Shown here: one piece after another, positions 1 through 64,000 of the stretch | Position numbering within the stretch: the stretch's first letter is position 1 | Layout of the letters: each line of letters begins with the position of its first letter | Origin: Oopsacas minuta | Lineage: Eukaryota > Animalia > Porifera | Assembly: GCA_024704765.1 (NCBI GenBank) | Contig: JAKMXF010000321.1 | Coordinates: 1,054,001 to 1,118,000, forward strand | Reading direction: 5' to 3' | DNA: 64,000 nt | Position numbers and translations under genes: made by a program | The notes under the pieces: generated by a model | What the model was told of the DNA's origin: nothing | Database searches by the model: none | Seen by the model: the letters and a program-made list of their open reading frames with translations, nothing else

Positions 1-32
1 GAAACATATTTTTCAAGAAGTAAGCAAGTAGC

Positions 33-723
33 CAGTGGTGTCCTGCTGTGGGAGTGGATGAGAGCGCCGCTCCCATACTTTTTTTAACAAATCAATTGGC
101 AAGTAACAATTACTTCACAAGTTACTGAATTTGTGTCCTGATATCTACAGTAGCATACAATCAATATTTGAAATCAATTGAAATTTGTTCCAAATATAAT
201 TAAGTCGAATTGAGAGAGCAAATGTTTACTTTATAGCAACGTGAATATATCTTAGAAGTTATTCCATGCAACTCATCTGAATGCGAATGGGGGCTCAATT
301 AAATGAATATCATATTGGATGAGAAACGAACCCGGCTTACAATAGAACACGTTTCTTCTTTGCTGTTTATCTAGCTTAATGGTCCACCACTGACTATTTG
401 GAGACCATTGGAATATTCTAAATATTGGCTCTTGTACCATAATTCAGTAACAGATATCCATGGATTGAAATCCAAAATTTCTGAGCCCATAAACAAGAAG
501 AAATTTGACAGTATTATTAGTTAAATAATTTTGGGTACTCAATCACTTGTTAGAACTCTATTCAGATTTACTACTAAACCTTTGATATTATTCATATCTT
601 ATCTTATTAATTCAATTACCAGTATATTGTTTGAATTTTGTATTCGAAATTAGGATATATTCAATTGAAATTGAAATTTTGAAATACCACTCCCATACTT
701 ATAATTAGAGCAGGACATCCCTG
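33..723 (+). mobile_element. Non-autonomous hAT deletion derivative carrying the decayed C-terminal dimerisation domain of a ZNF862-like transposase
   Basis: Perfect 8-bp TSD CAAGTAGC at 25-32 and 724-731. Imperfect TIR CAGTGGTGTCCTGCT vs CAGGGATGTCCTGCT. 258-522 translates VIPCNSSECEWGLN*MNIILDEKRTRLTIEHVSSLLFI*LNGPPL, a hAT dimerisation motif with 2 stops. Confidence 0.85.
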
Positions 724-1007
724 CAAGTAGCTATACATTTACTAAATCTATCACCCTCACATTTGTATTCATAAATACATGTTGACGTCACTGATAATTA
801 ATCAATTATCAGTATTATTATAATTATCACTTTCATGACTTTAATCTTATGGGGAAAGGAATATATTCTCACCAATTTTGTGGAATGGGACGATTTATGA
901 ATGATAGTAATTACTGGATCTACGCCATTGATTGTATACTAATTAATTCTGTTTGACATAATTCAGACAATTATTTTCGAATAATCGTTTTACTCTAATT
1001 TATAGTA

Positions 1008-1460
1008 CATTAGAACCTCTATAAGTGGGGGAGGACTGGACGGCGAATTTAATTTAATTAAAATGTCCTTTAACCAACGAGATTTTTAGTCCAAATTTCT
1101 TGCCACTTTCTTCAACGACTGTTTTCAATGATATTTGATTATTATGCTATGCCCTATGTTTGTTGGTTGAATATATAAATTTGTAACAAATTTTCTTCTG
1201 AGAAACCTAAAGATTTCTATTTCTATTAATCATAGCAATAAATCTTTTTTGATTATTCAAGAAATATATCCTAGAATTCAATCCTTATGAGGTAAATGTC
1301 AATGGTTTGAGGCATAATAATCTCTAAAGTATGCCCAATCCCCACTTCCCTGCTATAGAGGTTCGTTTTTATTGAAATGAATGAAGGTGAACCAAATTAC
1401 TTCGCTTATATAGGTTCCCATATATGGAAACCCGCTTATAGCTATATAGAGGTTGCAGTG
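1008..1460. mobile_element. Degenerate pogo/Tc1-like MITE
   Basis: Ends CATTAGAACCTCTATAAG ... TATATAGAGGTTGCAGTG, preceded by TA. A related segment lies at ~6650-6750. Confidence 0.4.
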
Positions 1461-1602
1461 CATCGTAGTTCACGATAATATATAATTGTATTTACTTGTA
1501 TAGAATTTAATCCTATGATTTCTAATTGAAATTCTAACTCTTTATGCTCTGGGTTGGAATGCTAATAATTGTTTTATCACTCTAGGACATTCTCCCTTCA
1601 AT

Positions 1603-2001
1603 ATGACAACCAGCAGCTTACCTTCTCACAAGGAGAGCTTCCTACCTCTCAGATCTGTAGAGACAACTACAGCTAGCTACATTCTATCAGAGACTCCTAC
1701 AGCTCCTATTGTATCTACTCCTGCAGTAAAAACTAGTTCATTACGTCACAAAAGTTTTCAACCATCCTCTACCCCTCTCACAAAGACAAATACAGACACA
1801 CCCCTCAATATACCACAACACCACTACTTCACACGTGCTAAGGCACCCTCCACTCCAAAGGTTGAGATACGGAATTCTCCTATCAATTTCCTGCACACAG
1901 TCCCTGTTGAGAAACAGACTAAACCCCCTAAAGTCACTTTATTCAACAAGAGCGGTAGTTTGAGACGGAGTCAGCGCTTAAAGGATCGCTCTTCAAACTA
2001 A
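1603..2001 (+). CDS. Ser/Thr/Pro-rich low-complexity ORF, possibly a terminal exon or a retroelement tail
   Basis: 132-aa ORF preceded by an acceptor-like tctag at ~1582-1586. Basic motifs HHYFTRAK and LRRSQRLK; no folded domain recognised. Confidence 0.3.
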   Translation: MTTSSLPSHKESFLPLRSVETTTASYILSETPTAPIVSTPAVKTSSLRHKSFQPSSTPLTKTNTDTPLNIPQHHYFTRAKAPSTPKVEIRNSPINFLHTVPVEKQTKPPKVTLFNKSGSLRRSQRLKDRSSN

Positions 2002-3339
2002 TAAATCTCATTAATTTACTTCAACTTTATACTCTACTCACTGCACAACTGAGATTGCATTGATTGGTAGAATAATCGTAGCATGAAGTCCTTATTTCTT
2101 TATTTCAACTTTCAACTCATTAGTAGGCATCATGTGTATTAAACTTTTAAATAGTTATATTTCATTTTAACACGTTCGCAACGGGTCACAAAAATTTTTC
2201 AAAAATCACCTTTATCGTTATCTTGAGGTGCAGGACATATAATACCTTCCAAGGGAAAATCAAATTTGTTCGAATTAACGGTTGTCGATTATATTTGGAC
2301 AGGTGGATGCAGTATAAAAGGTTAATGCGCTTAGTACTACATGTTCTTGCTCTTGTTTTGTTGAAATGAATGAATAAGTATAAATTATCTCCAACAGGAC
2401 TAAATCAAGAATCATGGAAAATCAGAGAATTTTGATCTGCAGAGCTAACTAAATAAGAATTGTTCACTCTGTTCGATCCATAATGAATTGGAATTGATAT
2501 AATAGTGTATATATATTTACAAAGTTGCAGCGTGAGTGATAGGCTTATTTAGAGAGATGCTAAATGTCCCCGAAACGTGCTGAAGCGTAATTCCAGCTTG
2601 TGGCAGTATCGAATAATAAGAATTTGCTAGGTCACATTCCAAACCAAACCAACATTGCTTAATATAATTCCGTCCCGCTGATTAAATTTAATGTTTATAG
2701 GTATATTCATAATTGTAGCATTTTGAAATTTTAGAATATGAAACTGTCATAATTCTAAAATGAATCTCAAAATACTAAGCAATTGATGAATAGATTAATT
2801 GTGTTTCAATAGTATAGACCAGAGGTGAACCGGTATAATTTTTGTATTCTAAATTTGTAGTATTTGGATAAGGTGTACACGATTGACTCGGATTACCCAA
2901 GTTGACTCAATAAATCGGGATCTACTAGATTTCTAATAAGCTAGATTAGAGTACAACCTTTCATTGATTTTATTGTTATCTCTTTCCACAATGTTTACTA
3001 CAGGCTCTCTAAAATATCATAATTCAACAATACAAATAGTACAACCAATTTCTAGAATCGGTTTTGGATAATACCAAAAACTGTAAATTGTTGGCAATCA
3101 AATTGGACCCCGAGCTCCGGAGTTCCGCTCCTACAATTGGAGACTTGCGTTCCTGGTTCATAAATAGAGCTCGCTCCAGGTCCCGCTCCTTTAATGATCT
3201 GGTGATCACCGATTAGCGAGATTCATTTGTATGCAATTTTATGCAATCAAGAAAATATTTCCTTGTTCCCGGTTAGCGAGGTTATTTGTAGTAAAACAAT
3301 ACTATTTACCACTGGCCTTTTTACGATTAGAAGAGAAAT

Positions 3340-3390
3340 TCATAATCTTTCTCTAAGGGGGAAATAGTGCAAAAAGGTTAAGAACCACTG
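3340..3390. mobile_element. hAT (Charlie-like) terminal fragment
   Basis: AAAAAGGTTAAGAACCACTG is a typical hAT 3' end. A similar 5'-type end CAGTGTTTCTCGACTTTTT starts at 63874. Confidence 0.35.
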
Positions 3391-3598
3391 ATCTAGGATA
3401 TCCATCTCCTCCTTAGCATTCTCAATATTATTAAGTACCAAATATGTCACTACATGATCTACTACTAGGAACCCTTTATTCGAATTTACATTGACTTCAT
3501 CTGGTTTTTTATCACATTTGTCCTAACTGACCTTTTAGCTGGGATTCACCAGTCTAAATCTCGACCGGTTCAATCTCTAATATGGACTATGGATTAAT

Positions 3599-4744
3599 AT
3601 GTCAAGCAGTTTGTTTATAGAAATGGATGAGGGTGATGACGTCGTTCCAATTGTGATAGATAGTGGTGCCAGAGGAACAAAAGCAGGTTTTGGTGGAGAA
3701 AACTTTCCTCGGGTAGTTTTCCCCAGTAATGTAGGTAGGGTTCGTCACCAGGGAGTAATGGTAGGCATGGGACTGCGTGATGTATATGTGGGAGAGGAAG
3801 CTCAGAGTAAAAGAGCTATTCTAATGCTCAAAAATCCTATTGAACACGGTATAGTGGCTAATTGGGATGATATGGAAAAGATATGGCATCACACATTCTA
3901 CAATGAACTAAGGGTCGCTCCAGAAGAACACCCTGTCTTACTCACTGAGGCTATTTTCAATCCAAAAGCTAACCGAAAGATGACTGCACAAATAATGTTT
4001 GAGACATTCAACAATCCTGCATTGTACATTTCCAACAATCAGGTGCTATCTTTGTACTCAAAAGGCAATACCACAGGAGTTGTAGTGGATTCAGGACTCG
4101 ATTCAACACGAATAGTACCCATATACAAGGGACATGTGCTGGGCTATAGTGTTGAAAGACTGGATATTGGAGGGGGACAGATTACTGACTATCTTATGAA
4201 ACTATTGACTGAATACGGGCATTCTTGGTGTTGTGGAGGTGAAACTGAATTGATGAATGACATCAAAGAAAAACTCGGTTACGCCAGAAAGAGCCTACCC
4301 AATGAAACAGGTGATGCTAACGTTGAGGTACTATATGAACTACCAGATGGACAGGAAATACCAATTAGAGAGGAACGATACAGATGTGTGGAGCCAGTAT
4401 TTAACCCCTCCCTGATCGGATCAGAAGAAAATAGTATCCACGTATCAACTAACAATGCAATATTGAAAAGTGATTCAGATCTTCATAAACACTTATACAA
4501 TAATATAGTATTGTCAGGGGGTAACACTATGTTCCCTGGAATAGCTGAGAGACTATACAGTGAAGTATCAAACTTGGCTCCGAGTACCGCATCCATCAGA
4601 GTAATAGCACATCCTGAAAGGAAATACAGTGCGTGGATTGGTGGATCTATACTTTCTTCAATTGATAGTTTTGAGAAAATCCTTATTCCAAAAGTTAGTT
4701 ATGATGAATATGGACCAGAGATTGTTGATAGGAAATTTTTCTAG
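3599..4744 (+). CDS. Divergent actin / actin-related protein, intronless, 381 aa
   Basis: Actin signatures throughout: [82 protein letters not shown]-terminal RKFF. Confidence 0.95.
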
Positions 4745-5116
4745 CTATCATTTGTATGTATATAGGGAGTATGAATTTGAGTATGTCACGAAAAAAATGG
4801 CTAGGCCCGACCAAATTTGGCAGGCCAAAAATGGTGCCACTTGGATTTGTTTAGGAGTGGAGTTAAAACAGTTAACCGTCTAACAGTTCTACTAACGGTA
4901 ACTAACTATATCTTGCTAACACCTGCTGGCTAACTTTCCATGGGCTTCTTCTGACTGCCCTGTGTATCATGGAGTGCTACACTGCCAGCTGCTGATGCTT
5001 CTCAAACTTATTATTCTCATTATTCTATTATCTATGTTCCGCGCCAAGACTTACCTCTATTGAAAATTTTTGGCGCGGAATATCTATACAAATCTATACT
5101 ATGTGTATTAGCAAGT

Positions 5117-5570
5117 ATGGTAACCTCACAACATAGGTATATTTGTGGTGGTGTCTGTGGCTTTGAAGCATGTCTACAGGAATTCCTAACCGAGAAGGAA
5201 CTTGACGATGCATGTATTTGAAATCTGAGTTATTATTTAATAGATGTGTGTATGTTTCCTAATACATGTAAGATACTATTTTATTTTCTCAGGTCCTCCA
5301 CGTAGAGTGACACACAATCAACCCAGCTTCCTCCTGATTGACAATCTCCCCAGGATAGCTTATGGAGAATTGTATAATCGTTTAGACAGATTGTGTGATA
5401 ACACGGGTGGGAAGATAGTTAATCTCGACCAAATGATGGGAGTTATCAGATTTTCTACTCTCGAGCTATGCATCAGAGCTCAAAAGAGATTGAATAACCA
5501 TTATCTTAGACAGGGGATGTGTCCTATTAGAGCTAGATTCTCTCCTGACACCATCCAAACATTTAGATGA
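5117..5570 (+). CDS. Small two-exon protein with a MARF1/limkain-b1-type RRM (exons 5117-5213, 5293-5570)
   Basis: LLIDNLP..LYNRLDRLCDNTGGKIV...VIRFS....RAQKRLNN resembles MARF1 RRM1 (NRLRRLSDNCGGKV..AERAQKRMEN). The phase-1 GT-AG intron joins in frame. Exon 1 is tentative. Confidence 0.6.
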
Positions 5571-7650
5571 ATTCAAATTAGGTTATAACACGTCTGTTAC
5601 AATCTCACTGTTATAGGTAAACTGATAGGCTATTTCTATTTATCACAATAGATTTTAGCTTGTTGGTGTTCTCACTTATTGGTACTGGAGTACGGAACGA
5701 GTTCTTAATTTCTTTTTATGTTTGTCGCAAATATATCACAATTTGTACAGTTGTATTAAATATAACAGCCACTCATTTCAGGTCCCTACTCCCAAGTGGA
5801 GATTTGTATTAATTCCGTTCCCCTATTAGCAACTAAAACTCGTGCAAAATACGAGTTGCTAATAAAGGAACTACAATGCAAGCCTAACTATCTGCATTCG
5901 TACACTAGCTTTCTGTGAAAATATGTATACATTACTTTATCACCTTTGGCTTACAAGTCATGGTTCGTAAATTCAGTATGTAATACATTGAATCATTCAG
6001 CTCAGGAAAGGCGGAAACTTTAGTCATGCAAGCTTCAGGTCCGGCCATCTTCCGTATCAGCTCAGCTCCGCCTGCGTTGCTAACTTTGTCCAAAGCCCAA
6101 ATTTTGAAAGATAAGAATTAGTGTTACCTCGTTTGGTTTCCTCCAGTTCAAGTGAGTCGCTAGGTTTATTTGGTTCTTGCTAGTTGGTGCTGGGGCTCTT
6201 GAGGTTTACCTACACTTGTGTAGGGTTTTTTCCTTAACTTAGAGGTCTTTCAGTGGGTGCCTTGCGTGGTGGTGGACTTGAGGGCCGCTGGTTCGCTAAG
6301 CACCAACCACTTCTGCCCAGGTGGGCTTGTTCCACTGCTCATGTGTGTCCTTCTGAAAAGTCTTCAGTGGCAGCCTCCTAGTGAAGGTTAAAATTTCACA
6401 CCTCGAATGTAAATTTAACAGCTTTCAGTTGGGGGCTCATATGTGTATCCGTGGCTGTCATTTCGCCTGGGTCATCTGTAGATCCCTTCGGGAGCATTTG
6501 GGTATTATATGTTGAGTGTTGCTCCTTGGTTCGGTACTGGTCCTTGCATTCCTCCGGGAACTCCGTTATCTAACCGTCGTAGCCTTCTAGCGGCATTGGA
6601 ATTTGTATATTTTAATTTGGAAGGTATTGTTAATCTTAATGTATGGCTATTCCCCATTCCCAGCTTATATAGGTTCGTTTCTATGTAGAAGTACGAAAGT
6701 CCACACAAATTGCCCGCACATATAGAGACCCCACTTATAGAGGTTGTATTGCATATAGAAGGACACACAGCCATAAAAACAGTATACTATACTTCCAAAG
6801 AAAGACATCTGGTTACCCTGGTGCATAGTCCGTGAGCTTTTTCTTCCATTCAAGCTTGTCAAATGGCGGCCAGGTCATGTCATGTTTTGACCTTTTGACA
6901 TGCCTTACCTGACCTAACTCAAAATGACCTTCATTTTCAAGTCATAAACAGCTAATTTGAGGCTAATTTCTGGTCAATTATGGAATTTATTCAAACAGCT
7001 ATACTAGACCGAATTTGAATATCATATCTTTATTTAATGGTATTCGTTTCTAAGTTCAATAATTCATAAAGAATGAATAATTCATCATCTAATATTAATT
7101 TTGGACAAGAAATATATTTTTAAGAGGTTTGACCAGCATTTGTAGCAAAAACTTGTATTATGGATGTAAAATTAGTTTCTCATCAGGAATTTCTTCGGAA
7201 AACTGGCACGGCGTGCCCCCCTGAAAAGAACAAAATACATAACCCTGAGCTGCACTAACAGTCTGTCGGCTGGACATTTTAAAATTAAATTCATTCTAGT
7301 AAATTATGCTAATTAGACTCTCAGTGTTATGTTAGGGTTACTTTTCTTATAAACTATTATCCTTTCTTGTATATATTTTGCACTATACCGAAAAACGGAG
7401 TTATGACCAGCATATTGAGAGTAATTGGTAGGTGGTCTCTGCAGTATACGGATTTACATGAAGAATAATCGGGTTTTAAGTAATCTTATTGAGTCACTAC
7501 TGTGCTACTATCCCACTTATAACTATTAATGTTTAGCTCTTCATTCGTGGTACACGGGGATTCTTATACAAATACAGTATAACATTGATAAGGCGTACCC
7601 CCTCAGGAAACAAAAATTAGTATGTAGCTAACCAGGAAATTATCTTGGAG

Positions 7651-7981
7651 CATAGGCGTAATTTTAGGGGCGACTGGGGTAGCCCGACACCCCAGTCTGA
7701 GGCAGTAGAACTGGAATAGGTTTGAATATAACAAATATTTTGGCTGTAAAATATTATAAAAATATTGAATTTATAACACTATGTCATAATTTAAAACTCT
7801 ATTCTCTTCTCCTCCGGTGTAGATTAGATGCAAAAATTGGTGATAATTATTGTGTTATTAGATCAATCTATTAAAATTTAAATCCTAAATGGAATAATTT
7901 CTCAATTGAAATTTAACCGATCTCAACATAGATCCCGCCACCCCAGAATTATCTCATTTTTCAGAAAAAGTTACGCCTATG
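7651..7981. mobile_element. hAT-type MITE (331 bp)
   Basis: TIR CATAGGCGTAA / TTACGCCTATG; 8-bp TSD TCTTGGAG vs TGTTGGAG (7/8). Confidence 0.75.
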
Positions 7982-8394
7982 TGTTGGAGCATAGGGATAT
8001 GACGTAGGACGCTCCTTTAGGCGTGTACTTTACTACTATAATTCAGGAGTGTTTTAACTTGCTGCTATTAACTGAATTAGTACTCTTTTGAGAATATTCT
8101 TCTTATAAATATGATTAGTGTAAAAATTGAATAATCCGTTTTTTTTAATATATTACTTTTAATCGAATCTCTGATTTATAAGATGTTATTTACTTGCTAC
8201 TCACCAGTAACTATTAATTATCTACATACATCTGTTAATTCAAACTCTCAAGGGGATAAAAATTTGGATGAATTAGTGATTTTAGTTACATTTTATATTC
8301 TCAATGGTTTCCGGTTGTACTCGGTTCTCCAACGCTTGGTTTAGCCCATGATGACATGTTGAAACCTAAGCTCTAGCATTCTTTTGAATTTTAC

Positions 8395-8580
8395 ATAGAA
8401 ATGCATGGAAATATGATTAATCACCTAAAAGGTGTGAAATTATACACATTTTCAAATGTCAGGTACACAACTAGTTGTCACTACGAGTATACATGCCAAA
8501 TTTGGTGAACTGCAGAGCGAACACATACATATTAACGTATATACAGACTTACTAAGAAAGTCAACCATTTGGAACTGTGC
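8395..8580. repeat. Dispersed repeat family (Helentron/HINE-like internal segment)
   Basis: AAATATGATTAATCACC.AAAAG.TGTGAAA followed by TGCCAA.TTT recurs at ~35222-35345. Confidence 0.4.
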
Positions 8581-8950
8581 AACTATACTAGAGTATAGTT
8601 GGCACATGCACAGTATATAAGTAAGATATGACTAATCTAAGAGCTTTCGTCTTGGGTTGCGCCAAGCAAATTCCTCCATCACCTCCTAGGGAATCGAAAG
8701 GACCTGTACTTTAGTTCGATATATCCAACGTATTATTATAAATGGAGTATATTTATGGTTTGAAGGTTCTGGGGGAATATTTCACTCCGATTTAAGCGGT
8801 TGTTTCGTTATATCCGACTCTATGTAAGGGTGAGTTGACTGTAAAGTAAATATGTGCATTATTAATATATTAATGAAGTTAATCTCTTATAGTAAACAGG
8901 TGATCTGTCCATATATAAGAAAATCTCTAATAAAGTTAGATATGTATGTA

Positions 8951-9185
8951 CCGTAAACTGGGACTACTTTGGCCTACTGGGTTGCTTTAGCCCAAATATC
9001 AAAGTTTCAAAGCAACTAGATTAGATTCAGTATTATACTTGAATATGACTTGCCAAATTTTTAACGAATTTTCAAATATCGATAGACAATTTCGAATACA
9101 AATACAATATCTATTCGATACGTAAGCAAATTTCAATATTTGGGCTAAAGCAAACCCAGTGGGCCAAAGTAGCCCCAGTTTACGG
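8951..9185. mobile_element. Tc1/mariner-type MITE
   Basis: ~50-bp TIRs (CCGTAAACTGGG.CTACTTTGGCC.ACTGGGTT...), TA on both flanks. A related copy lies at 56096-56298. Confidence 0.8.
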
Positions 9186-10080
9186 TATAGAATTTACAAA
9201 AGCGTAATTAAACTAAATATTTCCTGGATCAAACGGGGGGGCCGGCCCACATATCCTCACTTAATTATCTATTCTTTTAAATTCAAACCAAATTTTACTA
9301 AGCTAAGGGGGGGCGCTGCCCCCCGCCCCTGGGCATCTACCTCAATTATGATTCAATAAGGTCAAACAACATGTATATACAAATTTTGATGCTTTAGTCA
9401 ACTTCCAAGATTTTCGCTAAGCCATCGGACAATTAAAACTACTTCAAGGCATGAAGTGCTGAGTTTCACTCTAACATGAATTGTTCACAAGCAGCATGCA
9501 TGCTACGCTTGCTCTTCCTTACAAATCATAGTTAACAAGGTATAAACTTTCTCAAATTGAAAATTTTCACCAAATAATATCCTAAAAGGTCGACCACGTA
9601 ATATTCTCACAAATGCGTAGCCAAGGTGATCGTGCGCATCATATGAACTTGTTCAGGCTAAGCAGGATTAAAATGGTAAAATGTTTCCGGATCCTCAATA
9701 TGTTTAATCTCTGAATGTTTTCAGACAGTACTGTTTAATTTGAGACAATCTATGTATAATTAATCACTTTCTAGATTTGCCTGCCAAAAACATTCTGAAT
9801 CACGCGATACAATTCAGAAATATCTGTAGGATCATAGCCTCATAGCCTCACCAACCTTATAGAAGCCTACTCAGAATCAAGCAAAATCGCATATATTTAC
9901 ACTTTTAATGTTGTCGACCAGGCCATGCGCTTACGTAACGTCAGGACAAGCCCCTTATTCCTTAGATTTTTCTTACTATGCCCTCCCTTGAAACGTAACG
10001 TTTGAACGGCCCGGCAGAATAGTGTTTCTTTCACATTCTTTCACTATCGCTGTTATATTATAGTGTGTATATGTTATGGG

Positions 10081-10320
10081 CAATATGAGAAATTGGGCAT
10101 TATGCATAATGCCCAGGCAATATGCATAATGCTACTTTTTTAGTCAATATGCATAATGTCCAGGCAATATGCATAATGCTACTTTTTTAGTCAATATGCA
10201 TAATGTCCAGGCAATATGCATAATGCTACTTTTTTAGTCAATATGCATAATGCCCAGGCAATATGCATAATGTTACTCATATTGGACAATATGCATAATG
10301 CTACTCTCATTGGACAATAT
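10081..10320. repeat. Tandem array inside the left Ginger TIR (mirrored at ~12830-13150)
   Basis: Alternating units around CAATATGCATAATG (~45-bp composite), plus 28-bp units. Confidence 0.9.
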
Positions 10321-10484
10321 ACGAAATACAGTTATCCATAAGCAATATACAATTTTCTTATCTTGTTATCAGTAATTTTTATATAACAATATGTTTTGGC
10401 TAATTATTCTTCTATAAATACTCAGCTACTTGGCTTACATTTCTTCTTTGCTAATAGTACTATGAGGTCTCTATTTTCACAACT

Positions 10485-12553
10485 CTACTTATTACTGCAG
10501 CTTTGGTTGTTGTGACACCTACTGTGACATAGTCGATTTGAACGATAACACTTGCACGTAGTACGAAGACATGTCTTCTTACAAGAGCAATGAAACATCC
10601 CTTGACCTGTCCCAACTGATTCATTGCGTGCTACTTGTCGCAAAGAAATCTCTTTTCCTGTTTGGACATCATTTATCTCCAAGAATTTATCCAGGCATGG
10701 AGTAAATTGATTTCTGGTGTAATGCGAATTCAATTGGCCGTATTTTGTACCTAGCTTGTAGGTACCATTATGCTCAACTGCCACAACAACTGCTTTAATG
10801 TTTCGAAAGTCACCTTTACCTCGATCTACGTCGGGTAAAGGGACCATTACTGTATCCCCAATATTTGCTTGTTTGAATCGTTTTCTAGATTGCTCGAACA
10901 TTTTATCAGCCTGCACTCCTTGTATTCTTTTCGCTCCTTTTCGCTGCTGCGTAATTTGATTCGCTTGATGACATAGTCTGCATAATACAGCTGAACCAAA
11001 TCCTTCTTCTTCACTTCCATTGTTTACAGAACATGGTGGTATAGCATGGCAAAAAAGCCCACAAGACATACAAGTGTGCGCTCCACTGGATATTTGTTGA
11101 CATGATACACAATTATAGTTTGTTATTTCAGATTGTTGAGTGATTGATGCCGTGTCTGGGGCTATATCGTCTTGTCCTAACATCTGTTGCTTCGAATATT
11201 CTTCTTCTGAATTCAAAATTTCTTCTAATTGCTCTTCAGTATCTAGAATAGAAGCTGCATCGATTGTGAGGTTGGTTGAGACTACTCCTAGTTGTGGTCT
11301 TATCCCAAAAACAGCTTCATAAGGAGTCCTTCCAATTCCTAAGATAGTCCAAGTATAAATGCATACATACTATTTTATTGTACATTTTTGTTATAATTAT
11401 TTATCTTAAATATAGAATAATACCTGTATGTAGTCTTGTGTTAATTTTCCATTGGACGAATCTAAGTCCTTCTGACCATTTGGTTGAATTTTCGTCACGC
11501 ATCCAGCAAGCAAGTATTTCTTCGACGCTCCGATTTGCCCTCTCGACTGAGCCTTGTGACTGGGAGTGTCGAGGTTTTCCGTGGACTAATCGACACTCAG
11601 GCCAGAGATTTATTACTTCCTTCACAATCTTAAAAATGTAGCCAAAAGGTGTGAAAATAAGATTAATCAAATGATAAATCTATGTATAGGCTGATAATAT
11701 TCATTCTACACAATTTAACATACCTGATTCGCAAACTCACGGCCATTATCAGACTGTAGAATATGAGGTGCCCCTTTATCACAAAAAATATCAATCAGAT
11801 GATAAGCTACCCCTTCTGCACGTTTCGATTCTAGCGCTTTTAATGTTACAAACTTAGTAAGATGATCTTGATATGTCATAATGTATTTGTACTTGCCGTC
11901 TGGTTGGCTTTGCATATCAATAAGGTCAACCTTGATAGAAATAAGTTAATACAAACTGGAAATATTTCTCCGATTTACATGTCTAGTTCATTATACTTGT
12001 AGAAAACATGCTTCACTAGTCGGATTTTTGCAGCTACAATGCGAAATTTGTATAGATAAACAATATACCTCACCTGGCATCTCGAATTGAGCTGATTGCT
12101 AATGATTGGCTTGACGACAAGAGATTTTCTGACTTTACTTTTCTTGAGCTGGCATTTTTCGCAAAGTTGCAAATAGGTACAAATATGTTCTCTCGTAATG
12201 TTTGCATAATCTTCTGACAATTTATGTTCCATGAGTATTTTACCACTATGTCCAGTTGACAGGTGAGCTGCATGTATAATATCAAATAATTCCTCAAAGA
12301 AAACGAATTGTTGCTGCGATGCTTGTTTCTTAAGCTTTTTGATTATGATACCATCAACTTGAATTTCCAAAATTTCGAATTTTTTCACTAGTCTATAATC
12401 CTTTGGATTTTTTTGAATACTTTTATCTTCATCCAGGCTTTGTATTCGCTCTATTGTTGCTTGATAATCATCTTTGGTGAAAAATGACATGTTCCCTGCT
12501 TTATTCTTCACAGCTTCAGCTATTTTATTCATAAATATTTCTCGAGTATTCAT
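10485..12553 (-). CDS. Ginger2 integrase-like transposase, 4 exons (12553-12074, 11930-11724, 11628-11424, 11338-10485), 581 aa
   Basis: Three GT-AG introns give one open frame of 1746 nt. HHCC Zn module (HAAHLSTGH..CEKC), CQVDLID (D), SDNGREF (D), QSQGSVERAN (E), TPYEAVFG, a Cys-rich PHD-like segment and a C-terminal CXC cluster (CSCKKTC..CKC..CHSRCH). Confidence 0.88.
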
Positions 12554-13197
12554 TTGGTAATTGGGCTATATTCTGGAAAGTATGTTTATTCAGTGTTCAA
12601 GTATGCAATACAAAGTACTAGCAAGACACATGGCCAAATATAAAGGGTCCAAGGGAGACCACATAAAGTTGACGTACTAGGTTCAGAAGGACCACTTACG
12701 AGGTAGATTGTCCGACCAGAATGCATATAGCGGAATCTAGCATGATAGAATATCCTATATCTACGATCAGTTTTCATGAATTGAATTAATTAGAAGTCGC
12801 ATAATTATTACGAGGCACTCTAAAACTAGCATTATGCATATTCCCTGGATATTATGTACATCGTTCAATATGAGTAGCATTATGCATATTGTCCAATATG
12901 AGTAGCATTATGCATATTGTCCAATATGAGTAGCATTATGCATATTGTCCAATATGAGTAACATTATGCATATTGCCTGGACATTATGCATATTGACTAA
13001 AAAAGTAGCATTATGCATATTGCCTGGACATTATGCATATTGACTAAAAAAGTAGCATTATGCATATTGCCTGGACATTATGCATATTGACTAAAAAAGT
13101 AGCATTATGCATATTGCCTGGGCATTATGCATAATGCCCAATTTCTCATATTGCCCATAACATATATATATATATATTGATTAGTATAAATGTAACA

Positions 13198-13692
13198 ATG
13201 GGGAAACGAGTGAGGTTAAGAGAAAAGGTTAGAAAATCAGTACATTCTTCTGATAAAGATAATAAGATGGATGTAGCCAATAACACCACCAGCTTAATAC
13301 ATAAGTTTCCTATTAATACTGATTTTGTTAAGAGAAACAAATCCAAACTATTAACAAAGAGAGACAAGAAGCACATTAAGAAAAGAGTATGGGATGACCG
13401 TTTGAAAAGAGCAGCAAAGAGAACTACGCACAAGAAACAAATTAAAAAGAAAGTAAAGTCAACTCCTCTTTTCCATAACCTTGATACTCTTTTTCAAGCT
13501 ATTCAAGAAATTGAGACTGAAAATACAAACTCTGCTCCAAAATCACGTTCTATTAAAGTGCTAACATCAAAACGCAGGAAGAAAATGCTAGCTCTGGAAA
13601 GTGAGAGATTTCGCAAAGTTCAGCAACATCCTAGTTTCAAAGCTGATCCAATCGGCACTATAACCGAGCATTTGAGGAATGAAATGAAATAG
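13198..13692 (+). CDS. SLX9: Ribosome biogenesis protein SLX9 / FAM207A homologue
   Basis: Lys/Arg-rich 164 aa starting MGKRVR. C-terminal LALESERFRKVQQHPSFKADPIGTITEHL matches the SLX9 motif (E..RF......P.F...P...I..HL). Confidence 0.75.
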   Translation: MGKRVRLREKVRKSVHSSDKDNKMDVANNTTSLIHKFPINTDFVKRNKSKLLTKRDKKHIKKRVWDDRLKRAAKRTTHKKQIKKKVKSTPLFHNLDTLFQAIQEIETENTNSAPKSRSIKVLTSKRRKKMLALESERFRKVQQHPSFKADPIGTITEHLRNEMK

Positions 13693-13759
13693 AAATTATT
13701 TAAGAAACATACAGTATGTTATATCATGTATCATTATGTATACTGTACTTAATTAATTA

Positions 13760-14100
13760 CAGTCAAACTAGTCTACAACGGGCACCGAAGGGACTGGCCA
13801 AAAGTTGCCGTTATACACAGGTGGCCGGTATAGAGAGGTTTATTGTTATACACTAGTGTGGCAGTAAGTTTATGTTAATGGTGCTGTTATAGAGAAGTTG
13901 GCCTCTAAGATACGTGAAGTAAGTAATGATGGCCACCCAAGGAACTTGTCAAAGGTAGACCTTATAGGAGGCGACCACTATATAAAGTGGCCGTTAGATA
14001 AAGGAACTGGCGGTTATATAGAGGCAATGGCAGTTATGGCTAGGTTTAGCGCCAGTAAGGGACCCAAAATGGTGGCGGCTATAGAGAGGTCATTATAATG
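13760..14100. mobile_element. Truncated pogo-like MITE
   Basis: TA + CAGTCAAACTAGTCTACAACG end, with repeated internal TATAGAGAGG / GGTGGCCG motifs. No right TIR found. Confidence 0.45.
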
Positions 14101-14184
14101 GGAAATTTATTTATAGTCGTACGAAAACATACAGATTACAGATTAATGTGTACGAGCATTTGGCTCGTTGCTTAGCCAAGACCT

Positions 14185-14600
14185 CATCGCTCCTCGAGGT
14201 ATCCCATGAGCGTAGGAAGACTAAGAAAAGTCACTGCCACAGGCTCCTCGATTCCTACGCCAATGTATACTTTTGGTTGTAAAATGTCGGAATTTTTCAT
14301 ATTTTAAACTTGATAAAGCGAAATATGGATCAATGTAGTTAGTTCTTGTTAGCTATATGTATCCGTTGAGATAAAATCTCTACGGATTTATTTTGAGATT
14401 TGGCTAATTTGTTTACTTTTATATTCCTAAAAACAACGAATACATTTAAATGATCAACTCTAAGTGTGAAATCGGATTCAGCATATTCGATATTTTAGTA
14501 AAGTTTTATTGAATTATATTACTTCCTGGCTGGACACGATAAATTCATAGTTTTGCGAAATTCACTTTCAACAGACAAACAACAATTGATACTCCCGAGT
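14185..14600 (-). mobile_element. Helitron/Helentron-like non-autonomous element (3' hairpin end at 14185)
   Basis: TACGAGCATTTGGCTCGTTGCTTAGC..CCTCGAGGTAT is shared with 26800-26860. The CAACAGACAAACAACAATTGA motif is shared with 26860-26890 and 40345-40400. Confidence 0.45.
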
Positions 14601-14649
14601 ACACTTCCAGTCTGTTGGCTGGACATTTTATGCCAAAAATCTGAGGTTT

Positions 14650-15537
14650 TTTGTCTAAATATTCACTACGTACATGGCGTAGCATTGCACTAAATATTAG
14701 TAAGCCCATGCAGACGAAAATGGTTTGTATTTGGGTAAGGCTAATGAGACAATGGTGGCAAGAACATGTCCTTGCCAACCGCGTGGCCGCACCGCTTTCT
14801 ACGGTAATGATACATGCACCAGTGAAAACACGCTGGACATGACTATGTCATATGGCATTTGATCCTGTTTGAAAGGAATTCATGTATTCACACTGTATTA
14901 TATTGTAACTTCTTAATTATATTTCTATTTAATATATTGAATAATGGCTAGTACCTCTACGTCACCAGAACATCTATGTAACAGATCAGATGAACCACGT
15001 ATTACAGGTATCCAATAAAGATTACTCTTCCTTGATCTGGACATCCATTTCATGATACTCCTCATATGAGAGTTTACAAGCCGTTGGTCGTAATCGTTTT
15101 GACTAAGGGTCAGTTGTATTGCAGGAAAACTCGAACTCATAGGAACAAATCTCGGTCGGGTTGAACACACTGATACCTCCATATTTTGCACGCAGAGAAA
15201 AAAGCAGTGGTTTGTTGGTGATAAAGTGAGAACGTGATTAAGCTGTTTGATGATATCAGCCCCTGCAAGGTTACCCCACTTGGCAGATGAAATGTCATTA
15301 GATAAAATAAATGAGTGAGGTGTAGAACAGTCTGTCTTTGCGTAACCACTTAGAATTTGGATTTATAGAAAGATCAGTAAACTCTGCAACTGAAGTAACA
15401 CATAAAGGATGAAACCATTTGTTACATCCGAGATCGTCGTACCCCAGAGATTCTGGCTTAGAGTGCAAATACATATTACCACCAACCCGAATCCTTATAA
15501 TTGTTAGCATGGCTTGCTGTGGAAGTGGAACTATCAA
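14650..15537 (-). pseudogene. Decayed Cys-rich (PHD/RING-like) coding remnants
   Basis: Fragments GCNKWFHPLCV..SKW (PHD-like) and CPACF..RCGHAVGK interrupted by stops and frameshifts. Confidence 0.3.
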
Positions 15538-15707
15538 AATGATGCTATAGATTCATTTCAGAGGCTTATCAGGGTATTCGAGCATTTAGTTTCTATTTTT
15601 GACATTTTAAAATTTAAAATATCAAATTATTCAATATTGTAGGAGACAATCTGATCTATATTGTATATTCCTTATGTTTGTGTATTATGTATTCAATTTC
15701 TAACAGA

Positions 15708-17157
15708 ATGGCTAGCTCTCTTGTGAGCCTTATGAGTCTAGGGTTATCCCCCGAGCACGTGTATAAACACGCGGTACAGTACTGCACTAAATACACTCCT
15801 GACTTATCCTATCAGGACAAATGTACTGTTGTTGCATTACACAAACAAGCTACTTCACAGAAACCTGTTTCACATCCAGACGAGAGTAACTCATTGTTAT
15901 TTTCTGTTGATGAAGAAGACTGGTTAAGAGAATGGAATAAGATTAAAGAAATGAATTGTGTTGAGGCTATGAGAGAGTTCTCTGCTATACTCAGTTCTAA
16001 ATCCGACAAATTCTCTCTCTGGATGTCAGATCTCTATGCTGGGAGTAAAGCAACTAGAGAACAGCTGCTCTATAAAGATTCGGTCAACAAACCTATCAGC
16101 ATTAACTTTAATACTTACAAACGGCCTTCTCACATACAAATACTACAGTCTCCAGCTGCTGCATACAAATCCAACAAGACAATAGAGGATGTTGTTAAGA
16201 CTGCAAGAGATACACCTATTTCTAACCTGCTACCAGATATATCACATATTGCGAAAGAGAATAGTAGAGAGATAGAAGTACCAGGAGTACAGCCTGGTTA
16301 TCTCTGGTGTAAGAGATCAGAAGCTGCAGAGTTTATTCGTAGTATCAGAGAATTACCTGATTCTAGAGTCCTGATATCACCTGGAGAGAGTATTACTATA
16401 AAGGCACCTGTGTATCCTGACGTTAATACTCTATTCTGGGAGTTTGCTACAGAGAGGTGAGCATATATACATTAGAATTTAGAATTGACAAGTCCTGGTG
16501 TTAGATCGATTTGCAATGCGAATTCTCTCCCACGAATGCCATTTGATGGCAATGGTTTTCACGTTTATCGATACTTATTCAAACTCAGCGCTTTAGAAAT
16601 GTAATATTTATACGGGTCCATATTTCACTTGATTGGTCTCTTAACTAATGCTAGCGATTTACAAATCCCCAAATGCGGTCGTTCAATAACGCACTCTCAC
16701 TGATTGATATTCCAAAATGTATAAGCAAGCTAGATTATCTGAATTTTCATTATTCGAATGTTTTGACTTGTCCAAACATTTTAGGATAATTGAAGTTACA
16801 CTGTATGGGTAATATACAAGATACAGTATTCTATAATTCTCGATCATCTGATTTATTTCTTCATTCTTTAGATATGATATCGGGTTTGGTGCAGAACTAG
16901 AAGTGTGTACAGATACAGATACCTCCTCACCCTCTGATCAAACAGAATTTACAGAAATTATACCTAAAGAACGTAGACTCTGTTGTGAAGATGTGATAGT
17001 AGGTTGCCACAGAGCAATCTCTCCGTCAGAACTCAAGGGTCAGAGGACTTATTATTTGCGGTTTGATAATAAGTATTCTCTGCTTACGAGTAAAGTTCTA
17101 TATTACAAAGTGTATTGTAATAATTCTGTATTGGATTCTAATATGAATAGATTGTGA
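15708..17157 (+). CDS. ACBD3: ACBD3 / Golgi resident protein GCP60-like (ACB + GOLD); exons 15708-16456, 16872-17157
   Basis: N-terminal ACB-like segment (LSYQDKCTVVALHKQAT, W..IKEM...AM.EF). GOLD domain split by a phase-2 intron: LFWEFATE-R-YDIGFG ... YYLRFDNKYSLLTSKVLYYKVY. Confidence 0.85.
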
Positions 17158-18959
17158 TTTCTGAATTATTTAATTTGTTATATTTTGGTGTAACTCAAAA
17201 CGATGGAAACCATTACCGTATGTAGAGCTGGGTTTGGTTAACCGGTTAACTGCCGCTCTGAAATTCTCTTAAATTTCGAGGTACATATCCTGAGTCTACT
17301 AGTCAACAACTACAGAGCAATTATATTTTTATCTTAGGGAATTAGAGTATTCAAAATGTAACAGGCTATTTGGATATTGACATAGGCCTGATATTGCTTA
17401 TTTTTGAGCATTTTACAACAACTTGACCGTTTTGGAATTTTCTCTTTGAATATACCTAGAATGGTGCGAAAATATGATCAATCACCGTAATTTGTGAGAA
17501 TTTATTGGCTGTGGGCATTCAACTATATTTCGCTTTACCACGATATCACCATCTTCTATAATAATAAGAGGATAGCCCTTCCGATGATTGATACGGGACT
17601 ACTATAAGATCACTTAGAAGTTTCTCTACATTTCGATATTGCTATTTATTGTTAATTACGTTCTTGATTACTAAATATAATCTATTTACAGTTACCTTCA
17701 TTTATGTAAGATTGATCAGTTACATAGAGAAAATTGTAAATTTCTGAGCTAGTTGTGCTAATTGTAAATCATACAACATGTACGTAGATTACGTAGGCTA
17801 ACAAAGCACCTGAATATGATCAAATTAGAGAGCGAAATCTTTAATTATTCGATGCCCTAGAAACGTATCAAAAAATTGGCCTCGCGTCTCTGAATTTACA
17901 GTCATAGCATATGTGTATCATGATATAACGATTGGTTTAATCGAGTATGTATGTTCAAATTTAACATTTTCAAATCTATATCTACATCATGTATCATATG
18001 ATTAATCATAACACAAACAAATAATACTGAGCTACACTCCCAGCCTGTCATACTATAGTATATTGGCGCAGTTTTGAAATGGTTGCCTATTTTTATTATA
18101 AATACTAACTTTATATTCTACTACCATCAGTCCATCACATGTATTGAGTTTGTATTTTCAACATAGCATTATACATATGACATATTATGTAAACTTACTA
18201 CCTTAATATTTTGCTGTTTTGACAAGTGTTAAGGCTAAAAAGTTGTTTTCAAGAAACAAGATTTCCATTTTTTGCCCACAGCCAAGTATTAAAACTCTTG
18301 ATTTTCAACTAAATTTATGAATAATTTCACTCATAACTATTATCAACTATTGATTCTGATTGTGTTTAGTGGCACTGTTTGTATGTTGTCCTGAAATCTA
18401 GAACATGACTCCACTGTTCTCATTAAGCTATAGTCTCGCCGTTCACGAATTTGTCGTTTACGGAAATTTACAGGAACTTAACCCCCGCCATAGGCGAGGG
18501 ATATCTGTATATGCACATACTGTTTAGATTAATTACGTTTAAAATACGATTGGCGAACACTTCGTATACGGACATTTCGTATACGGGTACTTCGTCTACG
18601 TAAATTTCGTATGATGGACTTTTTGCCTAATGGACATTTCATATAATGGACATATCGTATAGTGGACAATTAGTCTAAATATTGTATAATACATGCTATC
18701 CCCCAACACTTGTGTATTGGTCATAAACACGTCTACGTTATTCTTATAGCGCATACGTTTGTTTGGGTTGACGACTATAATTCCATTCTTGATTCTTAAT
18801 GTTATTTGACACTTGTGAATACTACTTGTAAAGTGAATTAACTATAAATATCTTCCTCCTGGGCAAGGAATAATCAAATTTTCAAATGTCAACTTCAAAT
18901 TGATTGTGAGACTACAACTACACTTAATATTGAACTTATCAAGTCAACCAAAGGAATGA

Positions 18960-19425
18960 ATATAGCTCATATATAAGGACTTTTGCAGACTTTCAATGGT
19001 GCAAGTTTAGCAGGTAACCAATATTGGCTGTGCGAGCAGCGTGGAACATGTAAGGCGCGATTGACTACATCTCCAGATGGAGCAATATTAATTCCATCGT
19101 TATTTACTGAAATACTTAGTAGTCACGCTCATGGACCTAATCCAGCTCGCTCCGAAATGTTGCGGGGTTATCAATTGATGAAAGGCCATGCATTAGCTGG
19201 GGAGAAAACTCGTACTATTTTGACACAAGGCCTTGTTGGATTAAACGAGTCAAGTATAGTTGCATTGCCTACTCTAAGTTCAGTAAAACGTACAATACAC
19301 CGCCATAAGAGTTTAGTAGAAGAGAATGTCATCAACCATGATTCTGCTATTGAATTACGAATACCTGATAGATACAGATTTATATTAAAGGAAGAAAGTT
19401 TTCTAATATATGACTCCGGGATGGG
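18960..19425 (+). pseudogene. 5' fragment of a FLYWCH-MULE transposase
   Basis: QYWLCEQRGTCKARLTT...HAH (FLYWCH Zn finger), LPTLSSVKRTIHR, IPDRY..FLIYDSG. Truncated before the DDE core. Confidence 0.8.
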
Positions 19426-20201
19426 AGATTACTATGATTTAATAAATATTCCATTTAACAAATGGCAACCAATTCCCCCATGAACTCACTATAACATTTT
19501 AGCTTAGTCTATATCTCTTGCAGAACATTTTCCAATTTATTTCTGCTAATTGAGAAGAACATCGGTTGAATTTTCCCACAAATCCTGTGTGTTCTTATTC
19601 TGAGAATCTTTGGTTGTCTGTTTAGAATTTTCACACCTCAATATCGAATTGATTTCTTTCGGAATTCGTAGCATTCCATGGTTGCTAGGATATAAAGCAG
19701 TGTCTTTAGAATGTCTCGTTTGTTGCTTTTTAGGCGGGGTTATTTCACGAATTAGTATTCGTTGAGTTTCGTCACTGAGTAGTCGAATTCTCTCATTTCC
19801 ATGTTTCAATCCATTATGTGAGGGACATTCCTAACCTTCGGTTGGTTGTCAAGAAACTGTTTCGCAGCAGTAAGCTCTTTGTATGATATCTGGGTTCGGG
19901 CGGGGAAATCTTGAGACATACGCGGGAGAAACAGACAGCGGTCTCAGATAGATTTCGTAATCAGAAATCGTATTAATATGAAATAAGAATCTATTTATGT
20001 AAATTTATTCGTATATAATTAGTTAAGCTTTACAAAATACAGAATAAAAGACAGATTGGGAAGTGGATTAGTCTGTTATGAGGATATGTCCGCTTCTCAG
20101 AGAATGAATTACGTAAATGTTTAACAAATTAATTTGGTTTCATCAAGGTTCTCAATGCCTTACACTTAAACTGCAAATAAATGTAAATAACAAGTTTAAT
20201 A

Positions 20202-21530
20202 CGAGGGTCGTCCAAAAAGTTTTTAGAATGAATGCTGTAACTTCATTTCTTGCACACCAATACATCTTATATCTATAGTACACTATTTATAACTACTCTA
20301 GTTAAAATATCTAAGCTTTTTATCTTTTATTACTTTTTTGACAGCTACTTATATAGTCAGCACTTGGCTCTTATTTTAAATTCGTACCTATTATTCCTCA
20401 TGGATTTACATTTGGAAAGGAGGGACTTTCGCGCAATGATTTTTTATGACTTTATGAGAAAACTCAGTCCTAAAGAATCACATATTCAACTTCAGGACAC
20501 ATTTGGAGAAAAATCACCATCTTTGGCTACAGTGTACAACTGGTACGGTGAATTTAACCGTGGACGAAAGACTCTAAGTGATGAGATGCGATCAGGACGT
20601 CCTGCAGATGCGGTTAACCCAGAAAATATCCAGAAAGTTAAGAAAATAATCAAAAATGAGCGTCGAATCATAATTGACGAAATAATGAGTTATTTAGACA
20701 TCAGCAGAGGAAGCCTTCATGCCATACTTCATGAACATCTCTTGGTGAGGAAAGTGGCTGCACGTTGGATTCCACATAAACTTTCTGAAGAACAAATGAC
20801 AACTCGAGTGGATTGGTGCAAATTTATGATCAGAAAATTCGATCATGGTCGTTCAAAGCTATTGAATACATTAATTACGGGAGATGAGACTTGGATTTAC
20901 CAATATGACCCAGAGACGAAGCAACAATCTTCAGTTTGGCTTTTTCCAGATGATGATCCCCCTCAAAAATTGAGACGTGCACGAAGTGGCAACAAGCAAA
21001 TGGTCGCCAGTTTCATCTCTAAAAAGGGATATGTTGCTACTATTCCCCTTATAGAGCAAAAGACTGTAACTGCGAGTTGGTATGTCAACATTTGCATGCC
21101 TCAGGTGATAGAAAAGTGGAGCATTTTACATCCTAAAGCCTACCTCGCCTCACTTCAATGGCACCATGACAATGCAAGTGCACACAAGGCAGCTTTAACA
21201 ATGGATTTCTTTGCAGAAAATGGTATAAAATTGATACCCCATCCAGCATATTCCCCAGATTTGGCGCCATGCGACTTCTTTCTTTTCCCTAAACTAAAAA
21301 AGAAGATCAAAGGGGTTCATTTCGATAGTGCAGAAGAGGCAAGACTGGCTTATAATGGGGCCCTCCAAGACCTAACCAAAGAAGACTGGGAAAATTGTTT
21401 TGAAAGTTGGTTTAGAAGGATGGATTTATGCATACAGTCATCTGGTATTTACTTCGAGAAACTATAAAAAAATAATCCATTTCCTACTATTCTTTCATAT
21501 AGATTCTAAAGACTTTTTGGACTATCCTCG
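20202..21530 (+). mobile_element. Full-length mariner element
   Basis: TA TSDs; ~28-bp TIRs CGAGGGTCGTCCAAAAAGTTTTTAGAAT vs CGAGGATAGTCCAAAAAGTCTTTAGAAT. Confidence 0.95.
20400..21467 (+). CDS. Mariner DD34D transposase, 355 aa, open
   Basis: WIPHKL, ITGDETW, HHDNASAH and YSPDLAPCDF, with exactly 34 residues between the 2nd and 3rd Asp; N-terminal HTH with RSGRP. Confidence 0.95.
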   Translation: MDLHLERRDFRAMIFYDFMRKLSPKESHIQLQDTFGEKSPSLATVYNWYGEFNRGRKTLSDEMRSGRPADAVNPENIQKVKKIIKNERRIIIDEIMSYLDISRGSLHAILHEHLLVRKVAARWIPHKLSEEQMTTRVDWCKFMIRKFDHGRSKLLNTLITGDETWIYQYDPETKQQSSVWLFPDDDPPQKLRRARSGNKQMVASFISKKGYVATIPLIEQKTVTASWYVNICMPQVIEKWSILHPKAYLASLQWHHDNASAHKAALTMDFFAENGIKLIPHPAYSPDLAPCDFFLFPKLKKKIKGVHFDSAEEARLAYNGALQDLTKEDWENCFESWFRRMDLCIQSSGIYFEKL

Positions 21531-21583
21531 TATGTGAATAATATCAAAAGGGAAATATTCTAATAAATAACACAAACAACAAA

Positions 21584-22813
21584 CTAAAAAGCTTGTAAAC
21601 AGAAATTAGTATTACGAGATATAACAAAAATAGTTCCTAATGCTGAAATACTAATACCATATGGATTTGTAAATTCTCCTCTCCCATGTCCTCTCCTCCC
21701 TATGGTCTCCATTAGCTTTCCTGAAGGAGATAGTATCTTGATATTGTTACGCATAAGATCAGTAATAAGAATATTCCCTGCTACATCCAAACAAAAGAAG
21801 AAGGGACAATGCACCACACCATCCTTCCCAATAGTAATGCATGAGTTTATAAGGTCTCCACTTCTCGAGTAGAAGTGGACACAATTAGGACTTTGATCTA
21901 GCACTACAATGCTAGTGGGAGTAACTTTAACATCCCCAGGGTATTTTAGCTGGTGAGTACCCAAACAATTAACAAATTCAAGAGCTTTGGAGAATATAGA
22001 AACTCTGTTATTGTAACAATCAGCAACATACACATCTCCATTCCAGTCAACACAGAGTCCTTGTGGTTCATTTAGCTCTCCATCTCCTGCTCCTATGTTA
22101 CCAGTCCTCTTCAATAGTTTGTAATCTTTCTTGTTGAACTGTAACAAAGTGTGGAGTTCTCTGTCCGTAATGAAGACGTTATCTTCTGTCACAGCTATTC
22201 CCCATGGGCCCTTGAGTATGTCTTGTCCAAATCTTATCAAGAATTTTCCTTCAAAAGACACAACTTGAATACGACTATTACGACAATCGGCTAAGTAAAT
22301 TAACTGATTTGGTTCATCTAGAGATAGACCTCCAGCATATAATTCATTGTTATCTATCCCTTCCTTCCCAATCGCTAGGATTGGTTCTTTCTTCAGAGAG
22401 TAGCCTAGCTCCCATTTTTTCACCTCTCCGAACTCAGCGATCTGAGTTTGTAGTTGGGACAGCGTCGTACAGGAGAAGAAGGGCTGCTGGAGTTTTGTGG
22501 GAGTCTCCAGCTGTTTGGTGCGCTGTTGATAGAGGTCAGTGGCCTGTTGATGGAGATCTTTGTTCTCATTAACTTTCAGACTTAGCTCCCCCATGTGTCG
22601 TTGAGTATTGGCCAGTTCCTCCATGGCTGACTTACGGTTGCTCGCTTTTGATGAATATTCCTCTTTCATATCTCTGAGTTTCCCCAGGAGAGCCTTCCTC
22701 CTCACGATCAGCTGCTTAATTAGGAGATCGAACGTATTCATGATTTGAGTAGCGACATAACCGAATTGTGCCAATTCATTATCTGGTGCCATTATGGGCT
22801 GATTTGTTGCCAT
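21584..22813 (-). CDS. Coiled-coil + NHL-repeat beta-propeller protein (TRIM-NHL-like, no RING/B-box)
   Basis: Repeats LADCRNSRIQVVS, GPWGIAV, EPQGLCVD.NGDVYVADCYNNRVSIF, GEFTNPYGISI; helical N-terminus; intronless, 409 aa. Confidence 0.88.
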   Translation of the reverse strand: MATNQPIMAPDNELAQFGYVATQIMNTFDLLIKQLIVRRKALLGKLRDMKEEYSSKASNRKSAMEELANTQRHMGELSLKVNENKDLHQQATDLYQQRTKQLETPTKLQQPFFSCTTLSQLQTQIAEFGEVKKWELGYSLKKEPILAIGKEGIDNNELYAGGLSLDEPNQLIYLADCRNSRIQVVSFEGKFLIRFGQDILKGPWGIAVTEDNVFITDRELHTLLQFNKKDYKLLKRTGNIGAGDGELNEPQGLCVDWNGDVYVADCYNNRVSIFSKALEFVNCLGTHQLKYPGDVKVTPTSIVVLDQSPNCVHFYSRSGDLINSCITIGKDGVVHCPFFFCLDVAGNILITDLMRNNIKILSPSGKLMETIGRRGHGRGEFTNPYGISISALGTIFVISRNTNFCLQAF

Positions 22814-23613
22814 TTTGTTGTTTAGATTTACGTACCAATAAGGTCTGGGACTCTCGCAAGATTTCTTTGAAATTTACGTCTATGATGGTGGGACAAGACG
22901 TATGCCTCGGGTAACAAAATTCTTAAGTACTAACCGAAGTATGTTTTCTACTGAATAATCTTACAATACAATTAATACAAGATTTCAAAATACGATGAAT
23001 CATGTGATAATAAGTATTCATTCAATACAAATAAACTATATTCAACACAGTAATAATTACGTATGTGTAAATATTAACCTCTGGTGTTTTGTTAATTTTT
23101 AATCAATAAAGTAAACAAATCACTCACTACAATTCATACGAAATATAAATACACACTCTGTCTTCTAACAATATATAACTAATATATCACACACTACTAA
23201 TAATCTATGTCACATTAAGCCACTCAAATAGAGTCAGTTGGTGTAGTTACATATCTGCTACCTCGAATTCTCCTGAACATTCTAGAACAGTCAAACTCAA
23301 ACTGTGGTCCGCGAGGAGGTTGCTTCTATTCAAATTCTGGACCATGGATGGCAATTCCCCTGGACTTTCAAAATTTCAAAAAATAGTTATAATCCCTATC
23401 AATGTTACTCTAAAGTGCTCTAATGTAACATTTGTTATATTTGATGATTTACAACCGCCCAACCCAAGTATACTTACCATATTATAATACTTTAATAGTC
23501 CTTGACAAGATTGATAACCATTAGACTTCTTAATGTAAGAAAAGACTGCAGATCCTGCAATATAAACGAGACATTCTATTTGGGAGACTTCTATTTCAGG
23601 AAGTGAGATTTCT

Positions 23614-25847
23614 TCAATTGGGGAGATAATGTTCTATATCAAGTTGTTCCTGATTTATACAATCACAGTCGTCAGCAAATCTGTTGAGATATTCTTTCAG
23701 AGAAATGGTGCCTTCAGTAGAGCTAGACGCAGAAGAATATTTAAGATCGAACACCTTTAGAAGATTCGAAAGTTGGAGTCTGCGTTCGCTCTCTAACATC
23801 TGATTAAAGGAAATCTGATAATCGGATCCTGACATCTGGCTATATAGACCAAAGTGGTGTTCAAGAGGATCATTCTGGATTCTGGCAGTTAGAAGGTATT
23901 GGTAACCGCAGTTGTCTGTAAGTTGTGTGACTAGAAGTGATAACGCCTCGCAAGTGTGTCTAAAGCTGGTAAAGGTTTGTGCAGTTAACTTTCCAGATGT
24001 AAACGGCAGATTAACCAAGCAGTTCAACCAAGAGACAACGTTGTTCACAAATGTTAAACGAAAGTCTGAGGGGTATATTGGAGCTGAATATTCTCATTAA
24101 ATCGTATATTTTTTCCGACCCAGTATCTTCAAATGGTGAATAGCAAATTTCGGGATAATTTGACTTAGAGGTAAATTGAATGGTCGAAATGCTGGCTCGA
24201 GAAATTGAGACGTAAAAAGATTTATTTGTGTCACTTATATTTCGTTTTGGATGTGCACTTAACTGGCAATCACCGAATTTCGGGCCAATGAATGTATTAT
24301 CCAAATTTATAAGATTAACCAATTCTTCCTGATAGATTTAATAATGTGAACAAAATCAAAAACAGAATCAAATTTCTTTTTGGATTGTATGGGTTTGTAC
24401 TTTTGGGCGCAGTGTCGAATCAGCGGAAACATATTTGAATAATCGAACATTGAGTGGATAGTTGTCTGTACACACAGCTTTGACAAACAGACAACAATCT
24501 TCAATATCACAGATAGTCGATTTAACAATAGGATATAAAGTTTCTGCAGAAGAAGAGCCTAAAGGTATCAACAGGACAATAGAGGAGAACCTGGTTGATA
24601 ACTAGAAACCATCATAGAAAATACAGTAGTGTGTGGATCATCAGGATTGTCGATCGATCCGATTACCCTTCCCCCTTATAAGACGCATCACTACGAATGT
24701 GTACTTCATCCATTTGAAGTATGACATGGCGCTCTAAATCATTAAATGCCAAAGCAACCTCACATAGAATTTTAGTATACTCGCTCTCCAGTCCAATACT
24801 ATTCTTGATTTTCAACAAAAAAAAGTGGAAGATTAATACAGTTAGAACACTGAATAAGACGATAATAAGCTGGTGACAATCCCTGGATTTTTAAACAAAA
24901 CACCTGACTTAGAATGCTATACCTGCGAGCATGTTTCTCAACGATTAAATATTTCAACTGATCGAGCAAAAAATTTGGACGCATTATCATAGAATCGTTT
25001 TCGGGTTCTAAATCGGACATTGAATGAGTCGGATTTAATGTATCAATAACATTTGTGATATTATTAATGGCACAATTCACATGTTGTACCAAAGGGGTGG
25101 CTGAAGAAAATACGCTCTCATTTTGTATTTCAAATAAATCGACTTCATGAATGATGTTTTCTAATGACCTAATATCGTTAATTGAGTGACACAATAGTGG
25201 AATTTTGTTTTTTTCCTGATATTAAAGCCTTACAATACAAATTTACTTCAATACTTATTGAACGTTCGACTGTAGAAATCTCATTATAATATCGTAGCTT
25301 AAGAAAAAGCATGATGGCAGAATTGGGATGAAAATAACTTAGCCGTAAGAAGTTCAACTAGATGCAACTTTGAATTAATACAATTAAGAGTAGAAATAGT
25401 AAACTTAGCTTCAGTTTGAAATCTGCAAGACTTCTTTGGTATGCTTCCTGTATCCTCCTTTCCTCCTTGTCATCCAGAAATAGTCTTTGACAGCTAACAG
25501 TAGGGTCAGTCAGATAGCTAGGACAGTTGGGGAAGATGTTAGGAACTGCGCATTTCTTAAGAGCAACTTTCTTCCTCTCAGTCTTTATCATCTTCATTCC
25601 ATCAAAGAATTGTATGGTCCTTTCAATGTCTTCTTCTGGAAATGATGTATACAGACCTTGAAGAAATAAAATGTGATAACTATTGAGTATGGTGTTAATT
25701 AAAAGTATTATCACAAGTTCACAACCTACCCTCAATCGTTTGTTCATCTCATAGTCCTCTCTCGGTTGAGGTATAGCTCGGAACCACTTCTCACGAATCT
25801 CATTGTCAGTAGGGAAGGATAAGACAGGTATATATTCATCTTTATCG
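23614..25847 (-). pseudogene. THAP9/P-element transposase pseudogene (3' part)
   Basis: Frameshifted pieces: SFPTD...KW..AIP, VCIHHF, AVPNIFP (THAP); AVCTDNY; FDFVHIIKSIRKNW; YQYLLTARIQNDPLEHHFG (catalytic E). Confidence 0.88.
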
Positions 25848-25851
25848 CATA

Positions 25852-25918
25852 TATTAAAAAGTACTGTGCGCATGTCCATTAGGTACTGTGCGCATGTCCG
25901 TTAAGTGCTGTGCGCATA
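25852..25918. repeat. Left subterminal 22-bp array (GTACTGTGCGCATGTCCATTAG, ~3 copies)
   Basis: Read directly; it is the inverted counterpart of 31788-31919. Confidence 0.9.
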
Positions 25919-26038
25919 CATGTAAAAATATTTATTCAATTTGTTGTATGCATATATAATGTTACTACGGTTGTATGCATATATATTGTGAATGCAGGTC
26001 AGAAAAAGTAATATCACGAATTGTACGTATTCCGATAT

Positions 26039-26220
26039 CAATAGAGCCTCGTTAATACGAACAGGGTTAAGGCGTAACTCCGGATAAGGACTACAATTTT
26101 GTCCCCTTTATCAGTTCCCTTCGATGCCTTTTCAATGTAATTAGTTCGGATAATACGTACTCCGGATAAGGAGTACGTATTTTGGCAGTCCCTTGTGTAC
26201 GTAATAACGAGAGTCTACTT
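26039..26220. mobile_element. pogo-like MITE inside the KDZ element
   Basis: Imperfect TIRs CAATAGAGCCTCGTTAATACG / CGTAATAACGAGAGTCTACTT. A related copy lies at ~62870-63030. Confidence 0.5.
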
Positions 26221-26295
26221 AGTACTCTGGTATAATTCTCTGACTGTCTCATACAATAAGAAATAATCAGTTTCATCCTTCTCACCGGTTTAAAC

Positions 26296-29200
26296 ATGGC
26301 CGAAAATATGTCTACCTCAACTTTTGAAATTAAACACCCACATCCAAGGAAACGAAGAATAGTTGAGGAGAAATTTGACATTACTGCAACAACCCTCAAC
26401 ATTGGAGGAATTGAAATTTCGAAGACAGATGTTTCGCCAGTAGATATCACAATATCAGAAGAGCAGTTTGAAATTGTACCAAGTAAGTTACGTATTGAAA
26501 AGGCACATTTCCATGGAATGCTATACTATTTAACACGACATTACTCAATATACATTTTTAGGCCATCCCAAGAAAGAAGTATACGCTGAAATCTTTTCAC
26601 AAGAAGAGCTAACTATTCCAGTACTAGATCAATATGTACATCTGCTTGCTGATAAACAGAAGGCTTGGCGTTTGCAAGATTGCCCTGTAGTATTCATGTC
26701 AGATTTTGAAGAAATCAATGGTATGACACCTTTATGTAACTATAGTGACCCTCGCTAATCCGAACCTCGTCAATCAGAACAGAGCCTAAATGTTATACAA
26801 GTATACGAGCCTTTGGCTCGTCGCTTCGCGATGAAATCGCCGCATTGCGCCTCGAGGTATTCAACGGACAAACAACAATTGAGATTAAATAATATAGATT
26901 TAATTCAACAGCGAACAAAACCACCAAAGAATTTAGCCTAGTTAGGCAAGGTGGTGGCTAAGTTAGCTACCATGTGTTCAATTTTATCAAACGGTGCTTG
27001 GCAGCTTTGTAATCATTTGCACACAACATTCGAAAAATGTACTCCCAGATCCTATAGTGTTTCAATTCATGTTTTCATTTTCTAGGTGAAGTAATATATT
27101 GGCCAAGAAAAAAGTTTTGATCGAAACTTGTCTGATGAAATGCTTATCTTGTCATACGAATTCTTGCACACATTATCAAGCATATGAATTGTGTTTGGAA
27201 TTCCAAACCTTAAACAATTCCAAATCCAAATCCCATGCTGGCAGTACTTACTACACATTAAGTGCAAATACAATTTTTTTGCTGAAGAATGGCTATCATT
27301 GCCTATATAGGAAAGAAATGAAGTGGTATTGCGACAATTGTAGTGGTATGTGTAAAGAAAAGTTGATTCTACAGGCAATCATGGCAGAATACAATGATCA
27401 GTTACCCGTTCCTCAGAAACCTCTTGATTATTCTACCATATCTAAACAATATCTTCCTTTTAAACTTAGTAAGAACCAGGCCATTATATATAATGAACAG
27501 TTAAGACGAGGATTATTTCTACCCCCAAATCTTGAACCAGATATTTTGCATTGTGAGCAAGGACATAAATATGTTGCCAAAAGTCTAGTCGTAGCAAAAA
27601 AGGGAATCATTATATACACAGAAAATGATGTCCTCGATTTAAAAGAACATACAGGTATGTTATTTAATTATATACTACATAGTATATATTCTCTATTTGT
27701 CCTTTAATATTCAAGCTAGCTTATTTACTCAATTTTTAGTGTATACATCTACTTGTGAAGGAAGTTGTAGATGCACCTCTGTGTTTGAAGGAAATAAATA
27801 TTTACTGCTGAATGTCAATAATCGCTATTTCATCCACTATGGAGTATTATTTGAATACAGCGAGTTTATGACGATGTCTCGGAATACACTACATGGATAC
27901 ATGAGTTATGTATTTTAGATACTTTTTGTCCGTTGGTTATGTACTCAATCGAATACCAAAATAACAAAAGAAATACATAGATCAATTGTAAGTGATCTAT
28001 TACGGTCGGTAGTCATAATTATATAATCAATTAAATCAAATTCATTTTTGAAAGTTGATCTGGTTACTCTTTATTGTGTTTAGAGCAAAGAATAATAAAT
28101 TTGAGAGAATGGGAAGGGAACTCACCTTCAGTTATCATATACTACAGCATGGATGGAATGGGTACTTACGTATGTTAGACATTAACTATAAGACAAGCTA
28201 TATTTGCCCATTATGCCAAGAAGCTCCAGAATTCTTAATTATGGATGGCATAACAATGGGGACAATTAAGGAACTCCCGAATACAGTTGAAGAATACCTG
28301 GAAGATCAGAGGTTATCGTTTGTTCCATTATCAAACAGGGTATTGGTATCTGATCTACAAACCAGAAAATTGATCAAAAGTTACTATTCATTTGGATTGG
28401 GTGAAAGCGAGTTTCATACCATGGTCAATTCTTTAGAGTTTGAAGAAATTACAGAGTACATTATTTACGCTAACAATGTAATTGATGAGGTCAATGTGAT
28501 TAATCCGACTTATCCAAATGCTAAAGCTATTATGGAACTATTCTCCAGATCAGAACCAATTTCTGGCATTTTTCCTGTATCTATCCTTAGCGAGTGCGAG
28601 AAGAAAGCTATTGCTAGTCTCTCTTGTGGTAACCAAATTGATACATGTCTGCTTTATGAGATTTTTGAAAAAATGCATACTCTAAGGCTATTCCTTAGCT
28701 CGTTTGGTGAAGTTCAAGAACAATGTGCTACTAGTACAGGATTCACCCTTCATCCTATTCTTGCTGGTGTTCTAAGGGCTATTCTATCCAAGATTGAATT
28801 ACTCAATAACTATAGAGAAGGACGGAAGACAGTAGAGGCTTCCCCATCAAATGACACTCTAGATAAATACTTTCCAGCGATAACAAAACGTTACAGGTAT
28901 TATATAATTGTATTCAACTATTCATTCAATATAATGCATCTGTTGAGAACATAATATAAATTCTATAGTGCAAACTTTCAAATATATTGAACCCTTAGAT
29001 TACCGATGTATGAAGATGATAACGAAGAGAAATATAAAGGATGTACAAAAATATATCCGAAACATCAAAGGTTATCACCAGGACTGTTAGTTGTTGTCTG
29101 TAGACATAAAGTGTGCTATGGATTTCAAATACTTCGTAGTAAAGAATCTACAACTACAGTATTTAACCTACTCCTGACGTTGTTCAAAAAGCCCCCTCGT

Positions 29201-29652
29201 ATTATAATATACGACAATGCTTGCAATCTACACAATACATGTATCATCAGGTTAGAATTAATATACAAAATACGCACAGTCGTATACCATCTCTAAGATT
29301 TTTAATTTAATCTATGTAATGCTCTTAAAGTGCTAAGCATACGTACTTACTACCATTATATAATAATAACTTCTATATTATCATTAGGGAACCCAAACTT
29401 TTCAAAGATACTACATTCTTGGTTGATCGCTTTCACTGGAAGAATCATTGCTGCAATCCAGCTTATTCTTTGAAGTCAGTGAAGAGTCATGATTTCATGA
29501 GAATAAACTCTCAAGTTTGCGAGCAGCTGTTCTCTACATTAAGGAGAATAACCACCCAAGTATCTTTCATGCGGATCGAAAACATATTCTACAATGTACG
29601 ATATTTCTTATACTGTTTGAATGAACAAGAATTACGAAAACTAAAGTGCTAG
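26296..29652 (+). CDS. KDZ (Kyakuja/HMGXB3-like) transposase, multi-exon, possibly disrupted
   Basis: CPLC..PEFLIMDGITMG, VVCRHKVCYGF....ES, IIYDNACNLH, VDRFHWKNH, INSQVCEQLF. Clean 3' exons 28084-28897, 28999-29250, 29388-29652 (approx.). Apparent 1-nt frameshift in the A6 run near 27110 and an unresolved stop at 27916. Confidence 0.8.
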
Positions 29653-29714
29653 TAGCTAATACACTATTCATGATTCATGAATAATGAATAAATTGTAAAA
29701 TTAACAAGTATACT

Positions 29715-31642
29715 TTAGATTCTCTTTACTAAACTCTTTTTGCTGTTACAACTTTTACAAATGAACGAGGAAACCTTTTGTGTAATATCCTGTAGGCCAA
29801 CACATGGTTTGTGAAACCATTGGGTACACACTTGACAATTCACCATATTCTTAAAAGCGAACTCGGGTAGACGACAAATACACCAAAGTTCAATTGTATA
29901 TTCCAACTTCTTATTAACCTTTATCCGTGAACAGGGTCTTTCAGAAATTGTAGGCAGAGGTGATAATTTTTCAGAAATAATGAAATTACGCAGGTGACGT
30001 CTCATATTGCCCTGGTTCCACCTCAATATACTTGGTTCTAAACCATTCGCCAACGCGATACTAACTGCAATAGCAAAGACACCACAATCTGAAATCCCTC
30101 TTTGTTGTTGTAGCTCTTGAACTGTAACTTTTAAATCTTCAGTCTCGCTTCGATAAAGCAGTGCAAGTTGGATGTCCAGCTCTTCACTTAGACCCCGGAT
30201 TAATAACGAATCATATACTGATATATTTCCTTCATCGTCAATCCTAGACACTTTCCAGTGTAGTTTACCATCGTGGTGTATTTGAAAACTATTTAGTGCT
30301 GCTCTAACAAATTGGCGATTCTAATAAGATAAAAGACATACAATTTGAAATGCCAATTATTTCAGGACGATAAAATAAGCAAAATAATAGATTTACCTTA
30401 GATAAAATAGTATCCTGGAATCCTTCAATGTCTGGATAATTATTCTTTATCAAAACCTAAACATAATTTATTAAGTAACCTAGTAAAAGTTGTTTAGTTG
30501 TTTGTCGAAGCGAAGTGCGAACGTAGGTTATAAATGGTATTGAAATGTAATATAATTAAATCATAGAGAGAGCTTACCCCAAAGGCGTTGATAGTCACAT
30601 CACTAAGAAAGGTTTTGTCATTCGATAGCTCTTTAAGACAGTCATCCCTTACTTTTTCGTCTAAAATTCTCACAAATGTTACATTTAATGGAATTAAAGC
30701 CTTTGCTGCTGATAATCCTGCCATTGAAACTACAGATGTATCCAAAAGAGACTGAGAGGAAGTAAAGGGTGAGTGATCGGGTTGCTGTTCTGATATGATA
30801 TTTGGTGTTGAATGGATCGATTCACCAAGATATAGTGGAGACGATGGGCATTTCTCTGGAGAAGTATTTAGAGATATTTCCACATTGGAATTCGGAGAGG
30901 AAGGTGAATGATCAGTTGGATTATATACATTCTCGTCATCCAAGTCTGAATCTAAACAATCTCCTTTTGATAAATGTATAGGTGACCTGTCTCTAAAACT
31001 ATCAGATAGATCTGGAGAAAAGTATTCACGCATCGATTTGATAACAGATAGCAAAGTAGTTCTGCCCATATTCTTTGATTGCTTGAGAAATGGAATTTCC
31101 TTGGGCCAAAATGTTGGCCGGAGTTCACTTTTCCCCCAAAAATTACGCGGTTTTCCTACAATTAAAATATGATATACGCATTACCAAATTAATACTTACT
31201 TAAGTATTACACACCAATTTGTTTCAACAGCAGTACATACCCTGTACCCACGAAATAACAACAAAGGGTGGCTTCCAAAACTAAGGGTAAGAATAACAAG
31301 AAACTTACTGTTCATCTTTTGAGTTCCCCATGATAAAATCTTTCTTAACGCATGGACATTATGTGTGTGTGGATCTTGTTTCATCAGGTTCATCATTTCA
31401 TCTTCTTTATAATCATCTCGAACAACTGATGAGTCTCCGACCACAGAGCGTTCAAATGTTAAGCTTCGCCAAATTTGTTCTTTCATTTCAGCAACATGCT
31501 GCCGGTAAGTATCGCTTCCCAGAACTGATAATTGTCCCCTCCAGGAGTAGACAACCCCTACAGATTCTCCCGTTACCTTTGTAAACGTTGCAATCGCTTT
31601 AGCTAAATGCTCCCTAGCGTTGCCCTTGGTAATACGAGGCAT
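29715..31642 (-). CDS. NRF1/EWG-like DNA-binding domain + S/P linker + Ulp1/SENP-type protease + PHD finger; exons 31642-31309, 31155-30578, 30456-30397, 30320-29715 (525 aa)
   Basis: Four exons splice in frame (1578 nt). RKPRNFWGKSELRPTFWPKEIPF resembles NRF1 GKPGWGKESCKPIWWPEDIPW. KLHW / VYDSL / QQQRGISDCGVFAIA give a His-Asp-Cys triad. WCICRLP..CQVCTQWFHKPCV..FICKSC is a PHD finger. Confidence 0.8.
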
Positions 31643-31787
31643 TTCAGCTAATTTGTACAAATTATAGTAAGAAAGTATTCAGCTAGACTGATAGACTAAT
31701 TACTAAAGTGGAATAACTGGGATCTGAAAAGCAGTCTAATATAACTTTATCTGTATAATATACGCCTACTATGGTACATGAATCCCT

Positions 31788-31919
31788 ATGCGCACAGTAC
31801 TTAATGGACATGCACACAGTACTTAATGGACATGCGCACAGTACTTAATGGACATGCACACAGTACTTAATGGACATGCGCACAGTACCTAATGGACATG
31901 CGCACAGTACTTTTTAATA
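31788..31919. repeat. Right subterminal 22-bp array (CAGTACTTAATGGACATGC(G/A)CA, 5 full copies + partial)
   Basis: Period-22 units with TGGACATGC starting at 31805, 31827, 31849, 31871 and 31893. Confidence 0.92.
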
Positions 31920-31923
31920 CCTC

Positions 31924-31985
31924 CTTTATCGTGGTAGTTTGACTTACATCCAGGTACAAGACAGGCTATGTTGAAGATTGTAGAT
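31924..31985 (-). pseudogene. N-terminal piece of the split THAP domain
   Basis: IACLVPGCKSNYHDK; rejoins in frame to DEYIPVLSFPTD at 25839 when the element and one TSD copy are removed. Confidence 0.8.
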
Positions 31986-32790
31986 GTAGAATCGGGTAAC
32001 AGTGGAAATAGAGGGAGAATAGAGCAGATATGATGTGATAATAGACGCGGAATTGAGTCAAAATGTGAATTTTTGGAGTGTGACAATATTTTGAAATCTT
32101 TTCGAAATATCATAAAACAATTGTTTATACGAATTATGGCTGATCATAATGTGGTTACTAAATATTGATCTGATGGTGTGTATTTGACAGGATATAACGA
32201 ATTATAGTATATTCACATGCATATATTGATGTAAATACACGAGCGGATATATTTCTGAACATGCGGCTGAAATAACCAATTTCATAGCATTGTAGGAGAT
32301 AAATTTTGATAGTTTTCAGTCAAATATTGATAATGCAAATATCTCAGAAAATGAAGTTTATCACTTTTCGTAAAATTCTTCAAAAATATATTGTAAGTAT
32401 GCAAAGAGTTTATTAAATAATCATATTTACTCATATAATCATGAATTACTGTAAACTCATCGAGATATCGTTTCGAAAAGTCCCAGGGGAATTGCCATTC
32501 ATGGTCCAGAATTTGAATAGAGTGCCATTGCCTAAGTGTATAGAATGCTATGATTTAGACCAATTGTCCACTATACGATATGTCCATTATATGAAACCTT
32601 CATTAGACAAAATTCCATTATACGAAATGTCTGCTATACGAATTGTCCTATACAAAATATCCGTATGCGAAGTGTCCGATTACCGTTTAATACAATAGAA
32701 TATAGATTGATACAACATTACCTAACTACATTTTCTTCAGTTAAACAGTGAGTAAAAAGGAGGATTTAGCTAATCTCTACTTAATACTAG

Positions 32791-34286
32791 TCATAGAAAT
32801 GGCAATAACTCTATCTTAATTTCAAGATGTATGTTGTCTGCTTCCCAAGGCACCCGTTCACGTATTGCAGTATTCGAAATGAATGAAGGATTTCCAAAAC
32901 AGTTATTTCTCAGCCCAGTTGGTCTCTTGAAGCTATTTGGAAATTTCTCCAAATCCTGCTTAGTTATATGGCTTGAGTGAATTAAATCAGTGTAATAATT
33001 CTGACTGAGTAGAATAAACGAATATTTGTATCTCACAGGCCAGTGTAGTTTATCATCATATTCTCCGTTTATAAAAATAATGAAAATACCGACTTGACCT
33101 TTATTCTTAAAATTCCAATCAATATACCCCTGACACTTGTATAATCCTACATAGAATGGATCACTGAATATAGTATCATTGGTTCGTATTCGCTTCCTAA
33201 CTCCGTCAATCTTCCATTTCAATTGTCCTGATGGTAGAAGTGTATAAGAACACAAGATTTCTTTAACCGAATTAAGTTCTGTATCCTTCTCAGTGATCTG
33301 TTTATCCAAAATGTCAATTTTGTTATTTGCTATCTTCAGATTATCCTTGACCTCTGTTAGCTCTTTTGTTTTACTTATATTTTCATTTTCTAATATTTTT
33401 ATTCTCTCAGTTGCTCTCTGGAATAGTTTAACTGTCTCAATTTGTTTCTTTTTCATCTCGACCATCGATATTCTGTAGTGAATGTGCATGAATTCTCTCT
33501 CATGAAGATCCAGCTTTCTCCTTTCCAACTTCTCTCTACATCCATGGTCCCAATAAATGCATTGTACTTTCTGGAGAGGACATTTGTCAGCTAGATGAAC
33601 AGCAACATGTCTCCTCTTCATTAGTTTGGCCCCTTCCTCTCCTTTTGTAGCACATTCATTCGGACAAGGTACTGGAAAATCCTCGCAATTCTCCAAATGA
33701 GGATTCATCTGACAAGCCTTCACTTTTCTGTTACAGAATTCACAATCTAGTTTTCTCAAAGAACAGGAATCTCTCTGGTGTTCCGGAATGAATCTCCTCT
33801 CCAGTCTAATAACTTTCCCTTTCCTGTCTCCTTCTGGAGAGAGACACCCCAGAGGACACAATTCAGGAAAGAAATCGCATTTCTCTAAGTGGAGTAGTGC
33901 TACAGTCACTGTGCCTTCCCATTCACATCCTCTCCTCTTCAAAGGACAACTAATCTAGAAATAAATAATATAATAGCTTATTTGTAACTACAACAAAAAA
34001 CTACCATTTTCTCGTTGACAATTTCACTATTCATTTTAACCGGTTGCCATGATGGTGCACCCTTAGGAATGCAAACTCTACATCTCAATTCTCCATGATA
34101 AAGACAAGCTTCTCTCAATAAACCTTTACAACTGTTACATAGTAATAGTTTCTCTTCTAGTTTACTGGAAAGCCTTTCTAGCAACAGTTCTACTTTCCAG
34201 CCTCCAAATTTCCCATCCTTTATCTTCACGAAAACCAAATCATCAGTTCCATCTGGGTCGTCTGACACTTGTAATTTATCTGCCAT
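32791..34286 (-). CDS. TRAF-like protein (partial RING, TRAF zinc fingers, coiled coil, MATH); exons 34286-34005, 33954-32791 (481 aa)
   Basis: SCPLKRRGCEWEG, CP..C repeats with H..C, LKWKIDGV, FSDPFYVG.YK, GEYDDKLHWP, FGNPSFIS; 50-bp phase-0 intron. Confidence 0.9.
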
Positions 34287-35660
34287 TCTACAATCAATAA
34301 ATATCATTGTGAATACTCAAGAAACTTATTAAATACTTGTCAATATGAATTTACAAGATATGCATATACTTGTCACCACATTCCAAAGTGCTTACTATAC
34401 TATAGTATGTACTATTTGCCTATCAGTGATAGCTTTTGCTATATTGGGTACTTTCTATGTAAAATTCAAAGCATGCTGAGTATTAGGTTATTACATGTTG
34501 TCAGGTGAAATTGGGTGCGTAGAGTCAGATAGAGAGTATAAATGTTACAGGCTAGTCCGGCCGCCGAACCTTGATTTTTCGTCCAAATTTTTTATTTCAG
34601 TGAATTTAGTTCAGACTATCAGTTTGAATAATATTGCTACTGGATAGCTGTCAGTATTGAGAATTTATATATCTAGCCACTTAAAACCACTTTTGGAAAC
34701 TTTTGAAGAGTTCTAAATGCATATAACTCCTTCAGTTTAAATCGAAACGGATTCTTATGTCAAATTCATAATGAGTGAGGACGCCTTTTGATGATCTATA
34801 CAGTTCAAATACGTTTTGGACAACCTTGACTTAGATAAATTCTCAGACACTGGGTCCTTGTGCAATTAAACGAAAATCAAAATATAGAACGGAAATTCGT
34901 TATTTTGAAACTTTATATGATTAATATACTGTTGGAGTGAGTTGATGATCTTAGGACTCAATACAAATATAATTGAAAGTTTTAAATCTGCTGGCTTTCT
35001 AACTCTGGTACATAGATTCGACATTAAAATTACGTATGTATTTTCGTCGGTAAACAAAGATTTTATACCCCACTTATTAACAGTCACGGTACTCCACCTA
35101 ATATGATTACTCATGAGAAATCAAGTAGATTTAAATTTGAAAGTATGAATTTTGAAATCTGCTTTTATAATCGACTACCCCTGGCTTGAAGTTGAAACAA
35201 AATCTCTAGCATCATTTCGAAGTATTCTTAAAGGTGTGAAAATATGATTAATCACCAAAAAGATGTGAAATATTCACTTTAGAAATAATTCATACTCGAG
35301 GTGCAAATCTCCGATCCAAATGTATATTTGTGCCAATTTTCACGTAAATTGGACTGCTAGATTTCGCACGCCGTGCAGAAAGACATACTGAAGTATGGAT
35401 CTCGCACATCGCCCATGCCATTAGGGCATCTGCATTCCCTATAGGAGCTGCACTAAAAAACAAAATTCTATGAGGGCTCCAAATTGGTAGCGTCCCCTCT
35501 TGTGCCAAACGATATCTGAAATTTGCATCGTGAATAATTGATCGGTTCCGTTGGAACCGTGAATTATAGGAAATCCCGAAGTACATAGCTAACATGCACT
35601 AATTCACCAATTATATTTGCAGCTTATTAGAACATAACAACAGCTTGATATTCTTTCTAT

Positions 35661-37739
35661 ATGTCACTGAACTCACAAACGAGTGCTGAGATAATTTCTG
35701 AAGCCAGAGCTTCTCTCAAATCAACCCGTGTCTCTAGACCTATCACACCCGCTCCCTTTCAACTACGCAGCCTCTGGGGAGATATGACAGAGGGAAGTTC
35801 TAGCAACAGACCCCCCTCTGTCCTCAAGATGTCCCGTTTACCTTTTGCCCCTTCACATAAACGCCCTTCTTCAGGTGTGAGATTAAACCCTATTTCTTAT
35901 CCCTCACCTACTCCACACCCCCCTCATACTTCCCACTCTTCTCGCTCTAGATCTGCTAAACTTATCCGTAAATCCCATTCTTTAGATCAAGTTGCTATTC
36001 CTGTAGAACTAGCAGAGTCCTTATCTATGCTTGATCTGTACACAGAGACTCCCTATTTGGATTGGAAGATAGACAGACTCAAGAACACACTAGCAGCTAT
36101 GTGCAGCTACTTACTCAGCCCCGAGGCTGTTGTAGTTAGTGAGCAATTAGCTGATAAACTCATTATCCCTGTATTCAAGCTTATACAGAGAATACATTAC
36201 TCTTCTATTAGTTCTATACCAAATACTCACTTGTTATTGCTAGGATGCTATGTTGCTATGGTAATTTACGGAAGAATGTCTGTTCTCTCTAGTGTAAATA
36301 ATTCTAACATCAATACTATCAGTCAGCTGGTATTTTCTCTCTCTCGTGATGAAGAAAATGATGTACACTTCATGGACACGGATTGTGTAAATGGAATGCT
36401 TATATTAATACAAGCAGTGAACAAAGCATGCATTCCAGAGTACTTAGTATATCTCCTAGGAGCACTCAAACTGATAACTTCTTCTCTACACTGTTCTTCC
36501 TATATCATAGATAGGTTCCTGTGTATCTCTATACATCTAGCTGAGTATCTTTTCCAGCACCCAGAAGGAGGAAACATGACTGCTCCCTGTCTGCTACAGA
36601 TTGTCTGGTGTCTGAGGAATTTGTGTGATAATAAAGTAGCAATCTTACAGCTGACAACACCTGATACAGTGCTGCTAATTACTAACATCCTCAATATGAC
36701 AGACATACACGAGACTGTATTGTATGCAGCTAAAATATGTTCAAAACTAGCTACTAACCAACTCTTCCACAAATCTGTGATGTGTGAGCAGTCAACTCTA
36801 CCTAACCTTCTGACTGCTTTCGCACTCAACTCTCATTCTCATCTAATCACATCCAAATTAGCCTTCACTCTAAGCCGACTGGTTATGGATGACGTCATTA
36901 TTTCTACTCGTATTTTAGCTATACCAAATTCTATAGACATGATATTACAAGCAGTAGATACTTACTCAGACTTATCGCATCGTGACAGCATGACTTGTCT
37001 ACCAGCTCTCACAAGTCTTATTGGTAATCTCTCTCTTCATCCAGAAGCTGGAATCCTCCTTTCTTCCACTCCCTCTCTCCCTCTCCGCCTAACCTCAGCA
37101 TTAGACGGACTTACACCAGATCTGTATGAAGACACAGAGTTCATAACAGCTCTGTTAACTGCTTTGAATAATCTATCTTACTATAAACTCAGTATAGAGT
37201 GTAGTTTACAGCTGACTTACTCTCTTATCAATCAGCTGTTAATACCGAGCTTATCTCTAACTCTCATTCAACAAATTGTATCCTGTCTTGGCAACCTCAC
37301 ACGTTTTCAAGAATGTAGAGCTATTGTACAGGAAACCAGAACAGATATGTTCTTACTGACACTACTGGACTCAACTGATACAGACGTACTATTCTCCAGT
37401 ACAGGAGCTATCATTAACTTAACTTCTGAATTGAACTGTAATATTCATCTCCTGAACAACGGATTGATTGATAAACTTATCGGTATAATGGAGAATATAG
37501 GATTGACAGATATTCAGGTCATCAGTCACAGCTGTCAGATCCTGTGGAACCTTTCAGGTCTACTGCTTACTCAAATATCAAATCACTCAAAGACTAGTTT
37601 ACAGTGTAAGCAGATAATAAGTTATGTTACAGAGTATGTTAATGCTACAACCCAGTCACTTAGTGATGAGGTTATACATTTCTTACAGGTTGCTAACAAG
37701 TTGATATCCAAACTGAATACTATGTTATCAGATTCTTGA
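35661..37739 (+). CDS. ARMC2: Armadillo repeat-containing protein 2
   Basis: N-terminal TSAEIISEARASL....RPITP...RSLWG...RPPS is the ARMC2 signature, followed by ARM-like helical repeats; intronless, 692 aa. Confidence 0.85.
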   Translation: MSLNSQTSAEIISEARASLKSTRVSRPITPAPFQLRSLWGDMTEGSSSNRPPSVLKMSRLPFAPSHKRPSSGVRLNPISYPSPTPHPPHTSHSSRSRSAKLIRKSHSLDQVAIPVELAESLSMLDLYTETPYLDWKIDRLKNTLAAMCSYLLSPEAVVVSEQLADKLIIPVFKLIQRIHYSSISSIPNTHLLLLGCYVAMVIYGRMSVLSSVNNSNINTISQLVFSLSRDEENDVHFMDTDCVNGMLILIQAVNKACIPEYLVYLLGALKLITSSLHCSSYIIDRFLCISIHLAEYLFQHPEGGNMTAPCLLQIVWCLRNLCDNKVAILQLTTPDTVLLITNILNMTDIHETVLYAAKICSKLATNQLFHKSVMCEQSTLPNLLTAFALNSHSHLITSKLAFTLSRLVMDDVIISTRILAIPNSIDMILQAVDTYSDLSHRDSMTCLPALTSLIGNLSLHPEAGILLSSTPSLPLRLTSALDGLTPDLYEDTEFITALLTALNNLSYYKLSIECSLQLTYSLINQLLIPSLSLTLIQQIVSCLGNLTRFQECRAIVQETRTDMFLLTLLDSTDTDVLFSSTGAIINLTSELNCNIHLLNNGLIDKLIGIMENIGLTDIQVISHSCQILWNLSGLLLTQISNHSKTSLQCKQIISYVTEYVNATTQSLSDEVIHFLQVANKLISKLNTMLSDS

Positions 37740-38350
37740 TTATGCTTATTGCTCTGTTGTGTAATATATCATTAAACCTTGTTTATTTGTATGTACACTA
37801 CGTATTATTAATTAATTTTATTTTCGTTGTTATCAATCTGTATGTAATGTATGTTCTCCATAGACCGCTGTACAAATTGGTGAACGCTGGTTAGCCCACA
37901 TCTCGCCTGGCCCTAGTAGTTATGTTTAAGAATAACGATATTAATTATTAACGGTGTATCCATGGTTTCTTATAACGAAGTGCTCTGGACCCCCGGTCAA
38001 TTCGTTATAAGTGGTATTTCGTTGTGAGCAGAGTAAATCAATAAATTTCAAGCTACAGGGGAAAAGAATTACTGTTATACCGGGAGTTTACTAGATTGCA
38101 TTGACTTTATAGTTTATACCAATATTAATCTCTTCATGGTCTTATAGGTCTATTTAATTATCTTTCTATCTTCATCTATCATTGTAGTATATTTCATTTT
38201 ATTCGATTATCTTAAATACAATTACAATCACTAATCCGTACCATTTACCATTAGTCACAATCTCTACTATTGTAATATTAAATAGCATACTTTTTCATGT
38301 CATATATATAATTATATACAATTCTTAAACTTTTCAAATTTCTGTATAGG

Positions 38351-39781
38351 ATGCCTGGGAGATCAACAGCTGAAGAGTACGTGAGCCCTGGACCCTCACA
38401 TTACTCTCCCAGAGACACTATAACAGCTCATGCTACACCCAAGTACTCTATGATAGGTAGAGACTCATGTGCTATACCCAACACTCTCCCCTACCCGTCT
38501 CCTGCTGACAGAGATATCAGTACAGATCTGCTACGTGTACAGACTAGGTATATTTCTCAGAAAGGGAAGGGTACCACGTGGCCCTACGGTACTAGGAAAG
38601 ATAATCACATAACAACTAGTCCGGGACCTAACCTTAATCTGGTGTACAAGAACTTAGGTAGTTCTGAAGGAGGAGCTTGTCTCTCAGATAGAAACAAGCA
38701 CGGAATTATACAGGGATATCCTAGCAAATTTGCACAACCTGTCGATACGCTAGGATTCCAAACTCCAGGACCTGCTGAATATACTCCTCATCCTACAGAC
38801 ACCATACCTGGAGTTAAGAAGAGCTTTGGAGTAGTGTTACCCAGAGAGAGTGCTTACACCTGTACCCCTGGAGCAGGTAGCTACGAGATAGTAGGCTCAT
38901 TTGATGATACCACTGCTGGTCATAACTTTGGGAGACGTATAGAAGGATACACCATGGATATCAAGCCATCTCCTAACAAATACTACTTGCCTTCTACAAA
39001 TAATAAGAACCTTAGCTTTACTATGCAATCAAAGAATGAACCTGTATTCAAATCAAATGGAGTATCTCCTAACAGCTATCATATCAGTGCTACTAACTCT
39101 ACAGGTGGTAAATACTCCAGGAGTACAGGCATGCAATACAGAGCATTTGATGCTAATCCTACTATTGCTCCTACTGCTACTAGTTATGATGTTGATAAGC
39201 CATTTCATGCTGACACTAGTCCTCTCCACGCATCTAGATGTCTACCTGTATATCCGGATGTTCTGCAATACCCAGAGTTTCGTTCCTTATCAACTCCATC
39301 CCCTTCTCTCTACCATCCCTCCCTATCTCTCACTAGACCACTAGATCCCAGCTACACATTCGGAACTGCATTCCGCCGTTCCAGCTCGCTTACTCCCGCA
39401 CCTAACCGTTACAATACTCAAGACATTAAGACATCCAAACATCTACATGGTTCTTCTTATACCATGCGGCCTAGAACAGTGGATCTCTCTGCTGATTCTG
39501 TTAAACATCAATTACCAGGTCCTTCGGACTACTGTACCTATGAAGTTAAGACATCTACTCCCCTATATTCATTCGGCAGGAAACACTCTCATGAAGACAA
39601 ACTAGATATGAGTAATACTCCAGCTGATCTATCTCCTTCCACCTACCAGATCCCTGATAATATCTCTCACAGAGGAGTTATCAAGTCTCCTGCTTACTCA
39701 ATAAAAGGTAAGATATCTCCTAAGATGTATAACGGGTTCTCTAACTCTTCTATTCTTGTTAAGCTATCCTCCGTCAGCTAA
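38351..39781 (+). CDS. ODF3/SHIPPO1 (CIMAP1/STPG-like) PGP-repeat ciliary protein
   Basis: Repeated (S/T)PGPxxY motifs: SPGPSHY, TPGPAEY, TPGAGSY, PSPNKY, TPAPNRY, LPGPSDY, with YSFG / YTMR spacers. Confidence 0.85.
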   Translation: MPGRSTAEEYVSPGPSHYSPRDTITAHATPKYSMIGRDSCAIPNTLPYPSPADRDISTDLLRVQTRYISQKGKGTTWPYGTRKDNHITTSPGPNLNLVYKNLGSSEGGACLSDRNKHGIIQGYPSKFAQPVDTLGFQTPGPAEYTPHPTDTIPGVKKSFGVVLPRESAYTCTPGAGSYEIVGSFDDTTAGHNFGRRIEGYTMDIKPSPNKYYLPSTNNKNLSFTMQSKNEPVFKSNGVSPNSYHISATNSTGGKYSRSTGMQYRAFDANPTIAPTATSYDVDKPFHADTSPLHASRCLPVYPDVLQYPEFRSLSTPSPSLYHPSLSLTRPLDPSYTFGTAFRRSSSLTPAPNRYNTQDIKTSKHLHGSSYTMRPRTVDLSADSVKHQLPGPSDYCTYEVKTSTPLYSFGRKHSHEDKLDMSNTPADLSPSTYQIPDNISHRGVIKSPAYSIKGKISPKMYNGFSNSSILVKLSSVS

Positions 39782-40582
39782 ATTCACTTATATTACTTAA
39801 TTTTTGTAAGTTATTGTATTATTCGCGATGAACTCGATAATATATATATCAGTAGCTTGCGAAAACTATTTTGACTCAAAGTAACAAGTGAGAACCCAAA
39901 CATACATAAGCCATAGCAGAACACAGATAAGATATCCTACCGGAAACAAAAATTAGTCTGTATTAACCAAATACTACCATACTCTATATTGGTAGCCATT
40001 ATTCTCCAAATCGACTGCCCCTTTCAGTATTATAATAGAGATATATTTAGAACCATGTAATTCACGAATATACGAATATGACATATATATTATTGGATTA
40101 TTTGTAAGATCAACCCTCTTTGTAGCCGTTGAGAGCAAGTAACTACATAGATTTTTGCTAGTTTTAATTTATATTCATAACAATAATTTACATATGATTA
40201 ATCCAAGGGTGGGAAAATCGGGTTCAGCATGTTTGATATATTTGGTGAAGTTTTATTGAGTTTTTTATTTACTTCCTTGATAAACACGATAAACACATAG
40301 TTATGCGACAATTTCAACTTGCATACCGTAAATCCTTTCCTTGACAACGGACAAAAAACGAACAACAGACAGACAAACAATCATTGAGATTAATTAGGAT
40401 AATTTCTTTCAGGGAAATGATTCTCGATTAACCCAAATATAGTGTAGCCATTTAAATTACAAGAGGCTAGGCAAACGATTCGGTTACCTCTAGTCTACCC
40501 ATATTGTAATACCTTATCAAGGGTCCTACAGTATAAGTATTATTATTATTATTCTGTATTATGTATTAGCTAGTTAGTTAGC

Positions 40583-41092
40583 ATGCTCAGGTATTTGAGA
40601 AGTATCTATACACTCAATAACAGCAGTATTCTTACATCCCTGAATGTTAGAAGAACATTTGCTGATCTAGAAGATATAGTTCCAGAAAGAACTACTATAT
40701 CTCCTCTAGGAGTTAAGACTGATATGAGTGCTTCTGTAGTAGAGAGAGTTAATGTTAATGGATTCTTTATTCAAGGCAAATGGTATCTAGGATCAGTAGG
40801 CCTGCTTCCTAGACACATCTATAACTGGAGAGTTAAGTCATTTAGGGACATATCTCCGACTAATCTAGCTCTATTTGTCCTCCTCTATCCTCATTTGGAG
40901 CTGGTAGTGCTAGGTACAGGTACACGGATAGAGAGGGTAGACAGAGAGGTGATAAGATATCTTAGAGATAGCGGTATAAGTGTAGAGATACAGGACACTA
41001 GACATGCTGCTTCTACATTCAATTACCTGTTGGATGAGGGTAGGTCTGTAGCAGCTGCTCTTATTCCTCCTAGGAAGGTTACACTACTTTAA
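40583..41092 (+). CDS. NDUFAF3: Complex I assembly factor NDUFAF3 (Mth938 domain)
   Basis: Transit-peptide-like N-terminus; NGF.I.G...GSV.LLP, LELVVLGTG, GISVEIQDTRHAASTFNYLLDEGR.VAAALIPP. Confidence 0.92.
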   Translation: MLRYLRSIYTLNNSSILTSLNVRRTFADLEDIVPERTTISPLGVKTDMSASVVERVNVNGFFIQGKWYLGSVGLLPRHIYNWRVKSFRDISPTNLALFVLLYPHLELVVLGTGTRIERVDREVIRYLRDSGISVEIQDTRHAASTFNYLLDEGRSVAAALIPPRKVTLL

Positions 41093-41819
41093 TACATTAA
41101 TTATAGTTGTGGTTAGGTGAGAATATCTGTCACCATTTTATGCTGGCTAGTGCGATTAATAGAATAAATTGAAATTGTGCAAATATTCAGCCTGAATACG
41201 TCACAATTTCCACCTCCGTATACACCCAATCAGGTGCTTATCCAGAATTCTGGCCGGTACCATTTAATCCCCACACTTTCCTGGGATGCCATCTTTGGAT
41301 GATAACCTATTGATCCCCTGCACAAATTGAGTACATAGATATATACCTGTACCCAATTTAACCATTTCATTAACTACTGGTTTTGAAGATTTAAAATATC
41401 TTAATGAGTTAGACTTTAGCCATTGTTAGCTTAAACTAAAAGTAGTTTAGAATCCTCATTTTTCTTCAGTTACATAGTACAGTGGGTCTTCTCTAATTGT
41501 CTACCGAAGTGAACAACTATTACGAGATTTATGTATGAACAAGTGGGCAATTAGAGAAGTCACACATGCACTGTATTTAGATTTCTATGCAAATGCATTT
41601 ACTATTACTAATTGCTTCCTTCGTTGTTACAGAAATATTCTTCTCTTATTCCTTCTAATCGTTACATCCGTGAAATTGAAAAAATATTAATATCCTTTTA
41701 TCTTAATGTGTAGGAAGGGTATGAATGAATTCCTTGATATCTTCCCTAATTACTTATTGTAGTTGTAATAGCGTATATAGTTAATAATTAATTTATACGA
41801 ATTACCTATCTCTGCTAGA

Positions 41820-43469
41820 ATGCTACCACAATTCTTCTTTATGCTTACCGCAGCTTATATCCTATTATGCCTATATCTATATCTATATCCTACCGCTATT
41901 GCTAAAGCCATATCCATATCCACCAAGGCTAACATATCTTCTTATGTCTGGCCCTATCCTACCTCGATAAAATGCAGTGATAGAGCATTCCTAATCGCAA
42001 ACAAAGAGATGCATTTCGCACTGATGGAGCCTGGATTATTCCCCAATGCTCACCCTATCCTATTCCAGGCATTTGATGAGTACCATCATATTATTCTGAA
42101 CCTGACAAAACAGATCCCAGATTCTTTCACTCAGATTTCTAACAGTCATTTCAAGTTAGAATTCATTCAGCTTAATGTTACCCTAAAAAATGATGACGTC
42201 ACCTTGACATATGAGACCAAAGAAGACTACGTACTATCAGTAGATTATCCTGCCTCTACACTGACAGCTACTACTGTGTATGGAGCTCTGAGAGGGTTAG
42301 AAACATTCAGTCAGCTGATACTGGAGTACAATGACAGTCAGCTGTATTTGCATCAATGTGTAATAACTGATGCTCCTTACTTTAAGCACCGAGGTATACT
42401 CTATGACACTTCTCGTCACTATTTGCCTGTGTCTCTGCTCAAGAAACATCTGGATGTCATGGCATGGAACAAATTCAATGTATTTCATTGGCACATAGTA
42501 GACATACAATCCTTCCCTTATACCAGTACAATGTTTCCTGATCTGAGTGACAAGGGAGCTTACAGTCCAAGACATGTCTATTCTAAATCTGACATACATG
42601 ATGTAATCACATATGCGAACATGCACGGTATCAGGGTAATGGTAGAATTCGACACTCCAGGACATACAGCCAGTTGGGGGAAAGGTCAGCCAGATCTGTT
42701 GACAACATGCTACCAAGACGACAAGCCTGACGGTACATACGGACCTATTAATGCTATCTCTGATACTACATGGCCTTTCTTAACAGCTCTCTTCAAAGAG
42801 ATCGTAACTGATTTCAAATACCAGTACATCCATCTGGGAGGAGATGAGGTTAGATTCGATTGCTGGAAGTCTAACCCTTCTATCCAGAAGTGGATGAAGG
42901 ATATGAACTATACAGATTATGCTATGTTCGAGCAATATTACATGAGTAAGCTGATTGAGTTAATAGAGCAGTTAGACAAGAGTTATATTGTATGGCAGGA
43001 AGTGTTTGATAACGGAAATAAATTAAAAGAAGATACAATAATACATGTATGGAAGGGAGGAGCTTTATGGACAATAGAGATGAGGAAAATAACTGCTGCT
43101 GGTTATCACACCCTCCTGTCATCTTGCTGGTATTTAGATCTCATTAGTATTAAGCCTGATTACTATCGTTACTTCAGATGTAACCCTCTTGATTTCGGAG
43201 GTACCACAGCACAACAGAGTCTAGTTATGGGAGGGGAGGCTGCTATTTGGTCAGAGTTGGTGGATGGGACTAACTCCTTGTCTCGTACTTGGCCTAGAGC
43301 TGGTCCAACAGCAGAGAGACTGTGGACTGGTTCTAGTACTATCGGGATATCTGATGATGAGATATACGATAGACTGAAAAAGCACAGATGTAGACTGCTC
43401 AATAGAGGTATTCCTGCAGAGCCATTAGGGCCAGGATACTGTACATACCCCTGGGTATCTACAGAATAA
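41820..43469 (+). CDS. Beta-hexosaminidase (GH20, HEXA/HEXB-like), secreted/lysosomal
   Basis: Signal peptide; VYGALRGLETFSQL, RGILYDTSRHY, FNVFHWHIVD, EFDTPGHT, HLGGDEV (catalytic DE), GGEAAIWSE, WPRA..AERLW. Confidence 0.96.
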   Translation: MLPQFFFMLTAAYILLCLYLYLYPTAIAKAISISTKANISSYVWPYPTSIKCSDRAFLIANKEMHFALMEPGLFPNAHPILFQAFDEYHHIILNLTKQIPDSFTQISNSHFKLEFIQLNVTLKNDDVTLTYETKEDYVLSVDYPASTLTATTVYGALRGLETFSQLILEYNDSQLYLHQCVITDAPYFKHRGILYDTSRHYLPVSLLKKHLDVMAWNKFNVFHWHIVDIQSFPYTSTMFPDLSDKGAYSPRHVYSKSDIHDVITYANMHGIRVMVEFDTPGHTASWGKGQPDLLTTCYQDDKPDGTYGPINAISDTTWPFLTALFKEIVTDFKYQYIHLGGDEVRFDCWKSNPSIQKWMKDMNYTDYAMFEQYYMSKLIELIEQLDKSYIVWQEVFDNGNKLKEDTIIHVWKGGALWTIEMRKITAAGYHTLLSSCWYLDLISIKPDYYRYFRCNPLDFGGTTAQQSLVMGGEAAIWSELVDGTNSLSRTWPRAGPTAERLWTGSSTIGISDDEIYDRLKKHRCRLLNRGIPAEPLGPGYCTYPWVSTE

Positions 43470-43919
43470 CCTGATTTTATATGTATGTGTATGTGTGTAA
43501 TACTATATACAGATGACAGAGAATGAGATGTACGTATTTTCATATATTAAAGTTTAATCTTTCACAGAATACTAGATTCATGTATGCAATCTTCCATGAT
43601 ACTACATCTATACAATTATCCTAATTGGGAATGCAATTATTTGTCCTCTTAACTAGTATTATAGTATTGTACACACATTGTTGTACATTAACCTCACTAA
43701 TTGCTCTCGGTAGCAAGCAAGTATTAGTTCGGCTTCAATTAATATCCAATCTAATTGATTTACTCAATTTATGTTTTCAAATAGTTAATGAGGGAGGTTA
43801 AGGTTTCTCAAGGCTCTTTTGGTTATTGAAGTGCAATCTGAAGACGCATAACGAATTCCACTCTCCATTTCTTTGTCATTATAAATACTCTTAATAAAAC
43901 AATCTGATAAATTATAATA

Positions 43920-45350
43920 ATGGCAGATTTAATCAGAAATCCTTCTCCTCCTCATCAAGCGAAAACAGATAGCACAGAGCTGAAACAGCTGCTACAGACT
44001 CAGGCTGATGACGTCATCATGGATACTCTCTTCAGCAAATCCTGGCTGATAACTACAATGAACAGAGTAGTGCAGTATGTACAAAAGGGGTTGATACAGT
44101 ATCCTATAGCTAGTGCTAAACCAATAATCGTTGATCTTACTGATTCTAGTCCTGAGACAGGTGTAGTCTCTTCTCCTAAAAGAGCTAAACTTAACACTGA
44201 GAATGATACTGCAGTAGAATTGCTAGATTGTAAAGATAATGGAGAGACTAAAGACAGCACTAATCCTATACAAAAACCATCAATTGATAACTCAACAGAT
44301 CTAACAGATAAGAAAGGTGGAGGAGATACTACATCTACAGCAGCTACACTCAGTGATACGACTAACTCCAATAGGCTAGTCCTGGAGCTAGATGCAGAGC
44401 TAGAGAAGGAGTTCTGTAATCTGTGGGATGCTACAGTCAATCAGCACGTAGCTGTGTTCTTCAGTGAGAATAATCTAATACCTATTCTAATACACACCGT
44501 TTGTAACTCTAGATATCCCCGTCTGAATGAGATGTGTATGGGAGTACTAGCTAACATAGCTTGTAATACAAACATAGCTGAAAAAGAGTTCTCTTCTCCG
44601 CATATAGCTTGGTTCAGTTGTAACATGCTGACATGTGATGACCCTCAGACATTAATGGAGACTCTACGTCTCATAGAGACATGTGTAACTGACGAGAGTA
44701 CACAGGAAGTTTGGTGTAATGTATTCGAGGATCAGAAAGTTATTGATACAGTTCAGTTCATATTCGATAGCTCTACGAATACAGAACTTTTATTCTCTCT
44801 CTCCAGACTAGTAGATCTTCTTCTCGACCTCTGGTCTCCTCTCCTATACAAGTTCAGTACGGTAGAAATGACTTATGCACTATTTGAGGCTCACAGCCAG
44901 ATCATGCATCCAAGTCTGGAGACAGCTGTTAATATAATAATGATAATACACCAGTTGTCAACAGCTGATGAAGGAGTACAGGTATTGCTCAAGCTACACA
45001 CAACTATGGTAGACAGCTGCAGTAATCATATAATGATATTACATGAAGAGTTAGGACCTCAGCTAGCGTTTAGTGATGCTAGCTACAGAGCTGCTGTAGC
45101 CTTGCTTCAAATAACAGTAGATAGCATGAAAATAAAATTAGGTACTTTGTTGATGGAGGATGGGAAAGACTTCCTCGCAGTGCTGGGAGATATTTATCAG
45201 AAAAATGTTAAACTATACTGTAAAGAGGAGATGCCTGCTAAATCAAAATCTCCCTCAGTAACGAAATCGCCACTTATAAATCAGACAACAGAGAATTGTG
45301 AACAATTAGAATTACTTGAAAAGACTCACTTGCTAGAACAAAATATATGA
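43920..45350 (+). CDS. SAAL1: Protein SAAL1-like
   Basis: RNPSPP start, TLFSK.WL, LD.ELE.E.C..WD, PRL.E.C.G.LANIAC motifs as in SAAL1. Confidence 0.8.
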   Translation: MADLIRNPSPPHQAKTDSTELKQLLQTQADDVIMDTLFSKSWLITTMNRVVQYVQKGLIQYPIASAKPIIVDLTDSSPETGVVSSPKRAKLNTENDTAVELLDCKDNGETKDSTNPIQKPSIDNSTDLTDKKGGGDTTSTAATLSDTTNSNRLVLELDAELEKEFCNLWDATVNQHVAVFFSENNLIPILIHTVCNSRYPRLNEMCMGVLANIACNTNIAEKEFSSPHIAWFSCNMLTCDDPQTLMETLRLIETCVTDESTQEVWCNVFEDQKVIDTVQFIFDSSTNTELLFSLSRLVDLLLDLWSPLLYKFSTVEMTYALFEAHSQIMHPSLETAVNIIMIIHQLSTADEGVQVLLKLHTTMVDSCSNHIMILHEELGPQLAFSDASYRAAVALLQITVDSMKIKLGTLLMEDGKDFLAVLGDIYQKNVKLYCKEEMPAKSKSPSVTKSPLINQTTENCEQLELLEKTHLLEQNI

Positions 45351-45576
45351 ATATCAGTTGTGTATATGTTGTTTACCTTAAGTATTATAATGCATCAATT
45401 ATCCCATTGTTTCTGAATCCTGACTACTATTACTGTATGTGAGTTATATTACTAATTGCTCTCTAACCTATGGAGGGATTAATTAATTACTAATGATACA
45501 AGGAATTTCTCGATCCTTGTTGTTTGTGCTCGGTACTCCTCCGTGGACTGTCCTCACATCATTGCCCCCTATCGCT

Positions 45577-45784
45577 TGTGTTTCTGAAATATAGTTGAGT
45601 GATTATGCTAGATTATAATTAATTATGAGCCGTTTTTCGCGAATTTCGTCTGACATTATAACTCATCAATTTTACCCACCACAGATTGAATATCTTACTC
45701 AGCGGCAGCGGAGCAGACGAAATTCGCGAAACGGCTCATAATTAATTATAATTTAGCATAATTGAACTATATTCCAGAAACACA
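45577..45784. mobile_element. Foldback MITE / inverted repeat (~75-bp arms)
   Basis: TGTGTTTCTG.AATATAGTT...ATTATGAGCCGTTT(T)TCGCGAATTTCGTCTG mirrored by CAGACGAAATTCGCGAAACGGCTCATAAT...CAGAAACACA. Confidence 0.75.
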
Positions 45785-45822
45785 ATAATTCGTTTATATA
45801 ATTGTATACACAGTTAGCAATT

Positions 45823-48800
45823 ATGATGAAATGTAAATGTTCAGCGGACTTGCTTCCTCTGGAAGATATATGTTTCTACGCTAAGCATAGCAAATCTGTA
45901 GATCTAATGATAAGATATGAGAAAGCAAACAGCTTAGAATGCAAATTCGATTTAATTCCGGATAAGCCAAACTATTTCAAAATACTATGCGTCAAATGTC
46001 ATCAATCCGTTGGAAAGAAACATCCCCACGGTCCTAATTCCTCAAACATAATGGCCTTTGGAAATGATAAGGTCATGCTTCTAGAAAGGAAGCTGGGTAG
46101 TTCTAAAATGAATGCTTGGTATAACGTGTATAAAGACCCTCCATTTAATGAGGTACTCGTACGGAACTCTGATAATTTCTTCGGAATAGACAAAAGTACA
46201 AACACCCCTGATGCTAACCCAAATAACCAACAAAACTCTGTAACATGTCCTATTGTCTGGCCTGATTGTCAAAATGAGTCTGATTTTTATCTTGATGACG
46301 TTATAATGTCAGACGTTATACCAAGAGATTACCAGATAACAGCATATCTAGAAGCTCTACAGAGAGATCTTATCCTTGTACTCCCTACTGGATGCGGTAA
46401 GACACTTGTAGCTAGCATGGTAGCTGCTAAAATGAAGATGCTTAATCCTAACCACATGATACTATTCTTAGTAGACAGAATTCCTCTGGTATTTCAGCAG
46501 GGAGAGTCCATTAGTATAGCTACCCACCTGAATGTCTGTTCTCTTACATCAGAGCTGAATACAGATCTGAAACGTCGTAAACTGAATCAAGGTGTATATG
46601 ATGTTCTTGTAACGACAGCTGGCTCCTTCCTCTCTCTACTCAGTTGTTTGAATATTAATCAGTTCTGCTATGTAGTATTTGATGAATGTCATCATGCTAC
46701 TAAGGAACACGAGTACAAAGTAGTGCTGGAGAAAATCAAGACGTGTGATCCAAATAATCGGCCACGTGTTCTAGGACTGACTGCCTCTCCTCCTTCTACC
46801 AAGGGCCAGCTGGAAGATTTCAGAAGAAGTTTCTTCGATGCACCCATTTGTCACGACTTGTCCCTTACACACTATAAATACGCTACTCCCTCAATTGAGA
46901 AGTGTATTGTACGATCTGAACCAGACTGGCACTTGACTAATTACCTTCAAATATTAGAGAACGAACTCTATAAATTAGCAGATAGTATTAATGAACCCCA
47001 TTCCGGAACAAATAGTATTAATGAACCCCATTCCGGAACAAATAGTATTAATGAACCCCATTCCGGAACAAATAGTATTAATGCTCTCCATTCCGGAACA
47101 GATAGTATTAATGAACCCCATTCCGGAACAAATAGTATTAATGCTCTCCATTCCGGAACAGATAGTATTAATGAACCCCATTCCGAAATGATAGGCAAAT
47201 CTAACTGGCAGGATAAGAATAAGAGAGATCAATTATGCACGAAATTAGACTCTTTACAGGATGATGATAAAATAAAGAAAGATATTGAATCTATGAAGAA
47301 TATATGTAGGGTTATGACTATAACAGAACTATTAGGTGTAACGTATGCTAACAATACGTTAGAAGGTATGGATGTGTATTCAAGGTTGAAAAATGATGAT
47401 ATATTCTCTCCCAGGCTGGAAGGGCTGTTTCAAGAACTTGATAAGTTAGATTCATCATCTAAAATTATCATTTTTGTTCGCACACGTCAAATAGCTCACA
47501 TTCTGACTGATATTCTCAAGAGGAATGACAGCATTAACAAGAAGTTTTCTCCCTTGAAGATAGTGGGACAGTATGGACTGTTTGGTATGAGCTGGATAAA
47601 CGAACAAGAAGAGATCTTACAGAATTTCCGTGATGGATGCTGTAATCTTCTCGTGAGCACCTCTGTGCTGGAAGAGGGACTTGATATTCCGTACTGTGAT
47701 GTGGTCATCAGGTTTGACAAGATAGATTCATTGATCTCATACAAGCAGAGTAAAGGTAGGGCTAGAAAGCCGGACAAGTGTAAATTCATTCTTATAATCT
47801 CTGAGAAAGATGAGCAACACTTGACAAAGATACAAGAGCATGAACAACAGGTTAAACAGCTGTTAACAGATCACTTTACTGATGCTGCTGTCCCTTCAGA
47901 ATTCACTAAAAAAATAGAAATACAAATAATAAAAGATATAGCAATATCTGCTACTCCTAGTAACGCTAGTGAACTGATATTTGTGTCAGAATGTGCTGTT
48001 GAGTTCTATCTTGAAGGAATATTTGAGCTCTTTGATATAGGAGATGAAATTGCTAATTTCCTTAGAGATGATCACCATTTGATGCTTAACTTAATTGATC
48101 AAGCTAGAGATAAATCTAACTGGAAGAGCAAGAGTATTTTCCCGCCAGAAGATTCCCTCTTTATACTAGGCCTACATACCCAAAGTAGGAACGTTTATCA
48201 GCGCTACTTCCAGTTATCTATGGACTGGGACTATACCTTCATGAAAAATAATGTTTGGACCAAAGTACAGGTACCTACAAGCAAATCCTTGGACATAAAA
48301 TCAGTGTGGCCTATCACTAAGATCTCATTAGGTAGCTTCATAGACAGAAAGAGATATCAGTTGAGCGAGGTATTTGGAAAGAATGAAGATGAGAGCATAG
48401 ATATTATCGGACAATTCGAATTAGTATTGAAAGAGAATATTGAGATCAAGTTAACCTCAATTAAATTATTTATTGAAATTCCTTTCACTTCCATTCATCG
48501 CTTCGTCTTAACTCATTGGAAAGATAGTGACGTCACTCTATATCTACCGTTAAGCTACTGCCCCACAATACGTACTCATTATAGGGGTCCTAGACTGTCA
48601 TGTAACGAGTGTGACTATTTAAAATCCTTTGGAGATTATCCTGTATTGTCTGTGACACTGAAATACGATAAATCTGAATGGAGTGATATTTGGATATTCC
48701 TCCATTCTTCAGTTTTCCCTATCCCAGTATTTGATACTCAAGTTAGCATCAGTAAACATACACCAATAATACAAGAACAAAATTATTCACAGATTTCTGA

Positions 48801-51800
48801 TAAGAGAGTTCAGGATTGTGTTTGGATGTTTTATGTACTCAAATCCAACAGAGACATTTGTTTACCTGACCAGACTATTCATGACATTTATTCTGAAGTA
48901 TCAAATCAAATTAATGAGTCAGATTGCTCTCACATAAACGCATTAAAATTGACAATTGAGAATTTGGTATCAAGGATATCTAGGGGTAAGACTTACTATT
49001 TCTTTGATTTGATAAACTCATTCCAAAAGGATTTCACAAACAGAAAGGAACTAAAACATGATGCCAATCTCCCTGATATTCAGAAGAACTATCGTTTTAT
49101 AGAATGTGCTATGCTTACTCCAGCAACAATCATTCCCCTCCCTCCTGTATACACTCAGTGTAGCAGACTGTACAGGAAATACCCAGATGAGAGGTTCTTG
49201 AACTTAGCCTTCAGAGAAGAGCATGGAGAAGCGCTTAATTGTACGGAGGAATTCAGGAATCGTATTGAAAGTTGTTTGATAACTGGAGTAGAAATAAACG
49301 GAATCAGATTCCACTTTCTGCTATGTAGTGGTAGTCAAATGAGAAGCAAAAGAGCTATATTCATTCACGTCAATGCGGCAGATTCCCAGGAGGCGATTAG
49401 GAGTATAAGGTCAGAACTTATCGGGGACAGCAAGATAAGTAACACCACCAAATATCTATCCAGACTAGGATTGTTCTGTACTTCAGATCATCCTATTTGT
49501 GAGATAGACAGGGATACTACTCATCAGATAGATGATTTACTGGCAGAGAATAGAGTAAAGTTAACTGATGGGAATGGAAAGATTAATATGTCTATAGCCG
49601 AGCAGGTATTTCAGAACGCTAATGTTAAGCAGAATGCTTCTATTGATAACACTACAGCTATACAGGTACGATTAGCTGGGCTTAAAGGCGTATTAACTAT
49701 AGTTGATCCCAAAGAAGATGCGGACTTCCGTGAGAAGAGACAAGGTACTACTATCATATACAGAGAATCTATGAAAAAGATAAATTGGACAGATTCTATG
49801 CTGTGTCTTGTTAAGGTTGGTAAGTATAGTCATCTGTACTTCAACACACAAATGCTGACCCTGTTAGCTAGTCTAGAAGATAGCAGTACAATGTGGGATC
49901 CTAAACCCAGACTGAGACAGCTCTATAGAAATACTCTGCAAGAATACGCTGGGTTTCTCCATAAGGGAGACAGTGCTAACAAAAAGCTAAAGTCTAGTTA
50001 TCCTAACTATCGGAAGGAAACTAGCGAGCATTTTGACATACTCTCAGAGCCTTTTTTCCTATCTTTACTTAGATGCATTTATACATTCAAAATACGACTT
50101 ATGCTTAGAAAGTTCCATTTTCTTGCAGAAGATGCCTGTTTGTTGATGGGGATACCTGATCCCATAGGTGTGTTAAAGGACGGGGAAGTATTTATTACTT
50201 ATATCGATGAAGATGGGAAGCACCAGATAAAAGAAGGACGTATTCTAGTGTATAAGAACCCTTGTCTACATCCAGGAGACTTGTTGGTACCCACCGCTGT
50301 TGACAAGGATGAACTTCATCACCTGCACAATGTTATAGTGTTCCCAATTATTGGTAAGATATCGCTCCCTGCTTGTAGTGGGGGAGGGGATTTAGATGGA
50401 GATGAGTTTGGTATTATTTGGGATGAGGAGCTAGTGCCACCCGAAGGGGCTACATTCGCCCCCTTAAACTATGACAAAGTTCTAGCTGAGTACAAAGAAA
50501 AACTACAACAAGATGAACCTGAATCAGAAGATGAAAATCTAGAACTCCCCTTACATAATGACCCTAACATATCTAAGATATTAGCCGGAGCATACTTCAA
50601 GATAGTATCAAATGACCTGTTAGGTATAATATCACATTACCATGTAGCTGTTAGTGATATGAGGGAAAATGGAGCTAGAGATGAGCTGGCTATAGAGCTA
50701 GCTAGATTAGCTTCTCTAGCAGTAGACTCTCCTAAGACTGGTATTACTCCTATTGTTCCTAAAGAAATACAAAATCTAATAAAAGATAAAGGTTATCCTG
50801 ATTTTATGGAGAAGATAGCCTCTACTTCTTATCCCTCTACCAAGCTCCTAGGAGAGTTATATCAAATGGCTAAGTCTACATGTTACGAAGTTAGTGAATG
50901 GGCAAATGTACTTAACTTCTATGACAAACATGATTTCAAACACAAGATACCAGCTAATATCCCAATACAGATTTTCCAGATACCAGGCCATGAGGAGTTC
51001 ATGGAGGAAGCTAAATCAATTTACTTCGAGTATGCTACTGCTCTACAGAGACTGATGCTGGCTTTTGGTATTAATACAGAAGCTGAATTGGTGTTAGGTA
51101 TGATTATTCGATGTCACCCCCTCCTATCAGCTGATCACGGTAAGACCACGAATGCTCTACAAGCTGCTGTAGAGGATCTCTCACAAGAATACAGATACAT
51201 ATTCCGTAAGGGTATGGATGAGGATCAGTTATATCAAAAGGCTGCTGCTTGGTATCTTACCGTGTATGAATGTCTACAGAGTCAAGACAACATCTTCCTA
51301 TCTTTCCCATGGTTAGTAGGAGAATATCTCTGTAAGATCGTCAAGTCCTCAAAAGTTAATGTTAAAACAGATATGCCTACGTCAATAGGGAAATCAGCAA
51401 GAGAGTACCTAACAGATAAAAAAGGGACTATAGAGAATATTGTCGGCTCTAAGATAAATTTAGTACAATCTATTGATTTAGCTATCAACCAACATGCTAG
51501 AACTATGTTTGCATCAGCTAGTACTGATGATGCAGAGAGGATATTCAATGTTCAAGCTTTTGGTTCTGTTTCTAAATATCATTGTCAGCCGGAGTCAGAT
51601 TTGGATATCTCTGTATCTCTAACAGAGTATGGTCACACTCTAATACCTAATTCTAGACATAACACACCAAATGAACTAACGAAGATACGGAAAAACATCC
51701 TAGAAACCTATATCTCTCCTTCTCTGGGTAACATTGCTGACTCCAAATCTAATAAGTTTAATTTAGAAGTTCCTATAATATCTATTCAAATGGATTCTCC

Positions 51801-53817
51801 CATGAAGAGCTGTCCACAAGTTAGTGTAGACCTAACTGTAGAGAGTGATGGAGTAGACAAGGCTAATCATATACTTCAGCTCTACAGTACTACCAAGGGA
51901 GTATTCTTCTCATTGCTATGGATACTCATCCACTGGGCTAGACATGTAGGGATATTAAAGTGTCATAGTTCACCAGATAGCACAGGGATGATACTAACAG
52001 CAGAGTTTGAAGCATTGGTGTTATATATCTATGAGCAAATGGATAATAAGCCTCAAACAATTGTAGGTGATGAAATAGATTGCTCTCTCGATTCTATGTT
52101 TCACTCATTGACATCTGCAGACTTAGATAAGACATTAGGATTTGTATTAGAAGAATTCTTTCATTTCGGTTACAAAATAACAAGAGATAAATCAGAAATT
52201 AAGTATACATGGCCTATTAAAGGGGAACCTTTTCACACTATCCATCCAGTAGCTCTCAGCAAAATCTCTGGCCTCCTGTTCCAGGGTTGGCACTGTTTGG
52301 CATTCACAAGAGACATCTCTAAGTTGTTACAACGAGTGGAGATAAATCTCAAATTCGTAAAACGATTCTCAACCTTTCTGAGTGATATGATACGATCTTC
52401 TACACAATACTACGAGAAAGATTTAACCAACAAAACTGGTTGTATCGTTAAAATAGAACAAATGGGAAGAAATATTCTCCTTACTGCTCAGGGCTCAGCC
52501 AGTTCTATCCACGAACTATCAAGTGAGGTAACTCGGATAGAATCTAACTCTGCTCTAACTAAGAGATACAAATCCAATGCTAGTCGATATATGATTGATG
52601 GTAACTTAGTTTTAGTTATTGCTAATAATTCATTAGATTCTAAAGTTAAGCTAAAGGATTTTACACACGGTTGTTGTAAGCATTTTCATTACTACAACAA
52701 GAAGAGCATTCTGGTGTCTACTGACAAATCTATAAATAACAATTGGAAAGAAGAAGGAACAGTTAAGTTGAAGAATCGACTCTGTGCTCAATTGAAAGAT
52801 TTCCCTACAAAGTGTAATGATTTCCTAGAGAATCTTAAGTTTAAGACAAGGTTTGGATCTTTCTATGTGCTAGAGGGAATTGATGCTATGCATAGCGTGG
52901 GAAATTCTCTGGATGTGGAGGAGTTTGAATCCTGCTTAGTGAAAGGAAAAAGTAACCGATTTGGCGACAATAGCACAGTTGAGGAGAAGAGTGCAATTCC
53001 TTCTAACTTACAACTTAATAAGGATAATAAATCTATTCGGGATAAACCACCTCAAAACCAGAAGCCGAAAGATCATAAAACGAAAAATAAGGATAAAGTA
53101 TATTCTCTGAGTAGCGGATTCTGCCCAGGAATATATAATATAAAAACTCCTGAACGAATGGAAATGTCAAAGCAAGTATTCAGAACATCTCTACAGGAAT
53201 GTAAATTCACTCGCCTTGACGAAGGCAAGAAGTATACCTGGCGAGTTGAGCTAGAAATGGCTGTAAATTATGATATACGAGTGAACTTAGACTCTACTTT
53301 CCGTGTAGTTGGTATCTACACACGTCCTTACATATGGCTGATGGCAACCATCCTATCTGACAGGAATACTGTTGATGAACGGATAGCTCACGATCTCAGA
53401 TTGCGTGCTGAAAGTACAAAAGTTATTGGAAAAGATACTGACCTTTACAAGGTTGTTCTACCAGATGGCCTGGTCTCCTCTGTGCTGAATACCAATGAAA
53501 ATGGAAAGGTAGAGCCCTGTGATCGTCTCAAGGATAAGGTAAAGATAATCAAACATAACAAAGAAGTAGAGTATTACAAATTAGAGAATGTTGTGGCTAA
53601 GATGTGTTCTGGTACGGAGTACTGTAGAGAGAACTTTGATAATGAGAGACAATTCTGTGAATTGACTCTATATCACAGTGAAGATGAGTTAATTCGTAGT
53701 GTAGCTTCAGGTAGCGATAGCAGCTGTAGAATACAGTCTATAGCAACATCTGCTGTAGATATATCATTAAAATTGTCTGAAGTTATTCAGAACAATATGC
53801 CTGAGTTCAATACTTAG
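45823..53817 (+). CDS. Multidomain RNA-silencing enzyme: Zn-binding domain - Dicer/RIG-I-type DExH helicase - eukaryotic RdRP - Cid1/TUTase-like nucleotidyltransferase - unknown C-terminus (2664 aa from the first ATG)
   Basis: Helicase: PRDYQ, LPTGCGKT (46381), DECHH (46681), LTASP, EEGLD, QSKGRAR. RdRP: SGSQMR, SRLGL, TDGNG, QVRLAGLKG, KNPCLHPGD, SGGGDLDGD (DLDGD at 50389-50403). NTase: FGS (51562), SDLDI (51598), VDLT (51829). One uninterrupted ORF. Confidence 0.92.
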   Translation: MMKCKCSADLLPLEDICFYAKHSKSVDLMIRYEKANSLECKFDLIPDKPNYFKILCVKCHQSVGKKHPHGPNSSNIMAFGNDKVMLLERKLGSSKMNAWYNVYKDPPFNEVLVRNSDNFFGIDKSTNTPDANPNNQQNSVTCPIVWPDCQNESDFYLDDVIMSDVIPRDYQITAYLEALQRDLILVLPTGCGKTLVASMVAAKMKMLNPNHMILFLVDRIPLVFQQGESISIATHLNVCSLTSELNTDLKRRKLNQGVYDVLVTTAGSFLSLLSCLNINQFCYVVFDECHHATKEHEYKVVLEKIKTCDPNNRPRVLGLTASPPSTKGQLEDFRRSFFDAPICHDLSLTHYKYATPSIEKCIVRSEPDWHLTNYLQILENELYKLADSINEPHSGTNSINEPHSGTNSINEPHSGTNSINALHSGTDSINEPHSGTNSINALHSGTDSINEPHSEMIGKSNWQDKNKRDQLCTKLDSLQDDDKIKKDIESMKNICRVMTITELLGVTYANNTLEGMDVYSRLKNDDIFSPRLEGLFQELDKLDSSSKIIIFVRTRQIAHILTDILKRNDSINKKFSPLKIVGQYGLFGMSWINEQEEILQNFRDGCCNLLVSTSVLEEGLDIPYCDVVIRFDKIDSLISYKQSKGRARKPDKCKFILIISEKDEQHLTKIQEHEQQVKQLLTDHFTDAAVPSEFTKKIEIQIIKDIAISATPSNASELIFVSECAVEFYLEGIFELFDIGDEIANFLRDDHHLMLNLIDQARDKSNWKSKSIFPPEDSLFILGLHTQSRNVYQRYFQLSMDWDYTFMKNNVWTKVQVPTSKSLDIKSVWPITKISLGSFIDRKRYQLSEVFGKNEDESIDIIGQFELVLKENIEIKLTSIKLFIEIPFTSIHRFVLTHWKDSDVTLYLPLSYCPTIRTHYRGPRLSCNECDYLKSFGDYPVLSVTLKYDKSEWSDIWIFLHSSVFPIPVFDTQVSISKHTPIIQEQNYSQISDKRVQDCVWMFYVLKSNRDICLPDQTIHDIYSEVSNQINESDCSHINALKLTIENLVSRISRGKTYYFFDLINSFQKDFTNRKELKHDANLPDIQKNYRFIECAMLTPATIIPLPPVYTQCSRLYRKYPDERFLNLAFREEHGEALNCTEEFRNRIESCLITGVEINGIRFHFLLCSGSQMRSKRAIFIHVNAADSQEAIRSIRSELIGDSKISNTTKYLSRLGLFCTSDHPICEIDRDTTHQIDDLLAENRVKLTDGNGKINMSIAEQVFQNANVKQNASIDNTTAIQVRLAGLKGVLTIVDPKEDADFREKRQGTTIIYRESMKKINWTDSMLCLVKVGKYSHLYFNTQMLTLLASLEDSSTMWDPKPRLRQLYRNTLQEYAGFLHKGDSANKKLKSSYPNYRKETSEHFDILSEPFFLSLLRCIYTFKIRLMLRKFHFLAEDACLLMGIPDPIGVLKDGEVFITYIDEDGKHQIKEGRILVYKNPCLHPGDLLVPTAVDKDELHHLHNVIVFPIIGKISLPACSGGGDLDGDEFGIIWDEELVPPEGATFAPLNYDKVLAEYKEKLQQDEPESEDENLELPLHNDPNISKILAGAYFKIVSNDLLGIISHYHVAVSDMRENGARDELAIELARLASLAVDSPKTGITPIVPKEIQNLIKDKGYPDFMEKIASTSYPSTKLLGELYQMAKSTCYEVSEWANVLNFYDKHDFKHKIPANIPIQIFQIPGHEEFMEEAKSIYFEYATALQRLMLAFGINTEAELVLGMIIRCHPLLSADHGKTTNALQAAVEDLSQEYRYIFRKGMDEDQLYQKAAAWYLTVYECLQSQDNIFLSFPWLVGEYLCKIVKSSKVNVKTDMPTSIGKSAREYLTDKKGTIENIVGSKINLVQSIDLAINQHARTMFASASTDDAERIFNVQAFGSVSKYHCQPESDLDISVSLTEYGHTLIPNSRHNTPNELTKIRKNILETYISPSLGNIADSKSNKFNLEVPIISIQMDSPMKSCPQVSVDLTVESDGVDKANHILQLYSTTKGVFFSLLWILIHWARHVGILKCHSSPDSTGMILTAEFEALVLYIYEQMDNKPQTIVGDEIDCSLDSMFHSLTSADLDKTLGFVLEEFFHFGYKITRDKSEIKYTWPIKGEPFHTIHPVALSKISGLLFQGWHCLAFTRDISKLLQRVEINLKFVKRFSTFLSDMIRSSTQYYEKDLTNKTGCIVKIEQMGRNILLTAQGSASSIHELSSEVTRIESNSALTKRYKSNASRYMIDGNLVLVIANNSLDSKVKLKDFTHGCCKHFHYYNKKSILVSTDKSINNNWKEEGTVKLKNRLCAQLKDFPTKCNDFLENLKFKTRFGSFYVLEGIDAMHSVGNSLDVEEFESCLVKGKSNRFGDNSTVEEKSAIPSNLQLNKDNKSIRDKPPQNQKPKDHKTKNKDKVYSLSSGFCPGIYNIKTPERMEMSKQVFRTSLQECKFTRLDEGKKYTWRVELEMAVNYDIRVNLDSTFRVVGIYTRPYIWLMATILSDRNTVDERIAHDLRLRAESTKVIGKDTDLYKVVLPDGLVSSVLNTNENGKVEPCDRLKDKVKIIKHNKEVEYYKLENVVAKMCSGTEYCRENFDNERQFCELTLYHSEDELIRSVASGSDSSCRIQSIATSAVDISLKLSEVIQNNMPEFNT
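46981..47186 (+). repeat. In-frame 30-bp coding minisatellite x7: (D/N)SIN(EP/AL)HSGT
   Basis: Units start at 46981, 47011, 47041, 47071, 47101, 47131 and 47161. Confidence 0.97.
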
Positions 53818-53950
53818 TATATACAATTTCATTGTGTATGTTTATACTTATACATTATTCTTATATATTTATTATGTAATTTATTGATTTGTATTGAGAC
53901 TGTTAGTAATATTATATGAATTAATACTTGCTTATATGTATGGATCCCTT

Positions 53951-54095
53951 CAGTAGAGGTCCCAGGGGGCAATTACGAGGCATTTGCCCCGTATTTGAAA
54001 TTCTTGGCCCGGTTTTTCCAGATCCTCAAACCACCACTCCCCATTATATAATATAGATTTTTCCCGTACTATGCAAAATCCTTTGACTGCCCCTG
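53951..54095. mobile_element. Short hAT-like MITE
   Basis: CAG...CTG ends; flanks GATCCCTT / GTTCCCTT (7/8). Confidence 0.4.
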
Positions 54096-55276
54096 GTTCC
54101 CTTCCAGATTCTGAGTGTCATACGCCTAAAATAGTAGACACTTTTTTCATATTGGAGTCTTGCTCGAATTTTCGTAGGCTTAGAGATAATCTGCCAGAAG
54201 TCGCGGCGCATACGCCTGGATAATACCTTGCTTGTATGTACTGGTTAATCAGTATATTCGTATGTCAGAGGACTGTAGTTATAGGAGACCTGGTAGTGCT
54301 TATTCCTTGAAATTTTTGATTGGCCAACGATCTATCAGTGAGAATTGTTCAGTTAAATTTAGCTAGGTTCTGAGATAAATTGGATGGCTAATAGAATATA
54401 GACCTAAGTTGTTCAATACGTCTTTCAATGAAGACGTATTACGTATAATACGTATTTTACACAGCTACGTAACTATAGCTTATTCACGGTCTAGAATTTC
54501 ATGTATCATGGATTACATCAAGTCTATTAAATTTGACTTGGAGTTATATTTTCTCGATTACATAAAATCGGTGCATTTTGGCTCGAATAAATGTATTATT
54601 GATAGTTAATAAATTACAGAAGCCATATTATCCAACTATTACCAGTTTAAATGACGTCATCTGTTTGGATAGAAGGGTAATATGTTGTTAAAAATGCATT
54701 ATTTTTAACAACATTTTGCCCAACAATCAATAACATATTCCAGGATCCCAATTCAAAGTGATGACATCCTGCTACAGCTATATACTATTGCTACATTATA
54801 CCTTGTTGATTATTCACAGGAGGGACTTGACTGTACTATACAACCTGAACTTTGTATTCGACTATTCCCTACCCCTCCTATCCCAAACTTGATCACTAAA
54901 CAAGTATCACTCTTACCTTATTTGATTCAATTTCCTTTAATTCGATCATACTTTATGTCACGATACGATTTTATCATTATGACGACGATTCAGTTGCAAT
55001 AATTCATCATTTACTTCTATAATCGAATTAGAAAATAGCAATTGTATTAGTTTACGTATCGTTGAACTCTCTGTTGTGTTAGCCTTACAGAGACAATCTA
55101 ATGGCACTCCCACACACACGAGCTACATGGCTGTTGTATAGACATTCATTATAATTAAGTTAATAGAAGTTAGGTATAAACTTCAGCATTATCTTACAAA
55201 CGATATACCTGTATTCACTAACTATTTTATCTTATTATACATAGTAATATTGTATTCAGACTCATAAGCTAGGAAA

Positions 55277-55938
55277 ATGAGTGAAGAGTCTTCTTCCAAC
55301 TCTGTAGACAATCAATTACAAGAGATGGATACTATAGGTCCTGGCACAAGAGCAGTTCTCACGGTCGAGGATAATAATCAGAAAATGTTAGATGAGCTAT
55401 TTAATCTCAAATCTAGTTCTCATCTCAACAGCAAACCGCTAAAGGAAAGAGGTCTGCCTTCCTCCTTGTGGAAGACTCATTCCAACAGTTCCAAGCAATT
55501 GTGCAGGCAGCTGCTCTCCTCCAACAACCAACATCCTTTCACATTTGACAAGGTATCTCCTAACATGACTCAATTCCCTCAAAATAACACGAGTACAACT
55601 CCATTTCCTGGTAGTACCACTCCATTTCCTGGTAGTACCACTCCATTTCCTGGTAGTACTACTCCATTTCCTGGAACTACTCCAAGCTCACAGCTACACT
55701 ACAAGTGAGTTTTAACTCAATTTATCTTGTACAGTTAACTCTCGTTGTAACAAAGTGCTCGGGGCCTGTTTTCATTTCGTTATAACTGGAGTTTACTGTA
55801 TTCAAATGGTTAAATTAGGGTTTATAATCCGTATTCCCGACTCATTTCACTTACGGGATTTGTTTTAATTCCAATCCCGATTTTCAATTCTGGTATTCCG
55901 TTCGTAGTTTCAAATGGTCAAAATTCTAAATTATTAAC

Positions 55939-55969
<31 letters not shown>

Positions 55970-58900
55970 TTATTTTTTGAATTAATCATATATTGTGTAA
56001 TGTCAGTTCAGTCTTCTAATAATTTCACGAATTGTATCAGGGTCATTCCATGAAAAATTCAACCAATGGTATGAAGAAAATCTCAAATTAATCTACCGTA
56101 AAATGGCCCTACTTTGACCAAATATAGAATCGAAATAATCGAGAATTATACTTCAAAATTATGACGCATATTTAAAAATTTCCTTAAATTTTGTCTGGTC
56201 ATTTTCGAGTCTATCACAGAATCATTTCGATCTTTCTTCACAACTTCAATATTTTGAGTTATGGTATACCCAGTGGCCAAAGTAGTCCCATTTTACTGTA
56301 ATATTTTACCAAAACCTTATCCTATATGTCTCATGAAAATTGTCATATATTAGTTTTCAATACCCATTGGTTATAGTTATGGCTTATCTAGTTTCAACGA
56401 TTTTTTATGATCGGATGCTTATTATTTAGAGTCTCCATTCGTTAAATTGGTTATATATTCCTGATCGCTGTGCATAAATGTAGTATTATTAATTATAAAT
56501 GTTAAGTAGGATGCTTTGTTCAAAATGTATCAAAACTGATTGCCTATGCTCATGCGTTTTTGTGCTAAAGCCCCCTAAAGTCAAGAATTCTTTAGAGAAA
56601 AATGAATCGACGTCCTCAAGTTTCAGGTTCAATTTATTCACGGATTCCTGGGATATAACACTTGCAGTTCATATACTCAAATATTTGTGTCTTTGTTTAG
56701 ATTTTTTATGTAATTTTCCATAAATATTAATTATTATTTCCATTTTATGGGAAAGTTTTCTTAACTAACAACAAAACTATACATTTATTCGGGACAAAAT
56801 ACACCGTTTCTGTAACACCGAAATCGAATGGAATTTGTTCCATCGAAGTTGTTAGTTAAGAAAAATTTCCCATAAAATGGAAATAATAATTAATATTTAT
56901 GGAAATTTACATAAAAAATCTAAACAAAGACACAAATATTTGAGTATATGAAGTGCAAGTGTTATATCCCAGGAATCCGTGAATAAATTGAACCTGAAAC
57001 TTGGGGACGTCGATTCATTTTTCTCTGAAGAATTTTGACTTTAGGGGGCTTTAGCACAAAAACTAGTTTAGTTGTTTTGGTAAAATGTGCTGTTAATCTG
57101 AGACAGGGTCAAAACTATTGAAATTTAAGAAAATGTAACTAAAAGGTAATATCTAATAAATAATCAAACTAGCAGAATTCGTGTATAAATAATTTCGTAC
57201 CTCTGAAATACTGAATACATTGGTGGGTATGACACCTTTCGGTTAATCGAATATAATTTTATCCTGGCAGTTAACTGGATATAGCGGCGGTTAACCAGTT
57301 AACCGGCTAACTGAATCCAGTCCTGTCTGAGATTTCACGCTGGGAGTATAACTAGTACTGGTAGATCTATATTGGGATGACCCATTATTAGCTTTTCTAA
57401 TTCTGAAATTCCTAGATTTATAAACCAAGTCAACTTCTATCCCCGAAATCCCGGTATTGTCATAAGACTTGCACTTGTCAAAAGGTCATGACCTGACCTG
57501 ACCTGACCTCAATTTCAGATCACTTTTATGTCATTTCGAGTATTTTCAGCTCCTTTTCAGGCTTCAGGGAATTTCGGTATTAATTCTTCTTTAATGATCT
57601 AACCTTGTTAATCTCGTCTTACCTCTAAATTGAATCATAGAACATTCAAATAGTCACGAGTATGATAAATAAAATATTTGAAATATCAAAATATACTATA
57701 TAGGGTAATCCAGTACGCTGAATCCGAATTTCGCATTTCAAGTTTCTCATATGTGCATTTGTTGTTGTTTTTATGAATATAAAGTAAACAAATAATTGAA
57801 ATATTAATTCAATTTTGCAATATTATACTTTGATAAATTCGAGTCCCATGCAAACACAAAATGTTCGCAAGCTGCGCAACTCGAGCAAGCGAAGCGGCTC
57901 GTATATATTATAATAATACAGATTATCTAAGCAGGCCATACCTATCCTGATACTTACCCGTAATGGCCTTACTAATTCCTATCTTTATCTACGCCATATA
58001 CACCATATTTTGGCAAAAACATTAAAGGGTTGATTTTGTTAATACCGTGGGTATCGTATATAAGATGTCTAATAAAATACCATCCTCTGGAAAACATCTA
58101 GAGGGATATATTTTGTCACTGAAAAATATGCGAATGACAAATTTTCTAAAATTTAGTAATATTCGAAGAAGTGCAGGATTGATATTTTATAGCTGAAAGG
58201 TTTTAATGCCCCATCAATGTACTTTAAGCCATTATTAGAGGGACTTTTCAATCTCTAATTTCGCCAAGGGGCCTCTAATTTGTAACGTGCTAATTACCAA
58301 ATATCATTTCATTTTGTCGTTTTCCATATTTTATGTGTTATCTCTACGGGGCTGTAACTAATACAGGGGGACGGACTCGAGCCCCTCTGACCCCTCCTCG
58401 GCGCCAATAGTCCATATAATGTGCCGATTGTTCATTCAATTGACATAGACCATGGGTAGTACAAGAAAAGTAAAATATTTTAAATTTGCTGAATCAAAGT
58501 AGTACGTAATTTTATGAATTATTAATTCTACATTACAGCAATTTTTGACACACCGTATATAGCACAACTATCTTGTAGCAGTGTTCCCTCCAATTCATGT
58601 CATGGGTAGCAACGCATCTGGATAATCCGAGGGATACCTCGCCTGAATCATTAGACGCTGTCTCGAATAGGTTGTTAATTATATTCCTCACTTCGTGAAG
58701 CTACATATAGCAAGCAAAGTGTGCTAGTATTTATGATTTCAGGTTTAATTTTGACCTAATTTCTACAGACAGCGCAACTATCCTCCTGTTAATCACACGA
58801 GGTCACGCTCCAGCCCCGCTACATGCTACAGTCAAGCTAGTCTGAGGCAGCATGCTCCTGCTGACGTGGGAGTGCAAGATTTTCACATACAACAACATCA

Positions 58901-61900
58901 ACAACATCATCAACAACCACCACAACAACTTGTAAATTGGAATCAAGACACTCAACCTGGATTGATGGAACAAATGACAACCAAGAGACGTCAACACTCT
59001 GTATGTTAGACTTAATTATGATTAAACATAGCCTACTATACATAAGGCCTCGCAGGTCCTTTGGATTTTGAACTGGGGATGTACGTGTCGACCGAAGTAT
59101 TTATATGAAGTTTCTACATTTTAGAAACGACTCATTATTTCCTGAATAAATGTGTTGCATATATGTAGAACACCCCATATTGGTCATTTTTAACATTATG
59201 CAATAATCTTCAGTGATATCGTAAAAATGTATTACAAAGGTATGGAAAGTCGGCTATTTACTACAAATTGGCTACCCTGATTTAACAATAAACATAACCT
59301 ACTATACATAAGGCTTCACAACTAATTATGGATATTGGACCAGGAATGTACGCCAACTCATCATGGGATTGTACGTCATCATGACTTTACAAAAATATCC
59401 AATTATCCAAATTTCGAAAGATTCAGAATTTCTTAATACTTGAGTCACGAAGTGCCAAGATTACTAACCAAAGGCGGCATAGCATCTCTAGTGTGGGGAC
59501 ATGCACATGTCAGAATTTACTGTTCTGATCTTGTCAGAATCGGGTTTTTAGAGTTCTGCACTTGTCAGAATAGTTTTTATCGAGTTTTGACTTTGTCAGA
59601 ATGGGTTTTAGCGAGTTTAATGTGCTCCGATTTGGGAGAATTAATTTTTGCATTTAGTTTCGACAGTATTTAGTTGTTTATTGTTTGGGATTGACGGATT
59701 TAAATATCACCTTCCGGTAAATCTTTAAATATAGCTGTATTATAAAAACACCAAGCCAGTTATCCAAATAATGTACTGAAATGCCTGCTCTTCTCAGCAC
59801 AAGCAAAGCTAGCTAGATAATCCAATCGAAATCCAATTCTCCCAAAGTCAAAACTCGATAAAACTATTCTGACAAGTGCAGAAACTAAATTTTCTGACAA
59901 AATCAGAACAGTACATTCTGACATGTGCAGCTCCCCCTCTAGCGTCACCACAGAAGACGATTGAATGTAATTTGGATGGACCATGGATAATAAAATCTTA
60001 AATTTGAACTATTCTGTGAATTCAAGGCAAGTAGTGGCGAGTATATTCTGTCGCGTATCGACCAATAACACTATTAAATTTAGTTGTTTGATACTTGAGC
60101 TAGCCTGGAGCACTAAGCTGTCACGCAGCCACCTAGCAAGCGAAGCGCGATAGTAGCTATTATTTTGCTTTTCTTTATAGAATGGATATCAATTTAATAT
60201 GAACGACTTTCCATCAAACTCCAATCAAGGAGAGATGGAATTTGGTAGATATTCTCACCCTCATTCTCTGTCTCAGCTCCAGCCCCAGCCCCAGCATGTC
60301 GCGTCGAATTTTCCCTCCAGACATACGCGGGCACACTCTAATGTCGACCACATAACTTTACCTCTGCCTAACGGCTGGGAGAGAAGATTTACTCCAGAAG
60401 GTGAAGTATTCTATGTTGACCATAACAGTCGTACTACTTCATGGAAACATCCAGGCCTTCTAGCACCTTCTTTTTTTCCTCAACAAGGTAACGCTGACTT
60501 TTAATTATCGCTATTTAGAATTAATTCTAAACTACTACAAAATCAATTTTTGAGGCATATAATGTTTAATTGTACGTAATATTAACCTTCTTGATTTATA
60601 AGTAATCTAAAGTTTGGGTTATATTTTTGATAATTGATTACATTAAGACTTTGAAAAGCTTCCCCCAAATTTAACATCCTAGATAGAACCCTGGCCCTGC
60701 TTAGGATAATTACACTTAGGGCAAGTACCAGGGAAGGCCAATGATCCGGTATTCCCGGGCTAGGTCGGGGTCAGTATTTTCAAATCCGGGCTAATGCTCC
60801 GTTTCCCCCTAGGACCGCTACTAAGAGGGCCAGTAGGCCACTAGCAAGTACATGGGTACACTTATGAAGTAATTAACGTATTTTAAGATAGCAGCTCCCT
60901 CCTGAAGGTGAATAGAATTAATCCTCTCCAGGGTGACTATTCGAGTAATCACGGTACATTAGGTAATTCTGTGTTTGTGTTGCCCAATTAGTTTAGCTGA
61001 AAATAAATAATTCAGCAATTTCTTGAATATTTGTACTGTGAATATACTACTAATCTAATAGGCTATATTCCCTGTTGTATAAATAATAAAACTCAGTAGT
61101 ATATGTAGCTTTCGGTAGGTTTGTTCTTATATCTAGTAGTTTCTCATAACCGATAATATTTCAATAAGAAAGGATGGGAATTAGTCACAAGCCATGGTTC
61201 TTATCGCTGGAATTTTCTTCGCAGGACTATTATTAGGCCATATAAAATAATATACTTGTTTATCATCTCCTCCCGCCCCATTTAATCTCCCTCCTCCGCA
61301 ATTTTTTATTTTAATACATATCTTTATTTAATACATATATTCGTAGATGAGCATCTTCGAAACAAGCTAATTATTTAACACTAGCGCCCTTCGCTTGCTA
61401 GGTCGCTGAGCAGTGTGGCTAACCATGCGATTTTTCGAAAATCCAAAAAGGTGGCAATGGCATCATAATTTCGTCAGGTGTTAATTTTCGTCCAAGACTC
61501 AAACCTGTCCGAGTCAACCCCAAATACCCCTCCCTGTATGGCAAAAATCAGCCCTGGGGTGTGCACGAAATTTGTATTACTATTATTTTGTATCATTACA
61601 CTGGGCAACATCAAATTTATTCCTCAAATGAAAATATATTACCTAGACTAACTTTGGGATGTTGATTCCAAATCTGAAATCAGAATTGGTCTATCACGTC
61701 AGGATTTCAAGATATGAAAATTCACGAAATTCGGATTTTGCATTGATTGGCACTATATTATAAGGTACTATACAGTACAAGTTAGGCCTATTGTACAATT
61801 TTCTTTCCCAGCGAATTGTTGGTCAACAATGCATATTATGTACGGTTAATATTAACATTATTTTGTAAATGTAATGTTCTATCTTTTGACAATTAATGCA

Positions 61901-63802
61901 TTCTTGAGTGTTCTTGGCCATGGCTATAAGGAGGGGTTATTTAGCCTACTTGCGGGTGGATTGTAGACTGTATCGATAAACCAACAACATTACTGTTTTG
62001 CAGAATTTTTAGTTTGTAACTGATTGTGTATTTAAGCTTTTTGTTTACAATGAATACGAGCAGAAGACAATGCACGAACCACCCAGATAACTTCTGCTAT
62101 ATTTGTGGAAAATTTACGCCGAAGCCCCAGCGAAGAAATATTGCCAATCGTGTCAAGATTGGCTACAAGTATTACTTTGGTTGCAAAGTTGGTGACCAAG
62201 ACAAGAACTGGGCACCTCACATCTGCTGTACCGTCTGCTATGCCAGTCTAATCCAATGGCTTAATGGAAAGAAGAAATCCATGCCATTTGCGGTACCTAT
62301 GATTTGGCGAGAACTTAAAAACCATACGTCGGATTGTTATTTTTGCACAACAAATATTGCTGGATTTTCGACCTCTATACCGTGATGGAATCGCGGTATA
62401 GAGGTCGATTTAACCCAAACATGATGGGGGACTACTGCTGGTTTCTCCAGCGTGAAACTGACACTGAACATGCTCGAAAGAGCAAGTGTATAAAGCACTT
62501 TTGAGAGGATACAATGTTATTTTTGTCTGGTTTAATCATCCTGGGTTGTGTTAAATTGTGCAAAATGATAATTCTGTTATTTTCACTAGCAATTACTGTG
62601 TTTATTACATGTAATGTTTTGTTCTGCACAGCCAAAATTAGCCAAAATGACAATTACGGGTTGTTGTGTGCATATGTCATATCTCAAAAACGTGACGTGT
62701 TAGAAAAAATCTAAGGCCAGATTTGGATTCAGCATAGCCATATTAGTCTAGGTAAACTTGAAACGAGCAAGGAATAAAAGATAAGTTGTAAAATGTTGTC
62801 CAGTGTTATTATTAAATTGTACAATAATTCAGATTATAGAGAGGAAGTGAATATTTATTTTTCCATATACAGTGTAAGCTTAATACGAACACCAACGGAC
62901 CGTACGGTTAAAATGTATTGGCATTTCCGGAGTTCATAAACCGGAGTATTATCCATTGAAGTACGGTTGTAGGGACCTGATTATGCACGAATATTGTTCG
63001 TCTTATCAGAAATTCGTATTAACGAGATAGTTTAAATAAATTAGTAAAATTACGCTAAGCAAAAAATAAAATAAAATACCGCCCCCCGCCCTTATTCGCA
63101 GAAAAAAATGGATGAGAAACAAGTAATTTATTTTACATGGCCTTATGAAAATTTATTACAATTGAATATTGGTTAGTTCTATTGAATTATTGAAGAAACA
63201 TATATTTTATCCTGAAAAATTACTAAAAGGTGAAGTTATGTCTATCCCCCTATAATATAGTATCATATCCCGATTAGTATCACTAATATGTCAATACGTA
63301 ATGGAATCAATTAGATATTAACTGGTATCTCGAGCTAGTGCTAATAGAACCTTCCACAAAATCAAAATTTGTAGATCACCCCTTATCCCGTGCCAATGGA
63401 ATTGTCTTTCTAACAAAAAGTTTGTACATACCGAAAAGGCTTACAACCGGCGTTCTTATAACCCGTACTCTTCTAATACAAAAACTATTGTAAGAAAATC
63501 GGTACAGGATTGAGAAATGGTTCATTACCGATATCCACTGTACAATTACTTTAGAGGATATATGCTATCAAGAGTAAGAGTAGTTATAAATTGTGATAAT
63601 TTTCATACTATCCCATTATTTGGTAATAAAATATCATATCTATCTTTAGCAATGGGATCTCCACAGCATCGACCCTCCTGCTTTCAACCCGGAGAGCTCA
63701 CCACTATCAGGGAAATAGCACAGCAACAGCAATTGCTGTCTAGAATGAATCTCAGTGATGAACCATTTTACTCACACTCTCATCAGGGTTCTCAGGACTC
63801 AG
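55277..63802 (+). CDS. YAP1: YAP/Yorkie orthologue, partial (exons 55277-55704, 58769-59000, 60181-60487, 63650-63802; continues beyond the window)
   Basis: TEAD-binding motifs LDELFN and [13 protein letters not shown]; LATS/14-3-3 site HTRSRSSPA; HTRAHS; WW domain [29 protein letters not shown]; degron-like [10 protein letters not shown]. Splice phases 2/0/1 are mutually consistent. Confidence 0.88.
55595..55683 (+). repeat. In-frame 21-bp repeat x4 (TTPFPGS) in YAP exon 1
   Basis: AC(A/C/T)ACTCCATTTCCTGG(TAGT) units read directly. Confidence 0.95.
55939..55969. repeat. (AAT)n microsatellite
   Basis: About 10 consecutive AAT units. Confidence 0.95.
56096..56298. mobile_element. Tc1/mariner-type MITE (same family as 8951-9185)
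   Basis: TA-CCGTAAAATGGCCCTACTTTG ... CAAAGTAGTCCCATTTTACTG-TA. Confidence 0.65.
56556..57063. mobile_element. Foldback element, ~217-bp arms with a 75-bp spacer, in YAP intron 1
   Basis: 56556-56772 is the reverse complement of 56848-57063 with only scattered mismatches. Confidence 0.9.
57845..57905 (+). mobile_element. Helitron-like 3' end
   Basis: CGAGCAAGCGAAGCGGCTCGTA hairpin. Related GCAAGCGAAG.GC motifs occur at ~60135 and, reversed, at ~61385. Confidence 0.4.
59495..59936. mobile_element. MULE-type MITE
   Basis: GGGG...CCCC ends, ~100-bp TIRs with TGTCAGAAT repeats, 9-bp TSD CTCTAGTGT / CTCTAGCGT (8/9). Confidence 0.8.
61599..62805 (+). mobile_element. Chapaev3-type transposon, internal-deletion derivative, in a YAP intron
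   Basis: TIR CACTGGGCAACA / TGTTGTCCAGTG; 3-bp TSD TTA. N-terminal [32 protein letters not shown] (62050-62375) joined to C-terminal [15 protein letters not shown]. Confidence 0.85.
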
Positions 63803-64000
63803 GTATGAAATTACCGTAACATTGTACAATTATCAACTGTCTTGCTAATACAATAATACTCAATACTGTAAGTCAGTGTTTCTCGACTTTTTCTAACTAC
63901 GGCAAACTTATTTCATTTATAATATTCAAGGCACACTTGTCTAAGGTAAATTCAATTTCAAACCGCAATGGAAAGATGTCCTTGAATTTTACCAAATATA

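Follow-up and report, generated by a model that had tools for sequence, protein, structure and literature searches.

The RdRP complex of Schizosaccharomyces pombe (RDRC) consists of the helicase Hrr1, the RdRP Rdp1 and the nucleotidyltransferase (NTase) Cid12, assembled in trans, with Hrr1 belonging to another kind of SF2 helicase than the Dicer/RIG-I-like-receptor (RLR) type. Tetrahymena has comparable Rdr1–Rdn complexes, and in Caenorhabditis elegans RDE-3 and DRH-3 act with RdRPs. Cellular RdRPs are patchily distributed in animals, and outside nematodes their roles are unclear. The combination of a helicase and an RdRP in one protein has already been published for Dictyostelium, oomycetes, Hydra and Nematostella, the layout in the two cnidarians in 2016 (PMC4791657). 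Dictyostelium RrpC, from a family described as having "a similar domain structure", is required for the silencing of DIRS-1 and for siRNA spreading (PMC3950715). Poly(I:C) induces the RdRPs of Nematostella (PMC8476169). A study of the species did not detect secondary siRNAs (PMC12768352), so that in one animal at least a simple "amplifier" role has evidence against it.

Here we describe a gene of the glass sponge Oopsacas minuta in which a helicase, a polymerase and a tailing enzyme are covalently linked and flanked by two modules that, in structure models, are shaped like 5'-end readers. The best explanation, to which we assign a probability of about 0.6, is an all-in-one RdRP of an ancient family, combining RNA-end reading, unwinding, copying and tailing for RNA silencing.

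The gene and its integrity

We analyzed a stretch of 64,000 nucleotides (hereafter, the window) and found a frame open on the forward strand from 45802 to 53817, with the first ATG at 45823 and a TAG at 53815-53817, giving 2,664 codons. In-frame stop codons lie directly upstream. With a G+C content of ~37%, a chance open frame of this length is impossible. The features of the ORF are as follows, the motif positions having been verified at window coordinates.

45823..53817, + strand: intact ORF with no intron, 2,664 aa followed by a TAG stop
45823..46197, + strand: N-terminal zinc module with the predicted fold of the RIG-I-like-receptor C-terminal domain (CTD) (aa 1-125; AF2 pLDDT 88.8, VIA, Foldseek)
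46321..46800, + strand: helicase RecA1, ResIII/DEAD (aa 167-326; Pfam)
46390-46404, + strand: helicase motif I, GCGKT
46681-46692, + strand: helicase motif II, DECH
46982..47185, + strand: in-frame tandem repeat, 30 nt x 6.8, of SINEPHSGTN units (10 aa x 7), inside the inter-lobe insertion
47431..47763, + strand: helicase RecA2, Helicase_C (aa 537-647; Pfam)
47746-47769, + strand: helicase motif VI, QSKGRARK
47920..49113, + strand: conserved middle region (aa 700-1097; family conservation)
49114..51345, + strand: cellular RdRP core PF05183 (aa 1098-1682) and head region to aa 1841 (Pfam, RDR2 alignment)
50389-50403, + strand: DLDGD (aa 1523-1527), invariant in 31 sequences
51370..52353, + strand: terminal nucleotidyltransferase (TENT), Cid1/GLD-2/CutA-like (aa 1850-2177; Pfam, AF2 model, fold searches)
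51562-51606, + strand: GS-x10-DLD of the TENT (FGS-x10-DLD, aa 1913-1928)
inside 51817-51837, + strand: third Asp of the TENT, D2003
52354..52584, + strand: small alpha/beta linker domain (aa 2178-2254; AF2 secondary structure)
52585..53811, + strand: predicted triphosphate-tunnel (TTM) beta-barrel (aa 2255-2663; AF2 model, VIA)

The initial annotation had described a single intronless ORF with complete helicase, RdRP and NTase motifs, and the ORF scan, the Pfam searches and the motif coordinates all agree with it. Mis-assembly and non-animal contamination, both raised there as ways in which it could be wrong, belong to a wider reading of the ORF as an artefact, which also includes a pseudogene and a transposon- or virus-borne ORF. 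Such origins would fit an ORF that lacks introns, is present in multiple copies and has a palindromic element immediately upstream. Against them, an identical protein is found in a database record from a 1.33 Mb contig that also carries actin, TRAF, GH20 and SHIPPO genes, and three genomic runs of the same sample gave contigs that span positions 47740-53739 with 0 variants, indels or joints. The gene order is kept at a syntenic orthologous locus in another sponge assembly, with a SAAL1-like gene between GH20 and the RdRP. In the phylogenetic tree, the sponge clade has an SH-aLRT support of 100 and is sister to a cnidarian-containing clade with a support of 95, which supports animal descent. 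A pseudogene is incompatible with the conservation seen across the full length of the protein. On the grounds of gene context, synteny, tree and conservation we rejected contamination, transposon and pseudogene origins. An artefact of any kind is barely credible, and we take the ORF to be a real and intact gene of the glass sponge.

All sequencing runs examined (X1–X4) come from one sample. We considered X1–X3 as genomic because intergenic DNA is also present in them. X4 has no recorded library type; it contained 0.98 of the words sampled from the gene in comparison with 0.42 of the intergenic words, which suggests that the run is possibly RNA and that the ORF is transcribed.

Domains of the predicted protein

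At the sequence level, the N-terminal module has no match to Pfam RIG-I_C-RD. In fold comparisons with VIA, the top nine matches were all CTDs of LGP2, MDA5, RIG-I, DRH-1 and DRH-3 (Z 8.9-10.9), with Yippee and MsrB below them at only Z 5-7, and Foldseek agreed on the RLR/DRH CTD fold. Of 27 sequences compared, 90% or more have cysteine at the putative zinc ligands C4, C6, C56 and C59. We consider the likeness to the RLR CTD a resemblance in predicted fold and RNA-end binding a putative function; contrary to the C-terminal placement in RIG-I-like receptors, the module is N-terminal to the helicase. The helicase itself is of the Dicer/RIG-I-like SF2 type, as initially proposed: motifs I, II and VI are present, and among sequences of solved structures it is closest to an ancestral Dicer helicase, DCL1, LGP2, DCL4, MDA5 and RIG-I. 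Its RecA lobes are separated by an insertion of ~210 aa (aa 327-536), which contains the SINEPHSGTN repeat, private to this copy. The repeat stretch ranks with the most poorly conserved parts of the family alignment.

The cellular RdRP with its DLDGD motif was also correctly read. The match to PF05183 (E 2.1e-111) covers 581/582 profile positions, and the alignment with Arabidopsis RDR2 (E 1e-52) extends over aa 1144-1841. The middle region in front of it (aa 700-1097) had no Pfam match, and ESM Atlas features provided a weak lead with a score of 0.80 to the PH-like/RRM part of RDR2; the region may contain the accessory domains, RRM/PH-like, that RdRPs have at their N-terminus. Pfam searches of the unassigned pieces (N-terminus, middle, linker and tail) at E up to 5 gave nothing useful.

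For the NTase, the Pfam evidence was marginal: MTPAP-like_central PF22600 scored 27.4 bits at aa 1905-2022 (cut-off 27) and 30.9 bits when the region was scanned alone, the Pfam sequence search did not detect the PAP-associated domain PF03828, and a profile of the C-terminal region, searched against PDB sequences, gave weak CutA/Cid1 matches (E 0.02-0.4). The call was independently confirmed by an AlphaFold2 model and fold searches with it. Over residues 1-333 of the model, VIA found CutA, TUT4, MEAT1, TUT1, GLD-2 and TUT7 with Z 17-19 over ~260-280 residues, and Foldseek gave E values of 1e-6 to 1e-5. RESC1/2 also appeared among the Foldseek matches; we rejected them as part of the NTase signal, as the VIA alignment ranges assign them to the tail. 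The catalytic residues are G1914-S1915, D1926, D1928 and D2003, and the full G-S / D-x-D / D triad is invariant, together with K2013 and R2040, from the sponge to an oomycete. The initial proposal of a Pol-beta-family NTase with a complete catalytic motif is therefore upheld, and untemplated addition of nucleotides to 3' ends is its predicted activity.

No separate fold match was obtained for the linker domain (aa 2178-2254). The barrel that follows is predicted with a pLDDT of mostly 80-97 and is broken by a Lys-rich disordered insert at ~aa 2377-2425. In the tail, VIA matched RESC1/RESC2 (Z 22.0 and 20.6), Cet1 (Z 17.7) and Pct1 (Z 15.3), and a search of the Swiss-Prot AlphaFold models with the fold had a Cet1 orthologue among its matches. 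With the tail sequence alone, a PDB profile search (E up to 10) returned no RESC or Cet1 chain, and Pfam no family. The predicted tunnel is lined by R2343, D2524, R2526, R2528, E2530, K2577, E2599, R2609 and E2613, and its basic lining (R2343, R2526, R/K2528, K/R2577 and R2609) is conserved in 76 sequences. At the first-strand position of the ExExK motif of Cet1/CYTH enzymes, the sponge protein has LKFKTRFG and the 76 family members K/Q/R-x-K/S/T-x-R/H, the glutamate pair being absent; this strand was placed relative to Cet1 by the shared x-F-G ending and background knowledge, and not by a residue-level superposition. RESC2 holds the 5'-triphosphate of guide RNA in such a tunnel and is missing two of the three metal-binding glutamates (PMC10201420), and we took our criteria for a RESC1/RESC2-like pseudo-triphosphatase from that study. 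Since the metal-binding glutamate pair of Cet1 is absent, the tunnel probably binds, by analogy, a 5'-triphosphate end without hydrolysing it; for the same reason we claim no enzymatic role for it and do not file it as an active Cet1-type enzyme. The similarity to RESC1/RESC2 is a resemblance of models only, not membership.

Family spread and evolutionary reading

The gene belongs to an ancient family of eukaryotic RdRPs, the helicase-carrying "Rrp/RDR" type, which has at least five paralogues in this genome, and is not an invention of sponges or animals. The initial annotation had considered a triple fusion unusual or unknown in animals, and this view has to be given up, the architecture being already common: the seven-block layout is shared by ~25 long representatives (50% clustering) from at least six eukaryotic lineages. 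We found the full layout in cnidarians, oomycetes, a dictyostelid, dinoflagellates, diplonemids, a liverwort and a streptophyte alga, and recovered full-length homologues from Hydra (P0034), Aphanomyces (P0035), Pythium (P0178) and Acytostelium (P0190). In an alignment of 31 sequences from sponges, cnidarians and an oomycete, the catalytic residues of helicase, RdRP and NTase are invariant, and the mean column identity is 0.48-0.72 in each block, the nonenzymatic ones included.

The Dictyostelium Rrp proteins had been cited as a precedent for a fusion of helicase and RdRP. Proteins of this type are members of the family, and the member from the dictyostelid Acytostelium has the NTase motif. 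This homologue suggests that Dictyostelium RrpA–C may hold unstudied NTase and tunnel domains; among the matches in the Swiss-Prot AlphaFold models there was no Dictyostelium Rrp protein. In the literature we found no paper on the NTase, tunnel and CTD-like modules of such RdRPs, and they may be mentioned elsewhere. The locus itself is of modest value, the family being already in sequence databases and its layout partly published. Its wider meaning is that glass sponges retain and have multiplied an ancient all-in-one RdRP, a compact, expressible system for the coupling of template choice, copying, tailing and 5'-triphosphate handling.

A bolder and tentative reading, which we consider more doubtful than not, is that the ancestral eukaryotic RdRP complex was one polypeptide, that the trans-complexes of yeast, ciliates and nematodes are later break-ups of it, and that RESC1/RESC2 may descend from an RdRP tail. 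The ancestral polypeptide would have combined RLR-CTD-like end reading, unwinding, copying and tailing, and its RESC2-like tunnel would have gripped the 5'-triphosphate of the RNA it had made. The kinetoplastid guide-RNA binders RESC1/RESC2 are reportedly without relatives outside kinetoplastids; the diplonemids, the sister group of kinetoplastids, still have the full fusion.

Proposed mechanism, alternatives and known systems

The reading frame, its domains, the conserved motifs, the spread of the family and the synteny are observations, whereas the model that follows infers on what RNA the protein acts, in what order its activities follow one another, which nucleotides it adds, what the tunnel binds and what the protein does biologically. 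The zinc module and the DExH helicase would pick and engage an RNA end and then translocate on or remodel the template, on which the RdRP would make a complementary strand with a 5'-triphosphate start. The Cid1-like TENT would put untemplated nucleotides on the 3' end of the template, marking or retaining it, or on that of the product. The RESC2-like tunnel would grip the 5'-triphosphate end, probably without hydrolysis, and so tether or discriminate RdRP-type RNAs. A role in the silencing of transposons or viruses by RNA is likely and a "sense, tail, copy" mechanism plausible.

Different roles can be proposed for the accessory modules. The matches of the tunnel to Cet1 and Pct1 and to the Cet1 orthologue, together with the conserved acidic residues D2524, E2530, E2599 and E2613, would fit an active RNA 5'-polyphosphatase that shortens the 5'-ppp on RdRP products, leaving pp or p as an end suitable for Dicer or an Argonaute. 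C. elegans PIR-1 would be a functional parallel, though the scaffold of the sponge protein is Cet1-like. We consider this activity unlikely: the residues at the ExExK position in the 76 members, on a Cet1 strand placement made without superposition, speak against it, and in structure the tail comes closest to RESC1/RESC2 (Z 22), inactive proteins in which the same glutamates are lost. Even less credit is due to the idea that only the helicase and the RdRP are functional and that the NTase, tunnel and CTD-like parts are inactive scaffolds for folding or partner binding. Pseudo-NTases and pseudo-triphosphatases do exist, with RESC1/2, Utp22 and NF90 among the fold matches, and the Pfam score of the NTase is marginal, but the invariance of the triad, K2013 and R2040 from sponge to oomycete, the retention of the NTase motif in nearly all long representatives and a conservation of the NTase, tunnel and CTD-like blocks equal to that of the RdRP flanks make such a loss of function very unlikely.

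The protein as a whole could also be mainly an RLR-like innate sensor or effector that detects foreign RNA ends and, downstream of the CTD-like module and the helicase, converts or marks the RNA without secondary siRNAs, e.g., to dsRNA for Dicer or by tails for decay. The RLR-CTD fold next to an RLR/Dicer-type helicase, the poly(I:C) induction and missing secondary siRNAs of Nematostella and the paralogues in this genome, an expansion common for immune genes, are all consistent with it. The genetics of Dictyostelium, however, connects the family with the spreading of siRNAs and the silencing of retrotransposons, and Pfam found no signalling domain such as CARD; we regard a main role as a sensor as quite unlikely, somewhat more so than an active polyphosphatase, and retain the all-in-one RdRP for RNA silencing as the preferred explanation.

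In comparison with S. pombe RDRC and Tetrahymena Rdr1 with Rdn1/2, the all-in-one RdRP has the same set of an SF2 helicase, a cellular RdRP and a Cid1-family NTase. The RDRCs are formed in trans by separate polypeptides and lack the tunnel and the RLR-CTD-like module, whereas the sponge protein carries everything in cis on one chain. We find the analogy to S. pombe RDRC, the Tetrahymena Rdn proteins and RDE-3 reasonable. With Cid1, GLD-2, CutA, TUT4 and RDE-3 (MUT-2), the sponge NTase shares the predicted fold of the catalytic and central domains and the catalytic triad, but its sequence similarity to CutA/Cid1 is barely detectable and it sits between the RdRP and the tunnel domain.

Like the sponge protein, RIG-I-like receptors and C. 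elegans DRH-1/DRH-3 combine a DExH helicase of the Dicer/RLR type with a zinc-binding CTD fold. DRH-3 is a partner of RdRPs, and its CTD, which binds 5'-ppp RNA (PDB 6m6r), is among the CTD matches. In these proteins the CTD follows the helicase, whereas the CTD-like module of the sponge precedes it, and unlike RIG-I-like receptors, the sponge protein has no CARDs and its helicase is fused to a polymerase. The tail resembles RESC1/RESC2 (GAP2/GAP1) and the Cet1-type enzymes in its predicted beta-barrel tunnel and basic lining, and RESC1/RESC2 also in the missing first-strand pair of metal-binding glutamates, but has no detectable sequence similarity to either RESC1/RESC2 or Cet1; RESC1/RESC2 form a free heterodimer in mitochondrial RNA editing, whereas the sponge tunnel is a domain of an RdRP.

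The closest relatives are the helicase-carrying RdRPs: Dictyostelium RrpA, RrpB and RrpC (DosA), the oomycete RDR and the Hydra and Nematostella RDRs (RDR-gamma). They share the order of an N-terminal Dicer-type DExH helicase and Helicase_C followed by PF05183 and a similar length of 2,300-2,700 aa. The sponge copy differs in being intronless, in being one of several glass-sponge paralogues and in its private repeat in the helicase insertion. Published accounts of these proteins show just two to three Pfam domains, to which our annotation of the sponge protein adds the NTase, the predicted tunnel and the CTD-like module. The Hydra, oomycete and dictyostelid proteins are its direct full-length homologues, the NTase motif included.

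Reading frame and catalytic motifs

An ORF scan of the window found an uninterrupted frame at 45802..53817 on the + strand, with in-frame stops just 5' of the start, the first ATG at 45823 and a TAG at 53815–53817. The G+C content of the DNA around the gene is ~37%, and a chance origin of the 2,664-codon frame is therefore out of the question. Pfam placed the following domains on the encoded protein:

aa 167–326, +, ResIII/DEAD
aa 537–647, +, Helicase_C
aa 1098–1682, +, cellular RdRP (PF05183; E 2e-111, 581/582 profile positions)
aa 1905–2022, +, MTPAP-like central palm (PF22600; borderline, 27.4 bits vs. a cut-off of 27)

The last match rose to 30.9 bits when its region was scanned alone. GCGKT, DECH, QSKGRARK, DLDGD and G-S-x10-D-L-D with a third Asp were all found at their window coordinates, and together with the ORF and Pfam results they confirm the single frame with helicase, RdRP and NTase motifs described, with its coordinates, in the initial annotation. 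In an alignment of 31 sequences (sponges, three cnidarians and one oomycete), the helicase residues G192-K193-T194, D287-E288-C289-H290 and G645-R646-A647-R648, the RdRP motif D1523-L-D-G-D1527 and the NTase residues G1914, S1915, D1926, D1928, D2003, K2013 and R2040 were invariant. The helicase inter-lobe insertion contains a 30-nt unit repeated 6.8 times in frame (46982–47185; 91% matches, no indels), giving about seven SINEPHSGTN units; the stretch is among the least conserved parts of the family alignment, and the repeat appears to be private to this gene copy.

Genomic context and family membership

A 1.33 Mb contig already on record encodes an identical protein; among named sequences, the nearest are two from the glass sponge Oopsacas minuta, called "RdRP1-like" (~50% identity). 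The other genes of the window (actin, TRAF-type, GH20 hexosaminidase, SHIPPO-repeat, NHL and mariner transposase) are mostly single ORFs, and the source is an animal genome rich in intronless genes. Contigs of three same-sample genomic runs cover 47740–53739 with no variants, indels or joints; these runs are DNA and carry no transcript evidence, because downstream intergenic DNA is also present in them. A fourth run, with different adaptors and higher depth, contained 0.98 of the gene's sampled words vs. 0.42 of the intergenic words and may be RNA, its library type not being on record. The neighborhood includes the following features:

35661–37739, 692-aa ORF with no Pfam match
38351–39781, 476-aa ORF adjoining it, with the SHIPPO repeat as sole Pfam match
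41820–45350 (1231–5549 in L001, from another sponge assembly), GH20 beta-hexosaminidase and SAAL1-like genes 5' of the RdRP gene, order and strand kept in both assemblies
45576–45785, nested palindrome of ~210 nt, ending 38 nt before the RdRP ATG

In another sponge assembly, a 61% identical relative (P0005) lies in the same order of GH20, SAAL1-like (~470 aa) and RdRP, the SAAL1-like neighbors being 70% identical. Given the clean genomic contigs, the animal gene context and this syntenic copy, we set aside mis-assembly and contamination, both raised in the initial annotation, as well as a pseudogene or mobile element. The closest relative (P0002, 66–69% identity) is on L002, a 14.8 kb scaffold labeled metagenome (ERZ23489137); sponge genomic DNA has evidently been deposited as metagenome sequence, and taxonomic tallies of the helicase–RdRP family could be led astray by this. 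The palindrome, with arms of 34 nt (97% complementarity) and 28 nt (86%), resembles a MITE or an element that forms a hairpin in the promoter or 5' UTR; the window contains no further copy of its inner arm sequence.

To see how widely the architecture occurs, 1.84 billion cluster representatives were searched with a profile built on the C-terminal region, giving 321 proteins at E ≤ 0.001 and 92 at E ≤ 1e-30. The layout was scored with HMMs of seven blocks (N-term, helicase, middle, RdRP, NTase, tail1 and tail2). About 25 long representatives carry most or all blocks in order; DxDGD is present in nearly all of them and the NTase motif in the majority:

cnidarians: jellyfish Sanderia and Rhopilema; Hydra
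oomycetes: Pythium, Aphanomyces
dictyostelids: Acytostelium
dinoflagellates: Prorocentrum, Effrenium
diplonemids: Diplonema, Sulcionema
streptophytes: liverwort Riccia, alga Mesotaenium

The triple fusion was at first implied to be rare in animals, but the gene adds one more member to an ancient family that was already known, and its architecture is no animal novelty; automatic Pfam annotation had already tagged PF22600 on some members. In a maximum likelihood tree of 35 full-length proteins (a quick search, unrooted and flagged for compositional heterogeneity), the sponge sequences formed a single clade (SH-aLRT 100), whose sister clade contains the cnidarians and two unnamed sequences (SH-aLRT 95). 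Such a topology agrees with a gene inherited vertically in animals and then duplicated in glass sponges.

The diagrams of Bollmann et al. contain three Pfam domains only (PMC4791657), and the 2019 animal RdRP survey by Pinzon et al. mentions neither helicase nor NTase; Calcino et al. (2018) give the demosponge Amphimedon as lacking RdRP, poly(I:C) is described as inducing Nematostella RdRPs (PMC8476169), and secondary siRNAs as not detected in Nematostella after dsRNA injection (PMC12768352). No paper in the searchable literature treats RdRP together with NTase and helicase in these organisms, and an earlier mention elsewhere is possible.

Structural modules

The helicase is Dicer/RIG-I-like; by sequence, the solved structures closest to it are a reconstructed ancestral Dicer helicase, Arabidopsis DCL1/DCL4, LGP2, MDA5 and RIG-I. 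The polymerase region (aa 1144–1841) aligns with Arabidopsis RDR2 (E 1e-52), and the middle region (aa 700–1097) gave a weak ESM Atlas lead to PH-like/RRM accessory domains of plant RDRs. The N terminus (aa 1–125, pLDDT 88.8) is predicted with high confidence to adopt the CTD fold of RIG-I-like receptors (RLRs): its nine best structural matches were all CTDs of LGP2, MDA5, RIG-I, DRH-1 or DRH-3 (Z 8.9–10.9, ~100 residues), clearly above a generic Yippee/MsrB tier (Z 5–7). The modeled likeness holds at the level of fold; C4, C6, C56 and C59 are kept from sponges to dinoflagellates, a diplonemid and a liverwort.

A family profile search matched the NTase to CutA and Cid1 at E 0.02–0.4 only, yet exactly at the catalytic motifs. 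This weak call was settled by an AlphaFold2 model of aa 1845–2664 (24 family sequences, mean pLDDT 80.5), as model residues 1–333 superpose on CutA, TUT4, MEAT1, TUT1, GLD-2, TUT7 and canonical poly(A) polymerases (Z 17–19, ~260–280 residues); Foldseek searches against PDB and Swiss-Prot models agree.

With the same model, a wide structural search separated the last 410 residues as a domain of their own. Model residues 411–819 (aa 2255–2663) match trypanosome RESC1/RESC2 (Z 22.0 and 20.6), the yeast RNA triphosphatase Cet1 (Z 17.7) and S. pombe Pct1 (Z 15.3), a Cet1 orthologue also being among the matches in Swiss-Prot models, and are predicted to form a triphosphate-tunnel barrel. Neither a PDB-chain profile search nor Pfam gave the tail a sequence-level match, be it with RESC, with Cet1 or with a Pfam family, so the likeness is one of fold and not an established homology. 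A strand ending in F-G is taken, by pattern rather than superposition, as the counterpart of the ExExK strand in Cet1/CYTH enzymes; its sequence is LKFKTRFG in this protein and K/Q/R-x-K/S/T-x-R/H across 76 members, while R2343, D2524, R2526, R/K2528, E2530, K/R2577, E2599, R2609 and E2613 are conserved at alternate strand positions. Because this strand lacks the ExExK glutamates while charged residues are kept, we read the modeled tunnel as a probable RESC2-like end-binder rather than an active triphosphatase. RESC1/2 are reported to resemble Cet1, to lack two of three metal-binding glutamates and to have no recognizable relatives outside kinetoplastids, and guide RNA is reported to be bound by its 5'-triphosphate in the tunnel of RESC2 (PMC10201420).

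A Lys-rich disordered insert (52951–53097, aa 2377–2425; pLDDT 27–41) splits the barrel and could be a nuclear localization signal or an RNA-binding tail. For model residues 191–815, the top Foldseek matches to the tail among Swiss-Prot AlphaFold models, ranked above NTases, were yeast mitochondrial SLS1 and S. pombe C582.04c (E ~4e-8, TM by query 0.21–0.26); these two may also have the tunnel fold and be relatives of RESC1/2.

A proposed mechanism and its alternatives

The protein has five recognizable modules in fixed order, all conserved, and three intact catalytic centers. In the scheme we propose, an RNA end would be chosen and remodeled by the CTD-like module and helicase, the RdRP would synthesize a complementary strand bearing 5'-ppp, the terminal nucleotidyltransferase (TENT) would put untemplated 3' nucleotides on template or product, and the tunnel would grip a 5'-triphosphate end. 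We give the overall reading a probability of about 0.6; the identity and family of the protein are nearly certain, and the mechanistic details stand at about even odds.

An active triphosphatase in the tail seems unlikely: the barrel fold is shared with Cet1, but the presumed ExExK strand is without its glutamate pair across the 76 members and the best structural match is RESC1/RESC2. An RLR-like sensor or effector role without amplification is somewhat more doubtful still. Least probable is that the accessory domains are inert, against which stand the NTase catalytic residues, invariant from sponges to the oomycete. Across the family, too little notice seems to have been taken of the NTase, tunnel and CTD-like modules, which form a testable hypothesis. 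The scheme proposed here would do in cis what is known in trans from the S. pombe RDRC, from the Tetrahymena Rdr1–Rdn complexes and, in C. elegans, from DRH-3, RDE-3 and PIR-1, which work with RdRPs.
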